Below are positions 1 to 64,000 of a DNA stretch of 64,000 nucleotides, in pieces (the first letter of the stretch is position 1; every line of letters starts with the position of its first letter). The notes under the pieces were generated by a model, which saw only the letters and a list, made by a program, of their open reading frames with translations, did no database searches and was not told where the DNA came from. Source of the stretch: a virus. Made by a program: the position numbers and the translations under genes. Location: positions 1 through 64,000 of IMG/VR virus record IMGVR_UViG_3300025121_000045. One strand, 5' to 3'.

Positions 1-1
1 T

Positions 2-121
2 CCTACTTTGAGAGAACAAATCAAGGATGGATCCATTCCTGAAGAGTTTATTGATTTACACAAATACCCCAAGTTTGGGACAGTCTTTATGAAGACTATC
101 AAGATGACTGAAGTGGAGTAA
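2..121 (+). CDS. 3' end of hypothetical protein (partial)
   Basis: Open frame from window edge (PTLREQIKDG...MTEVE*) ending TAA at 119-121. Confidence 0.5.
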   Translation, partial: PTLREQIKDGSIPEEFIDLHKYPKFGTVFMKTIKMTEVE

Positions 122-174
122 GCTATCTCTACGCTTCTTTTTCGTTATATAACCACAGCAACACGGGGCTCAAC

Positions 175-609
175 ATGCCTGGCTTTACTCGCACTTCGAA
201 GCATATGATCGAAGACCTTGGGGACACCCCTTTTGATATATCAGACCGCACTTGGACAGGCTCTTACGTTTCACTTGACGGGTGTATGGCGGGTCCTATT
301 ACTCTAGAGGATGTAGAGTCTGTAATACACCACTATGAGGATGGTGACCGATGGGATGGTAAAGAGCTTGTTGTATTAAAATTAAAAGATGGTCGATATG
401 TTGGCTATGAAACATGGTATGGCCCGACCGGATCCGGTTTTTTCCGTGACGCGTATGGTGGAGATGTAGACGTATGTTTTGCTAATGATTATCATGTTCT
501 AATGATCATGGGTATGGGAGATGAGGCGAGAGAGCGTTTCGAATATACCCCAGAGATCTTGGTGAATGTAGAACTCTTGAGTCGTATGGATATTATATTT
601 GACGAATAA
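175..609 (+). CDS. hypothetical protein
   Basis: 144 aa ORF with GGGG SD-like sequence upstream. Confidence 0.7.
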   Translation: MPGFTRTSKHMIEDLGDTPFDISDRTWTGSYVSLDGCMAGPITLEDVESVIHHYEDGDRWDGKELVVLKLKDGRYVGYETWYGPTGSGFFRDAYGGDVDVCFANDYHVLMIMGMGDEARERFEYTPEILVNVELLSRMDIIFDE

Positions 610-626
610 CTGAATAGAGGTTAGAA

Positions 627-839
627 ATGATGAGAGAAAAACTTATTGAACGTATTTTGAATATGTTCAATAATGAACATTATGATGAAGGTTACCCGGC
701 TTGTGGTACCTTACAAGACATTCAATTGTACAGTGACCTCCTAGAAGAGATCGTTACTTTTCAAGATTACCTTGAGGGCCTTACAGATGAAGGTCTAATA
801 GGCGTTTTTGAAAGTCAGTGTCGTCAAAAATATAGATAA
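627..839 (+). CDS. hypothetical protein
   Basis: 70 aa ORF with GAGG SD. Confidence 0.65.
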   Translation: MMREKLIERILNMFNNEHYDEGYPACGTLQDIQLYSDLLEEIVTFQDYLEGLTDEGLIGVFESQCRQKYR

Positions 840-852
840 ATCAAGCTTAGAC

Positions 853-880
853 CTCTTATTTTTTCATCTTGCCTAACGTT
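853..880 (+). promoter_or_regulatory. putative phage promoter CTCTTA-N18-CGTT
   Basis: Copy of a motif repeated in at least 14 intergenic positions with fixed spacing. Confidence 0.7.
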
Positions 881-903
881 ATTATCCTAACACGGAGGAT
901 AAT

Positions 904-1557
904 ATGATTGTAGGACATTTCAGCGATCTCCACGGCAACCTTAAAGAATTTCTTACGGGAACGGAGACCCCAGATCTTTGGGTTTGTACCGGAGACTTTT
1001 TCCCGAATGATTCTAGGGGCAATATTGAGATAGAAGTACCATATCAGACTGAATGGCTCTATCAGCCAGTAAGTAACAGTACACTTCTTGATACGATCAT
1101 TGAACGGTTGAGTAATAAGCCTCTCCTGTGGATTGCCGGAAACCATGATTATATCAACCTTGGTGAAGAACTCCGCAAGAAAGGTTATCCGGCTTATGAC
1201 ATAACCACCGATGGGGTTGAGGTACTCGGTATCAAGTTTGCCGGGTTTCGAGAAATCAACTATATCTATGGAGAATGGGCAGGCGAGACTCATGACTTTC
1301 ATGATATTGTTGAAGCCACTATTGCTTCGAACCCGGACATCCTTGTAACACACGCCCCTCCGGCAGACATTTTGGATAAACACCCGAGTGTCCCTCTGGG
1401 TTATGGTATAACTACCCTTGCAACCGCACTTGCTTGGAGTGAGCATAAGATCAAGGCTCATTTCTTCGGACATGTTCATGCCGGTTTTGGTACTACAGAA
1501 GAGATGAACATCAAGTTCATCAATGGCTCTAACCATGTTCGTTTTCACCTCGTTTAA
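904..1557 (+). CDS. calcineurin-like metallophosphoesterase
   Basis: Motifs SDLHG, TGD, GNHD, THAPP, FGHVH. Confidence 0.9.
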   Translation: MIVGHFSDLHGNLKEFLTGTETPDLWVCTGDFFPNDSRGNIEIEVPYQTEWLYQPVSNSTLLDTIIERLSNKPLLWIAGNHDYINLGEELRKKGYPAYDITTDGVEVLGIKFAGFREINYIYGEWAGETHDFHDIVEATIASNPDILVTHAPPADILDKHPSVPLGYGITTLATALAWSEHKIKAHFFGHVHAGFGTTEEMNIKFINGSNHVRFHLV

Positions 1558-1563
1558 ATCTCC

Positions 1564-1591
1564 TCTTATTTTCTAACCTCATTTTCCGTTA
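1564..1591 (+). promoter_or_regulatory. putative phage promoter CTCTTA-N18-CGTT
   Basis: Motif copy upstream of 1621 ORF. Confidence 0.7.
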
Positions 1592-1620
1592 TCCTTATAC
1601 ACACAACGGAGAAACCATCC

Positions 1621-2040
1621 ATGCTTAAAATGGTCAAACATTGTGAACATTGTCTTTGTCAAAAATGTACAAAGAACGACCAAAACGAAATTGGGAAACG
1701 GGCAGAGTTGCGTGTTAAAGCTGTACTAGAGGATATGGGATTTGAGGTACTTCTGGCGACTCGAGAAGAGGATAGAGAAGGTATTGATTTGTGGGTAGAC
1801 GGTATTCCTTTTCAAATTAAATCTGGAATGATGTATGGGGGTAAAAGACCTAAATATGAAGCAAGACATATGGTGGTTATTACAAGAGCGCATAAATCTC
1901 CTCAAGAACTTCCATATCGCATAGTCAAGACCTTAAAAGAATACATTCTACTTTATGGTGAAAATGGAGAAAGATTGAAGCCTCTATTAATTAAAGCAAA
2001 AACATCTATTGAAAGAGATAAAAATGGCACGAGTACTTAG
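1621..2040 (+). CDS. PD-(D/E)XK restriction-endonuclease-like protein
   Basis: GKRAE...D..GIDLWV...FQIKS pattern; N-terminal Cys cluster. Confidence 0.6.
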   Translation: MLKMVKHCEHCLCQKCTKNDQNEIGKRAELRVKAVLEDMGFEVLLATREEDREGIDLWVDGIPFQIKSGMMYGGKRPKYEARHMVVITRAHKSPQELPYRIVKTLKEYILLYGENGERLKPLLIKAKTSIERDKNGTST

Positions 2041-2248
2041 TGACAAACCTGTTGGTGCTTTCGAACGAGTCTGTCCGGGCTGTCATTATCGAATTGAATT
2101 CTGTGGCGCGGATATTCGAGAAGGTTCGGACCCCGATGATGGGGATCGATGGAAATATGTGACATGCCCGAGACGAGAATGTCGTCGAAAAATAGACCTC
2201 CTTGTTGAAGAACGAGAACGAGCCAAGTACGAAGATATGGATCTTTAA
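2009..2248 (+). CDS. small zinc-ribbon protein
   Basis: CPGC and CPRREC pairs. Confidence 0.55.
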   Translation: MKEIKMARVLSDKPVGAFERVCPGCHYRIEFCGADIREGSDPDDGDRWKYVTCPRRECRRKIDLLVEERERAKYEDMDL

Positions 2249-2304
2249 GAAATCTTCCTACACTTTTAAAATAAGCCTCTTGTAACATACATAAGAGGCT
2301 TATT

Positions 2305-3111
2305 ATGAATATTCACGCTGTTAGCGATCTGCATCTTGGTAAACAAAAATGGCAAGGTAGAGGGAAAAAAGACCTCAACTCTCTTATGTCAATAGAAGAC
2401 ATTGACATCCTTTATTGTGGTGGGGATGTCGGACAAACTTTCCTAGATTTTCAAGAAGCTGTTCTACTTCTCTCTAAGATCAAAGCAAAACATAAACTAT
2501 GGGTCTGTGGGAACCATGACCTGTATATGGCCAAATGCTCTTTATTATCTTATGAGCAAGAGATACAAGACTTAATAGAAGAAGCCGGATTCAAACTATT
2601 AGATCTGTCGCCAGTAGTCATAAATAGAACTGCTTTTGTTGGTAATATAGGATGGTATGACGGATCCTTATGGAAACCCTCTCAAAGAGTAGACGATAGA
2701 TACCCAAATACCTACCAAGATACTGCTGTACGTGCTGAGAAGGCTTTCTCTTCGGCTGAAGACTACGGATTAATACCTAAAGGCTATACCAACCTGCAAT
2801 TTTTCAATTTGGTGCAGTCAAGGCTTAGAGAGCATCTTGACTTTGTATCTAAGGACTCTTCTATTGATAAGATAGTATTGGGTACACATTTTGTTCCTCA
2901 TGAGGACTTTCTGTTATATGAGAATACCTCATCTTTTGATTATGAGAACTGGTTCATGGGATTTGATGGAAGAGATTTGTATAAAAATTATTCAAAGATA
3001 GTACAAGGGCTGACTGGGCATACTCATAGACATCACACAGTTTATATGTCTGGTGTGCCTGTACAAAATATATCAGGATGGAATCAACCGACGATTGTGA
3101 GCATACCATGA
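2305..3111 (+). CDS. metallophosphoesterase
   Basis: SDLH, GGD, GNHD, THFVP, GHTH motifs. Confidence 0.9.
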   Translation: MNIHAVSDLHLGKQKWQGRGKKDLNSLMSIEDIDILYCGGDVGQTFLDFQEAVLLLSKIKAKHKLWVCGNHDLYMAKCSLLSYEQEIQDLIEEAGFKLLDLSPVVINRTAFVGNIGWYDGSLWKPSQRVDDRYPNTYQDTAVRAEKAFSSAEDYGLIPKGYTNLQFFNLVQSRLREHLDFVSKDSSIDKIVLGTHFVPHEDFLLYENTSSFDYENWFMGFDGRDLYKNYSKIVQGLTGHTHRHHTVYMSGVPVQNISGWNQPTIVSIP

Positions 3112-3602
3112 TTTTGATTACCGATGTAAAATACGATGAGGACAATCATACAGCGAAAGCTGTTGGAGTATTATTTGAAAATTGGACTGACGAAAGACAC
3201 GTCAGGTCTCATTATGTTATTTTAGATGGTTTTGGACCGTATGTACCAGGAGAGTTCTATAAACGAGAGTTGCCGTGTCTACTATCCTTGTTAGAAGAAA
3301 TTCCAGAACCTTTGGAAGCTATAATTGTTGACGGGTATGTAGACTTGGAACAAGATCATCCAGGTCTGGGAAGACATTTATATAATGCAATATCCCAGAA
3401 AACCATGGTCATAGGTATTGCAAAAAGCAGGTATGCTTCTGCAAATGCTATTCAAATTTTAAGGGGCGACAGTAAGAATCCATTACATGTTACCTCTACC
3501 CAAGATGTTGAAGTTATATCTCAAAAAGTTAAGAGTATGGCAGGTCCATATAGATTGCCTTACATGGTAAAATTAGTAGATCAATTGACTAGAGAGATAT
3601 AA
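3108..3602 (+). CDS. nfi: endonuclease V-like protein
   Basis: DVKY, YVPGEFYKRELP, VDGY, PGLG, IGIAKS motifs; ATG at 3108 overlaps upstream stop. Confidence 0.85.
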   Translation: MILITDVKYDEDNHTAKAVGVLFENWTDERHVRSHYVILDGFGPYVPGEFYKRELPCLLSLLEEIPEPLEAIIVDGYVDLEQDHPGLGRHLYNAISQKTMVIGIAKSRYASANAIQILRGDSKNPLHVTSTQDVEVISQKVKSMAGPYRLPYMVKLVDQLTREI

Positions 3603-3869
3603 ATGCTTGAAGATATTGAAAATGAAGAAATAGAACTTGGTCCATGGGAACCATGTCTTGACAATCACAATTGGATAATTGCGGTCGGGTGGGTCGGAAG
3701 ATATAGATGTGCAGAGTGTGGATCATTGGGGTATAAGAAACATGTTTTGGGCGGTAACATAAAGAGAAAACCGGTCGTAGCTATATATGTATGTCCAAGA
3801 TGTAAAGGCCCTACAACACGATATTCAAGGAAGGCTCAAGCATGTCCGAAATGCCAACAAAACCAATAA
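3603..3869 (+). CDS. zinc-finger protein
   Basis: Three CxxC pairs. Confidence 0.6.
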   Translation: MLEDIENEEIELGPWEPCLDNHNWIIAVGWVGRYRCAECGSLGYKKHVLGGNIKRKPVVAIYVCPRCKGPTTRYSRKAQACPKCQQNQ

Positions 3870-4354
3870 GACCAGAAATAAGTTATAAGACTCCAATTTG
3901 GGCACATTATAATGGGGTTGAAAATCTTACAGTTCAAATAGGGTCTGTCACAGAAGATTTTTATTCACGTAATGACTTTGATGACCCAAAGTATACCCAA
4001 TTATTAGGGTTGTTAGACATTCCTTTAGATGGAGATTGTGACGATGAACCTTGGTATCCAGACATTCCTCTTGAAGTTTTAGAAAAATTTTCCGAATTAT
4101 ATGGGTGTGTTCGATCTACTGTTAGAATTGCATTCCATGCAAGTTCTTTTGAACTACATATGTTTATAGGTGGCACTATTTTACATTCGGAAGAAGAATG
4201 TAAAATAGTGTTAGAAAAAGAAGAACAAGCAAAATTAGAACACAAAGAGAAGTCTAAACAATATGAAAAAGACCTACGTCAATATAACATAGACCTAGCA
4301 AGATGGAAATTAGACCAAGCAGAACAAGACCTAAAGAAGTTAGAATCACTCTGA
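3842..4354 (+). CDS. hypothetical protein with C-terminal coiled coil
   Basis: 170 aa ORF in operon. Confidence 0.65.
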   Translation: MSEMPTKPIRPEISYKTPIWAHYNGVENLTVQIGSVTEDFYSRNDFDDPKYTQLLGLLDIPLDGDCDDEPWYPDIPLEVLEKFSELYGCVRSTVRIAFHASSFELHMFIGGTILHSEEECKIVLEKEEQAKLEHKEKSKQYEKDLRQYNIDLARWKLDQAEQDLKKLESL

Positions 4355-4388
4355 TTACAGGTCGTTCACAATCGTTTAGAGGGATATT

Positions 4389-4607
4389 ATGAAGAAGCTG
4401 TTGGTTCTATTGACTTTAAGTTTAATGGCATGCACACCCAAGGTCATAGTGAAAACAGAGCCTTGTAAAGTTGTTGAGCCCGTAAAATCAGTTAAGACTC
4501 CATATCTTTGCTCTCCGTTTTCGAGGAGAGCTGTAATGTGTGAATTTTACGATGGTGGATTTTTTGATATTGTCACATGTAGATGTAGCAATGATTTAAT
4601 ATGGTGA
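4389..4607 (+). CDS. predicted lipoprotein
   Basis: MKK + hydrophobic stretch + LMAC lipobox; promoter motif at 4349-4376. Confidence 0.65.
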   Translation: MKKLLVLLTLSLMACTPKVIVKTEPCKVVEPVKSVKTPYLCSPFSRRAVMCEFYDGGFFDIVTCRCSNDLIW

Positions 4608-4610
4608 TAA

Positions 4611-4982
4611 ATGCCCACGTTCAAAATCAGAAATGACAAAGGTGAATACAGCAATGGCAAAACCTCTCTAAGGTTTACCAATAGGGGCAAAGCCTGGTCT
4701 TCTAGAGGAGCTGTAAGTCTACACCTTCAACATGTAGACTACACCAAGCATAATTGTGCTATTGTAGAATATGGTGATACAGGTGGTGTTACGGAACACT
4801 CTATGATAGAGTGGAGATCAGAATTACAAAAAAGATCAGAAAAGAGGAATGCTGTCAAAGAGATTAAAGGGCTTCAAGCACAGATAGACAATCAACAGAA
4901 AGAATTGAAGAAAAGAGAAGACTCTCTTCGTAGGATGAAAGTCAAATGGGAAACTTTAACTGGGAATAAATGGCCGTCATGA
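4611..4982 (+). CDS. hypothetical protein
   Basis: 123 aa ORF; N-terminus resembles the 57514 ORF (FKIR...GK.W/YS). Confidence 0.65.
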   Translation: MPTFKIRNDKGEYSNGKTSLRFTNRGKAWSSRGAVSLHLQHVDYTKHNCAIVEYGDTGGVTEHSMIEWRSELQKRSEKRNAVKEIKGLQAQIDNQQKELKKREDSLRRMKVKWETLTGNKWPS

Positions 4983-5320
4983 GTGCGGGTAAAAAAGCAA
5001 CTAGAGATAAATTCCGAACAGACGTATTCACCAGAGATAGATATACATGTCAGGTGTGTGGAAAGAAGTGGACTCCAAATGATGAAGACCCAGATCTCCA
5101 TCGCATCAATTCTCATCACATTTCTGATAGAACGACCCTGCCAAATGGGGGATATGTAAAAGAAAATGGGATCACGGTATGTGAGCAGCCTTGTCATCTG
5201 AAAGTTGAACAATTTCATTTGACAGGTTCGGCACTTCCAGGTCTTCACCCAGATAACTTATATGCAATTGTAAAATCCAACAAAGACCTAGCCTTTCGTA
5301 AGTCTCTCCAACTTTTATAA
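4979..5320 (+). CDS. HNH endonuclease
   Basis: RDRYTCQVCG...HHI...NGITVC..CH. Confidence 0.85.
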   Translation: MSAGKKATRDKFRTDVFTRDRYTCQVCGKKWTPNDEDPDLHRINSHHISDRTTLPNGGYVKENGITVCEQPCHLKVEQFHLTGSALPGLHPDNLYAIVKSNKDLAFRKSLQLL

Positions 5321-5432
5321 ACTATTTACTGCCTAAAATCAAAGTATTTTTAACTGTATATGGGTTTGTCCATTAACGAATCCAAGGTAATACTTCATTT
5401 GTATCCGACTCGAACTATACAGGAGAAAACAC

Positions 5433-5876
5433 ATGCCAGATCAATCCTCACAAACACCCATGAGATTTGAAGATAGGTACTCTGTTAATAGCCTAGAGTT
5501 ATTGCTTTTAGAACAGAAAAGCATAGCTGCAAAGCTTGATAATTTAGACAGATCTGTCCAAGAATTGAATCTAACTTTTCAACAAGCAGAAATATCTCGA
5601 AAGAGAGAATTAGAGTTAACCCAAAGATTATTGGATGAAGATAGAAGATTCAGTAAAGATATAGTCCGTCAGGATCGGGAAACTGTACAGAAAAATACTC
5701 AAAGAGATATAGAAAAGAGAGAAACAAACAGAAAGGTTTTGATAAATATTGGTTCATCTATTTGGGAGAAAGGTGGACAGTGGATAGTAGCCGCACTATG
5801 TTTTTTGATAGTGGTAAAACTACAATCTTGTGCTGGGGGGTTGGATTTAATTAAACTCATAAGTGTGACAAAATAA
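5433..5876 (+). CDS. coiled-coil protein with C-terminal TM segment
   Basis: AGGAG SD; stop overlaps the response regulator start. Confidence 0.7.
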   Translation: MPDQSSQTPMRFEDRYSVNSLELLLLEQKSIAAKLDNLDRSVQELNLTFQQAEISRKRELELTQRLLDEDRRFSKDIVRQDRETVQKNTQRDIEKRETNRKVLINIGSSIWEKGGQWIVAALCFLIVVKLQSCAGGLDLIKLISVTK

Positions 5877-6286
5877 TGACAACACATAAAGTTATGTTGG
5901 TCGAAGACCGTCCTCAAGACATGAGGTTAACTGTTAGAGCTTTAAAAAAAGCTGGGTATGACGTTGATGTTGTTATGGCAAGCCATGGCAAAGAAGCTGT
6001 TGATATGTTAGATGCGGGTTCTAACCCAGATTTAATTCTTCTAGATTGGAGATTACCGATCATGTCGGGAGAAGAAGTATTAAAGTATGTACGATCAAAA
6101 GAAAACATGAATATCATACCTGTAATAGTATTAACCACCAGTAGTGATTCCGAAGATGTTGATGTTGCGTATAGATCCGGGTGTAATGCATATCTCACTA
6201 AACCTGTAAACACTACAGAGTTTGACGACACAATCGAGGCTTTGGGGTTGTTCTGGCTTAAGAAAGTAATTCTACCTAAAAGATAA
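5876..6286 (+). CDS. single-domain response regulator (Rcp1-like)
   Basis: LLVED-like start, DLILLD.RLP, VLTTS, NAYLTKP, FW. Confidence 0.92.
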   Translation: MTTHKVMLVEDRPQDMRLTVRALKKAGYDVDVVMASHGKEAVDMLDAGSNPDLILLDWRLPIMSGEEVLKYVRSKENMNIIPVIVLTTSSDSEDVDVAYRSGCNAYLTKPVNTTEFDDTIEALGLFWLKKVILPKR

Positions 6287-8568
6287 TGATAATGAAACAA
6301 TTTAGAATATTGATAGTACTCCTACTAACATCTTTATTTTTAGGTTATGGAACTTTGGGGTTATATAACATTCAATGGTTCTCTAATAGTATAAGCCCTT
6401 TCTGGGCTCTCGCATTAATTTATATAAGTGGTACTTTATCTTTTTTCACATACTCTGCTATATCAGTCCAAATAATTTATCTCACAAGAAAATATAAATC
6501 CGAGATAGGTAAGAGCAATACCTGGGTCTTAATTTTCTTAGCTTTATTCTTATTTTTGTGTGGTGTTGGACATTTTATAGACGCTACATATATATCTAAC
6601 AGGTCAGTAGACAGTATAAAAGCACTTGGTAAAGTAGCAGCCACTCTTACGACGTTGACAACAGCACTTTTATTTTGGCCACTAGCAGTAGCTGGAGTAA
6701 ATGCTTTTTATGCGCTTAAGAAAGAGCGAGACTCTTATGAATACGAAGCTTTTAGATGGACGAACCTTCCTGGTACTCTCATGGCTACTCAAAAATTACA
6801 AGACCCTAATGGATGTTATTTATGGGTCAATAAAGAATGGGAGACCTTATTAGGATGGACTAGTGAAGAAATGGCCTCAAGACCTTGGAGAACGTTTGTA
6901 CATCCTTCGGATGTACCTATCTGTTCGAATATAGATGGATCAAAGATAGCTTTACCTACGTGCATGTCTGGGTACTTGATTAGATACAGACATAAGGTAG
7001 ATAATCAAGATGGGAGTCCTAGATGGGTATGGACTAGATGGGACGCGGTAGCGTTCCAAAGCACAGGACTGGTATATGGTAGTGCTAGAGATGTAACGGA
7101 TCAAATAGAGGCATCTAGAGAAGCTAATATAACCAGAGCTCACTTAGATAACTGGCTTACAGTCTTTCCAGATTTATTGGTGACTGTAATTTTAGACGAC
7201 ACACCAGTAGAAAAGAAAAGATATTTATGGGTAAGTCCATCTTGCGAAAATTTACTAGGCTGGACCCCGGAAGAGCTAAAGGATGTTACCCTTGTCTCTT
7301 TAATACATCCAGAGGATTTTAATAGTTTCTTGAAAGAATATGCACGGTATGATAACCAATCAGAGGATAGGGTATCCAAGATCACTTTTAGACAAAGAAT
7401 AAAGCATAAGAATGGGGAGTGGAGATGGATAGAGTGGTCCGGTGTTTCTGACCATGATCTCAAAATGACTTATAATGTAGGCCGCGACATAACTGAAATG
7501 GTACATAGACAACAGTCTTTAGAGATGTCAGAAAATAGATTTAAGTCTGTCATGCACAATGCTCCTATAGGGTTAGCCCTTATATCTATAGATGGAAGAT
7601 GGTTAGATATAAATTTTTCTTTGTGCAGTATTGTTGGGTATGCTCAACAGGACTTATTAAAAAAGTCTTTCACAGAAATAACACACCCTTTAGATCTTAA
7701 TACGGACAAAGAGTTGATAAAAGATTTGATATCTAGAAAAATATCAAAATACCAAATAGTGAAAAGATGCATACATAAAAAAGGCCATATTATAACACTA
7801 GACATAAGCACGAGCCTGGTTTGGACTGGCGATATACCCCAACATTTTATATTACAGGTTAGAGACCTAACTGAAGAAGTTAAACAACAAGAAGAAATAG
7901 AAAGTCACATTAGAGACCTGGAACAGTTCGCTTCAGTAGCTGCTCATCAATTAAAATCTCCACCTAGAACCATATATGGTATGGCTCAAGCCTTGTTAGA
8001 AGACTATGGCAATGTAATAGGAACTGATGGAAAAGTGTTTCTAGAAGACATAAAACAAGATGCTGAAAACATGGCAGAAGTAGTAGACGGTTTATATAGG
8101 TTCTCTAAGGTACGTACATCTAGCGATATTGAAAAAGAAAATGTTGATTTGAATAAGGTTATTAATGCTATCTGTTCTGTACGTAAAGAGCAAAGTAAAA
8201 GTATCTCTGTAAAGGTACTAAATGTGTTACCAATAATAACCTCAAATAAGATACTGATACAAGAAGTGTTCTATAATCTCATAGACAATGGGTTAAAGTT
8301 CAATAGTTCAGAAGAACCTTCAATAGAAATAACTTCTGAAGACGCGGAGTACAGCCATGTCATATCCGTGAAAGATAATGGCATCGGAATACCTCGGGCC
8401 TATTATCCTAAATTGTTCAAAATGTTTGAAAGATTACACCCTACTTATCCAGGTACCGGTGTAGGACTTTCAGTAGCCGCTTCTATAGTTCAGAAACTAG
8501 ATGGAAAAATAGAAGTAGAATCAGAGCCTGGACAAGGTACTACATTTATTCTATATTTTCCGAAATAA
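6286..8568 (+). CDS. membrane sensor histidine kinase: ethylene-receptor-like TM domain, 3 PAS/PAC, HisKA, HATPase
   Basis: CGVGH TM motif; HP.D PAS motifs; H-box AAHQLKSP; NLIDNGLKF, DNGIGI, GTGVGL boxes. Confidence 0.92.
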   Translation: MIMKQFRILIVLLLTSLFLGYGTLGLYNIQWFSNSISPFWALALIYISGTLSFFTYSAISVQIIYLTRKYKSEIGKSNTWVLIFLALFLFLCGVGHFIDATYISNRSVDSIKALGKVAATLTTLTTALLFWPLAVAGVNAFYALKKERDSYEYEAFRWTNLPGTLMATQKLQDPNGCYLWVNKEWETLLGWTSEEMASRPWRTFVHPSDVPICSNIDGSKIALPTCMSGYLIRYRHKVDNQDGSPRWVWTRWDAVAFQSTGLVYGSARDVTDQIEASREANITRAHLDNWLTVFPDLLVTVILDDTPVEKKRYLWVSPSCENLLGWTPEELKDVTLVSLIHPEDFNSFLKEYARYDNQSEDRVSKITFRQRIKHKNGEWRWIEWSGVSDHDLKMTYNVGRDITEMVHRQQSLEMSENRFKSVMHNAPIGLALISIDGRWLDINFSLCSIVGYAQQDLLKKSFTEITHPLDLNTDKELIKDLISRKISKYQIVKRCIHKKGHIITLDISTSLVWTGDIPQHFILQVRDLTEEVKQQEEIESHIRDLEQFASVAAHQLKSPPRTIYGMAQALLEDYGNVIGTDGKVFLEDIKQDAENMAEVVDGLYRFSKVRTSSDIEKENVDLNKVINAICSVRKEQSKSISVKVLNVLPIITSNKILIQEVFYNLIDNGLKFNSSEEPSIEITSEDAEYSHVISVKDNGIGIPRAYYPKLFKMFERLHPTYPGTGVGLSVAASIVQKLDGKIEVESEPGQGTTFILYFPK

Positions 8569-8644
8569 TTCTAGTGAACCACTCTAACTATTCATCAAAG
8601 TCATTGTATTATATAGCACCACACATTAAGAAGGTTTAGACATC

Positions 8645-8692
8645 ATGAAACGCATTCGATACTATTATAAGTGGCGTAGAGCCCAATACTGA
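8645..8692 (+). CDS. leader peptide MKRIRYYYKWRRAQY (putative attenuator peptide)
   Basis: AAGAAGG SD at 8628-8634; stop overlaps alternative hairpins; codons match downstream tRNA set. Confidence 0.75.
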   Translation: MKRIRYYYKWRRAQY

Positions 8693-8800
8693 GGATGGTT
8701 TGCGACATCCTCAGTAGCATATAAAATTGCACTGAGGGTGAGATGATGTTGACCTACCAATATCGATCTTTAGAGTTCGATCTCTTACTCCCTCCAATTT
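8687..8800 (+). promoter_or_regulatory. mutually exclusive hairpins (attenuator-like)
   Basis: CATCCTCAGT (8706-8715) pairs with ACTGAGGATG (8688-8697) or ACTGAGGGTG (8731-8740); the latter can also pair with 8783-8793. Confidence 0.7.
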
Positions 8801-8864
8801 TTCTCTTACTTCTTAGCATAAGATAACGTTTATTTGTCATAACAACATTCAATTGAGATTGATT

Positions 8865-9095
8865 ATGTGGCATGATTTAAAACGTGTTGCAGAAGAGAAG
8901 TTTCTGGACACATCGGCTTTTGAAAAGTTTGCGATGGAACTGGAAAATGTATCTCGATACAGCATTTATAATTACCAGGTGAGCTCTTGGCATGTAGATG
9001 CTCTCGTAAAAGCGTACCGGGATCAGAGACCCAATTACGAGGCCGAATATGACCGAGTAGCTCAGGAGCAAATTGCAAAACGACGTGCTTGGTAA
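8865..9095 (+). CDS. hypothetical protein
   Basis: ORF behind promoter motif at 8803-8830. Confidence 0.6.
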   Translation: MWHDLKRVAEEKFLDTSAFEKFAMELENVSRYSIYNYQVSSWHVDALVKAYRDQRPNYEAEYDRVAQEQIAKRRAW

Positions 9096-9115
9096 TGTAA
9101 ACTATTTAATAATAT

Positions 9116-9150
9116 GGGGTAGCGCCAACGCGGGAGAGTTGGACTTGGCT
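9116..9150 (+). pseudogene. 5' half of a disrupted tRNA (Tyr-like D arm)
   Basis: GGGGTAG-CG-CCAAC..GTTGG-A-CTTGG-CT, then breaks off; no intact 3' half. Confidence 0.55.
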
Positions 9151-9216
9151 TTTTGAACTTAATATTACTAATCCGTTTATACTAAATATCTCCAAGTAGG
9201 TTCGATTGGAGATATT

Positions 9217-10008
9217 ATGAAAACATGTGAGTCGTGTTCTAATGAACACCTGGGTAATTATGGTTCAGGAAGATTTTGTAATGTAAAATGTTCAAGGTCC
9301 TTTTCAACTAAAGCAAAAAGACTTGAAATAAATTCAAAAGTTTCCAAAACTTTATCTGGAAATGAAAAGGATGTAGATCAGAAATTAAAATTACGAAATA
9401 GTCATTTAAAAAGACTTAGAGTGACAGAAAAAGTATATGAACATAAAATAAATGCAAATTGCTTTACAAGAGGCGGGAGCATTTATAATGTGGTGTGTAG
9501 AAATTGTTTATGTGATTTTGAAACAACTATAATAGAACAAGAGTTTTGTTCTAGTTCGTGTACCGCGACATTTAATCAAACTGGAAAAAGATTAAGTGAC
9601 AAGCATAAAAATTCTATTTCGGAAGCTCTAAAAGAAAAATATAAGGGTAAGATTTTTTCTGATGAGGAGAGGAAGATTTTATCTTTAGCAGTTGGATCTT
9701 ACACAAAGGGTAAATTCAAAAGCGGTCACATTAATTCTATATGGGATGGTTCCTCTAGAACACGATTAAAAATCTTGAAAAGATTAAATTGTAGTACAGT
9801 TTGTGTTTCGTGTGGTTGGGATAAAGATGAATGCGATGTTCATCATATAAGGGGAAGAAAAATAGAAAACCCACATGCACATTCCAATTTGATTTTACTA
9901 TGCCCAAACTGTCATAGATTAGTACATAAAGGTAAACTGTCTCTATTAGGTCTTAAAACATTAGAAGATTTGTTTCCTTCAAATTGGAAAGATATGTATT
10001 TTGGATAA
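9217..10008 (+). CDS. HNH homing endonuclease with NUMOD3-like region
   Basis: CVSCGW..DVHHI..H.NLILLCPNCH; SD buried in 11-bp hairpin. Confidence 0.88.
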   Translation: MKTCESCSNEHLGNYGSGRFCNVKCSRSFSTKAKRLEINSKVSKTLSGNEKDVDQKLKLRNSHLKRLRVTEKVYEHKINANCFTRGGSIYNVVCRNCLCDFETTIIEQEFCSSSCTATFNQTGKRLSDKHKNSISEALKEKYKGKIFSDEERKILSLAVGSYTKGKFKSGHINSIWDGSSRTRLKILKRLNCSTVCVSCGWDKDECDVHHIRGRKIENPHAHSNLILLCPNCHRLVHKGKLSLLGLKTLEDLFPSNWKDMYFG

Positions 10009-10009
10009 G

Positions 10010-16295: not shown

Positions 16296-17561
16296 ATGTT
16301 AGATGTACGTTTCGTTGTAGAACATACAGATAAGATTATAGAGAATCTTAGAAAAAGACATACAGATTTTAATTTAACTCATCTCCTGAACCTCTTTAGT
16401 CTTCATAAAAACACCCTTCACAAGTTAGAGATGCTCAAAACTGACCGTAACAGGTTAGCTTCCGAGATAGGCAGACTTAAAATACAGAAACAAGACACGA
16501 CTATTCTTCAAGAACATGCTAGAGAATTAGGAAACGACATCAAGTCTTTTGAGATTGACTGTAAAGACTTGGCGGATAGGCTACATTCTCAAGTTTTGTT
16601 ACTGCCTAATCTATTGCAAGACACCGTGCCAGACGGCGTTGACGCTAACGACAATGTGTTAGTACGTACTTGGAATACCCCTACAGCATTTACCTTTACT
16701 CCAAAGGCCCACAACGAGATTGGGGAGGGTTTAGGTATTATAGATTTCCAAAGAGCGGCCAAGATTTCTGGGTCCCGGTTTGCCGTCCTACGAGGAGCGG
16801 GAGCTGCTCTAGAACGAGCTTTGATAAATTTATTCTTAGATACACATATAAGACACGGGTACCAAGAAGTTATGGTTCCATATCTTGTCAATGCCACTAC
16901 TATGACAGGTACAGGTCAACTCCCAAAATTTGAGGAAGACTTATTCAAAATACAAGGATCTGACCTGTACCTAATACCGACTGCAGAGGTCCCGGTCACC
17001 AATCTACATGCAGGAGAGATTTTAGCAGAAGATGGCCTACCCCTCAGGTATTGTGCTTTTACCCCATGTTTTAGAGCAGAAGCCGGTTCGCATGGACGCG
17101 ATGTAAAAGGTTTGATCCGTCAACATCAATTCCATAAGGTAGAGCTGGTACAGTTTGCACATCCAGACCAATCTCGAAATATTCATGAAGAATTAGTTAG
17201 GTATGTTGAGTGTTTGTTAGAGCTGCTTCAACTACCATACAGGACTATGCATTTATGTGCGGGTGATACAGGCAATGGGTCTTCTAGGACATACGACATA
17301 GAAGTATGGATGCCTGGACAGAATCAGTATAGGGAGATATCCTCTTGTTCTAATTTTCTAGATTATCAGGCACGTAGAGCCAATATCAGATTTAGACCTA
17401 AAGTCGGTGGTAAACCTAGATATGTACATACCCTGAATGCTTCTGGTTTGGCCATAGGCCGAACTATGGTGGCTATCTTAGAAAACTATCAACAAGAAGA
17501 TGGGTCTGTCATAGTTCCAGAAGTTTTAAGACCTTATATGCATATGGATGTCATAAAATGA
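16296..17561 (+). CDS. serS: seryl-tRNA synthetase
   Basis: MLDVRF start with GAGG SD; [47 protein letters not shown]. Confidence 0.97.
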
Positions 17562-17824
17562 CAGAAACAGAAAACTGGATTAAAGTGTTGTCAGAGGCCC
17601 CTTCGACTCAGATTGACCCGCTGATAACAGCAAAGCTTAAAGACCTTCTTACAATACACCCGGTTCAAAGACCTGACATCCTGAGAAATATATTAGATGA
17701 ATGCATATATGGAGCTTTAGCTAGTGGCTTTTCCATGACTACAATGGACATAGTCTGGAAATTGTCGATAGAAGACGCTTCCGAGATACATTCGGTATCG
17801 AGAGAAGAAATGTTATCCGAATAA
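17558..17824 (+). CDS. hypothetical protein
   Basis: ATGA overlap with serS. Confidence 0.6.
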
Positions 17825-17849
17825 TTATTCTTTTTAAAGTGGACTATAC

Positions 17850-18032
17850 ATGAGTAATTATAAACCCACCAATAGAGAAAAGAAATTAGCGACAAGAACT
17901 GGAGTATTTTGGTGCCGTTGCGACGCAAATCAAGTAGGCCCATGGGAGAAATGTTCTGTTTGCAAATCTCGTAATCCATCCTATCGCTTAAAACGTAATT
18001 TTGTGCTTAACAAAAACTGTCGAGAGATGTAA
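17850..18032 (+). CDS. small zinc-finger protein
   Basis: WCRCD..KCSVC. Confidence 0.55.
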   Translation: MSNYKPTNREKKLATRTGVFWCRCDANQVGPWEKCSVCKSRNPSYRLKRNFVLNKNCREM

Positions 18033-18062
18033 TATTATGACATACCTGCACAGGAGTATGTC

Positions 18063-18221
18063 ATGTCTATGGAAGAATTCTATAGGACTTTAGAGTTAGA
18101 TCGATTAACAGTTCGACAAAAATTACGTCTTATGGCTCTCTTACTTCGAGACATTGTCTCTGTTTCTTCAGAATACTCTCATTTACAGCCTCTCCTGTCT
18201 ATTATTAACTTAGAACCTTAA
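18063..18221 (+). CDS. small hypothetical protein (not in ORF track)
   Basis: AGGAG SD within hairpin; MSMEEFYRTLELDRL...INLEP*. Confidence 0.5.
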   Translation: MSMEEFYRTLELDRLTVRQKLRLMALLLRDIVSVSSEYSHLQPLLSIINLEP

Positions 18222-18398
18222 CGAAAGATTTTTAGTTTTTGTTCAATTTTTATGAAAATCTTCATTTAGCATCTTATTTCTCCTTCGTCATTATCGTTGT
18301 TAATTAAACATGATGGAGGTCCTTATGATGATTGTATTTACACGTCCTAATGCTAAGGCAAAATCCTGGTTTCGAAATGCCATGAATGGAAATGGTAT

Positions 18399-18710
18399 TT
18401 GTATCAGTGCGGACATGGACCTAGCTCTCCTACCTTTTCTGCCTTTTTGTTGGGTAGTGTGGGTTGTAACGGAGCTTGTGAGAAAATAATGAATTATTCA
18501 GAAGATTTGCATGCTGTTGTTACACATGTCTTAGATCCTGATCTAATGAAAAAAGGTCTTTGCCAACATCATGTTGATTTCGTTAAAAAGATAGTCTCTC
18601 GTTGGAAAGAAGAAGGGACCTACTCAGAAGACCGAGATCTAGAACTTAATAGACTATATGTGAATTTTGCAGAGTCTTGTTTTAAACTCCTAGACCAGCT
18701 CAATAAATAA
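18399..18710 (+). CDS. hypothetical protein (true start probably internal ATG)
   Basis: ORF track. Confidence 0.5.
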   Translation: MYQCGHGPSSPTFSAFLLGSVGCNGACEKIMNYSEDLHAVVTHVLDPDLMKKGLCQHHVDFVKKIVSRWKEEGTYSEDRDLELNRLYVNFAESCFKLLDQLNK

Positions 18711-18772
18711 AAATACCCAGGATAAAAATATTGACCGTTGTATGTGTCTGAACCAAACATAAGGACACATAT

Positions 18773-20152
18773 ATGGGATCATTCCGAGTAAATAGTGATC
18801 GTGGGTTAAGAGCAATAGATACTGAATTTCTGACAGGAAAATGGAAATTATTTAAAAATCTTTTAGATATTTGGTCTAGACCTTACGAGGGTCATTCAAT
18901 AATAGTTAGGTCGCAACAAGCATTTTCTACCTTTGAAGCTGTGTATGTTTACAAGAAAGAAAATGATCCTACCTTTGCATTACGCAAATACAAAAACCCT
19001 ATCATCGAGTATCTCAAAAAGATAGGGTATCTTTACAACCCTGATCCTCATGCTAGGTTGTCGGATTTTATACTCTCTTACTCAGACCCCAAAAACAGGT
19101 ATAAGTTTGAAGAAACTAGTGAAGAACTTATAGAATGTTCGTTGCCTGGAGGGTTGAAATATTATATGACATCATTCCATCAAGATGATGGAAGTAATAT
19201 AACCGGAGCAGGCCCTTATTTACGTTCTGAGAGTGATTATTCAGAATTTAAGAAGAGATTTGCTGACTCCGTTTGGGAAAAAGAAGGTAATGATGGTCTT
19301 CAATTAATAATGGATGAGAGGTCTAAATATGAAGCTCAAGTCCAACTATCCAAATTAGATAAACAGGATGCATATGTTAGCATACCGTCAGAAGACTCGC
19401 CTTGGACACATTTAGCGTCTCTTACTACTAGATGTCAAGCCTTTTTAAATGCCAAACTATCTAGAAAAATATTGTTCCATGGTCCACCAGGAACAGGAAA
19501 AACCTCTCTTGCTCGACAATTATCTTGTAATTTAGGTGGCCGAACTTTAAGAATTGACCCAGAAGCTTTGAATTATTGTGGTATAGACTATATTAGCGAT
19601 TTTGTATCTCATTTAAATCCTGGAGTTGTATTATTTGACGATTTAGACAGAAACCCTGGGGTTAAAAAATTACTTCATTATATGGAAGATAAAAAATTCA
19701 ATAACATCATCATAGGAACGGTCAATACAGTCAAGACTTTAGACCCAGCTTTATTGCGACCTGGAAGGTTCGATGAAGTATTATATGTGGGTGAACCAAA
19801 CAAAAACTCGCGTAAAGAAATAATCAATCATTATTGCTCTCTATACAATGTAGTTTTAGATGAAGAAAATCTTGTTAACTTAACGAGAGGATTCAGTCCG
19901 GCTGACATTAAAGAAGTTTTGAAATGTCTTTCTGTTGTTGGGGAAACTCACTTGAACGCAGAAATACAGCGTGTTACCATACAAAGAGAATTATATAAAG
20001 GAGATAAGTGTGCTGAATATCTTCTTAAAGAATCTGGGCTCTTAAATTCTGACCCTGATATAGATTTTTTACCTGAAGATTTATGTGAGGATAAGAAGTC
20101 AGCCCCACAACCTCAGAGATACGTTAGTTCCGGTTCTACCGGGAGGAGTTGA
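18773..20152 (+). CDS. AAA+ ATPase
   Basis: GPPGTGKT, VVLFDDLD, LDPALLRPGRFD, GFSPADI. Confidence 0.92.
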   Translation: MGSFRVNSDRGLRAIDTEFLTGKWKLFKNLLDIWSRPYEGHSIIVRSQQAFSTFEAVYVYKKENDPTFALRKYKNPIIEYLKKIGYLYNPDPHARLSDFILSYSDPKNRYKFEETSEELIECSLPGGLKYYMTSFHQDDGSNITGAGPYLRSESDYSEFKKRFADSVWEKEGNDGLQLIMDERSKYEAQVQLSKLDKQDAYVSIPSEDSPWTHLASLTTRCQAFLNAKLSRKILFHGPPGTGKTSLARQLSCNLGGRTLRIDPEALNYCGIDYISDFVSHLNPGVVLFDDLDRNPGVKKLLHYMEDKKFNNIIIGTVNTVKTLDPALLRPGRFDEVLYVGEPNKNSRKEIINHYCSLYNVVLDEENLVNLTRGFSPADIKEVLKCLSVVGETHLNAEIQRVTIQRELYKGDKCAEYLLKESGLLNSDPDIDFLPEDLCEDKKSAPQPQRYVSSGSTGRS

Positions 20153-20745
20153 AAATGTCAGATTTATTTATAAGTGTGGATGTACAAACCTCTGGACCTA
20201 TTCCCGGAGATTATTCGTTATTAAGTCTAGGTATGTCAGTATGTGGTTATGATTTAGACCCAGACAAGAATTTCTACATAGAGATAAGACCTTTGTCTGG
20301 ATCCAAACATGATCAAAGTTACCTGGAGTCTGCTAGATTTGATTGGAAGAAAATAAATGAAGATGGATGGGGGTTTGACCCTAAAGAAGCTATGTCTCAA
20401 TCTCTAAAATGGGTACGCAGAGTCTCCGGCCCAGACAAACCTGTCTTAGTGTCTTGGAATGGTTTCTATGACCACATGTTTATCACATGGTATTTTACTC
20501 ATTTCTTGGGTACTAATCCATTTGGAACAGGACAAGGAAGATCTATAGATCTTAAATCACTTCTTATTGGACGAACCGGAATAGAATACGGGGATGTGTC
20601 AGAACGCTCTTTAGCTAAAATAGGTATTACCAACACTTACAAACATACAGGTAATGCTTTAGAGGAAGCAAAATTGCAGGGGGACTTTTTCCAGAAATTG
20701 TCAGAGTACAACAAGCTTCGAGTACAAAGTTTGACGAGAACTTAA
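20149..20745 (+). CDS. DEDDh 3'-5' exonuclease-like protein with degenerate catalytic residues
   Basis: FISVDVQTSGP.PG.YSLLSLG, WN..YD..F, NALEEA. Confidence 0.75.
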   Translation: MKMSDLFISVDVQTSGPIPGDYSLLSLGMSVCGYDLDPDKNFYIEIRPLSGSKHDQSYLESARFDWKKINEDGWGFDPKEAMSQSLKWVRRVSGPDKPVLVSWNGFYDHMFITWYFTHFLGTNPFGTGQGRSIDLKSLLIGRTGIEYGDVSERSLAKIGITNTYKHTGNALEEAKLQGDFFQKLSEYNKLRVQSLTRT

Positions 20746-20887
20746 TATCATAATCTAATTTTTAGACGTCAATTCACGTTTAATACGTGTTGCAGTAAAA
20801 CAATTCTCCATAAATCTTCTAACGGAGGCAGGAACATGCTATTCTCGTACTACCTTTGAGCTGACCAACTATTTATTCCGTCCACAT

Positions 20888-21079
20888 ATGCATCATAAAG
20901 ACCGAATCATGATGCATAATAAACAAGACCGTAAGGTCCGAAGGTTAGCTTCTATGAAGCTAAAATGTTTATCTCTTGAGAAGAGATTATCTGATATTTG
21001 GTTTAGCACCCTTAATTCGTGGGAACGCTGGACAGTATTGTTAGATGGAAGCCTGCCTGTTTTTGAAGAACCTGCCTAA
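20888..21079 (+). CDS. hypothetical protein
   Basis: ORF behind promoter motif at 20753-20780. Confidence 0.45.
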   Translation: MHHKDRIMMHNKQDRKVRRLASMKLKCLSLEKRLSDIWFSTLNSWERWTVLLDGSLPVFEEPA

Positions 21080-21156
21080 ATTTCTCTTAATCTTTCCAAT
21101 GTCAAAAACGTTGACTTTTCATAAGTTCAAAACAAATAATAATTAGAAATGAGTTT

Positions 21157-21348
21157 ATGTATCAAGTTTTCACACAATATATCTCTCAAGGTATGTCTTT
21201 CAAACCCCATGTTATTGAAAGCACCCGTTCAAAAGAAGACATAGAAGTCTATCTTAAAAGTTTGTCCGAGATAAGTACGGTTCGGCGTGTTGAAATTAAG
21301 TATAATGACAAAAGACATTCTGCCGTAGTGATTGTCACGGAAGTTTAA
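21157..21348 (+). CDS. hypothetical protein, paralog of 22205
   Basis: Shares FTQYIS..PH..ES..VEI with 22205. Confidence 0.65.
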   Translation: MYQVFTQYISQGMSFKPHVIESTRSKEDIEVYLKSLSEISTVRRVEIKYNDKRHSAVVIVTEV

Positions 21349-21544
21349 TAAAGGTACTCAAATGTTTAAGGTGAAGGTACTTGGGGATAGAGACTCTGAT
21401 TATGATACGGCTGAAAGCATGACAGACTCTATTCACATAGAGGTTGAGAGCAATGGAGGTGATTCTGTAAAGTTTTATGACGGTCCTGCTTCAGATGTTT
21501 ATGCTTGGGCAGAAAATCTTGGTTTTTATGTGGAAGTCGAATGA
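21332..21544 (+). CDS. hypothetical protein
   Basis: ORF track. Confidence 0.5.
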   Translation: MSRKFNKGTQMFKVKVLGDRDSDYDTAESMTDSIHIEVESNGGDSVKFYDGPASDVYAWAENLGFYVEVE

Positions 21545-21882
21545 AAACGAAATCTTATATCTTAATTATGACTTCAACCAATGGCCATAAATACGGTTAT
21601 GTAGAAGAGTCCTTTAGTATGTGTCTTGACCCAAACCGAGTACGTGTATTCACAAAGACTAAGTACTCTAGGAAGACATACAATGCTGACACAGTAAATA
21701 TGCTACAGGATGCGAAGCTAGGAGTATGGAAGGATGTACATGGTAAATTCGTACACATCGTGAAAGCCGAAGTTTACCGTGTAGGGTCTAAAAACTGTCC
21801 CTTTAAGATTGATTGGAGAGAAAGATTTATAGACTCCACTTCAAAGTATAATTGGAGGAATTTGCCGTTTGTGAGTAAGTAG
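21541..21882 (+). CDS. hypothetical protein
   Basis: ATG 21541 overlapping upstream stop. Confidence 0.6.
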   Translation: MKTKSYILIMTSTNGHKYGYVEESFSMCLDPNRVRVFTKTKYSRKTYNADTVNMLQDAKLGVWKDVHGKFVHIVKAEVYRVGSKNCPFKIDWRERFIDSTSKYNWRNLPFVSK

Positions 21883-21886
21883 AATA

Positions 21887-22166
21887 TACCAGAGGCCCGT
21901 TCGCCGTGATCTAGAACAGGAAGTTGACCCTTAATTTTGAGGTAACTCAAAGCGCAGGGTACGTTAGGTAACTTAAAAATCATATGCGTGTAATCGTAAA
22001 AAGATGCATATGGAAATAGAGACCATTACCTAACATTGTAGAGAGATGACAAATATTGTGTATACGTTCTACAAATACATCCGTATATGTGATATGAGGA
22101 ATTTCTTTACGACAAAGCCGTTCGATGCCTAGATCTTTCAGGGTTCGACTCCTTGATCTGGTACTA
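21887..22166 (+). ncRNA. tmRNA-shaped structured RNA with tRNA-like domain
   Basis: TACCAGA/TCTGGTA ends, GATCTAG/CTAGATC, T arm CAGGG-TTCGACT-CCTTG, several internal helices. Confidence 0.65.
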
Positions 22167-22204
22167 ATGTTTTCAACCTATAAACCTTAACTATACTTAT
22201 AACT

Positions 22205-22393
22205 ATGAATGTGCAACTTTTTACTCAATATATTTCAAAGTCTCTAAAAACGAGACCTCACATCGTAGAAAGTATTTTCGATAAAAGCAAACTGGAAGAG
22301 CTTAAAAAATCATTTTTATCTCTTAAAAATGTACATGCTGTAGAAATTTGTTGAGAAAATGATATTGTAATTCTTACGGTCTTAGAAGATTAA
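22205..22393 (+). pseudogene. paralog of 21157 ORF interrupted by TGA at 22352
   Basis: MNVQLFTQYISK...VEIC*ENDIVILTVLED*. Confidence 0.55.
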
Positions 22394-22470
22394 TTATAAC
22401 CTCTCTTAGAAAAATCTACCTCAAATCGTTTCTTCAATATTACAACAACCTTCAACGAACGGAAGTACAA

Positions 22471-23964
22471 ATGAAAGCCTGTAATAAAGGGACTTGCCGT
22501 TTTGCAAAACCCCTTGTTCTAAAGCGTGCATACGGAATATGCACCGACTCTGATGCCAACCACAATAAAGCATATAGCGCAGAGCTTCATCAAGACGAAG
22601 GAACATCAAATTATACGGTGTTCGTGAGTTACGGACGTGTAGGCGAGAAGATGGCTGAGCGCGAGTACCTGAATGATAACGGCTCTGCTCTTTCTCAGTA
22701 TGAAGCTGAACAGCAGTACAATGATCTTCTGAAGGACAAGTTCGGAGCCCCTAAGTGCTCTGCTTGTGGTAATAAGACGGATGTCGCAGGCGTTATGACC
22801 TGCTCCAAATGTAGCCGCAAGTACAACTTCAAGGACTATACCAAGAAATATGTGCCCGTTGACCTGGCCCAGGCGAAGGTAGGGTCAGACCACGGCAAGG
22901 CTATTGTGGATACCACCAAACTTACCACAGCATCGCAGGCTCAAGTACAGCCGGATCCGACAACTGTAATGTCAACGCCTTCTCTGGCACGTGAGATTGT
23001 GTCCTTCCTAACACATATTTTCGAGGAAGCTGGACAGGCAGCTCGATCCAGTTTGAATACTGGAGTGCTCAAGGCAACCGCTGACAATCCCCTTGGAACT
23101 CTGAGCCAGGCTCAATTGGAAGACGGTAGGGGTATTCTTGATGAGATTCGCCTTTTGCTATTAGATGGTAAAGACCATGCAACTTTGATGAAATTGACCA
23201 CTGGGTTTTATTCTACAATCCCACAGCAAATCGATAGACGGCCGGATTGGAATAGGCTTTGTATCGATAATTTGCCAAAGCTTAGTACGGCTATTGACCT
23301 TATTGACCTTCTTTCAGATGTAAAAGGAGTTCAGACTTCGTTCAAAAGTGGCACTACTGATTGGGACCGTTATGACAGTGTTGGAGCAGACCTTGAAGTA
23401 GTAGACCGTAATGATCCAGTATGGAAAAAGCTTGAGCAGAATGCTTTGAATTCTCGGGCACATAACCATCGTCAGTATGACCGAATGAAGGTTCGCAACA
23501 TTTTTAAGCTTCGTGTTTCTTCTCAGAAAGACCACAACTGGCTTGATCCGAATAAGGTGGGCAATGTGCAGGCTTTGTACCACGGTAGTCGTAATGCAAA
23601 CATCCTTGGTATTACGACTAAGGGCTTGCTTCTACGGCCTCCGGGAGCCGTAATTACAGGAAGCATGTATGGAGCGGGACTATATTTTGGGTCGAATTCA
23701 TCAAAGAGTCTACAATATTCTCAGGGCGGTTGGGGGGGTACAGGCAACAGAAGCAATAATGTTTATCTTTATGTTTGCTCCCTTGCGCTAGGACGTATTA
23801 AAGAATACACGACGGCTCAGACACATTTGACTGCCCCACCTTCTGGGTATCATTCAGTAAAGGGGGTTCCTGGGGTACAGCTGGTAAATGAAGAATATAT
23901 TGTTTATACTCTTCGTCAGCATCGACTCGACTATATTATGGACATTAGCCCTGACGGACGTTAA
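22471..23964 (+). CDS. poly(ADP-ribose) polymerase (WGR-like + Zn ribbon + regulatory + catalytic)
   Basis: YGRVG; NPLGTLS..QL..G..IL; FYSTIP; LYHGSR, GSMYGAGLYF, KSLQYS, NEEYIVY (H-Y-E triad). Confidence 0.92.
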   Translation: MKACNKGTCRFAKPLVLKRAYGICTDSDANHNKAYSAELHQDEGTSNYTVFVSYGRVGEKMAEREYLNDNGSALSQYEAEQQYNDLLKDKFGAPKCSACGNKTDVAGVMTCSKCSRKYNFKDYTKKYVPVDLAQAKVGSDHGKAIVDTTKLTTASQAQVQPDPTTVMSTPSLAREIVSFLTHIFEEAGQAARSSLNTGVLKATADNPLGTLSQAQLEDGRGILDEIRLLLLDGKDHATLMKLTTGFYSTIPQQIDRRPDWNRLCIDNLPKLSTAIDLIDLLSDVKGVQTSFKSGTTDWDRYDSVGADLEVVDRNDPVWKKLEQNALNSRAHNHRQYDRMKVRNIFKLRVSSQKDHNWLDPNKVGNVQALYHGSRNANILGITTKGLLLRPPGAVITGSMYGAGLYFGSNSSKSLQYSQGGWGGTGNRSNNVYLYVCSLALGRIKEYTTAQTHLTAPPSGYHSVKGVPGVQLVNEEYIVYTLRQHRLDYIMDISPDGR

Positions 23965-24039
23965 TATTTCCTCTTAGATTACCCCCTCCCTATACGTTAT
24001 TATATCACCATAAAGTAATCCACTACAAGGGGTAATCAA

Positions 24040-24351
24040 ATGACAAAGACCGTTAAATACTCCGGGTACACTCAAGAAAATTTCAAAGATGCCTTTATTG
24101 GATGGGGTGACGATAGACCTGGTTTTATTCCAGACCTCAAAGAAGGAATTCCGGTCCTGCTTGAAGTCACAAAATACAAGAATGAGGACAAACCACGTAG
24201 TAAGACTGTATGGCGCAATGTAATATGGTCTTTTGACCAGAAAGTGGGTTGTGACCAAATCGTTTATGCTGCCGAATACCATAACAGCAAAGACCAAGCC
24301 TTACATCGGGACTTAATTCTAAAGTACATTGGAGGGATACTATGTACTTGA
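24040..24351 (+). CDS. hypothetical protein
   Basis: Promoter motif at 23971-23998, AGGGG SD. Confidence 0.65.
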   Translation: MTKTVKYSGYTQENFKDAFIGWGDDRPGFIPDLKEGIPVLLEVTKYKNEDKPRSKTVWRNVIWSFDQKVGCDQIVYAAEYHNSKDQALHRDLILKYIGGILCT

Positions 24352-24608
24352 CTAATGCAGAAAAAGACCTCCTTATTAAGGTGTTGAAAGATTACAGGAA
24401 AGAAGAACAGAGTCGTGGGTGTAGTGACTATACTATATCTAACACAGAAGATAGTTTGTCTGTATGGAAAGAAATAATTACTTCTGCTCCATGGTATGAT
24501 CCATCCGAAATGAGAGTGGAAACAGAAAGTGAAGATCCAGAATTAAGCTGCACTACTACAGAGATTCTTGATTTTCTTATCCGTAAATTAGACACAATAC
24601 AGGAATAA
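24342..24608 (+). CDS. hypothetical protein
   Basis: GGAGG SD. Confidence 0.65.
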   Translation: MYLTNAEKDLLIKVLKDYRKEEQSRGCSDYTISNTEDSLSVWKEIITSAPWYDPSEMRVETESEDPELSCTTTEILDFLIRKLDTIQE

Positions 24609-24609
24609 T

Positions 24610-24978
24610 ATGAGATTTCAACCTCAAAAAGTACCTTTGAATTGCTTGCTCGGGAAAACGCTAGCACGAGTCCTTGTAGGACCCCAAACTGTTCATTTCC
24701 AGACGGTGTGTGGTAGTACCTTTACTCTCGGACATGAACAACAGTGTTGTGAGACGGTATATGTTGAGCTGAGTGAAGGTGACCAAGAAACTCTACTTGG
24801 AGAAGTGACTGTTTTTGAATTAGTAAAAGAAAAGACCAAAGGGACTATGGTATGGGCATTTTATAAGCTCACAACGAAAAATGGTTACAACACTTTCAGG
24901 TTTACAAAAGATCTAGAGACTTTTTATTCTGTTGACGTGGACTTTTGTCTCATAGACCCGGAGAGTTACCCTAAATGA
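24610..24978 (+). CDS. phage hypothetical protein
   Basis: HEQQCCETV...WAFYKLTT.NG pattern common in phage ORFs. Confidence 0.65.
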   Translation: MRFQPQKVPLNCLLGKTLARVLVGPQTVHFQTVCGSTFTLGHEQQCCETVYVELSEGDQETLLGEVTVFELVKEKTKGTMVWAFYKLTTKNGYNTFRFTKDLETFYSVDVDFCLIDPESYPK

Positions 24979-25095
24979 TTACCCTAACAGAAAATATGGA
25001 TTAATTTCTCTCTGATTACTTCTTTAGTGTTGTCGTTATTCATATGTGGTTGTTATCCAATATGAAAGACTATAAATGATTACTCTAACAGAAAA
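24972..25095 (+). repeat. 23-bp imperfect direct repeat flanking a promoter motif
   Basis: TAAATGATTACCCTAACAGAAAA (24972) and TAAATGATTACTCTAACAGAAAA (25073). Confidence 0.75.
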
Positions 25096-25291
25096 AGATG
25101 AATATTGTCTTGAGACAGACTTAACTACCTTAGAGGGGAAAACAGAACTTCTGAATTTCCTTCAAAACTCTTCTTTCCCTGAAAAATTGACCTTGATTGT
25201 GAATAACGAGAATTTTTATACCTTCGGAACTTCTTCAGAAAGGTTCCAATTTTCTCTTGGGTTCATATTGCTTTGGAAAATTATTGCCTAA
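25076..25291 (+). CDS. hypothetical protein
   Basis: Behind promoter motif at 25010-25037. Confidence 0.55.
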   Translation: MITLTEKDEYCLETDLTTLEGKTELLNFLQNSSFPEKLTLIVNNENFYTFGTSSERFQFSLGFILLWKIIA

Positions 25292-25356
25292 CGTCTCCCT
25301 GACTATTATTTTGTGACTATCGTTTTCCATAGATAATAAAACTACAGGAGACTTTT

Positions 25357-25725
25357 ATGAAGCAGCTCACCCTTGGACAACTGATCACTATCCTTTCTAA
25401 CCTTCCTCAAGGTGCTTTAACTAATTGCAATGGTGGATTTTTCTCGTATCGTGGGCGATATGATGAATGTGCCATGGAACCTTCATCATATGAGAATCCA
25501 CCTAGGTATGCTACCGTTGGGGAGCTTCTAAAAGAGGCTAAAGAAGCGATGACGAGTAGAGCTTTCTGGGGTTGGAAAAATTCGGAAGAACCTTATTATT
25601 TTGACACAGAAACTCCAATGTGGATTGGAAACGATTACGAATACCCAGGGCTTGCGTTGACAGAGTTTAAAGAAATAGACGGGGTGTATAAAGCAGTAGG
25701 GGTCCTTGAAGAAGATCTGAAGTGA
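25357..25725 (+). CDS. hypothetical protein
   Basis: LTLGQLI..L, SYRG.Y phage motif; AGGAG SD. Confidence 0.7.
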   Translation: MKQLTLGQLITILSNLPQGALTNCNGGFFSYRGRYDECAMEPSSYENPPRYATVGELLKEAKEAMTSRAFWGWKNSEEPYYFDTETPMWIGNDYEYPGLALTEFKEIDGVYKAVGVLEEDLK

Positions 25726-25766
25726 TACTGGTTATGTGTTGTCAAAAACTACGAGGCGTTTGAATC

Positions 25767-26240
25767 ATGCAAGATGACTTAGACTTTATTGACCTTGTTC
25801 GAGGCATATATTCTAAAATAGACTCAAAGCGTATTGTAATACTATACCATGATAAAGAACTTAGCTATGCGTCTTTATTGGATGTGCATCTAGCGCCATT
25901 TAAACGCTTATGCGGAATGTACTCAGAAAAGATATTTGTATCCATGCTTACACCAGAAGTAGAAGAATATATATTAAACAGTAGCGTGATACTTATCCTA
26001 TTTGAAACTAGATTGACCTCTTCCATATCTCAAAATCTTTTGATGAGGCTAAATAAATCTGTCAAACCGAATCAAATTATATTACCTATTTTATTAAGAT
26101 CAAATCATCTTATAGAAACCACACCTTTTGCAAACACTAAAACATGTCCTTCTAAGCCTGTAGAAAAATGGCGAAGTAAAGACGAAGCTTTTGTAGAAAT
26201 TGTAAGGACAGTTAGGTATTTAACAGAATCTCGAACTTGA
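25767..26240 (+). CDS. degenerate TIR-like domain protein
   Basis: ILY..KE..Y...L..HLA, ILNSSVILIL, ILPILLR....TPF......KPV.KW..KDEAF.EIV. Confidence 0.65.
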   Translation: MQDDLDFIDLVRGIYSKIDSKRIVILYHDKELSYASLLDVHLAPFKRLCGMYSEKIFVSMLTPEVEEYILNSSVILILFETRLTSSISQNLLMRLNKSVKPNQIILPILLRSNHLIETTPFANTKTCPSKPVEKWRSKDEAFVEIVRTVRYLTESRT

Positions 26241-26292
26241 CTACATGCCCGTATTGTATGTTTCATAGTAAACATCCATATAAGGATCTATC

Positions 26293-27432
26293 ATGGAATT
26301 TTTCACATCTAGAGAAAATGCAGCTTGGGTTAAAAAGCTTCAAGAAGCAGACATAGCTCAACCAGGGGATACTTGGAATACTAATTGGAATAGAAAGTCT
26401 GCGATTCAAGCTCAATGGAGAGCAGAAAAACTTAAAAGAATGTCTCAGTATCCTACTTACATTGTCCGGTATTTCGTAGTAGAGGTAGGGGAAGCTTTAA
26501 CAGGTAACCGTAAAGTAATTTATGATGAAGACATTTGGGAAGACATACATACATCACTCTCAGAAGATGCAGACCCTGACCTAATAATGTTGTTTAGACA
26601 AAATACAGATAAGAGTGAGGTAGGGTGCGGATTTCAAGATAGGTATGAAGCAGTAAACACCCCTCAAGTAAGATGGACCGTACATACGTTATTATCAAGC
26701 CTTGCCGTGATACCAAGGTCATGGGGACGTAGTGCTACTCTTAGGTTTTGGAGGGGGATAGGTAAACAAGCTAAGTTTGGGACAAAATACCCTGGCTTTG
26801 GAGTATTGTCTGCCGACAACGGCTGGACTACTAGAGAAGCGGACGCTATATCCTATGTCTTTTGCAAAGGGGACGTAGGTTCTCTTCTAATGGAAGATTG
26901 TTCGGATGATCAAGTCGATGCCGTTAACCGAGATGAAGATGTAGAATATGGGGTAGAATTCGTAGCTACCCGTAAAGAGCGAGACGATGCTTTCATCAAA
27001 ATGCTTTTAGGTCTTCTTGAAAAAGAAGGTTTAGACGCACCAGCACCACCTCCCAAGAAAGAAGTGAAAGAGTACGTCAAAAAGACTTTGACGGTTGGTC
27101 AAGTTATAGAACAGAAACATCTTAAAGATTTGTCTGAAGGTGATCTTTTAAGATGGACTGTGTTAGATAGGTATTCCAAAAAAGGGCATCTCGTTTATAG
27201 AGTATATGAGTTAATGTTTGTAAGTCGTAGTACAGGTAAGATTCAATATAGACCTATATGTAAAAATAAAGCTTTTGCTATACTAGAAGGTTCTTCTTCT
27301 AGATTATACGGCTATATAGGTGGAGGAAAAGAAGGAAAAGCGGAGTATCTTGGAAAGTTTTCAGGAGATATAGTAGACGTAGAAGTTAAATGGGAACCAG
27401 TAACAACACGTTCGGAGAAGATTAATGAGTGA
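26293..27432 (+). CDS. hypothetical protein
   Basis: 379 aa ORF, AAGGA SD. Confidence 0.75.
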   Translation: MEFFTSRENAAWVKKLQEADIAQPGDTWNTNWNRKSAIQAQWRAEKLKRMSQYPTYIVRYFVVEVGEALTGNRKVIYDEDIWEDIHTSLSEDADPDLIMLFRQNTDKSEVGCGFQDRYEAVNTPQVRWTVHTLLSSLAVIPRSWGRSATLRFWRGIGKQAKFGTKYPGFGVLSADNGWTTREADAISYVFCKGDVGSLLMEDCSDDQVDAVNRDEDVEYGVEFVATRKERDDAFIKMLLGLLEKEGLDAPAPPPKKEVKEYVKKTLTVGQVIEQKHLKDLSEGDLLRWTVLDRYSKKGHLVYRVYELMFVSRSTGKIQYRPICKNKAFAILEGSSSRLYGYIGGGKEGKAEYLGKFSGDIVDVEVKWEPVTTRSEKINE

Positions 27433-27607
27433 CACAATAGAAAAAGTAGAAACCTGTACACATAAGCATCATGGAATTCATTCTATGATGCCTTTTAATT
27501 GGAAATCTAAGATATATTGTACAGCTATAGCTATTCCAGGATTAGGATTCATCCTTCATTGGACAATACATATCTTATCAAATTTGTTTGGTTTGCCTTG
27601 TCCTTAA
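27425..27607 (+). CDS. small membrane protein
   Basis: One TM segment. Confidence 0.55.
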   Translation: MSDTIEKVETCTHKHHGIHSMMPFNWKSKIYCTAIAIPGLGFILHWTIHILSNLFGLPCP

Positions 27608-27699
27608 ACTTACTTGAAATAAGTGGTTAAGTATGAGAAAAAGGCAGTATTAATAGTATTTCTATTTGTTCTATGGGCTTAGAACACTTCCTTAAAAGT

Positions 27700-27936
27700 C
27701 TAATTCAATATTTCTCTTAGATCTACATACCCTCCGGTAGGTGGCTCCAAATCTAATTCTGAAAATCTTCTAGAGAATACAGCAAAAATTTTATGGATGT
27801 GGTCAGCTTTATACCCCTCTGACTCTAATTGTCTAACAAAATTAATGGTATTCATAGACCTAGATTTATTCCATAGATCCTCTGGGGTCAATTCTCTAAC
27901 GTATAAGTCCCATTCTTGTAATGTGATTGGTTTCAT
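27700..27936 (-). CDS. hypothetical protein
   Basis: GAGG SD; minus-strand operon. Confidence 0.65.
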   Translation of the reverse strand: MKPITLQEWDLYVRELTPEDLWNKSRSMNTINFVRQLESEGYKADHIHKIFAVFSRRFSELDLEPPTGGYVDLREILN

Positions 27937-27946
27937 TTATATTTCC

Positions 27947-28219
27947 TCAAAAAAGATCAGGTGATTGGTACTCTGAAAAACTCCATTGAGCTAACTTTAT
28001 TTTAGTTTTAATTTCTTTCAAATCTTTTCCAAGCATTTCAAAACTTTTTCTTTCTAAGTCTCCATAATCTCTGTAACCTGACCTATTAATAGCATCAAAA
28101 CGTTTTTCATATTCTTCTAATTTGTCAGACGTGTCTCTCAAAGCCAAAAAAACCTCGAAAGATAAATCATAGCCTGGAGACCTTTTACCATTTGTTGTAA
28201 AACCATCCTTATAAATCAT
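27947..28219 (-). CDS. hypothetical protein
   Basis: ATGA overlap with helicase. Confidence 0.6.
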   Translation of the reverse strand: MIYKDGFTTNGKRSPGYDLSFEVFLALRDTSDKLEEYEKRFDAINRSGYRDYGDLERKSFEMLGKDLKEIKTKIKLAQWSFSEYQSPDLF

Positions 28220-31200
28220 GCAGCTTCCTCATATTCTGTTTCTCCTATCCGACATGGATTAGGACTCATAGTTAATTCCATAAGTTTTCTATTCAAACCT
28301 GTATAATAGGAAGACACCCAAGTCATTTCTCTAATCTCTTTTCCAAGAGCCTCTGTTTGGCTCTCTATTACAACAGAGTCAAACAGATCCTCTTCAAGCT
28401 CCTGCATCCATCTTCTAATCTCGTCTAAGGTGGCATCTGTTTGATCTTCTACTTCATTATAAACGGCGTCTAAAGTATATTCTTTAACACTTTGAGACTG
28501 GCCTTGTCTCCAACATCTACCGGTACGTTGTTTCATTACCTCAGCGTTCCAAGTATCTCTATCAAGATTTATAGTAGTATCAAATGCTTGAAGATTTTGG
28601 CCTACCGCATAGGTAGCCGTTAAGATACATGCTATAACGTTTGGATCCGGACATATGATTCTCGATAGCACATATGTCTTCCATTCTTCAGCGGGATAAG
28701 TTTTGCCATCAAGATCAGTGTACTCTTTAGGTCTATAAGTTTTGTACGCTTTACCATTTTGGTACAATACGATCTCTGTAGGGTAGCAGACTGCTATAAT
28801 TTTCATAGAGAAACGTTGTGACAGCCTTGGAGCAACATGTCCCGCAAAGCTAGGCGTATCAGTGTGCAATAAAGATCTCGATCCTTTGTCAACCTGTTCA
28901 TCAATTATGTTGATGCATTCTTGGACCTTTGGGTTAACTATAGGACCTTGACTTCTTTCCTCCGGAGTCAGACTCGATTCAATAGTCTCTGGAGTATTAG
29001 CTAAATCATTCAAGGTTTTCAACACAGCCGCAAAGCGTATCCTGAAAGCTTCTAAATCATTTCTCTTAGCTTGTGGATCGTCCCATGCCCTATCTCTATA
29101 TTTAATGACTAATGCTTTGAGGACATCACTTATCTTTTGTGTTACTTCTCTATATCTCTTCTCTACACGAGGATCCATAGTAACTGTCTTGGTAGTAGAC
29201 TTTAGATCCGGAAGAGCTACTTCTTCTACATCTCTCTTGTCTGCATAGAATAAATTCCTCTTAACCCATACTCTAAACTCTCTTAGTATGATAGGATCGT
29301 TTTTGATGCCTACTACACGTCCACCAACTATCTCACAGAATCTACTCTTAAACTCTTGTAAAGATTTTCTGCCTTGTGGAGTATTAAGGTTTACATTATT
29401 GGATACGGCAGCTAAAGTGAATACTTCTACAGGGTTTCTTGTCATAGGCGAAGCTGTTAGAAGTATTTTTCTAGAATGTTTCAAACTCATGGCTGCTTGA
29501 GTTACTCCTGAGTCAACATTCTTGAATTTTTGAGCTTCATCAAAGAAAATAGCTACGTAATCTTCTCCATATTTAGGATCTCTATCTCTATATTGAGTAA
29601 ACTTACGATAAGTAATGATGTCTGTTACTTTCAACACTTCAGACGGGTCTTCGCAAAACTTATGTATTTCTTTGGGTAAATTACCTATTAAGGATGTGTC
29701 ACATACGAATAGGAAACGTCCATTATTATCAGGTTCCGAATCTATTCCATCTCTCTTTAATTTCTTTATCATTGCTATAGCAGAAAGAGTTTTCCCTATT
29801 CCCACGTCTAAAGCACAGACTCCATTATTGCCTCTGGATTCCATCCATGCCAAAGCTTGTTTTTGTTTTATTAGGAGTGTTACTCCTGGTCTAAACCCTC
29901 CAATGGCATCCGTTGTGTAATTCTTTAAGTTTTCCTTTTCGGTAGCTAGGTCAAACTCAGCCAGTTTCAAGAAATATTCTCGAATCTTATCTATAGCTGC
30001 CTTGGACATGGAAAAACTTCCTAAAGCTTGTCTAACAGCCGCAAAGTCTTTTGGGTCAAATCTAAAGCTAGAGCTACGACTATTAGAAACCTTTTCTACG
30101 GTACTTATTTGACCCGCTAAATTACTCAAGGCTTGACGGAATAGAGTATATTTTTGAGTAGAAGGAATCTTGATATATAATTTTCCATTCTGGTCTAGAG
30201 TGACATAAGGCTCTCTATTCACTCGGACATTTGGATTTCCGTCTTGACTTTTTATTTCTATTTTTGTAGTGAGCTGCGTATCAGGATCAAAATTGAATGC
30301 AACACCTTCTATTTGTCTACCCGCGTCATTAACCAAGTCATCAACAACAAAACCTTTGAATCTGCCCTCAGAAACAACACGTTCTCCATTTATTTCTATA
30401 GTAGGATAGATACGTGTTATACCATGTTGTTTAGCTTTGTCATCTGTTATAGCTACGTAGAGAGGTGTTTGACCTTGAGATTTTTCCGTTACGTCAGATT
30501 CTGAATATCTTCTTATTTCATTAAGATCAGTAGGGAAAATTCGTAAAGACTTTTTCTCTGCTTGTTGTTTTTCTTTCAAGTAAGAAGTAAAAGATTCATT
30601 GTCTTGAGATGTTACCATACCTGTGTTCTTATCACGGTAATAGATTATTTTGTCACCAGTCTCTGTAGTAGCAGACCAAAATAATTGTCCAAATCTTTTG
30701 GTTCTAACCGGCTCATACCCGTCAGATTTTATTTTGGATTGAATTTTTCTTTCTTCTTCCTGTAAAATCTCTTTTTGTTGGACTATTGTTTCATAGGCGG
30801 AAGGATCATCTCGTTTTAACCGCAATAAACTTTCTTCTTGATCCGTAACACTTCTAAAGAATTTCCAACTTCCTATACCTCTTTCCATACCTTTTAAGAA
30901 TACGTCTTTTTCAGCGGCTACTAATTCTATCAAATTACCATACAAAACCGCAATATCAACATAATTAGCTCTAGAAACATGTTCATTATCTACTCTTCTT
31001 AAGAGTAGAAGTAGATCCGCAGATATAGCTTTGAACTTATTCTTAGCATTTTCAGAAGTTAGTCCAGTATATATAATTCTACGCAAATTTCTAAACGCGT
31101 CTTCAAAACTATAACCTGGACTAAAAGTCTCATCTGACCATTTAGATTTCAAATGTTCATACATCGTAAAAAAGGGAAGTCTTCTAGGTCCTTGAGAGGA

Positions 31201-31299
31201 CCTAAGTTTAGACCAAACTGTTTCCGAAAATTGAGAAAACAGTGACACAAGGACACCATTTGTATTGTCTTTAATTCTTGCGGCAGATATATACGGCAT
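28216..31299 (-). CDS. SNF2-family (SF2) helicase/ATPase
   Basis: ALDVGIGKT, FFDEAQKFKN, LLTASP..RNP.E, GQNLQ, W....KQRTGRCWRQGQ. Confidence 0.9.
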   Translation of the reverse strand: MPYISAARIKDNTNGVLVSLFSQFSETVWSKLRSSQGPRRLPFFTMYEHLKSKWSDETFSPGYSFEDAFRNLRRIIYTGLTSENAKNKFKAISADLLLLLRRVDNEHVSRANYVDIAVLYGNLIELVAAEKDVFLKGMERGIGSWKFFRSVTDQEESLLRLKRDDPSAYETIVQQKEILQEEERKIQSKIKSDGYEPVRTKRFGQLFWSATTETGDKIIYYRDKNTGMVTSQDNESFTSYLKEKQQAEKKSLRIFPTDLNEIRRYSESDVTEKSQGQTPLYVAITDDKAKQHGITRIYPTIEINGERVVSEGRFKGFVVDDLVNDAGRQIEGVAFNFDPDTQLTTKIEIKSQDGNPNVRVNREPYVTLDQNGKLYIKIPSTQKYTLFRQALSNLAGQISTVEKVSNSRSSSFRFDPKDFAAVRQALGSFSMSKAAIDKIREYFLKLAEFDLATEKENLKNYTTDAIGGFRPGVTLLIKQKQALAWMESRGNNGVCALDVGIGKTLSAIAMIKKLKRDGIDSEPDNNGRFLFVCDTSLIGNLPKEIHKFCEDPSEVLKVTDIITYRKFTQYRDRDPKYGEDYVAIFFDEAQKFKNVDSGVTQAAMSLKHSRKILLTASPMTRNPVEVFTLAAVSNNVNLNTPQGRKSLQEFKSRFCEIVGGRVVGIKNDPIILREFRVWVKRNLFYADKRDVEEVALPDLKSTTKTVTMDPRVEKRYREVTQKISDVLKALVIKYRDRAWDDPQAKRNDLEAFRIRFAAVLKTLNDLANTPETIESSLTPEERSQGPIVNPKVQECINIIDEQVDKGSRSLLHTDTPSFAGHVAPRLSQRFSMKIIAVCYPTEIVLYQNGKAYKTYRPKEYTDLDGKTYPAEEWKTYVLSRIICPDPNVIACILTATYAVGQNLQAFDTTINLDRDTWNAEVMKQRTGRCWRQGQSQSVKEYTLDAVYNEVEDQTDATLDEIRRWMQELEEDLFDSVVIESQTEALGKEIREMTWVSSYYTGLNRKLMELTMSPNPCRIGETEYEEAA

Positions 31300-31523
31300 G
31301 TTATTACTCCTGATTTTCTTATCACAATCACAAAAAGAATATGTTTACGATAGGGAGTTTTGTATTTACCCGAATAGCCCTAAACGAATGTTTATCTTGA
31401 TGCAAAATTTTTAGACAAAATGTATTTTTTATCTGACTTTCTGAATTGTGGGTCCGTTGGGTTTATAACAACGGGCAAAAAGGTAAGCCCATCAAAACCA
31501 ACTAATAGAAAAGGGTACTGTAA

Positions 31524-32264
31524 ATGAATGCTAATGCATCTTCTGACGTTCGTAATGCCATCACGAGTTTTGTTGCAGCCAATACGACCTTCACCAGCGG
31601 CCATGTGACCGCAGCGGTTCGTAATGCCGGGACCGAGGCTGGCACCCTGAGCCACAGCGACATCGGAACGGAGGTTCGGGGGTTTTGGAACAACGAGAGC
31701 ACCACACTGTTTCCGAACTATAGCCGCACCCTCGTGTATGCAGGAGGAGACCAGGTTTATGCGTACCACCCGGTTTCGGATGACCCGAACAGCGTGGACT
31801 TGTCGGTACGTCCTTGGCCGCGACGGGTAGACCGTAGCAATTTCTCGGGAAACACGACCACTACGGCTCCGGCTTCAGCCCCTCGGCGCACCGTGACCCG
31901 TACCGCACCTGCACCCGCAACAGTGCTTGCGGCATCTGATCTCTACAACGGCGGGAAGGATGCCAGTGACGGCGACACCTTCAAGGTGCCGTATAACGCA
32001 GACGGTTATGCGCAGATCCCACGCCCGGTTACCCGCCTCCTCGGCTTCGATCCGGGTGCCGGAGTTGTGTTGGAGGGTACGGCCCTCAGCAATACCGTTA
32101 CCCTTCGGGCGGCTCGTAACGGCGAGACCCCGGTTGCGCGCCTCCAGCCCGCAAACGGCCAGCTTCGGCTCCGTGACCGTGATCTTATGACCTACGGGGT
32201 TGGAAACGGTAACGACCTCGTGGTGACCGTGAATGCCTTGGAAAATACCCTGACCTTGACCTGA
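31524..32264 (+). CDS. GC-rich gene for protein with two AbrB/SpoVT-like repeats
   Basis: YNADGYAQIPRPV.RLLGF.PG..V and PANGQLRL...L..YGV..G..LVV; promoter motif at 31431-31458. Confidence 0.65.
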   Translation: MNANASSDVRNAITSFVAANTTFTSGHVTAAVRNAGTEAGTLSHSDIGTEVRGFWNNESTTLFPNYSRTLVYAGGDQVYAYHPVSDDPNSVDLSVRPWPRRVDRSNFSGNTTTTAPASAPRRTVTRTAPAPATVLAASDLYNGGKDASDGDTFKVPYNADGYAQIPRPVTRLLGFDPGAGVVLEGTALSNTVTLRAARNGETPVARLQPANGQLRLRDRDLMTYGVGNGNDLVVTVNALENTLTLT

Positions 32265-32294
32265 TTATAGGGACCGAGGGCAATTAAACCGAAG

Positions 32295-32327
32295 GGTACA
32301 GCCCTCTTGTAATAAGAGGGCTGTACC
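32295..32327 (+). terminator. 14-bp hairpin, probable terminator
   Basis: GGTACAGCCCTCTT-GTAAT-AAGAGGGCTGTACC followed by TGTTCTT. Confidence 0.7.
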
Positions 32328-32346
32328 TGTTCTTGGGAGTGATGTT

Positions 32347-33498
32347 TTGAGTAAGTCTAAAATTAAACCAATGGTAATTTTAAGATCGGCTACTACGCCA
32401 GATCTTTCTAAAAAAGAAACTCCACCTGACCTTCGGGGAGAAGGTCATAGATATTTTACAAAATCCTATGGGCCTAGTTCATACCCAAGAGACCCTGTAT
32501 TGGATAAGTTCCTTGGATGTATCCTTTGGGGTGCTTATGGAGATGCAGCAGGCATGCCTTTTGAAACAATAGCCCCGTTGGATATTTATAATCGAAATGG
32601 TAAAGCATGGGTGACCGGCCTTACCGCACCTAAGAACAGTTTTGCATCTTTTTTGAAACTTGGTGGCTGGACTGACGATACACAGCTTACCATTGCTCTA
32701 ATGGAAGCTTTTGTCGAGACTGGATCATGGGATATGAATGTTATAGCTAAACATCATGTTCGTTCCTTGGGTATCGGTGCTCGAGGATGGGGAGGATCCA
32801 CACGTGAGAGCGTGATGAGACTTAGAAGTGGAGTGCCTTGGAACAAGAGCGGTAAACCTGGTGGATCGGGTAATGGCATCCCAATGAAGATTGGAAGTGC
32901 TGGTCTTTATTTTGGTATGGTGTACTCAGATGAAATCAAGGCTGGGACATTCAAACTGAGCAGTCTCGCGAATATTGTTAAGAATATATCCATTATGACC
33001 CACAGAGATAGTAGGGCTGTAACAGCAGGTATCTTTCAGTCTATACTCATTGCTCTTGCAATGAACGATGTTGATCCCATGAGTAAATGGGATCAGATTA
33101 TGGATTATACTATAAAGGTTGAGAAACAACTTCCAGATATGGGGGAAACTTTATCGAGCCGACTTGAATTTATACCTGATAATCTACATCGAGATGTCGA
33201 ATATTTCGCACATCTGTACCGGACAGGATGTTATGTTATTGAGAGCTACCCGTTCTCTGTAGCATGTTATCTTAAATACCGAAAGAATGCACATGAAGGT
33301 GTGCTTGCTGCCGTAAACGCGGGAGGTGATTGTGACACCACTGCCGCTATTGTAGGCAACCTTTGTGGGGCTGAGGCCGGGATAGGAGATGACGCTATGG
33401 AACTGGTAAAAGACGTTGAACAATACCATAACATAGTAGGACTAGTTAATGCATTCTACAACTCAATCCGCAACGGAATGCAGCTTCAAACCCCTTGA
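32347..33498 (+). CDS. ADP-ribosylglycohydrolase (ARH/DraG family)
   Basis: GAYGDAAGMPFE, WTDDTQL, GNG..M, TH, AVNAGGDCDTTAAIVG.L.GA. Confidence 0.93.
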   Translation: MSKSKIKPMVILRSATTPDLSKKETPPDLRGEGHRYFTKSYGPSSYPRDPVLDKFLGCILWGAYGDAAGMPFETIAPLDIYNRNGKAWVTGLTAPKNSFASFLKLGGWTDDTQLTIALMEAFVETGSWDMNVIAKHHVRSLGIGARGWGGSTRESVMRLRSGVPWNKSGKPGGSGNGIPMKIGSAGLYFGMVYSDEIKAGTFKLSSLANIVKNISIMTHRDSRAVTAGIFQSILIALAMNDVDPMSKWDQIMDYTIKVEKQLPDMGETLSSRLEFIPDNLHRDVEYFAHLYRTGCYVIESYPFSVACYLKYRKNAHEGVLAAVNAGGDCDTTAAIVGNLCGAEAGIGDDAMELVKDVEQYHNIVGLVNAFYNSIRNGMQLQTP

Positions 33499-33763
33499 AA
33501 GCTGCAACGGCAGACAACTTCGCTCGTACTTCAAAAATACCCCTCAAGAATTAAATATCTGTAGACAATGTCGAACAAAATATGGAGTTATATTCTCTGC
33601 AGATGCCGCAGCAGATGGAGCGGATGTAGAAAATATGTTTCGGGATATAATGGCTAAACTAGCCACCGCTAAAAGAACTTAAGATAAATGTAAACTCCTT
33701 TCTAACAGACTTTACAACATCCATGTTAGAAGTAGTCAATATATACAGAAAAGGGGACAAAGC

Positions 33764-35737
33764 ATGTACAGACAAGGCATGAATATCACTCATATGCACG
33801 TTTTCGTAAACGGTGAAGGCCGTGAATTTGAATTCAATGTTCTGGACGTAGAGGAACATCCGACGGAAGCACAATTAAAGACTGCTTGTGAGATATATCT
33901 TAACCTAGAGTCGGGTCTACTTAGAAATTTTCAAGTAGAGGGATATGAAGCTTCTGGACTTGTAGTATTACGTCCGGATTCTGTACTGGGCAAAGAAGAT
34001 GAATATACTGTTAGAGCACGTATATTTGACTCTCTTATCAACTGTCCCCATAGAGAGATGGGAGATGTCCTTGCTTTGCACGAATTGATGTGTGAAGAAG
34101 ACCCAGAGTTCTACGCCCATATGGCAGTATGGGCTATGAAGAACACAAAGGTTAGAGACCATAAGGAAGCATTTTTGACTGTGCTATTTGGGTCTAAACA
34201 TGCTCTTCTAAGAGATACAGCTTTTGCAATGATCCAAGATTTCCCAGCATACCAAGTTGCTCGTATACGATCACATATGGCTGGGGCTTGGAAAGCTTTG
34301 GAAATACGAGTTAAGAAAGATTCATCTGCTCCTGAAAAGAAACGAGCGGTAGAGTTAAAACTTCTAAAGAAGGCTTTGATTGAAGTCCATGAAGCTAACG
34401 GAGACCTTACTAATATTTTAGATAAAGTCCGTACTTTCTTCAAGCTAAATAAAGACGTTCAAGTTAGAACTCGTTTTTATAGGCAAAAAGGAAAGAACAA
34501 AGAAGGAGCTTGGACTAAATTCAATAGGGTCAAAATAGAAGCTTTCCAAAAAGGCCTTCGGAAAAAGGCACCAAAAGACATGAAGGAAGCAGTACGTGTT
34601 TTCCTTAAAAGATTGGAAGGGTCCAAATCTTTTGATTATGTTTGTGTAAGACAGTTCAACGCTTTGAAAGATTTGTATGCTTCTTTCCACATAGCGCCTT
34701 CCACCTTGGCAGACTTGGTTTTATTCAAAGACACCCCTCCAGAAGGGACTATGCGCTATGAGATGAAGGCTATAGCAAAATTAAGAGATCCTCTGGAATG
34801 GGCAACGAGAGTAGTAGCTGCGGATATACCATTTTCCATTGCAGCAGGTTTGAGTCCTATCAAACTTACTCCGGTTCACCTTGTGGCACTCATCAATCAA
34901 ATGAGTGCTCAAGAGCTTTTGAACAATTTAGGGGCTCTTGAAGAACGAGGAGCAATGGAAAATGCAGAGGTAAAAACCTTAATCAACACAAAGTTGAAGA
35001 AGGCTAAAACTTCTGATAAAGTAGACGCTTTGAAGGCACAAAAGGCGGTACAGGTACTGGGAGAGAAATTATCTTCCGATGTTGTAGAAAACCTGACTCA
35101 AGTAACGGATGCTCAAGTGTCTAGGACTGTTGCTATCAAGCGTAGGACCATATTGGCTATAGATGCTTCTAGTTCTATGGATCAAGCTATCGGAGTCGGT
35201 AAAGAGTTAGGGGCTATAATAGCCCCTAGCTGCAAGAGTGATTTTGCATGCGTGTCATTCAATGATATGGCAAGAGAGCACAAAGTAACTGACCCAGACA
35301 AGAAGTCTTCATGGGATGCGGCTCTTCAATTAGTACGTGCTCAAGGTCGTACTAATATGGGATCTGTAGTTAAATTCATGGAGATGAGTGGGGTTGCTTG
35401 GGAACAAGTTATTTTGGTTACGGACGAGGGCGATAATGGTACACCAAAATTCAGTGCTGCTCTAAAGGCGTATAGAGATCTTAAGAATCTTTCTGTAAAT
35501 GTTGTCATAGTGCGACTCAAATCCAATGAAAGATGGAGCCGCGTGAGTGATGAAGTAGAAAAAGGTTTGAAACATTACGACTTTGAGACAGATGTGTTTG
35601 ATTTGACTAAAGCCGATAAGATTGACTATTATAGCTTACCCAACATTTTGCCTATGTTGGCTAAAGGGTCACGTCTAGAGTTGCTTATGTCTATCATGAC
35701 CATACCACTTCCTAGCAAAGACAAATATTTGAATTAA
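33764..35737 (+). CDS. ubiquitin-like domain fused to TROVE/Ro-like + vWA protein
   Basis: N-terminal 76 aa ending LRPDSVLG; DPEFYAH.AVW...VRDHK; ELLNNL; MIDAS DASSSM, VTDE. Confidence 0.8.
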   Translation: MYRQGMNITHMHVFVNGEGREFEFNVLDVEEHPTEAQLKTACEIYLNLESGLLRNFQVEGYEASGLVVLRPDSVLGKEDEYTVRARIFDSLINCPHREMGDVLALHELMCEEDPEFYAHMAVWAMKNTKVRDHKEAFLTVLFGSKHALLRDTAFAMIQDFPAYQVARIRSHMAGAWKALEIRVKKDSSAPEKKRAVELKLLKKALIEVHEANGDLTNILDKVRTFFKLNKDVQVRTRFYRQKGKNKEGAWTKFNRVKIEAFQKGLRKKAPKDMKEAVRVFLKRLEGSKSFDYVCVRQFNALKDLYASFHIAPSTLADLVLFKDTPPEGTMRYEMKAIAKLRDPLEWATRVVAADIPFSIAAGLSPIKLTPVHLVALINQMSAQELLNNLGALEERGAMENAEVKTLINTKLKKAKTSDKVDALKAQKAVQVLGEKLSSDVVENLTQVTDAQVSRTVAIKRRTILAIDASSSMDQAIGVGKELGAIIAPSCKSDFACVSFNDMAREHKVTDPDKKSSWDAALQLVRAQGRTNMGSVVKFMEMSGVAWEQVILVTDEGDNGTPKFSAALKAYRDLKNLSVNVVIVRLKSNERWSRVSDEVEKGLKHYDFETDVFDLTKADKIDYYSLPNILPMLAKGSRLELLMSIMTIPLPSKDKYLN

Positions 35738-35761
35738 CCCTCCTCCTATGAGGATTGAAAA

Positions 35762-36733
35762 ATGAAAATCCTCAGTCTTTTAGAAAAAATCAACAAAGAA
35801 GATATGAAAATATCTGAACAAGAGATCTTAGCTCCTGTTCAGATAGGGTCTGCTTTCATACAAACAAAAGTAGCAAACATGATTAGAAAGTTTGCTATCT
35901 CCGAACAAAGATCCTCTGGTATCAAAATATTCAAAGCTACAGATTATGAAAATGCTTCCTATATAAGAGAAGCCTCTGAAGGTGAGATAAGATCTTATTT
36001 GGATATATTACCTAAGATTATACTCATACTCCTATACCAACAGGATGGATGTTGGTATGCATTTCCGGCTCATCAAGAACAATTCAAAAGGGTAGGACCT
36101 GCAACGGTAGTGTCTATACTCAATACCCACGAATCTTGTGATCGATTTGATTATGTCATAGCACGATATGATGGATATACTTTTTGGTATGATGATGTAG
36201 ACTATAGAGTTGATCCAGATAAACAAGAACATATGAGGTCTTCTTTAATGAAACAAAACTGGGGTAAAATACGTAATGTAGATGACCCCAATGTGTATAT
36301 TCTAGATTACAAAGGTCTAACACTAGAAGACTCTATAGCATACCAAATTGCAGCAAGAAGATTGATACAGGATTCAAGGTCTACCATAGAACAGAGATTG
36401 GAAAAAGATCTTCTAGATGTAAACGCGAAACTGAGCTCTGTAATAGAGAAAGGTGTTAATATAGAAGTAAAGTGGATAAACGCATCTGGACAAATATACA
36501 CTACGGTCATACAGAAGAATGATTTTAGAGTTGTAACTGCTGGTATATGTGTATCTGGTGAAGATAGAAAATTCGATTTAAAGAGCCTGGTTGGAGTAGT
36601 AAATTATGCAGAATCACATAAACACGTTGTTCGAGTTGGTCAGGGTCATATGGAAGAGGACTCTTATTTTAACGTACACCCCGAACCTAAAAATCTTGGT
36701 GATAGAGGAAACCGATGGAGAAACAGAAGATAA
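35762..36733 (+). CDS. hypothetical protein of the TROVE/ThiF module
   Basis: C-terminal VTAGICVSGEDRKFDLKSLVGV; adjacent to TROVE gene. Confidence 0.7.
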   Translation: MKILSLLEKINKEDMKISEQEILAPVQIGSAFIQTKVANMIRKFAISEQRSSGIKIFKATDYENASYIREASEGEIRSYLDILPKIILILLYQQDGCWYAFPAHQEQFKRVGPATVVSILNTHESCDRFDYVIARYDGYTFWYDDVDYRVDPDKQEHMRSSLMKQNWGKIRNVDDPNVYILDYKGLTLEDSIAYQIAARRLIQDSRSTIEQRLEKDLLDVNAKLSSVIEKGVNIEVKWINASGQIYTTVIQKNDFRVVTAGICVSGEDRKFDLKSLVGVVNYAESHKHVVRVGQGHMEEDSYFNVHPEPKNLGDRGNRWRNRR

Positions 36734-37326
36734 AAGTCAAGATTTTATTTGACTACATAAACTATGTGACTTTACCTTCCAATGACCCTCAGATAAAATT
36801 ATCAGAGTCTAGAAAAGTATCCTCTGCTGTCAAACAAATAAGTACCTTACTTCCATCTATATCATACTCTATGTTTTCGGAGATAGTGACACATCTTGAT
36901 CAGAATGGATCAACTTTTGAGTGCTATCTTTCTAGACAAATATCTACTCTCTATTTCCTTCTTAGACTAGCTCCTATAGCATCTGGAAGTTATGAAAATC
37001 GTCTAAATATCTTGGACCCTAATACTAAAGAGTTATTCCCGGAAGGTCTTCTATCTGAGGACCCTTATAAGTTGGTTGGACATTTATTAGGTAATTATTT
37101 GACAGAGTCTTGGAACTGGTACGTAGAACACGGACCATCCTTGACAGAAAGAGAAGTAATGTGTAATGGAAGGTTATATTCATTGATAGCAGAGATAGTT
37201 AGGATTTATGGATCTGGGACATGGCCTTTCTTTTATCATTTTGAATCATCAGATCATGTAGATAATATGCTTAAACTTATTGAGGAGAATAATGGACGTA
37301 TTCCCGTCCCGACTAGGGAGAATTGA
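36715..37326 (+). CDS. hypothetical protein
   Basis: 203 aa ORF, GAGG SD. Confidence 0.65.
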   Translation: MEKQKIKVKILFDYINYVTLPSNDPQIKLSESRKVSSAVKQISTLLPSISYSMFSEIVTHLDQNGSTFECYLSRQISTLYFLLRLAPIASGSYENRLNILDPNTKELFPEGLLSEDPYKLVGHLLGNYLTESWNWYVEHGPSLTEREVMCNGRLYSLIAEIVRIYGSGTWPFFYHFESSDHVDNMLKLIEENNGRIPVPTREN

Positions 37327-37852
37327 AATAATATGTGGACCTATGTTTTCTGGGAAAACTTCAGAGTTAATACGTAGAATAGAAAGAGCACTTTTTGCAA
37401 AACAAAAAGTCTTATTCTTCAGTAAAGACACCAGAAACAGTAAGGGTAAAATAAAAACTCACTCTGGAAGATTTTTTAACGTCACCTACGTAGACAGTGC
37501 GGAAGATATATTACAAAAAGTAACGACAGAAACAGAAGTAATAGGTATCGACGAAGGACAATTCTTTGGATCTGGATTATGTGACGTATGTATGCAACTT
37601 TCAGATGAAGGGAAAAGGGTCATCATAACGTGTTTAGACCAGGACTCAGAAAATAGACCTTTTGAAAATATTCTAAACTTATTGGCTCAAGCTGAATACG
37701 TAGACAAATTATCTGCTATATGTGAATGTGGAGACCCAGCCACTAGAACATATCGATTAATAGAATCAACCGAACGTATATTAGAAGGGTCTGAAGACTT
37801 GTACACCCCTCTTTGTCGTCATTGTTATCTCCTCAGAAAAAGAAATCTATAG
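37292..37852 (+). CDS. tdk: thymidine kinase
   Basis: GPMFSGKTSEL, IDEGQFF, KLSAIC.CG, Y.PLCRHC. Confidence 0.95.
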   Translation: MDVFPSRLGRIEIICGPMFSGKTSELIRRIERALFAKQKVLFFSKDTRNSKGKIKTHSGRFFNVTYVDSAEDILQKVTTETEVIGIDEGQFFGSGLCDVCMQLSDEGKRVIITCLDQDSENRPFENILNLLAQAEYVDKLSAICECGDPATRTYRLIESTERILEGSEDLYTPLCRHCYLLRKRNL

Positions 37853-37894
37853 CTCATCCTACACTATTAATCTCCTCTGTTAGTTTCATAGCCT

Positions 37895-38407
37895 ATGAAC
37901 ACCCCTTATGATAACATACTAGATCTTCTCTTAGAGGATCTCCCTTTTAGAGAACAGATGAAGAATATGTCTAAAGAAGAAATAGATAATGTCTTAAATG
38001 CTAACAGGAAAGACCGTTTCATTGAACACTATTTCCTGTTGGTGGGGCACCGTGTTGGGGATGAAATAATATGTCAAACTATTAATCCTACTACTCAAAA
38101 TGACCCTGGATGTGTCGAATTTTCGTGGGAAGACGTATGGAGACGTCACGTAGAACACAAAGATGTAGTTGGATGGCTGCATACACACCCAAAGGGTTTC
38201 TCGGGCATGTCTGGGGTTGACAAGGCCACCTTTCAGAGCTGGCTAGTAGGTATAGGCGGACCAAGATATGCCGTGATCCTATGTGACAATAAGGTTAGGG
38301 CTTGGGAGTTGGTTTTAGACGGAATTAATTTAACTTATAAAGAGTGTCTTGTCAGTATTGAAAATAAAACCACCATCATTATAAGGTTGGAGAAATGTCA
38401 AGGTTAG
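37895..38407 (+). CDS. JAB/MPN+ metallopeptidase
   Basis: E...VVGWLHTHP.....MSGVD (HxHx7Sx2D). Confidence 0.85.
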   Translation: MNTPYDNILDLLLEDLPFREQMKNMSKEEIDNVLNANRKDRFIEHYFLLVGHRVGDEIICQTINPTTQNDPGCVEFSWEDVWRRHVEHKDVVGWLHTHPKGFSGMSGVDKATFQSWLVGIGGPRYAVILCDNKVRAWELVLDGINLTYKECLVSIENKTTIIIRLEKCQG

Positions 38408-39036
38408 GTCTGTTGTGGGAAGATGAAGACTGTTACATACCTAAAACCACATTCTTTGAAGGGGGAGAACACCTTCAAAGTCAATTACCTAGTCTAATAG
38501 CCGAGACTTTTCTCACTTGTCCTGTAGGTTATTCTGCTTTTTGGAGAGAACTTCTAGTTAACAGACCCAAAAATGTAGAACTGGATTTATGGGAAAGAAC
38601 TAAAGTTGGTGACGTTATTTTGGCAGCACACCTTTATAGTGGAAAAGGTCCTGAGAGGTTTGTGTATTTTAATGGGGAGCATATGTCTAATATTGCTTCT
38701 GGTGCATTATCTCATAATGATTTAGATAGATGGAATAGAATGAATAGAATGGCATATTGCCAAGATCGTCATTCTTTTTATTTGATGTTCCACTCAGACT
38801 ATTACAAATATAATATCAACCCAACCCTAAAATCCTGGAATTTTAGACATTGGGTAAACCTAAGATATTTACAGGGTTGTGGCTTAGCTAAGATAGGAGA
38901 AAACAAATCGTATCAAGATTTATATGGGCGTACAAGTTGTGGGGTTAATGGAGTTTTCTTCATGGATGCTTTTCGAGAATATGAGCAGAATCCAGATTTA
39001 GAAATGTCCTTTTTAAATGATGGGTCAGATATATGA
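38395..39036 (+). CDS. hypothetical protein
   Basis: 213 aa ORF in operon. Confidence 0.65.
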   Translation: MSRLGLLWEDEDCYIPKTTFFEGGEHLQSQLPSLIAETFLTCPVGYSAFWRELLVNRPKNVELDLWERTKVGDVILAAHLYSGKGPERFVYFNGEHMSNIASGALSHNDLDRWNRMNRMAYCQDRHSFYLMFHSDYYKYNINPTLKSWNFRHWVNLRYLQGCGLAKIGENKSYQDLYGRTSCGVNGVFFMDAFREYEQNPDLEMSFLNDGSDI

Positions 39037-39365
39037 GTCGTAGAACCTTATTCAGTGAAAATAGAAAATACGAAGTAGCATTTGGACATGACCATGCGAA
39101 TGGGTTTTTTATCCAAGTTTGGGATTTAGAAAAAGACGCAAATGGGGATATTAAAGAAGACCCAATTGTAGATTATGATGATGGACCTTTCTTAGGTGGT
39201 TGCGATGCCAAAAAAGTAAAAGATACAGCTTTGATATATGGAGTTATCATAACGGAATCCGATCTACAGACCTCTCAAGCAAAAACTCCACGACGTGACA
39301 TGAATAAACATCCATTTGGTAAATTACTGTCTGTTTGGCTGAAAGAAGGCTTAAATCATGAGTAA
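39033..39365 (+). CDS. hypothetical protein
   Basis: ATGA overlap. Confidence 0.65.
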   Translation: MSRRTLFSENRKYEVAFGHDHANGFFIQVWDLEKDANGDIKEDPIVDYDDGPFLGGCDAKKVKDTALIYGVIITESDLQTSQAKTPRRDMNKHPFGKLLSVWLKEGLNHE

Positions 39366-39990
39366 TCATAGCAAAGCATTTTTAGGTAAGGACTACACGA
39401 AAATAGAGACAATATCCATTTTCGTATGTGGTGCTGGTGCTCTTGGATCTCATATCACTGAATCCTTAGCTCAAGAAGGATATACTCATTTATCTGTTGT
39501 GGATTTCGATCGAGTAGAAAAATCTAATGCCTGGACTCAGTTATATGGAATTCGAGACAATGGTGCTACCAAAGTACAAACATTAAGAGGTATTTTATCC
39601 AGGAAACTTGGTTTGAATATAATTATTCACGATTGCCGACTGGATGAAAAGAATGTCAATAAATTACTTCGAGGTCAAGATCTGATTATAGATGTATTTG
39701 ACAATTGGGAAAGCAGAATGTTGGTTCATGATTATTGCATGCAACATTCCATAAACTGTGTCCATGCGGGTATGAGTGAGCAGGGTTTTTCAGAAGTAAA
39801 ATGGAATGAAAGATATACTGCCCCAGATAGGGTCGAGGCACAAAAAGATTTATGCGATTATCCTCTATCGACCCCTTTAGTGAAAATAACTTCTTCTTTG
39901 CTTCATGCTGTTGTAACTCATTATGTGATAACAGGAGAAAAGATAGATAGAAGCTTCACTTTACGTGACATAACCCTACATAAATTTTAA
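39358..39990 (+). CDS. ThiF/E1-like adenylating enzyme
   Basis: GAGALG, DFDRVE.SN..TQ, K, DVFDN..SR; candidate catalytic Cys in DLCDYP. Confidence 0.9.
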   Translation: MSNHSKAFLGKDYTKIETISIFVCGAGALGSHITESLAQEGYTHLSVVDFDRVEKSNAWTQLYGIRDNGATKVQTLRGILSRKLGLNIIIHDCRLDEKNVNKLLRGQDLIIDVFDNWESRMLVHDYCMQHSINCVHAGMSEQGFSEVKWNERYTAPDRVEAQKDLCDYPLSTPLVKITSSLLHAVVTHYVITGEKIDRSFTLRDITLHKF

Positions 39991-40004
39991 CGGAGCATAT
40001 CGCT

Positions 40005-40472
40005 GTGGATGAAGAAATAGAAAAGACTTGGATGGTTATTAAAGTATTAACCCTTAAGAATAAAGAAGAAATATTAGCCATACATGAGTTGGACAGTTTT
40101 CAAATAGGGTATCTCAGAGATTTAGTTCGTTCTGATGTTAAAATAGCTACTTTTAGAAGTGACTTTGACGATGAAGACCTCAAGACTCTTTCTAAAATGG
40201 AGATGTTGTTAGACGATCTTAAAGTAGATATGAAAGATCATAGAAGTTTTAGACTTTTTTGTATGGTTAAAGGACCCGCAGGATGGGGTTTAGTTGACAG
40301 TATTTTAGATAGTGATGACCCAGAAGGACGCACCATGCAGTCTTTCAATAGAAGAGTCGATAATGGAGACTTATACATAGAAGTAGCTGAAGCAATAGAT
40401 TGGTTGAAGCCGGGTATATACCCTATCTATGACCCTAATCTAAATGTTGCAGATTCTTTTAAAGTAGATTGA
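40005..40472 (+). CDS. hypothetical protein
   Basis: GGAG SD, GTG start. Confidence 0.6.
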   Translation: MDEEIEKTWMVIKVLTLKNKEEILAIHELDSFQIGYLRDLVRSDVKIATFRSDFDDEDLKTLSKMEMLLDDLKVDMKDHRSFRLFCMVKGPAGWGLVDSILDSDDPEGRTMQSFNRRVDNGDLYIEVAEAIDWLKPGIYPIYDPNLNVADSFKVD

Positions 40473-40519
40473 AAATATTGGAAAATATATCTTGGAGATT
40501 AAGGGAAGACCACTAAATT

Positions 40520-41461
40520 ATGAATGTCAACTTGATCGTAGAAGCAGATAGACCGCCATTAACTAGACTAGAATTTGAAGAAACCTCTCCTCCTTACTCA
40601 ATAGCCGCTGATGGTTATGTAACGGGTGGGCCTTGGTATAACCCAAAAGGTCCAAGACGTAATTTCAACCATCACGAAGACGTAGATAGGCTCAGCACCC
40701 GGTCGACATCAGATCAAGTTAATATGGCCCTATGTCAGGGACTATATGAAGCTTTTAGAGTAGAGGGCATACCTACAGCACATGTACACTTCGGTGATTG
40801 CGACGAAGATGTCTGCACGACATGGACTCAGCTCAATAACCCTCATATTATACGCATTCCTTCTTTTAACAGAATTCTAAATGTTGTAGATAAGATGGAT
40901 ACTACGGCAGGTTCTTACCCTATTTTCAAAGATAGTCTTATTCTAGAAGAGACAGCTTGGATATACCAACCTTACCGACAATTTAGAAATAGTGGAGGCC
41001 TTGCACGTAGAAATTCATCTGAGTTTAAGTCTGTTATTGAAGACGTAGAAAACAGAATGTTAATGTATGTAGTAGGTAGAGGCAAGGCCATTCCTATAGA
41101 TACGAGATATGACCGTGTTGGTGGCGGTAAAGGTTGGGTAATGGTCAAAGAGATAGGGGCACAAAGTCGTATAGGTATGTTCAGTGATGGTATTGGAGCT
41201 TTTGTTTCTATACGAGATGCTAGAGAGGACCGTTTTGATTATGTTATAGGTAAGAGAAGTGAATATGACTCATTTCCTATTGGCAGAATAGCAACACGAT
41301 TAAACTTAGAAGAAAATATAACGGGTAAAGATACATGGGGTCCTTGTCAAGAAGATACTATTATATGTGGCTCTCCAAGAGTACGTGGGAGTAAGCTTAA
41401 TCCGGATAAATTGGCTTCTATAGTAGAAGATGAAGTAAAAAACTCAAAACCCGTCCAATAA
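40520..41461 (+). CDS. possible DHH-like phosphoesterase
   Basis: FNHHE, DCDED, D..AG; family assignment tentative. Confidence 0.5.
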   Translation: MNVNLIVEADRPPLTRLEFEETSPPYSIAADGYVTGGPWYNPKGPRRNFNHHEDVDRLSTRSTSDQVNMALCQGLYEAFRVEGIPTAHVHFGDCDEDVCTTWTQLNNPHIIRIPSFNRILNVVDKMDTTAGSYPIFKDSLILEETAWIYQPYRQFRNSGGLARRNSSEFKSVIEDVENRMLMYVVGRGKAIPIDTRYDRVGGGKGWVMVKEIGAQSRIGMFSDGIGAFVSIRDAREDRFDYVIGKRSEYDSFPIGRIATRLNLEENITGKDTWGPCQEDTIICGSPRVRGSKLNPDKLASIVEDEVKNSKPVQ

Positions 41462-41549
41462 TTTCGCACTCTTACCACATTATTGTAGTTTAACAAGTAA
41501 TTCTCTAAATCTAATCTAGTCACAATCGTTTTATAAAACAGGTATCACG

Positions 41550-41735
41550 GTGAGCGACACACAACAAACGTTTTTGATGAGATGTCCGCATTGTCAAAAG
41601 AATACGAACTGCATCAAACTGGAGTTACCACCAACTCCTAATAAGAAAAAGGTGAGTGGAGCACCACACGGACATAAATTCCGTTGTAAAGAGTGCAAGA
41701 TGGGTTGGACAATACCAACAGGGGGGGCTTTTTAA
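41550..41735 (+). CDS. small zinc-ribbon protein
   Basis: CPHC...C..C; promoter motif at 41503-41530. Confidence 0.6.
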   Translation: MSDTQQTFLMRCPHCQKNTNCIKLELPPTPNKKKVSGAPHGHKFRCKECKMGWTIPTGGAF

Positions 41736-41770
41736 TGCACCCAACCTAAATACAACATGAGGATAAGACT

Positions 41771-42319
41771 ATGGACCACAGTCACACGTTACTTCTAAAC
41801 AGCAGCTATGAACCTATGAGTATCATATCTTGGCAAAAAGCCATAGAGTTACTCATGGGCAACAAGGTGTATGTTCTGGAAGAGTACGATAAAGAGGTCC
41901 GATCGGCTTATCTTGTATTCAAGATTCCAGCTGTAGTTGTCCTCAAGAAATACGCCCCAGTTAAGAGCAAAGTGAAGTTCAGTCGAAAGAACATCTATCT
42001 CCGGGACGAGTTCACGTGTCAGTTTTGTGGTACTGAAGTCAAAAAACTTAAGAACGGAATCAAAGACCTCACTTTTGACCACGTTCTTCCAAGGTGTCAG
42101 GGTGGTATCACTACATGGACCAACATTGTTACGGCATGTTGGAAATGTAACCATAAGAAGGGCGGACAGACGCCAGAACAGGCTAAGATGCGACTCATCC
42201 GGAAACCGGAAGTGCCAAAGTTGCTTCCTATGTTTGCCATCAGTCTTTTTGGGAAACCACACACCCCGGACCAGTGGAAGTCTTATTTGTACTGGGAAAC
42301 TGCATTGGAAGAGTCGTAA
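41771..42319 (+). CDS. HNH endonuclease (McrA-like)
   Basis: TLLLN.SYEP, RD.FTCQFCG, LTFDHV.PR..GG..TW.NIV.AC..CN..KG. Confidence 0.93.
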   Translation: MDHSHTLLLNSSYEPMSIISWQKAIELLMGNKVYVLEEYDKEVRSAYLVFKIPAVVVLKKYAPVKSKVKFSRKNIYLRDEFTCQFCGTEVKKLKNGIKDLTFDHVLPRCQGGITTWTNIVTACWKCNHKKGGQTPEQAKMRLIRKPEVPKLLPMFAISLFGKPHTPDQWKSYLYWETALEES

Positions 42320-42375
42320 CTGACTGTTTCTTAAAATTTACCTACCTCACAGGATATGACCTGTTATGTTAAACC

Positions 42376-43332
42376 ATGATGAACATAACAGGTCATATTG
42401 ATGCCATCAAATTACTCCAATCTCATTCTTCCCAACCAAGGTCCTCTTATATTTTTCATGGACCCGAGGGTGTTGGGAAATGTCATGTAGCTAAAGAATT
42501 TTTCCGATACATAGCCTGCAAGACAAAAGATATAAACTGTGACTGTAGAGATTGTCATCAATTTAAGTCTGGATCTCACCCGGACTTGAGAGTTTTATCT
42601 CCGGAGGGTAAATCCTATGGTGTGGCAGAAATACAAAGTATTTTAGAAGATGCTCAAAACTATCCAGATTCTGCCACGTATAAATTTTATGTTTTGCAAG
42701 AAGCAGACACTCTTACTCAAAATGCCGCAAATGCTTTGCTAAAAATATTAGAAGAAGGGGTAGGCAGGTCCATTTTTGTATTTTGTCTCGAAGATGAAAA
42801 TCAAATATTGAACACTATTCGAAGTAGGTCTGTATCTATAAGATACACTACATTATCAATGGACTTGATAATATCTCATTTAAGTAAATACGACCTGGAC
42901 AAAGATAAAGTAAGGTTGTGTGCAAATCTTAGTGGTGGGTCAATAGGGGTAGCTTTAGAAAATTTGAGAAGTGGTAGACTTCAGTTGAGGGATCAAGCTC
43001 TAGAGTTGTTACAATCGTTACCCAGAAAACCTTATCATCAGCTTACTCATTTTGTTAATGAACAAGAAAATCCAGAATCACTATTCTATTTGTTGAGGAG
43101 CCTTTTCACTGATTTGATATATCTGCAAGCCGGTATCAAAGATAGAGTCGCCAATTTTGATATATGTGACCAACTTCAGACAGTTTTAAAATCTTATTCA
43201 AAGGGTAGCCTCAAAACATGTATCGAAATTTTGAACGATTTATATTCCAAGCAAGCTTTGATCAAAGCCACCTTTTCTTCTCATCTAAAAATAGCTCTCC
43301 TACAAATTAAAAGGTCTGTTCAAAGTGGATAA
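42376..43332 (+). CDS. holB: DNA polymerase III delta-prime subunit
   Basis: FHGPEGVGK, C.C.DC, HPDL, AANALLKILEE, TIRSR. Confidence 0.88.
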   Translation: MMNITGHIDAIKLLQSHSSQPRSSYIFHGPEGVGKCHVAKEFFRYIACKTKDINCDCRDCHQFKSGSHPDLRVLSPEGKSYGVAEIQSILEDAQNYPDSATYKFYVLQEADTLTQNAANALLKILEEGVGRSIFVFCLEDENQILNTIRSRSVSIRYTTLSMDLIISHLSKYDLDKDKVRLCANLSGGSIGVALENLRSGRLQLRDQALELLQSLPRKPYHQLTHFVNEQENPESLFYLLRSLFTDLIYLQAGIKDRVANFDICDQLQTVLKSYSKGSLKTCIEILNDLYSKQALIKATFSSHLKIALLQIKRSVQSG

Positions 43333-44311
43333 ATTCATATCTAAAGTCAAAGGCGGTGGGTCACCACATGTGTTCCTCGTCAAAGGTGACGAACCTTATT
43401 TCCATCATCGCATATTGACAGAAGTGACTGCTCACTACAGACGTAAAGGCGTTTTGATTGAACATCTTGAGGGTACTAAAACATCTGACGCAGAGATAGT
43501 AGATGCGTTAGAGACTTCTTCACTGTTTGGAGAGACTAAATTCGTAGTGATTAGAAGTGCAGACAAGATAAAAGGTAAAGTACCTCTAATGACCGAGTAC
43601 CTTAAAAATCCATCTGAAAATACTATAACGTTATTTGAAGGTAGTGGGGGCATAGAGACACCACTAGGGAAGATGTTAGACGCGTATGCGATAACATACA
43701 TCAGTAAAGTATTAAATCCATACAAAAAAGATATAGAATCTTGGCTTATAACAGAATCCTCTAAGATGGGGTATTTGCTGCCGGAAGGGTTGGCTAAAGT
43801 AATACGTAATAACATTGGAGAGAGCCTGTTCTCTTTGCACAATGCCTTGAGAAAAGTATTGATGCACGTCGACGGTAAGGTTATAGATAAATCAGATTTG
43901 ACAGCCGTATTAAGCAGGACAGCAACTAATCCTATATTTGAGATAACGAATGCTTTTGGTGATAGAAATCTAAATAAGTCACTTCAACTGGTAGATTTAT
44001 TTTTTCATCAAGATGAAGACCCGAGCTTGATAATAGTTTCTTCTCTACTCAATTTCATTGAGAAAATGATTAATGCTAAAAGCCTTCTTGGATATGGTCT
44101 TGCGTCACAGGATGCGGCTAAAGTATTGAGTATGTCCCCTTGGTTATTTCAAGAAAAATTGTCACCCCAGTTGAAGAAATATTCGATAGATGAGTTATTA
44201 GAAGCATACATACAGATATGTGAAGTAGATATTTTGATAAAGGGCAGCAGCCTGGATAAGAAAACTATTATAGAAAACTTTTTAGTACGTATACTCGGAG
44301 AAAATACATGA
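43325..44311 (+). CDS. holA: DNA polymerase III delta subunit
   Basis: L.KGDEPY, SLFG, IFEI.NA, D.LIKGS. Confidence 0.85.
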   Translation: MDKFISKVKGGGSPHVFLVKGDEPYFHHRILTEVTAHYRRKGVLIEHLEGTKTSDAEIVDALETSSLFGETKFVVIRSADKIKGKVPLMTEYLKNPSENTITLFEGSGGIETPLGKMLDAYAITYISKVLNPYKKDIESWLITESSKMGYLLPEGLAKVIRNNIGESLFSLHNALRKVLMHVDGKVIDKSDLTAVLSRTATNPIFEITNAFGDRNLNKSLQLVDLFFHQDEDPSLIIVSSLLNFIEKMINAKSLLGYGLASQDAAKVLSMSPWLFQEKLSPQLKKYSIDELLEAYIQICEVDILIKGSSLDKKTIIENFLVRILGENT

Positions 44312-46800
44312 CCCATAATGACGTTAAATTTGAAGACTACACTTATGAAGAAGCTTATGAATCTTGTCTAAAATATTTCGCGGGAGATGCCTTAGCGGCG
44401 TCTACTGTCGTGAAGAAATATCTCTTAAAGGACAAACAAGAGGTTTTCCATGAAAAAACCCCTCTAGACATGCATCACAGGTTAGCATCAGAATTTGCAA
44501 GAATTGAAGCCAAGTATCCGAACCCATTATCTAAGGATGAGATATTTGGCATGCTTGATGAATTTTCAGAATTAGTTCCACAGGGTAGCCCCATGAGTGG
44601 AATAGGTAATCCATTTCAGACACAGAGTCTTAGTAACTGCTTCTTCGTAGAAACAGGAGACTCTTATGGGTACATCTGTAATACAGATCAACAACTAGCT
44701 CAAATATACAAAAGAAGAGGAGGTGTGGGAACAGATATTAGTGATATACGCCCTAAATACCTTCCCACTAGCAATGCGGCTAGGACTACAGAAGGCATTG
44801 TTCCTTACATGGAACGTTTTTCAAACACCACAAGAGAAGTAGGGCAGAACTCCAGACGGGGAGCTTTGATGATAAGTATAAGCTGTCATCATCCTCAAAT
44901 TTTAGACTTTATTCGAGTAAAGAGAGATAAGACAAAGGTCACAGGGGCTAACATATCTGTTAGATGGTCGGATGAGTTTCTAACAGCTGTTGAAAGTGAT
45001 GCAGACGTTGAGCTTAGATGGCCTGTTGATAGTAAGGACCCAACTTTTTCCAAATTTGTCAATGCTAAATCTATTTGGAATGAATTTATAGAATCAAATT
45101 GGGATTCTGCTGAACCAGGGTCTATGTTTTGGGACAATATTATCAAATATAGTCCTACTACATCATATGCAAAATATGGCTTTCTATCTAAAGGGACGAA
45201 CCCTTGTTCTGAAATACCCTTATGTCATCTAGACGCATGTCGTTTATTATTTGTCAATTTAACTAGTTGTGTCGTAAATGCTTTTACAGAACAGGCTTAT
45301 TTTGACTGGAACAAATTTGCAAAATTAGTGACTGCTGCACAGCGTTTGATGGATGATTTAGTAGATTTAGAAATAGAAGCTGTTGATAAAATTATTGCTA
45401 AAGTACAGTCTGACCCAGAACCAGAAGACATAAAATATACAGAGCTCAATCTTTGGAAGAAAACTAAAGAAAAAGGTATCCAAGGTAGGCGTACTGGACT
45501 TGGCGTAACCGCTTTGGGGGATGTTCTAGCCATGTTAGGGATAAGATATGGATCAGATGAATCTATATCTTTAACGGATCAATTATATAAAGAATTAGCT
45601 CTCAATGCATATAGATGTTCCATAACTTTAGCTCAAGAAAGAGGACCTTTTCCTATATGGGAATGGGAATTAGAAAAAGACAATGCATTCTTAAATAGAA
45701 TTTGGGAAGCCGATCCTATTTTAAGAGAATTAAATATAAAGCATGGAAGAAGAAATATTGCTTTATTGACTACCGCTCCAACTGGTACAGGATCTTTAGT
45801 TTCTAGAATATTGCCTGGATTGCATGGTACTACTTCAGGTATAGAGCCAGCATACCTTTTAGAATACAAAAGACGTAGAAAAATTGACCCTAATGATACG
45901 CATGCAAGGGTTGACTTCAAAGACGAACTTGGAGACAAATGGCAAGAGTATGTTGTATACCATCCTGGGTATACAGCTTGGATGAGTATAACAGGTAAAA
46001 ATAATATCCAAGATTCTCCTTATTACAAGTCTACCGCTAATGACATAGATTGGATGGCTTCTGTAATGTTGCAATCCGCAGCACAATATTGGGTAGATCA
46101 TTCTATCTCTAAAACTTGTAATGTACCAAAAGACATACCCAAAGAATTAATTTCAGAAATGTATTTGGCTGCATGGAAGGCTGGGTGTAAAGGGTTTACC
46201 ATTTACAGAGATGGATGTAGAACTGGGGTGCTTGTAAAAAATGAAGATACTGTAGATTCTATTACATATAAGGATGCCCCGAAAAGACCTTCAGAACTTC
46301 CGTGTGTTATACATCATTGGAAAGTAAAAGGACAGAAATGGACCATTATTGTGGGGATGTTAAGTGGTAGACCTTATGAGGTATTTGCAGGTCCCGCAGA
46401 CATAGTAGATATACCACCTACTATAACAGATGGATTTTTAATAAAACATTCTCGTAAATCTATGAACTCCAAATATGACTTACGATACGGAGATGATGGG
46501 TCTACAGTCCTTAAGAATATAGCTTCATGGTTCGAGCATAATGACTATGGCACTTTGAGCCGCATGGTCTCTATGAGCTTACGGCATGGTGTTCCAATAC
46601 AGTTCATTGTAGAGCAACTTCAGAAAGATCTTAATGACGATCTGTGGAGTTTTAACAATGTCCTCGCCAGGGTTTTGAAAACCTGGATTACAGATGGCAC
46701 TAAGAGATCTAAAGCATGTACAGAGTGTGGACAGGATAATTTAATCTATGAAGAAGGCTGTCTTCGCTGTTCAAACTGTGGTCATTCGAAATGTGGATAA
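44308..46800 (+). CDS. nrdJ: class II (adenosylcobalamin-dependent) ribonucleotide reductase
   Basis: SNCF, RRGA, TNPCSE, APTGT, SGIEP, SKT.N, KG.TIYRDG; C-terminal RP..L and zinc ribbon. Confidence 0.93.
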   Translation: MTHNDVKFEDYTYEEAYESCLKYFAGDALAASTVVKKYLLKDKQEVFHEKTPLDMHHRLASEFARIEAKYPNPLSKDEIFGMLDEFSELVPQGSPMSGIGNPFQTQSLSNCFFVETGDSYGYICNTDQQLAQIYKRRGGVGTDISDIRPKYLPTSNAARTTEGIVPYMERFSNTTREVGQNSRRGALMISISCHHPQILDFIRVKRDKTKVTGANISVRWSDEFLTAVESDADVELRWPVDSKDPTFSKFVNAKSIWNEFIESNWDSAEPGSMFWDNIIKYSPTTSYAKYGFLSKGTNPCSEIPLCHLDACRLLFVNLTSCVVNAFTEQAYFDWNKFAKLVTAAQRLMDDLVDLEIEAVDKIIAKVQSDPEPEDIKYTELNLWKKTKEKGIQGRRTGLGVTALGDVLAMLGIRYGSDESISLTDQLYKELALNAYRCSITLAQERGPFPIWEWELEKDNAFLNRIWEADPILRELNIKHGRRNIALLTTAPTGTGSLVSRILPGLHGTTSGIEPAYLLEYKRRRKIDPNDTHARVDFKDELGDKWQEYVVYHPGYTAWMSITGKNNIQDSPYYKSTANDIDWMASVMLQSAAQYWVDHSISKTCNVPKDIPKELISEMYLAAWKAGCKGFTIYRDGCRTGVLVKNEDTVDSITYKDAPKRPSELPCVIHHWKVKGQKWTIIVGMLSGRPYEVFAGPADIVDIPPTITDGFLIKHSRKSMNSKYDLRYGDDGSTVLKNIASWFEHNDYGTLSRMVSMSLRHGVPIQFIVEQLQKDLNDDLWSFNNVLARVLKTWITDGTKRSKACTECGQDNLIYEEGCLRCSNCGHSKCG

Positions 46801-46830
46801 ATTCTATAACAAAATCAAAGAGATACACAC

Positions 46831-47859
46831 ATGAGTAAAAAAGATTATTATGAGATATTGGGCGTAGACAGATCTTCAACTCAAGAGGATTTGAAGAAAG
46901 CCTATCGAAAACTGGCGTTACAATATCATCCTGACAGGAATCCTGACAACCAAGATGCGGAAGCTAAGTTCAAAGAAATATCTAATGCTTATGGTGTATT
47001 GTCTGATGAAGGCAAACGTGACGCATATAATAGGTTTGGTCCAGATTTAAAACCAGCCTATAATCCAATAGAGGAGGCATTCGCGGGTTTTGGAGATATA
47101 TTTGGAAGAATGTCTTCATTCAAAATGAAGTCTCGTGAAATGTCAGGCGAAGATATATCTTCTTCTATCTTTATCACATTAGAGGACATATTTAAGGGAT
47201 GTCAAAAAGAGATAAAGATAAAACAGCACCTACAATGTAAGACTTGCAAGAATACGGGTATAAAAGACGGAACGACACTAAAGCCTTGTTCTTTTTGCAA
47301 AGGCAATGGCTTTATGGCTCAAAGACTAGGGGCTATAAATATCCAACAAACATGCACGATGTGTAAAGGGGTTGGGACTACATATGAAAGGTGTGAATCT
47401 TGTAATGGGACCGGTTTAGAAACTCCTGCTATTACAAAGACCTTAAAAATAACCATACCTAAAGGCATCCAAGATGGTAATACCTTGAGATTAACCGGAG
47501 AAGGGGATCAGGGTAGATGTGGTGGACCACCTGGGGACTTATACATAAAAATAAGGGTTAAAGAACACCTACACTTTAAGATAGAGGGTCAAGATTTATA
47601 TTATCGACTATCTGTAAAACTGTCAGACATATTACTAGGTACGGACAAAGAGATACCTTTATTGGATGGGCCTATAAAGCTGACTTTACCCAAGGGTACT
47701 AATTTAGACCATACCTTTGTTCTCAAAGAGAAAGGGTTACCATCTTTTAGATCTGATGAAAAAGGGTCATTAATAGTACAGTTGCATCTTAATGTTCCGT
47801 CTGTGTTAACTCACGAACAAGAAGAACTAATAAGATCCTTAGCGAAAGTTGGTTTATGA
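46831..47859 (+). CDS. dnaJ: molecular chaperone DnaJ
   Basis: [11 protein letters not shown], four CxxCxGxG-like repeats, GDLY. Confidence 0.95.
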
Positions 47860-48677
47860 GTATAGAAAGACCTGTATTAGCTTATCCCGGGGGTAAGTGG
47901 AGGATAGCTCCCTGGATCCTACAACATGCACCTTCACATACATATTATGTTGAGCCTTTCGGAGGAGGTGGTAGTGTTCTCTTATCTAAATCCAGAAGTA
48001 GATATGAGATTTACAATGACATCAACAAAGAAGTCGTATGTCTGTTTCGCGTGTTGAGAGACAACCCGGATGAATTCATCCGGAAAGTAGAACTTACTCC
48101 GTACTCTAGAGTAGAATATGAGATAGCTTTTGAAGATACCCTTGAAGATATAGAAATAGCTAGAAGACTTTTATATAGGGTCTCTGCTTCTTTTGGAACA
48201 GAAGGAGTCCTTAAAAATAAAGGCACATGGTTATATTCGAAATATAGAGAACACGCTTTAACTTGGAGCTATTTGGCTGATCATCTCTTGTCTTATACGG
48301 AAAGATTGAAAGGTGTGTACATAGAATGCAAAGACGGTTTAGAAGTTATCCAACAGTGGGACGATAAAGACACCTGGCATTATGTGGATCCTCCCTATGT
48401 ATTAGACTCTAGAGTCGAGTCACAAGTTTACTCAAATGAAATGACAGATGATAATCATAAAAAATTATCAGATGTTCTTCATCAAGCCAAGGGTAAGATA
48501 AGTCTCTCCGGGTATAATACCCCTTTATATGAAGACCTATATAAAGGGTGGCATAAGATCGAAAAAGAAGTACAAGTCTGGGGTCATAAGAGTGATGGAA
48601 CTAGAGCAAAACGTATAGAGTGTTTGTGGATGAATTATACCCCAGAAACAGAAGACCTTCCATTCTTCAATTTATAG
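47856..48677 (+). CDS. dam: DNA adenine methyltransferase (D12 class)
   Basis: [26 protein letters not shown]. Confidence 0.9.
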
Positions 48678-48944
48678 TGTTGAAAATCTGGCCTGATAAA
48701 CGGCTCTAGACAATTCTTTGAATTTCTTTGACTTTAATTTCTTAACCATACCTTCAAGGGAACCCTGACCTTCGAGTTGCAAAGTTAGCCATCTACGAGA
48801 GGTACGGTCTGTAAAATTTTTATCAAAAATACCCCAGTCCTTGGGATTGAAAAAGTCCATCACTTCATCAAAACAGTCTTTAGGGAGAATTATTACTTTA
48901 GACCCAACGTTAACAAAAAACTCTTTTTCCATGAAGGTCTCCAA
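48672..48944 (-). CDS. hypothetical protein
   Basis: GGAG SD; minus-strand promoter motif at 48975-49002. Confidence 0.65.
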   Translation of the reverse strand: METFMEKEFFVNVGSKVIILPKDCFDEVMDFFNPKDWGIFDKNFTDRTSRRWLTLQLEGQGSLEGMVKKLKSKKFKELSRAVYQARFSTL

Positions 48945-49007
48945 TTGTGACGGTATAATATAGGTTATCTAACTAACGACTTAAGGTTAAAATAAATCAG
49001 AGGAAAT

Positions 49008-49580
49008 ATGGACCTACAAGAATATTCTAAACTGGCATCCCTAACGGCTCTTTATCCTAATAGAGGGTCTAACCTATCTTATGCGGTTCTAGGCTTAGCT
49101 GGGGAGTCTGGAGAGGTGGCGGGTAAAATAGCTAATTATCTTAGTACAAATACCACCTTTACAGATGACCAAAAACAAAACATTAAAAAAGAGCTTGGGG
49201 ATGTATTATGGTATATAAACGCCTCTTTTCATGAAGCGGGGTTAGATTTTATCTATACATCTTTAGATGATGTTTTAAATACTATGGAGGATGTAGAAAT
49301 AATAAAAGACAGTGATATATGGGTCCCTTTTTTAAAACTAACTGAAGCATCTGGAAAAGTTTCAGAAAGAACAAAAAAGTTGATGAGGGATCATGGAGGG
49401 ATAATTACAGAATCCTATAGAGAACTTATTAGATATGATTTACTAAAGGTACTTAGAATATTAGGGTTATGTGGCTCTATTATAGGGTACTCGTTAGAAG
49501 ATATAGCATTTACTAATATACATAAATTGTTTGATAGAGGATTGAGGAATAAGATAAAAGGGGACGGGGACAATAGATGA
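49008..49580 (+). CDS. MazG-like NTP pyrophosphohydrolase (duplicated helical repeat)
   Basis: LGLAGESGEV, KELGDVLWY, NI.KL.DR..R..I.GDGDNR. Confidence 0.85.
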   Translation: MDLQEYSKLASLTALYPNRGSNLSYAVLGLAGESGEVAGKIANYLSTNTTFTDDQKQNIKKELGDVLWYINASFHEAGLDFIYTSLDDVLNTMEDVEIIKDSDIWVPFLKLTEASGKVSERTKKLMRDHGGIITESYRELIRYDLLKVLRILGLCGSIIGYSLEDIAFTNIHKLFDRGLRNKIKGDGDNR

Positions 49581-49846
49581 TATCTGTCTTGGCGTCTAAG
49601 ACAGATAATGATGTGGTCATATATTCTGTGTTAGTACCAGAGATGAATAAGACCTATAATTTTGAAGTACGGGATCCTAAGCTAATACCCAATGCCTATC
49701 TAATATCTTGTTGTGATTTTGACAGAGAGTGTATTTTTGATAATAAGAATGGTGATTGGGATTACTGGCACTCTGTCTACAAGGCGGTTGGGAAACATCA
49801 TAGATCTGTTATTCAATCCCCCAAAATCGATACGCATTCGCAATAG
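49577..49846 (+). CDS. hypothetical protein
   Basis: ATGA overlap. Confidence 0.5.
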   Translation: MISVLASKTDNDVVIYSVLVPEMNKTYNFEVRDPKLIPNAYLISCCDFDRECIFDNKNGDWDYWHSVYKAVGKHHRSVIQSPKIDTHSQ

Positions 49847-50156
49847 CTTGACGCATTTTCGGGTTGGCGACACTGTTATCGCTGTGTGCAAAGATCTGAA
49901 GGGGTTTGAGAAGTCCTGGCGATGAGTTGTAACGTGTCTGAAAAGCCTGCTCTTCAATCCAACAGGCTACCTCATATCCTTCTCTTTGTCCATCTCCAAG
50001 GTCGTTATCCAAAGAAATACTTTCTACCCCACCAGCCTCGAGGAGTAAAATAGCTTCTTCAACGGTCTTCACCCACACTTCGTCTCCGCAAGCCCCATAG
50101 TGGATCTGGTAATATTCTTCTGTAGGGTTTCTAATGTCGTCGAGCCAAATTTTCAT
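49809..50156 (-). CDS. cyclic-phosphate-processing receiver-like protein
   Basis: KIWLDD.R.P, ISLDNDLG, GYEVA.WIEE, HS.N; minus-strand promoter motif at 50189-50216. Confidence 0.8.
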   Translation of the reverse strand: MKIWLDDIRNPTEEYYQIHYGACGDEVWVKTVEEAILLLEAGGVESISLDNDLGDGQREGYEVACWIEEQAFQTRYNSSPGLLKPLQIFAHSDNSVANPKMRQAIANAYRFWGIE

Positions 50157-50225
50157 AAAGGTCTTCCCTATTTTATAGTTTAAAGATAAACGTAACACAC
50201 ATAATTATTTTCAGAGAGGATTTGT

Positions 50226-50669
50226 ATGTCGGGTTTACTAAAAGAAATACAACAAGAATTGGATCTGCTAGCTATGGAAGACCAGGCCAAACGACTTAAT
50301 GAAGAGATTAATTATACTGAAACACAATCTTGGATAATAAAACGTTCAGAAGAAGAGTTTGTTTTGTTGATGCCCATTATAAAGGACGGAATCAAAAAAC
50401 TGATTCTTACTAAAGAGTGGACAATAACCCTTGTTGGAGGGTGGCATTTATACAAACACGAGTATAAGTACAATGTATTAACCTTTAGTATTAGTCCACC
50501 TCATTATTCTGATTTACAATTAGCTATGTTGAGTTTGATAAAAACAGAGTTACAGAAAGACGGAATGACTGTTGAGTTTAAAAGTGAATTGTGCGAAGGA
50601 GCCAATGAAGGGGAAGACGTCTCTTGGCGTGCCAAGTTAAATGTTAAATTAGATTTAGGGAATGTTTGA
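50226..50669 (+). CDS. hypothetical protein
   Basis: GAGGA SD. Confidence 0.65.
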   Translation: MSGLLKEIQQELDLLAMEDQAKRLNEEINYTETQSWIIKRSEEEFVLLMPIIKDGIKKLILTKEWTITLVGGWHLYKHEYKYNVLTFSISPPHYSDLQLAMLSLIKTELQKDGMTVEFKSELCEGANEGEDVSWRAKLNVKLDLGNV

Positions 50670-51145
50670 TGTATTTGATAAAAGATCCATATTATTTAAG
50701 CAGACAAGTCCTTTTTGATGTGAAAGAACATCAAGTCCCAGGGCTTATACAAAATATCAAAGCCATGATCACGCTATGTCGAAATAATGGTTTAGAAAAC
50801 ATGAGTGCTCCAGAAGCAGGTCTACCTTATAAATTTTTTATTGCCAAAAATCCTGACCCAAGAGATCCAGATTTTGAAGTAGTTTTCTCACCAAAAATAA
50901 TGGCTACATCTGAAGAAGAATCCGAGATAGAAGAACTATTTGTATCTGGAAACAGAGGTGTTGTAGTCAGGTATAATGTAATAGAAATGGAATGGTTTCA
51001 TCACAATGGTAGAAAATTTGAAAAGAAATCTGGAGTGTTTGAAGGAGAGCTAGCCTTCATAGCTCAAAAGCATTGTGAGAGATTAGACCGTATGTATAGA
51101 ATACCGAACGACATAATAACTTCGAATTCAACCCAAACAAATTGA
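50666..51145 (+). CDS. peptide-deformylase-like protein, catalytic motifs degenerate
   Basis: DP..L, MSAPEAG, V.RY..I, AFIAQKHCERL in place of QHE.DHL. Confidence 0.7.
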   Translation: MMYLIKDPYYLSRQVLFDVKEHQVPGLIQNIKAMITLCRNNGLENMSAPEAGLPYKFFIAKNPDPRDPDFEVVFSPKIMATSEEESEIEELFVSGNRGVVVRYNVIEMEWFHHNGRKFEKKSGVFEGELAFIAQKHCERLDRMYRIPNDIITSNSTQTN

Positions 51146-51154
51146 GATTGTGTA

Positions 51155-51418
51155 ATGATTACATCCCTTGGCCCACTTGTAGAGGGTAAGCTCATACTCA
51201 TATCTAGTGATAGATGGGCTATTGTTCAAGATAAAGGACCGCATATATTTGTAGATGATCTTCTGAAGAAGATGCAGGGGAAGAACGTTAGACTGATACT
51301 AACGGATCTTGACGTATTAGAAGGTCTCGTAAATATAGGATTGAAGCAAGGTCAAGAAACGCAGTTTATAGAAAACATGAGTTCAGAACAAATAACTCAA
51401 TTGGTGAAAAATGTCTGA
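51155..51418 (+). CDS. hypothetical protein
   Basis: ORF in operon. Confidence 0.55.
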   Translation: MITSLGPLVEGKLILISSDRWAIVQDKGPHIFVDDLLKKMQGKNVRLILTDLDVLEGLVNIGLKQGQETQFIENMSSEQITQLVKNV

Positions 51419-52058
51419 AGAATACACTGAACTATTTAATGATCCCTCCATAGATGTGAATAACCGTACCGACGAGTTAGTACATCTTATCAAATACCAC
51501 AGAAATCTATATTATAATGACACATCGGTTATTTCGGATGAGGAGTTTGATGCATATGTAGATGAGCTTCGAGAGCTAGACCCATCCCACAAAGTCTTGT
51601 TCGAAGTAGGGTCTAACACTCCTGATGATAGTCCATGGAAGACTGGACGTCACGGGATCGCTATGACTTCTTTGGATAAGGTAAACTCCAAAGAAGAGAT
51701 TAGAGATTGGGTTCGTAAGAGAAACGTTAAGTGGCTGTGTCCACAAGAGAAGTTGGATGGATTTTCTTGCTTTGATGGAGATACTAAAATTTGGTTGGCA
51801 AACGGGGAGACTGTACCAATTAGAGATTTAGTAGAAGAAAACACACCTACTCAAATATTGTCTTGGAATCAAGATAAAGGCATCCATATATCTGAAGCAA
51901 TACATTTTATAGATAATGGTTTGAAAGATAATTGGATTAAATTGACTTTTGAGGATGGGTCTACCGTATCTGTAACAGAGGAACATCTATTTTTTGTTGA
52001 AGGTGAAGGTTGGATAGAGGCAAAACATTTGCTAAACAAAGATATAAAACAATTTTAA
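51411..52058 (+). CDS. ligA: NAD-dependent DNA ligase part 1 + split intein N half (51768-52058)
   Basis: YYN....ISD.EFD, MTSLDK, EKLDG then CFDGDT...VTEEH.F....GW.EA..L. Confidence 0.92.
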   Translation: MSEEYTELFNDPSIDVNNRTDELVHLIKYHRNLYYNDTSVISDEEFDAYVDELRELDPSHKVLFEVGSNTPDDSPWKTGRHGIAMTSLDKVNSKEEIRDWVRKRNVKWLCPQEKLDGFSCFDGDTKIWLANGETVPIRDLVEENTPTQILSWNQDKGIHISEAIHFIDNGLKDNWIKLTFEDGSTVSVTEEHLFFVEGEGWIEAKHLLNKDIKQF

Positions 52059-52112
52059 TAGTCAATTTATATATACCTCCCATCGACAGTTTTAATTAAC
52101 TATGGAGGGTGT

Positions 52113-53057
52113 ATGTTAGGAGGAGACCTATGGGTAATCGATCATTTATCACAAATAAAGGGACAAGGACATACTAAAGAAGGAATGGTTTTTGTTAAAA
52201 GAGTGAAGCAAGAAAATGGAAAGATAGCTATAATATGTGATGTATGTGGTTTAGAAGAGTTAGTGGTAGGAGACATTCCACATATTAGATTAATGTTTGG
52301 GAGGGCAAACAATTCAATACAAAAATGGGGACATCACAAATGTCTTAAGTGTGCAAATTTAGCTCGAGATAAATCTAGATTAATAACAATGTCTAAACCA
52401 GAATGGAAACAACAACAAAAGTTAAAACCTTCTTGGCAATCTAGAGCGGATGAAAATTTAGTAAAAAAATGGAAAGAAAACATAGGCAGTGCTAACAAAA
52501 ATACTTGGGGTAAAAGAACTAAAGAAGAAAAATTTTTGCATGCAAGAAAATATTGGGACTCCTTAACAGAAGAACAAAAAGAAAGAAGAGCTAAAAAGAT
52601 TGGTGTTTGGGCTAAAAGTTTTTGGGAGAATTTAACACCTCAAGAACGAATATTACATGTGGAAAAATGCGTTAAAGGTTTGCCTAGATCCAAAGCTTCT
52701 GAAGTTTTTAAACAGTCTTTAGTAAAACATGACCTCTATGACGGGTTTCAAAGTGAGATTGGAATTGCAGGCTATATTGTAGATGAGGCTAATGTTGACA
52801 AAAAATTAGTAGTAGAATTTTTTGGTGATTTTTATCATTGCAATCCAAGAATATATTCTTCAGACTTTTTTAATCGAACTTTACAAATGACCTCTTCTGA
52901 AAAATGGGAGTATGATAGAAGGCGTTTAGGTGCTATTAGAGCCTGTGGTTATGATATTTTGATTATTTGGGAAAACGAATGGACTGTTTCCCCTGAAAAA
53001 TCTTTAAATAAAATGAGGAAATTTATAAATGAAAGTCGTGAAAGTGGAAAAAGTTGA
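52113..53057 (+). mobile_element. free-standing Vsr/DUF559-like homing endonuclease gene
   Basis: VDE....KLVVEFFGDFYHCNP...D..R...I...GY..L.IWE.EW. Confidence 0.85.
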
Positions 53058-53967
53058 AGGGACCAGAAAAGCATATGATCTCACTATTAAAAATACTCAT
53101 TGTTATTTTGTAGGTCCTGGAGTATTAGCGCATAATTGTTCTTTTACGTATGTAGACGGAGTGTTACAGCGTGTACTTACTCGAGGCGGTGGAGAAGAAG
53201 GGGAAGACATCACACGTAATGCTCTAAAAATGAGAGGTGTAAAGCGGGTTTTGTCTACTCGCTTTACCGGGGATCTTCGGGGCGAGGCAATGTTTGTTGC
53301 TCCGGAATTTGCCGCATACAATGCAAAAGCGGCATCCACTAAGAATTGGACTGTTTTCAAAAATATGAGGAACGGGGCTTCTGGACTTGCCAGAAGACAT
53401 AGCGGAGATGGTGTTGAGTTCTTACGAGTTTTCTTTTATGAATTGAAGAGTGATGTGTTAGACTTTGACTCTCATTTTGAGAAAATGTCCTACTTACGAA
53501 AAATTCTTGGACTTTGGACTCCGTGGTATGCTCGTGTTGATCTAAAAGGTCTTGAAGAGATTTATGATAAATACGAATCAGAGATTCGAGAAAATCTAAT
53601 TTATGAGATAGATGGACTGGTTATCAAAGTAGACTCAGCTTCAGAATGTGAAGACATCGAATCAACTATGCAAACCAGTTCTAGAACTACTGCAAATCCC
53701 AAATCTCAAGTAGCTTGGAAGTTCATGGCGGAGACCAGAGTTACTACCTTGCTTGATGTCGAATGGGAATTTGGACTGGGGGGGAGAATAACTCCTGTAG
53801 CTATTTTAAGTCCTGTTATGATCGGAGGCGTAGAAGTTAGGAGAGCTTCTTTATCTACATTTTCTCGTGTAGCAACACTTAAATTATGGAAAGGGTGTAA
53901 AGTATTAATTTCAAGAAGAAATGATGTGATTCCATATTTGGAGAAAAATCTTGAAATTAATATGTGA
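53029..53967 (+). CDS. ligA: split intein C half (53029-53136) + DNA ligase part 2 (adenylation and OB domains)
   Basis: MKVVKVE...YDLTI...H.YF...VLAHN/C; TRG.G..GEDIT, RGE, N.RNGA.G, DGLVIK, AWKF, G.ITPVA, RRNDVIP. Confidence 0.92.
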   Translation: MKVVKVEKVEGTRKAYDLTIKNTHCYFVGPGVLAHNCSFTYVDGVLQRVLTRGGGEEGEDITRNALKMRGVKRVLSTRFTGDLRGEAMFVAPEFAAYNAKAASTKNWTVFKNMRNGASGLARRHSGDGVEFLRVFFYELKSDVLDFDSHFEKMSYLRKILGLWTPWYARVDLKGLEEIYDKYESEIRENLIYEIDGLVIKVDSASECEDIESTMQTSSRTTANPKSQVAWKFMAETRVTTLLDVEWEFGLGGRITPVAILSPVMIGGVEVRRASLSTFSRVATLKLWKGCKVLISRRNDVIPYLEKNLEINM

Positions 53968-54898
53968 TATGTGTCATATAAAATTACTTCGTCCACACCC
54001 TAAGAGGAATTTTTGTATTAACTGTTTACCTAAGGCACGTAGGGAAAGAGAACGATTACTATATGGTATAAAAGTAGTAGATCCTTTAACATGCCCTGTA
54101 TGTGGTTTTATGACATCCTTTATAACTACACAGCATATAAAAGAACACGGTTTTCTAACCCCAGAAGATTTTAAAAAAGAATTTAATTTACCATATCTTC
54201 AATCGGAATCTTTTAGAAAAGTACAAAGTGAAAGAAATAGCAAAAATAACCCAATGATGAAAGGTCATACAAAAGAGTCTAAAGATAAAATATCTAAAAA
54301 TAGAACTGGTAAAGGTATCGGAATAGTAGGAAAATATGTAAGAACACCTGAAATAAGAGCAAAGATATCCGTTGGAGTAGCTCAAGCATATATAGAAGGC
54401 AGATTGATAACGTCTTCGTATCCAAAGGGGAATGCAGAATGGGTTAGATCTAAGAAAGCAGGACTTGTTTTTGTTAGGTCATCTTGGGAAAAACGTATAT
54501 TAAAAATATTAGATTTACACCCATATGTTTTAGCTGTAGAATATGAGCCATGTAGAATATCATATGAGTTTGAAGGTAGGACTAAAAGCTATATTCCAGA
54601 TTTTTTAGTATATTTTGATGGTATGATAAAAGAACTATGGGAAATAAAACCTGACTATTTAATAAAAGATTCAAAAAATTTAGCTAAAACCATAGCATTA
54701 AATGAATATATTAAAAGAATGAATTATAACGGTAGAATAGTAGATTTAGCTCAAATAGAAAATATGGAAAGAGAAGTTGGTATATTACCTTGGAATGGAA
54801 AAGGTCATTCTTGGTCAGACTTTGATAATTCTGCTGTTAAAACACATTTAGAATATTTAAAACATTTTAATGAAGATCTTTTTGAAGGAGATTTATGA
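53951..54898 (+). mobile_element. homing endonuclease gene, TnsA-like PD-(D/E)XK domain with NUMOD3-like repeats
   Basis: HT.ESK.KIS, RSSWE, YEP..I.Y, YIPDFLV, EIKP. Confidence 0.82.
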
Positions 54899-55692
54899 AT
54901 AGAGTCTATTTTGCGGTACCTACCTCTTGTCCAAAATGTGTATCAACTTTAGTGACGGACGGTGAATATCTTCGATGCGTGAATACTTCTTGCCCAGGTA
55001 TTATTGCAGGCAATGTTCGAAAGTGGGTTACAAATCTAGAAATTGACTTCTTTGGTATGGCTATTATTGAGGCGATGGTAGCTACAGGAAAATTGAAGAC
55101 TGTAGCGGATCTATATCGATTAACAGAGCAAGATATAGCTGACGAGTGTGGATCGGGTAATGCACGACGGGCAGTAGCAAATCTACAAGCTAAGAGCGTT
55201 ATACCTCTTCATCTTTTGTTTGGATCTTTGAACATTACCAACTTTGGACGAAGCCTAGCTAAGCTTCTTGTCAAAGCGGGTTATGACACCGTAGATAAAA
55301 TGTTAGCAGCCACCATTACGGACATGGCTAAGGTAGAGAAGTTTGGAGTAGAACGAGCTACTCAGGTTTGGAATGGTTTACGAGAGATGGAGTCCGTGAT
55401 CAGAGACCTAGAAAAACTGGTAACAGTTCAAACAGCTACTCCTAAAGCCACGGGGGGTATTTTAGCTGGTAAGAGTTTTTGTATCACGGGTTCTTTGAGC
55501 CAGCCTAAGAAAGTATTCCAAGATATGATTGAAAGCAACGGAGGAGAGTATTTGGATTCTGTTAAGTCGGGGCTTACGTACCTTATTGCGGCAGATCCAA
55601 CAGGTACAAGTGGTAAGCTTGACTCTGCTCGTAAGAAAGGCATTCAAGTTATTGGCGAGGATGGTTTGAAGAAATTGCTTACGGGCAATTAA
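54895..55692 (+). CDS. ligA: DNA ligase part 3 (Zn finger, HhH, BRCT)
   Basis: PTSCPKC...LRC.N..C, ADLY.L, FG...A, GKSFCITGSL, GG....SV...L.YL, K...A...G..VI.E. Confidence 0.9.
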   Translation: MNRVYFAVPTSCPKCVSTLVTDGEYLRCVNTSCPGIIAGNVRKWVTNLEIDFFGMAIIEAMVATGKLKTVADLYRLTEQDIADECGSGNARRAVANLQAKSVIPLHLLFGSLNITNFGRSLAKLLVKAGYDTVDKMLAATITDMAKVEKFGVERATQVWNGLREMESVIRDLEKLVTVQTATPKATGGILAGKSFCITGSLSQPKKVFQDMIESNGGEYLDSVKSGLTYLIAADPTGTSGKLDSARKKGIQVIGEDGLKKLLTGN

Positions 55693-55910
55693 TCTGACTC
55701 TTTATATAATCTTTCCGCTATGTCATCTATTAAATATAAGACATAGCTCTTCCTAATGTCTAATTCAGCATATTTAATACCATTTTGAAGTATATCAAAT
55801 ATTCTGGAGTTTAAATAAGTTTTTAGACGAATTAGACGAGGGTCTTCTTCATCTAAATCTAAAGCCTGTATATTTCTACTCAATTTGTCTATTCTATCTT
55901 TTGTAGTCAT
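55689..55910 (-). CDS. hypothetical protein
   Basis: GAGGA SD on minus strand. Confidence 0.6.
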   Translation of the reverse strand: MTTKDRIDKLSRNIQALDLDEEDPRLIRLKTYLNSRIFDILQNGIKYAELDIRKSYVLYLIDDIAERLYKESD

Positions 55911-56005
55911 TATTAATCCTCTCGTGTACGAAATTATACTTTACTGGCTAAAGGTCACTATAACCTTTTCTTCATATCGATGAACAGTGGCTTTTAAACC
56001 AGTAG

Positions 56006-56365
56006 TCATTTTTTAGGTTTGTCTTGATAAAAAATTAATCCTACTCTATTTCGGGTACTAGAAACTACTGCTCTTACATCATCTTTTTCATAATTCATTC
56101 CAGTTTGATTAATAGTTCCAAGAGCAGGGTAGACGTTAGTTAATTTCTTAAATCCAGAAGATTCTAATTCAGAGCACACCTGTTCTAGAGTAGTCCCTGA
56201 AGGTAATTCTAAAGCCTTTGTTATAAGATGTGGGTATTCTCCATAATTTGGCTCCTTTATAGAACCAGGGAATTTTTTAAAAAATTCATTTCTGAACTTG
56301 TCTGGAGAGGACGCAGCTTGTTTTATGTGAGTTGCCAATGTGTTTAATCTCGTAGATAAAGTCAT
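56006..56365 (-). CDS. hypothetical protein
   Basis: 119 aa ORF. Confidence 0.6.
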   Translation of the reverse strand: MTLSTRLNTLATHIKQAASSPDKFRNEFFKKFPGSIKEPNYGEYPHLITKALELPSGTTLEQVCSELESSGFKKLTNVYPALGTINQTGMNYEKDDVRAVVSSTRNRVGLIFYQDKPKK

Positions 56366-56422
56366 TGTCTTAGGACTTCCAATATAAGAAACGTTATATG
56401 ACTATACCATTATAAAAAGATT

Positions 56423-56824
56423 GTGACGTTGAATACACAGACTAAAAGTGATTATGGAGTTCTACTACTTCTAGCCAATATGGACTCTACCTTTAAAGGA
56501 CATAAGCAACAACCTTTTACAGCGGAAGATGCTTATGCGGATTTTCAAATCCCTTTTTGCCTCATATACAACGGTTTTCAAAACGGACTGGATGACCTAA
56601 AAGTCATTCTGGAGCGTAATGCAAATTCCTTAGTTCCTTCAGACGTGCGACATGATAATGTGATTTTAACTAAATTGAAAGATGGACGTTACATTATCAA
56701 GAATGCATCCTGGAAAGAAGTTTGTAGCTACATTCCGAATGCTCAGGAAATTTTTGATAAATATTGTCCAAATCCAGAGCCGGTTAAATCTTTTTGGCAA
56801 AAACTGTTTCAGAGGTGTTTGTGA
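56423..56824 (+). CDS. hypothetical protein
   Basis: ORF in operon. Confidence 0.55.
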   Translation: MTLNTQTKSDYGVLLLLANMDSTFKGHKQQPFTAEDAYADFQIPFCLIYNGFQNGLDDLKVILERNANSLVPSDVRHDNVILTKLKDGRYIIKNASWKEVCSYIPNAQEIFDKYCPNPEPVKSFWQKLFQRCL

Positions 56825-57309
56825 AATACTGGTTTGACACGGAATTCATTGAAGACGGACAGACTATTGACTTAATAAGTATCGGAATTGTTTCTGAAGA
56901 TGGCAGAGAGTTTTACGGAATTTCAAACGAGTTCGATGATACTAAAGCAAACAACTGGGTAATAGAAAATGTTTTCTCTCATCTTTTAGACGGATTTGAA
57001 GACCAAAAAGTATGGTATACAAGAAAAGAATTAAAGCAAGCTATTATTGAGTTCATTGGAAATGATCAAAATCCGGAATTTTGGGCATATTATGCTTCAT
57101 ATGACTGGGTGGCTTTATGTCAACTCTTCGGAACTATGATGCAATTGCCTAAACATTTTCCTATGTTCTGTATGGATTTGAAGCAGCTTACCGTTATGGT
57201 AGGAAACCCAAAACTTCCGGATCAAACCTCTACAGAACATCATGCTTTAGCAGACGCTCGGTGGAATAAAGAAGCATATGATTTTTTGATGGAAAGGATG
57301 AAGAAATGA
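56821..57309 (+). CDS. 3'-5' exoribonuclease (Rv2179c-like DEDDh)
   Basis: WFDTEFIE, LISIG.V.EDGRE.Y, YDWV, H.AL.DARW; GAGG SD then GTG 56821. Confidence 0.88.
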   Translation: MKYWFDTEFIEDGQTIDLISIGIVSEDGREFYGISNEFDDTKANNWVIENVFSHLLDGFEDQKVWYTRKELKQAIIEFIGNDQNPEFWAYYASYDWVALCQLFGTMMQLPKHFPMFCMDLKQLTVMVGNPKLPDQTSTEHHALADARWNKEAYDFLMERMKK

Positions 57310-57509
57310 AATGTCCTTGGTGTTACGGTCAAGGTAAAAACGCTATCAATTCTTCTGCAATATGTGATCTATGTAATGGTAGAAAAGAAGTTACATTAGA
57401 GCATTGTCGAGCCGTACATGCTTCTATCAAGCTTATGAGTAGATACCTGAATCATGAAATGAGAATAAATTTAAGAGGTATTTTGAATATGCTTGAGAAA
57501 GTAATCTAA
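57306..57509 (+). CDS. small zinc-finger protein
   Basis: CPWC.G.G...CDLC.G. Confidence 0.55.
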   Translation: MKCPWCYGQGKNAINSSAICDLCNGRKEVTLEHCRAVHASIKLMSRYLNHEMRINLRGILNMLEKVI

Positions 57510-57513
57510 AATT

Positions 57514-57792
57514 ATGAAATTCTATAAGATACGTCACAAACCTACCGGACTATTTTTTCGTCCATCACGTCACATGGATAAACGTAATTTAAGTAAGATA
57601 GGGAAAGCTTATTCCAGAAAACCTTCTCTAAGTTTTTTAGGAACGATATATGCACACCCTTATACAGGCCCCAAACCAGTTAGAACCTGGCAAATGTTGG
57701 AGATAGATTTACAGCATTATAATGGTTATGAAATGAAAATTGTTATATTAGATGAATGGGAGATTGTAGAGTACGAATCTATTCAGCAATAA
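57514..57792 (+). CDS. hypothetical protein
   Basis: YKIRHK.TGLF..LSK.GK.Y. Confidence 0.65.
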   Translation: MKFYKIRHKPTGLFFRPSRHMDKRNLSKIGKAYSRKPSLSFLGTIYAHPYTGPKPVRTWQMLEIDLQHYNGYEMKIVILDEWEIVEYESIQQ

Positions 57793-57841
57793 TAATCCAT
57801 ATGTATGCTAAGTCCTTGCACCCCTTATATATGGAGACTTT

Positions 57842-58174
57842 ATGCAGCTTAGGTTTATCCTGTTATGTGTGCTTCTTTTTATCTCTACCCCTACCTTTGC
57901 TAATAATTTTGATTTAACTTCCAATACCTACCCAGAAACAATTCTTGTATCCTCTGCACCTACTCAAGTTGTATTATCTGACCAAATAAACATCAATACA
58001 GCTGACTTATCAACTTTAATGTTATTTCCAGGCATTGGAAAAGTAAAAGCTCAAGCTATTATAGACTACAGGTCCAAGAATGGGTCTTTTGTTTCCTGTA
58101 ATGGCTTAGATAAAGTTAAAGGTATTGGAAAGAAAACGTTAGAAAAGATACGAGACAAATGTTCTATTAAGTAA
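57842..58174 (+). CDS. ComEA-like helix-hairpin-helix DNA-binding protein with signal peptide
   Basis: ININTA...L..PGIG..KA.AII.YR...G.F....L..VKGIG.K. Confidence 0.88.
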   Translation: MQLRFILLCVLLFISTPTFANNFDLTSNTYPETILVSSAPTQVVLSDQININTADLSTLMLFPGIGKVKAQAIIDYRSKNGSFVSCNGLDKVKGIGKKTLEKIRDKCSIK

Positions 58175-58238
58175 CTTTACCCTTCCTGTTCGTTCTTCCT
58201 TGTATCTATCTACAAACCAAATTCTCAAAGGACAGTCC

Positions 58239-60383
58239 ATGCCAGACTTTAAAGGACGTATTACTCGCATAGTATACCGAAACGAAAACTTTTGCATATT
58301 CTCAGCTAAATGTGGGGCTGAGGAAATGAAATGCAAAGGTACTTTCGTTGGCATAGAGCCACGAGAACATATGGACATCGAATTTACTGGGTCATGGCAG
58401 AGGAATGAAAAATATGGTAACACTTTAAATGTAACCGCTATAAAAGAAGTAGAGCCAAACGATGTATCCGGTATTACAAGATACCTTGAAGCAAATGTAA
58501 AAGGAGTGGGTTGGATAACCGCCAATAGGATTGCTGAACATTTTGGAGAAAATACAGTAAAGATACTTACTGAGGATCCAAAACAGATCCATACTGTGAC
58601 ATTTTTGACAGACTCTCAAAAAGACCTTATATATAGAACCCTTACTGAGAATTCTAACTATCGAGATGTAAGTGTTTTTTTGATGAGCTTTGATGTGTCT
58701 CCAAATATGGTAGAGAGTATATACAAAAAATGGGGTAATGAAGCAATACAAATTCTAACGGAAGACCCATATGTTTTAATGGATATACGAGGAATAGGTT
58801 TTAAGAAAGCGGATGAAGTGGCTACCCGTATGGGTATTGATCCTAGATCTCCCGTTAGAATAAAAGCCGTTATACGTTATATCCTTGAAGAAGTGGTCGG
58901 TAAAGAAGGCCATTTATTTGTTTCCTTGAAAGAACTTCAAGAACAAGCCCTAAAACTTTTAGATAGTGTATCGTCAAAAACTTTTTCTGAGTGTTTAGAT
59001 GACTTGGTTTTGAAAAATACCATAGTATTAGATAATGGACGTGTTTATAGCTCCTGGAGTTACAATAATGAGACGGGTGCCGCTATGGCACTTAGTACCA
59101 TGGTAGGTACTGTTTCTCGAGAGTTTGATGTAGCGTCTTTTATCGAAGAATATGAAAGAATACATTCTTCGGAACGTCCTTTCAAATTTAGTCCAGAACA
59201 AGTCCAAGCTATTTATGTTGCTCTTACCAGTAAAGTAATGGTGCTCACAGGCCTACCGGGGACTGGGAAAACTACCCTTCTCAAAGCAGTAGTAAATATG
59301 TTCGATAGGTTCACTACTAAGATAGCTTTGATGGCTCCTACTGGTATAGCGTCTAAGAAATTAAAAGAAGCTACAGGAAGACCTACTGGGACCATACATC
59401 GCATCCTTGGTTGTAAAGGGGATGGAAAATGGGATTTTCATGAGTCTAACCCTCATCCTGCAGATTTAGTGATAGTAGATGAGTTTTCTATGGTAGATAT
59501 GAGTCTTTTCTATAAATTGCTTCAAGGTATTAGAGAGGATGCTACTTTGATATTAGTAGGAGATGTAGCACAATTACCGTCGGTAGGACCTGGACATGTT
59601 TTGAATGAGTTAATAGGGTCTGGAGTTGTACCCGTAGTATCTTTGTCTACCATTCATAGACAAGAGGAGGCTTCTGATATTATTCTTAATGCACATAGAA
59701 TTCAAAGAGGAGAGTCTCTTATTATAGACAACAAAGGGGACACGGATTTTAAGTTCATTCATCTTCATGATGATAATATGCTACTAGACCGTATTAGGCG
59801 TACAGCTAAATCTTTGCATGATAGAAATGTAAATTTCCAATGTTTGTCTCCCAGACATGATGGATTGCTCGGTGTAAGTAATCTTAACGAGTGTCTTAGA
59901 GATGACATAAACCCAGATGTAGGTCAAGACAGTATACCATTAGGTAAAAAGTCGTTCAGGATTGGCGATAGAGTCATGGTCACCAGGAATAGATATGAAC
60001 ACAAAGTATTCAATGGTGACATAGGGACTGTAATACACATAGATAGGAGAGACTGTACGATACAGTTTCAAATAGATGAAGCACCAGAACCTACAGTCTT
60101 TAAATATGGAGACGCTCAAAGTGATTTGGTATTGGCTTACTGTATTACCTGTCACAAGAGCCAAGGATCCCAGTGGGATGTAATTTTACTTCCTATAGTC
60201 AAATCTTTTTCTATACAGCTTGTACGTAATCTGTTTTATACAGCTATCACAAGAGCTAAAAAGAAAGTGCTTTGTTACGGTCAAATGGATGCTGCTGATA
60301 AGGCTATAAGGAACAATAGGGTAAGTAAAAGAAATACTATATTTGGAGACCGTTTAAAATCCTTATCTATTCTTAATTCATAG
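58239..60383 (+). CDS. recD2: RecD2-like SF1B helicase
   Basis: GIGFKKAD, GLPGTGKTT, APTG.A, TIHR.L, DEFSM, GD..QLPSV.PG, AY.IT.HKSQGS, YTAITRAK. Confidence 0.95.
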   Translation: MPDFKGRITRIVYRNENFCIFSAKCGAEEMKCKGTFVGIEPREHMDIEFTGSWQRNEKYGNTLNVTAIKEVEPNDVSGITRYLEANVKGVGWITANRIAEHFGENTVKILTEDPKQIHTVTFLTDSQKDLIYRTLTENSNYRDVSVFLMSFDVSPNMVESIYKKWGNEAIQILTEDPYVLMDIRGIGFKKADEVATRMGIDPRSPVRIKAVIRYILEEVVGKEGHLFVSLKELQEQALKLLDSVSSKTFSECLDDLVLKNTIVLDNGRVYSSWSYNNETGAAMALSTMVGTVSREFDVASFIEEYERIHSSERPFKFSPEQVQAIYVALTSKVMVLTGLPGTGKTTLLKAVVNMFDRFTTKIALMAPTGIASKKLKEATGRPTGTIHRILGCKGDGKWDFHESNPHPADLVIVDEFSMVDMSLFYKLLQGIREDATLILVGDVAQLPSVGPGHVLNELIGSGVVPVVSLSTIHRQEEASDIILNAHRIQRGESLIIDNKGDTDFKFIHLHDDNMLLDRIRRTAKSLHDRNVNFQCLSPRHDGLLGVSNLNECLRDDINPDVGQDSIPLGKKSFRIGDRVMVTRNRYEHKVFNGDIGTVIHIDRRDCTIQFQIDEAPEPTVFKYGDAQSDLVLAYCITCHKSQGSQWDVILLPIVKSFSIQLVRNLFYTAITRAKKKVLCYGQMDAADKAIRNNRVSKRNTIFGDRLKSLSILNS

Positions 60384-60422
60384 AATATTAATATCTTCTC
60401 CAAAGAAGGAGGATCAATATAT

Positions 60423-60761
60423 ATGACTGCATCTACGCTTATAAAAAGCTTATCAAGAGATTTAATTTCCACACAGAAATTGTCTACGGTTTCATTTACT
60501 ATTCGAGAAGGTGTTAAAGTAAAGTTAACGGATGAAAATTTTGATTGGGAGAATAATGTCAAATCTGACGAAATAACTGTTCGCAAAGATTTACATTTTG
60601 ACGGAAAACATGTAATCATTGATCCAATCGGAAGTTTGTCAGATCAAGATATATTAGAGCATGATTATGCTGCCTCCCTTAAAAGGAGAGGTTTTTACGT
60701 GTTCAAAATTTATTGGAGATCTGAAAATAAATATTTGATAATAGACAAAGATGATCTGTAA
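60423..60761 (+). CDS. hypothetical protein
   Basis: GGAGG SD. Confidence 0.65.
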   Translation: MTASTLIKSLSRDLISTQKLSTVSFTIREGVKVKLTDENFDWENNVKSDEITVRKDLHFDGKHVIIDPIGSLSDQDILEHDYAASLKRRGFYVFKIYWRSENKYLIIDKDDL

Positions 60762-60856
60762 ATCCCACCTTTAAAAAAGCTACCTCTGTCCTTTTCTAGT
60801 AGTTCCATCATTTATCAAAATAGTCCACATGGTCTTAACTAGAAAAGGACATCGCA

Positions 60857-61192
60857 ATGAAAGCAAAAGATCTTCGTAATCGAGTATTGGTCGAAAGGGT
60901 GACAGTAAGCTGTGCTCTAACATCTGGACGCAGAGGTGATGGGGAGTTCGTTTCTCTTACGGTAAAGGCGTTAGAAGGTGATTTCACGCTTGAAGAAGCG
61001 CATCTCGTACATAAGATGGTATCTCGTGAATGTACTGAAATGGCCTATATGGACGCTTTAGCCAAAGGGCACATAACAAAAGAGCAATTAGACAGGGATC
61101 TAAATAAACGCAGAGGAAATTTCGATAAACTCATTACTGCTCTAGAACGAAAATTCTCCGAATCAGACACTCCAAAGCAATTAACCGAATAA
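60857..61192 (+). CDS. hypothetical protein
   Basis: AAGGA SD. Confidence 0.65.
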   Translation: MKAKDLRNRVLVERVTVSCALTSGRRGDGEFVSLTVKALEGDFTLEEAHLVHKMVSRECTEMAYMDALAKGHITKEQLDRDLNKRRGNFDKLITALERKFSESDTPKQLTE

Positions 61193-61205
61193 TAAAGGAA
61201 TAAAG

Positions 61206-62108
61206 ATGGACAGCAATACTTCAGAGACTGCGGTCTCTCAAGTCCCTGATTTTATATTAAACGAACAGGTAGAGACTGTATTCAAAAAATTGGATACAAT
61301 GACTGTACGTCTGGAAAAAGACCCGACAGTCATGGGCCCCAGTTATGTTCATGCCAAGCTGAAAGAATGTAGAGATTTTTCAAATGACATAGAACAAATG
61401 ATGGTAACTTTTCTGGACATAGAACGAAAAGTTAAAAACATGCTCGCAACTGAAAAAGAGTCAATGAGGATACAAAGGTCTGAATTGATAGCTTTAGATG
61501 ACTGGGTATTAAAAGGTAAATCCTCCTCAGATAGAGAAGCTCGAGTTGACATTAAATTAAAAGACCAAGCAGAAGTAGTGGCAGACTTACAGGAGCAATC
61601 AATAAATGTCTTGTATGTTCTTAGAGCTGTAGAACTAAAAAGAGAAGGTTTGAACAGGGTAAATAATGACATCAAGAAGCAAGTTTCTTTAATGGAATTT
61701 GCAAAAACAAATTCCTACCCACTAATGTCAGATGACATTGAAGAAGAAACTTCGGCTAAACCAGCTTATACATTGGATGATTCTGCAGAAGATATGGAAA
61801 ATCTATTCGGATCTTTACCATTATCTGAAGAACCACCTCAAGAAATAAGCCCCAAAGCTTTAAGACATATGGACAATACTTCAACTATCGAAGAGTTTGA
61901 GAACAAAGATACAGATATAGATTCTTTTCTCACCAACTTAACCATAGAAGAAACTGATTTTTCGTCAAACCAAGAAGTAAACTCTATGGATGATGAAATA
62001 GATTCTACCTTATTCACCTTCCGGGAACCTGTAGACCAAAAGATTTCTAAAAGCTTCTCTGTAGATGAAGAAGTAGTAGATATTGGTGCTTTCTTAAGTC
62101 ATTCCTAA
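61206..62108 (+). CDS. coiled-coil protein with acidic tail (possible recombination mediator)
   Basis: Helical N half, acidic C half; upstream of SSB/RuvC/RecA-like genes. Confidence 0.6.
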   Translation: MDSNTSETAVSQVPDFILNEQVETVFKKLDTMTVRLEKDPTVMGPSYVHAKLKECRDFSNDIEQMMVTFLDIERKVKNMLATEKESMRIQRSELIALDDWVLKGKSSSDREARVDIKLKDQAEVVADLQEQSINVLYVLRAVELKREGLNRVNNDIKKQVSLMEFAKTNSYPLMSDDIEEETSAKPAYTLDDSAEDMENLFGSLPLSEEPPQEISPKALRHMDNTSTIEEFENKDTDIDSFLTNLTIEETDFSSNQEVNSMDDEIDSTLFTFREPVDQKISKSFSVDEEVVDIGAFLSHS

Positions 62109-62283
62109 AATAAAATTCGCGCATTTAGATTAAATCTGAAAGTTGATATAGATGTTGATACTATTGCACATCAACAAACAGTCAACGACCAAAAATGTAG
62201 GCCAAAACGCACCATGACCTAAAAATGTCCCTTGTGTGTCAAGCCTATCCTGTCAAAGACCTTTAACCTTATGGAGTAATGCA

Positions 62284-62916
62284 ATGGCTGATAATTATTA
62301 TGACGAAATCGGTTTTGATGATGATAGCGTAGGTGGTGAGAAAGTAGATAGATATAAAGGACGGAAAGGATATACAGACCGTGTAGGTTTTGTTTTTCCA
62401 ACCCGTATTAAGAAGGCAAAGGTACATTTCAAAGATAAGTACATCGTTTGTAAGAACGGTTTGTGCTGTGAGAAACTTGGACCCGCTACTTTCCGTCTAG
62501 GGTTAGTGTTAGTGCAATACGGCACAGACAAGATGGGTATTTTAGAAAAGCCATTTCGTTATGATGTGAAACAATGGGTGTTTTCTGGTAAAAAATACGA
62601 GGACCTCCGTTCGTTGAATTCTGAGTGGCCTCTACAAGACCACGACGTGAAGATAACATGTATTGAGGAGGGCTTCCAGCAACTAAAATATGTTGCATGT
62701 AAGGATTCTGTTTGGCAGGGCAATGATAAGCTAAAGGTTCAGATAGAGCGTGAAGCAGAAGCTGCCCTTAAGAGTCTACATCTGGCTAAAGAAATGACTC
62801 TTGATGAACTAAAAGAACATTTAGGCATTGAGAGCTCTGGTCCTTCTGACGGTTTCGATCCATCCTCAGAAGGAGAGTTTGATGATATGTTAACTGGCAT
62901 GGATCTAGCCTCGTAA
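62284..62916 (+). CDS. putative single-stranded DNA-binding protein
   Basis: H..C..CC zinc ligands, D.KIT...G.Q, acidic C-terminal tail; GGAG SD. Confidence 0.6.
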   Translation: MADNYYDEIGFDDDSVGGEKVDRYKGRKGYTDRVGFVFPTRIKKAKVHFKDKYIVCKNGLCCEKLGPATFRLGLVLVQYGTDKMGILEKPFRYDVKQWVFSGKKYEDLRSLNSEWPLQDHDVKITCIEEGFQQLKYVACKDSVWQGNDKLKVQIEREAEAALKSLHLAKEMTLDELKEHLGIESSGPSDGFDPSSEGEFDDMLTGMDLAS

Positions 62917-62934
62917 TTGTTTCCACACCTATTG

Positions 62935-62972
62935 ACAAGAGGCCAAGAAGACTAGTCTTCTTGGCCTCTTGT
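62935..62972. repeat. perfect 38-bp palindrome
   Basis: ACAAGAGGCCAAGAAGACT|AGTCTTCTTGGCCTCTTGT. Confidence 0.9.
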
Positions 62973-62988
62973 ATTTTGGAGGACTTGC

Positions 62989-63828
62989 ATGCTTTATTTG
63001 GGTCTTGATCCATCTCTATCATCTTATGGATGGAGTGTATATGATTCTAATCAAACTGGTATAGCTAAACTGGTAGAAAAAGGAAGATGGAAAACTGCTT
63101 CAACTTTAGTTGAACCCGCCAGATACATGCATCAAAGAGATGCGTTAAAGGCTTTAGTTCAGAAATACAAAATCACAAAAGCCGCTATGGAAACTCCTCC
63201 TGTAGGCCCCAACGGCGCTTGGAGCCAAGAGAAGCTATATGCTTTGTACGTATATAACATGGAAGTAATGTATACCGAGAAAGTAGATATAATTTTAGTA
63301 GCACCTCTCCAATTACAACTATTTGCAAAAGTATGGGGGTCTGGAACTGTATCCGGCGATTGGTTTAAGTCAGACATGCAAGAAAGGTCTAGAGTGGATC
63401 TTCTGGATCTTTATACATATCCGAAGCATAAAGATTATTATGACAATTCTCCGACCAAATTGGAAAAAATTCGAAAACTTGGTTATGAGAAAAATCCTTT
63501 CCCAATTGTAGATGTAGCTTCTTATCCAAAAGATATTAGAAAACAACTTAAAATACAATCTGACGAGGCTGACGCATACCTTTTATCCAAGTTTGCATCT
63601 AGATTCTGGAATTTTTATGACAAATTGATACCGGAAGAGGATTTAACCCCTTCTGAATGGGATGTCTTTGCAAAAATAAAGACTTATACAAAGGGAGATA
63701 AAAAAGGTGTAGTGGACAGAGATGGTATTATTTACAAAGAAGAAGCAAGATTCTTCCGTTTTGCAACAAGCACAAAATATAGCCCTTTAAGAGGGGACCT
63801 TATTATAACAGGAGAAAATGATGGCTAA
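62989..63828 (+). CDS. ruvC: RuvC-like Holliday junction resolvase
   Basis: YLGLDPSL...GW, AAMETP, K..M, DEADAY. Confidence 0.8.
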   Translation: MLYLGLDPSLSSYGWSVYDSNQTGIAKLVEKGRWKTASTLVEPARYMHQRDALKALVQKYKITKAAMETPPVGPNGAWSQEKLYALYVYNMEVMYTEKVDIILVAPLQLQLFAKVWGSGTVSGDWFKSDMQERSRVDLLDLYTYPKHKDYYDNSPTKLEKIRKLGYEKNPFPIVDVASYPKDIRKQLKIQSDEADAYLLSKFASRFWNFYDKLIPEEDLTPSEWDVFAKIKTYTKGDKKGVVDRDGIIYKEEARFFRFATSTKYSPLRGDLIITGENDG

Positions 63829-64000
63829 AATGACTAAGCAACAGAGAGTTGAGCAAAGAGCAAAGGCTTTAGCTCATTTGAAAAAAGCTGGTATGGACGA
63901 AGCATATGTTCCGTTAGATTCAAAAACAAGACCCGATATAGAAGTGATTTCTTCTGGGTCTATAGTATTAGACCAAGTGTTAGGGTGTGGTGGATGGCCT
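63821..64000 (+). CDS. recA: RecA/UvsX recombinase (5' partial)
   Basis: MAKMTK...IEVISSGSIVLDQVLGCGGWP; AGGAG SD. Confidence 0.85.
   Translation, partial: MAKMTKQQRVEQRAKALAHLKKAGMDEAYVPLDSKTRPDIEVISSGSIVLDQVLGCGGWP

Follow-up and report, generated by a model that had tools for sequence, protein, structure and literature searches.

We describe a predicted 280-nt RNA with tRNA-like ends, encoded in the tRNA/translation island of a very large phage, that no known RNA family matches and that appears, by analogy of layout, to resemble the two small stable RNAs of phage T4. With moderate confidence, we regard the locus as a real gene for a stable non-coding RNA (~277-280 nt) of the T4 rnaD/rnaC kind, in which a large folded domain would be held between tRNA ends. 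An earlier note, made from the letters of the sequence, had offered two readings of this stretch, a new tRNA-like non-coding RNA or a divergent derivative of tmRNA. The former is borne out by a significant predicted fold, by the recurrence of the layout in other phages in the same gene context and by the strong conservation of one pair of relatives. The latter fared poorly: there is no match to the tmRNA model (RF00023) or call by ARAGORN and no G3.U70, the acceptor sequence is variable, and neither a tag frame nor a pseudoknot could be demonstrated.

The predicted RNA gene and its genomic setting

The window, that is, the whole stretch of 64,000 nt that was analysed, is part of a 72.8-kb IMG/VR virus record with a completeness of ~16% (CheckV), so the genome of this phage must be very large. 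The gene content of the record is of the bacterial-phage type, with the delta and delta′ subunits of DNA polymerase III, a RecD2-like helicase, DnaJ, an NAD-dependent ligase, ribonucleotide reductase, seryl-tRNA synthetase, an AAA ATPase, an SNF2 helicase and a PAS histidine kinase, as well as a PARP with WGR and regulatory domains and an ADP-ribosylglycohydrolase. Fourteen tRNA genes, on which ARAGORN and Rfam agree, lie at 10287-15310, and include six for tRNA-Lys, four for tRNA-Arg, two for tRNA-Ile and one for tRNA-Tyr. CCA is encoded in 13 of the 14; the exception (10368-10447) has an A-CTA end, like the 280-nt RNA. The latter is thus set in a phage tRNA/translation island, with tRNAs, a seryl-tRNA synthetase and a tRNA-island ORF alongside. 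Six DNA runs from two groundwater studies carry the phage, and the contigs of the four runs compared match the window exactly over 21400-22700, free of variants and joints. The features discussed below are as follows, p being the predicted pair probability.

16221-17561: gene for seryl-tRNA synthetase
21568..21882, + strand: upstream ORF of the phrog_15953 family, 104 aa from the ATG common to its relatives (PHROG match 7.5e-10)
21887-22166, + strand: 280-nt RNA, beginning 4 nt past the stop codon of the phrog_15953 ORF
21887..21893, + strand: 5′ strand of the acceptor-like stem P1, UACCAGA, 7/7 Watson-Crick with 22157-22163, p 0.82-1.0
21894..21905, + strand: D-like hairpin GGC-CCGUUC-GCC, 3 bp, directly 3′ of P1, p 0.98-0.99
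21908..21914, + strand: 5′ strand of the closing helix P2, GAUCUAG, with GAACAGG next, p 0.90-0.98
21915..22128, + strand: interior domain, 214 nt, multi-hairpin in the predicted fold
21927-21960, + strand: two-part hairpin with a GUAA loop, ACCCU/AGGGU with UUUGAG-GUAA-CUCAAA, p 0.94-1.0
21963-22034, + strand: three-part hairpin within the interior domain, predicted fold
22036-22118, + strand: 3′ region of the interior, with competing predicted folds
22129..22135, + strand: 3′ strand of P2, CUAGAUC, pairing with GAUCUAG over 7 bp
22139..22155, + strand: T arm CAGGG-UUCGACU-CCUUG, canonical T loop with the G53-C61 closing pair, p 0.96-0.98
22157..22166, + strand: 3′ strand of P1, UCUGGUA, plus the tail CUA; in an alternative register, AUCUGGU, A73, then C74-U-A

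The predicted minimum free energy of the 280-nt RNA is -85.3 kcal/mol, compared with a mean of -61.2 (sd 4.7) for 200 dinucleotide shuffles, none of which was as stable (z -5.14). The fold has the layout of a tRNA-like domain, with an acceptor stem, a T arm and a closing helix beside the T arm (p>0.8 for all three helices) and with no anticodon arm. P2 is positioned 2-3 nt ahead of the T arm and 14 nt from the acceptor stem, and the T arm could be extended by a U22138-A22156 pair. Within the interior, high pair probabilities are predicted for the helices GUUAGGUAA/UUACCUAAC (0.95-1.0) and CAUAUGCGU/AUGCAUAUG (0.96-1.0) and for the nested hairpins H2 and H3 (>0.9). The motif CCGTTCG is repeated in the RNA, which by a rough estimate is within chance for 280 nt.

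Most of what the earlier note had read from the letters holds. All the stretches that it named lie where it had placed them, the 3′ end is A-C-T-A, and G3.U70 is absent, the pair at position 3:70 being C-G. The segment that it took for a stemless D-like one is, on the other hand, predicted to form the 3-bp hairpin listed above. A further helix, UUGUAGAG/UUCUACAA, and the proposed pairing of the loop UCGUAAA with UUUACGA are complementary as written, yet the pair probability is 0.0 for both, because the ensemble favours one long alternative hairpin. Forcing the UUGUAGAG/UUCUACAA helix costs 5.7 kcal/mol, a figure in which any pseudoknot bonus is not counted. The tools used predict no pseudoknots.

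The sole ORF of at least 30 aa that overlaps the RNA encodes 69 aa on the - strand (21774-21983), and it overlaps the upstream + strand gene too. A candidate tag frame, stop-free over 11 codons (GCA UAU GGA AAU AGA GAC CAU UAC CUA ACA UUG UAG), is preceded by an A-rich stretch and lies inside helices, its first codon being buried in a predicted 9-bp helix (p ~1.0).

To gauge chance expectation, we used a descriptor composed of a 5-bp T stem with G53-C61, a loop TTCRANN and, after it, a strand able to form a 7-bp end stem with one lying 60-420 nt upstream. For the + strand of the window, it returned ten rows, nine of which represent five tRNAs in one or two registers and one the 280-nt RNA; the - strand returned none. 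The RNA is therefore the only non-tRNA module of a T arm plus 7-bp end stem in 128 kb (both strands), while at least one match was present in 12 of 200 block-shuffled windows. Its ends bear no similarity to those of the 14 tRNAs of the window.

Comparison with known RNA families

As the earlier note had suggested, the locus was checked with ARAGORN and Rfam, and neither a tmRNA nor any other known family was detected, even at E<=10. ARAGORN listed the 14 tRNAs of the window and no tmRNA, and Rfam at gathering scores gave nothing at the RNA. At E<=10, three rows over 21700-22400 (a CRISPR repeat, a plant microRNA and a human lncRNA) are noise. When RF00023 and the tRNA model RF00005 were each searched alone over the whole record at E<=10, neither touched the locus, and the same threshold gave no group I or other intron or ribozyme family and no YrlA (RF02553); the L076 RNA described below likewise has no Rfam match. 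No anticodon remnant or U33 was found in the 280-nt RNA. The same models recognized the tmRNAs of two other phage records, a large one (G001, 102.7 bits) and a complete one of 353 kb (G005, 65 bits), the latter also encoding SmpB (180 bits). Elsewhere, RF00023 assigned 18-27 bits to ordinary tRNAs and 15 bits to a reduced RNA of G005.

Some features are nevertheless shared with tmRNA. Both have a tRNA-like domain that lacks an anticodon arm, a long closing helix system, and a T arm followed by the acceptor strand; the size falls within the 260-400 nt of tmRNAs, and huge phages are described, in a passage of PMC7162821, as carrying tmRNA and SmpB. Unlike tmRNA, however, the 280-nt RNA has no G3.U70, no model or ARAGORN match and no shown tag frame or pseudoknots, its closing helix is just 7 bp long, and a D-like hairpin takes the place of the consensus GG-containing loop. 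The phage tmRNAs caught by our descriptor (L105, L121, L141 and L214) all carry G3.U70.

Two other systems offer partial parallels. In the engineered tRNA scaffold, designed for stably expressing recombinant RNA in bacteria, a structured foreign RNA stands in for the anticodon arm, with the tRNA ends providing for processing and for protection from nucleases; this is the mechanism that we envisage for the 280-nt RNA, although the scaffold is man-made and has a complete D arm. In YrlA, the RNA ends are on the opposite side, at the Ro-binding stem, unlike those of the 280-nt RNA. The resemblance to YrlA and the bacterial Y RNA-like RNAs (RF02553) is that these, too, are non-coding RNAs with a tRNA-like T arm and an acceptor-like stem, as described in a passage of PMC4201824.

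Look-alike RNAs in other phages

Direct searches for relatives failed. The RNA locus with its flanks gave no blastn match among 50,697 GenBank phage records, and the RNA alone gave, at E<=10, five short matches that are all due to chance. Single-protein synteny in IMG/VR yielded nothing from either the PARP or the upstream ORF, while a PARP alignment (A1) led to two distant IMG/VR loci (28% identity) and 17 metagenome-contig loci. In three of these 17 loci (L044-L046), where the PARP is ~50% identical and the upstream sequence is present, the DNA is GC-rich and has no such RNA upstream. A covariance model built from the one sequence and its predicted structure (R1) found only itself in its own record and nothing in G001, G002 or L044-L060; with filters off, it matched ordinary tRNAs, through the ends of the model, at 8-18 bits.

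In IMG/VR, the patterns CGTTCGCCG..GGTTCGACTCC gave 12 matches and CCGTTCG..CCGTTCG..GGTTCGA gave 28 (against ~27 expected by a rough estimate), all of them chance or ordinary tRNAs. For GGTTCGACTCCT-N9-ACTA, at least 121 matches were screened; among those listed, 74 are ordinary tRNAs, and there are also long tRNA-ended RNAs of 185 nt (L122, L161, L169 and L195), 131-133 nt (L120, L192, L193 and L114) and 118 nt (L082). Two further listed matches, L177 and L100, were dropped as coding-like.

The lead to relatives came instead from the ORF that ends 4 nt before the 280-nt RNA. Its longest version begins at TTG 21505. The ORF belongs to no Pfam family, and its AlphaFold model (pLDDT 81.9) gave nothing below E 2.6 in Foldseek (best VIA Z 3.1), with no SmpB-like or other fold; this lack of a structural match does not make its fold new. 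A word-based search retrieved one relative only (P0117), 79% identical, on a 2.2-kb contig, and 54 representative relatives were obtained at E<=1e-3. Among GenBank phages, the family is present in KVP40-like vibriophages and in Cronobacter phage LPCS28, always within a tRNA island. What follows the homolog differs: in D479, a tRNA starts 1 nt after it, in KVP40 and V05, a 117-nt tRNA-like gene, in which a folded RNA of ~55 nt replaces the anticodon region, starts 17 and 5 nt after it, respectively, and in nt-1, the same 117-nt gene is located one small ORF further on. No comparable RNA follows the homolog in G005/L075.

Next to members of this ORF family, we identified the following RNAs. The first three are look-alikes of the 280-nt RNA, and the last two came from a run of a descriptor over all the loci collected.

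L076:2831-3097: L076 RNA, 267 nt, on an IMG/VR contig, non-coding, from the ORF stop codon up to the next tRNA
L229:4872-5138: L229 RNA, a second copy on a related contig, right after the same ORF family
L071:3730-3996: LPCS28 RNA, 267 nt, in a gap that bears no annotation, 23 nt ahead of the ORF homolog, ending G-CCA
Near the ORF homolog of G005: G005 RNA, 224 nt, with G3.U70 and an RF00023 score of 15.1 bits (E 0.017)

In the L076 RNA, the first 7 nt pair 7/7 with the 7 nt that follow the T arm GGAGG-UUCGACU-CCUCC, a 4-bp hairpin comes directly after the 5′ strand, and a 5-bp closing helix stands right before the T arm; the fold is again more stable than that of shuffled sequences (z -3.29). 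The 7-mer GAACAGG is common to the 280-nt RNA (28-34) and the L076 RNA (25-31) at matching positions, and lies at the inner end of the closing helix in both. A pattern made of this 7-mer, its partner GUUC and the T loop (GAACAGG..GTTC..GGTTCGANTCC) was found in 52 IMG/VR stretches, four of which passed a stem test: L138 (on the same contig as L076), L229, L203 and L230. On inspection, L203 proved to be a tRNA with a repeated 5′ strand and L230 a tRNA array. The variant of the GAACAGG..GTTC pattern with GGTTCGACTCC had 108 matches at 107 loci in genome contigs and no family member among them; its survivors of the stem filter are nearly all ordinary tRNAs, and one of them, L344, resembles the 3′ part of tmRNA.

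Comparison of the two related contigs shows how strongly such an RNA can be conserved. The L076 and L229 RNAs are identical at 261 of 267 positions (97.8%), compared with 316 of 381 (82.9%) for the ORF and 75 of 86 (87.2%) for the neighbouring tRNA-Leu (Fisher p 1.7e-10 versus the ORF and 3.5e-4 versus the tRNA), and differences resume 4 nt past the annotated 3′ end of the RNA. Of the six changes, two fall within the outer helix of the two-part hairpin, and both preserve its pairs (G.U to A-U and C-G to U.G). This near-identity points either to a strong constraint on the whole RNA or to a recent transfer of exactly that segment. The L076 RNA also contains a 10-codon frame that ends, like that of the 280-nt RNA, in (C/U)UG UAG and shares with it Asn-Arg, encoded by synonymous codons; one of the L229 changes introduces a stop into another candidate frame.

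The two small RNAs of T4 appear to follow the same plan. Known since the 1970s as species 1 and 2, they are abundant and stable. In the T4 record, rnaD (species 2, 119 nt) comes immediately behind tRNA-Arg and is separated by 6 nt from rnaC (species 1, 139 nt); Rfam has no family for either. Joined, they measure 264 nt, with an end stem in which the start of rnaD and the end of rnaC pair at 7 of 8 positions. The 5′ strand of this stem leads directly into a 4-bp hairpin, CCGG-GUCGCUA-CCGG, and its 3′ strand comes after a canonical T arm, CCGGG-UUCGAAU-CCCGG. The joined unit has a fold z of -4.37, with a minimum free energy structure in which the T arm is replaced by an alternative. The unit is conserved in its entirety: of 806 matching phage records in GenBank, 680 span 80% of it or more. 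Among six T-even phages, the 3′ strand of the end stem is invariant, and pairing is preserved through both of the 5′-strand changes (G.U to A-U in four of the six and A-U to G.U in one). From these sequence features, we infer that rnaD and rnaC may constitute one tRNA-ended unit, and our literature search found no paper that describes them as such. According to passages of PMC9697503 and PMC3014915, RNAC and RNAD are stable RNAs that are expressed and have no known function.

The T4 pair shares with the 280-nt RNA the phage tRNA/translation island, the end stem, the immediate hairpin, the 3′ T arm and the lack of an Rfam family. It differs in being annotated as two RNAs with a 6-nt gap, whereas nothing suggests a cut in the 280-nt RNA, and in having one mismatch in the end stem, which in the 280-nt RNA pairs 7/7.

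Five RNAs (the 280-nt RNA, those of L076, L229 and LPCS28, and T4 rnaD plus rnaC) thus present one layout of P1, an immediate hairpin, a closing helix and a T arm. A hairpin at the position of the D-like one is present in L076, LPCS28 and T4 rnaD, and P1 is separated from the T stem by 245 nt in the 280-nt RNA, 231 nt in L076 and L229, 235 nt in LPCS28 and 229 nt in T4. Their acceptor stems are, at the same time, unrelated in sequence (UACCAGA, CGGGCGA, GCUCGU and UGAGAAAC); the 3:70 pair is C-G in the 280-nt RNA, G-C in L076 and U-A in LPCS28, and none of the five has G3.U70. The proposed kinship of the 280-nt RNA with L076, LPCS28 and T4 is one of layout, size and context, with no significant similarity in sequence or to a covariance model. 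The 280-nt RNA shares 20 6-mers with the L076 RNA against 18.5 expected by chance, R1 scores L076 at 10.2 bits over a partial span, which is no better than ordinary tRNAs, and the T4 unit has no significant sequence similarity to it, only the T loop being aligned by MAFFT. Nor does the T4 tRNA region contain a homolog of the ORF family, the best tblastn match having E 0.005 over 39 aa.

Long tRNA genes (115-125 nt) of KVP40-like vibriophages and LPCS28, which lie in the same islands and have the same neighbour ORF family, combine an intact acceptor stem and T arm with a folded RNA, a 45-55-nt insertion, in place of the anticodon loop. In contrast to the 280-nt RNA, they retain an ordinary D arm and variable loop and are still recognized by the tRNA model (41-57 bits), and their insertion, four times shorter, has a motif of its own, a hairpin followed by a CAGCA-like stretch. 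More broadly, a stricter version of the descriptor, whose "no tRNA-length stem" filter excludes the 280-nt RNA itself, had 76 long matches in 1.9 Mb of viral loci against two in three shuffled copies; as these loci were picked by T-loop patterns, setting the 76 against the four matches in bacterial loci is not a fair comparison.

What the RNA may be and do

For the 280-nt RNA, we infer transcription, processing, stability and a function of the interior along the following lines. The RNA would be co-transcribed with the upstream ORF. The acceptor-like stem stacked on the T arm would make it a substrate for RNase P, with a 5′ cut at or next to 21887, and the same module would direct it into the tRNA 3′-end pathway, with trimming after A73-C74 and completion of CCA. 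It would thereby be excised from the transcript and protected from exonucleases. RNase P, the 3′ trimming enzymes and the CCA-adding enzyme all recognize a 12-13-bp stack of acceptor and T stem together with the T loop. The tRNA-like ends would accordingly be a processing and stability module and the 214-nt interior the working part. The ends are probably not an amino-acid identity set, because the acceptor sequences of the look-alikes differ completely and G3.U70 is found in none of the five RNAs; end stems that share neither sequence nor this pair suggest that the ends are conserved as a shape. The place of the RNA in a tRNA/synthetase island leads us to guess that the interior is a component of tRNA handling or translation.

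The RNA could instead be a divergent tmRNA-like molecule that, charged with an amino acid other than alanine or uncharged, enters stalled ribosomes and perhaps tags proteins, or that serves as a decoy for SmpB or the ribosome. We consider this unlikely, even though the layout is that of the tmRNA tRNA-like domain, the size is within the tmRNA range, and the 11-codon frame after the A-rich stretch has a counterpart with a similar end in L076. It also speaks for this reading that huge phages do carry tmRNA with SmpB (a passage of PMC7162821; G005) and that the 224-nt G005 RNA, with its G3.U70 and weak RF00023 match, adjoins the same ORF family. However, RF00023 has no match at E<=10 and ARAGORN makes no call, no identity is conserved in the acceptor, the predicted 9-bp helix encloses the putative resume codon and the proposed pseudoknot has a pair probability of 0.0, the stop introduced in L229 falls in another candidate frame, and SmpB (PF01668) has no match in the 72.8-kb record, itself ~16% of the genome. 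An interrupted tRNA gene, from which a large unrecognized intron or mobile insertion in the anticodon arm is removed to give a working tRNA, would explain why GAUCUAG/CUAGAUC occupies the place of the anticodon stem, and a mobile segment would also be in keeping with RNAs that are nearly identical in L076 and L229 between flanks that have diverged. There are precedents in phage tRNA islands, where many tRNA genes bear 40-55-nt insertions at this place and still score as tRNA (L070 1777-1888, 55.9 bits, and 3676-3788, 49.8 bits; L071 3315-3435, 56.9 bits). Yet intron and ribozyme families and RF00005 are silent at E<=10, the D region does not correspond to a tRNA D arm, the insertion is bordered by neither U33 nor a remnant of the anticodon loop, the gap between the helix and the T arm is 2-3 nt (0 in L076) instead of the at least 4 nt of a tRNA variable loop, and the DNA contigs of the four runs hold no insertion-free form, so that we regard this origin as very unlikely.

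Just as small is the probability that we give to a tRNA mimic that titrates or misdirects a host factor which acts on the ends or elbows of tRNAs, such as RNase P, the CCA-adding enzyme or a defence nuclease or transferase directed at tRNA. Such a mimic would fall under the preferred explanation, a stable RNA with tRNA-like ends, as the special case in which the role of the interior is named. A perfect T arm and end stem around a remainder that is not tRNA-like would suit a mimic, and the Lys, Arg, Ile and Tyr tRNAs of the window form a set of the kind that phages use against tRNA-cleaving defences. One viral tRNA neutralises PARIS, as described in a passage of PMC11464382. Nothing, however, ties the 280-nt RNA to any defence system, and a conserved interior of 214 nt is not obviously needed by a decoy. 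The last alternative, a functionless remnant of a decayed tRNA with chance hairpins, draws on the 12 of 200 shuffled windows that contain a T-arm-plus-stem module and on the lack of a sequence homolog among the GenBank phage records. It is made extremely improbable by the fold z of -5.14, by the recurrence of layout and size beside the same ORF family in unrelated phages, by the 97.8% identity of the L076 and L229 RNAs against 83-87% in their flanks, and by ends that are unlike all 14 tRNAs of the window.

The 76 long descriptor matches in 1.9 Mb, in loci picked by T-loop patterns, point to tRNA-ended RNAs as a class overlooked by standard annotation. A bolder proposal, which we hold to be decidedly unlikely, is that the 280-nt RNA and the T4 species 1 and 2 RNAs represent an unrecognized second, non-alanine class of tmRNA-like RNAs, which for large phages enter the ribosome or capture a tRNA-handling enzyme; if true, it would finally assign a function to T4 RNAs known since the 1970s. 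If the RNAs described here are one family, then T4 RNAC and RNAD would be halves of a conserved unit that extends from the T-even phages to huge groundwater phages, with a shared layout in which an end stem, a hairpin directly after it, ~230-245 nt of interior and a T arm lie beside a tRNA-island ORF, and the question could be tested in T4 and Cronobacter phage LPCS28, both of which are cultivable.

Variation among long tRNA-ended RNAs of phages

The T4-type stable RNAs rnaD and rnaC (species 2 and 1), read here as one tRNA-ended unit, vary locally among T-even phages: in DalCa, G29 and KNP5, unrelated sequence takes the place of one ~50-nt rnaD hairpin (loci L355-L359 versus L196), and the remainder of the unit outside this swapped hairpin is nearly invariant. 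In the G29 record, the 3′ part of rnaC is annotated as a 94-nt tRNA-Lys.

In KVP40-like vibriophages and in Cronobacter phage LPCS28, several tRNA genes are 113-129 nt long; their acceptor, D and T arms are normal, and 45-55 nt, containing a hairpin and a CAGCA-like motif common to these genes, replace the anticodon region. Their annotation is mixed, some being recorded as tRNAs and others lying within unannotated gaps. Further long tRNA-ended RNAs (118-185 nt) occur in unrelated viral contigs; the 185-nt RNA is identical across four of them, and that of L193 is a miniature of the same layout, with an end stem, a hairpin and a closing helix.

Long tRNA genes and further long tRNA-ended RNAs, by viral locus
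L070, long tRNA genes: 1237-1365, 1637-1761, 1777-1888, 3676-3788
L072, long tRNA genes: 1989-2112, 2140-2262, 2279-2394, 3304-3423
L074, long tRNA gene: 2832-2948
L071 (LPCS28), long tRNA gene: 3315-3435
L122, long tRNA-ended RNA, 185 nt: 3853-4037; also in L161, L169 and L195
L120 and L192, long tRNA-ended RNAs: 1241-1373 in L120
L193, long tRNA-ended RNA: 5260-5392
L114, long tRNA-ended RNA: 1665-1795
L082, long tRNA-ended RNA: minus strand

tmRNA-model matches in two large phage records

Record G005, a complete 353-kb phage, encodes a 224-nt RNA (L075 2039-2262) with the alanine identity pair G3.U70 and a tmRNA-like 5′ region, matched weakly by the tmRNA model RF00023 (15.1 bits). The same genome carries a canonical tmRNA (65 bits) and SmpB at other sites. 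The 224-nt RNA could be a second, reduced tmRNA. In record G001 (330 kb, labelled a provirus), a 102.7-bit tmRNA match (L061 1501-1885) includes neither acceptor strand in the Rfam alignment.

Unusual cargo and tRNA genes of the window

Three genes of the window, which encode a PARP, an ADP-ribosylglycohydrolase and a PAS histidine kinase, are unusual phage cargo. The nearest relatives of the PARP (47-56% identity) lie on contigs that reach 478 kb. Within the tRNA array, two genes with lysine anticodons (CUU, UUU) have long variable arms, and directly past its last tRNA lies a weak tRNA-like match (15323-15394; RF00005, 23.3 bits, under the cut-off).

Features of the window
6286-8568: PAS histidine kinase, N-terminal domain ethylene-receptor-like
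10368-10447: tRNA gene, lysine anticodon, class II shape; terminus A-CTA, not A-CCA
14109-14190: tRNA gene, lysine anticodon, class II shape
16221-17561: phage seryl-tRNA synthetase
22471-23964: PARP with WGR and regulatory domains
32347-33498: ADP-ribosylglycohydrolase

Seryl-tRNA synthetase recognizes the long variable arm of its substrates rather than the anticodon, and reassignment or mischarging of the class II-shaped lysine-anticodon tRNAs is possible in this phage.
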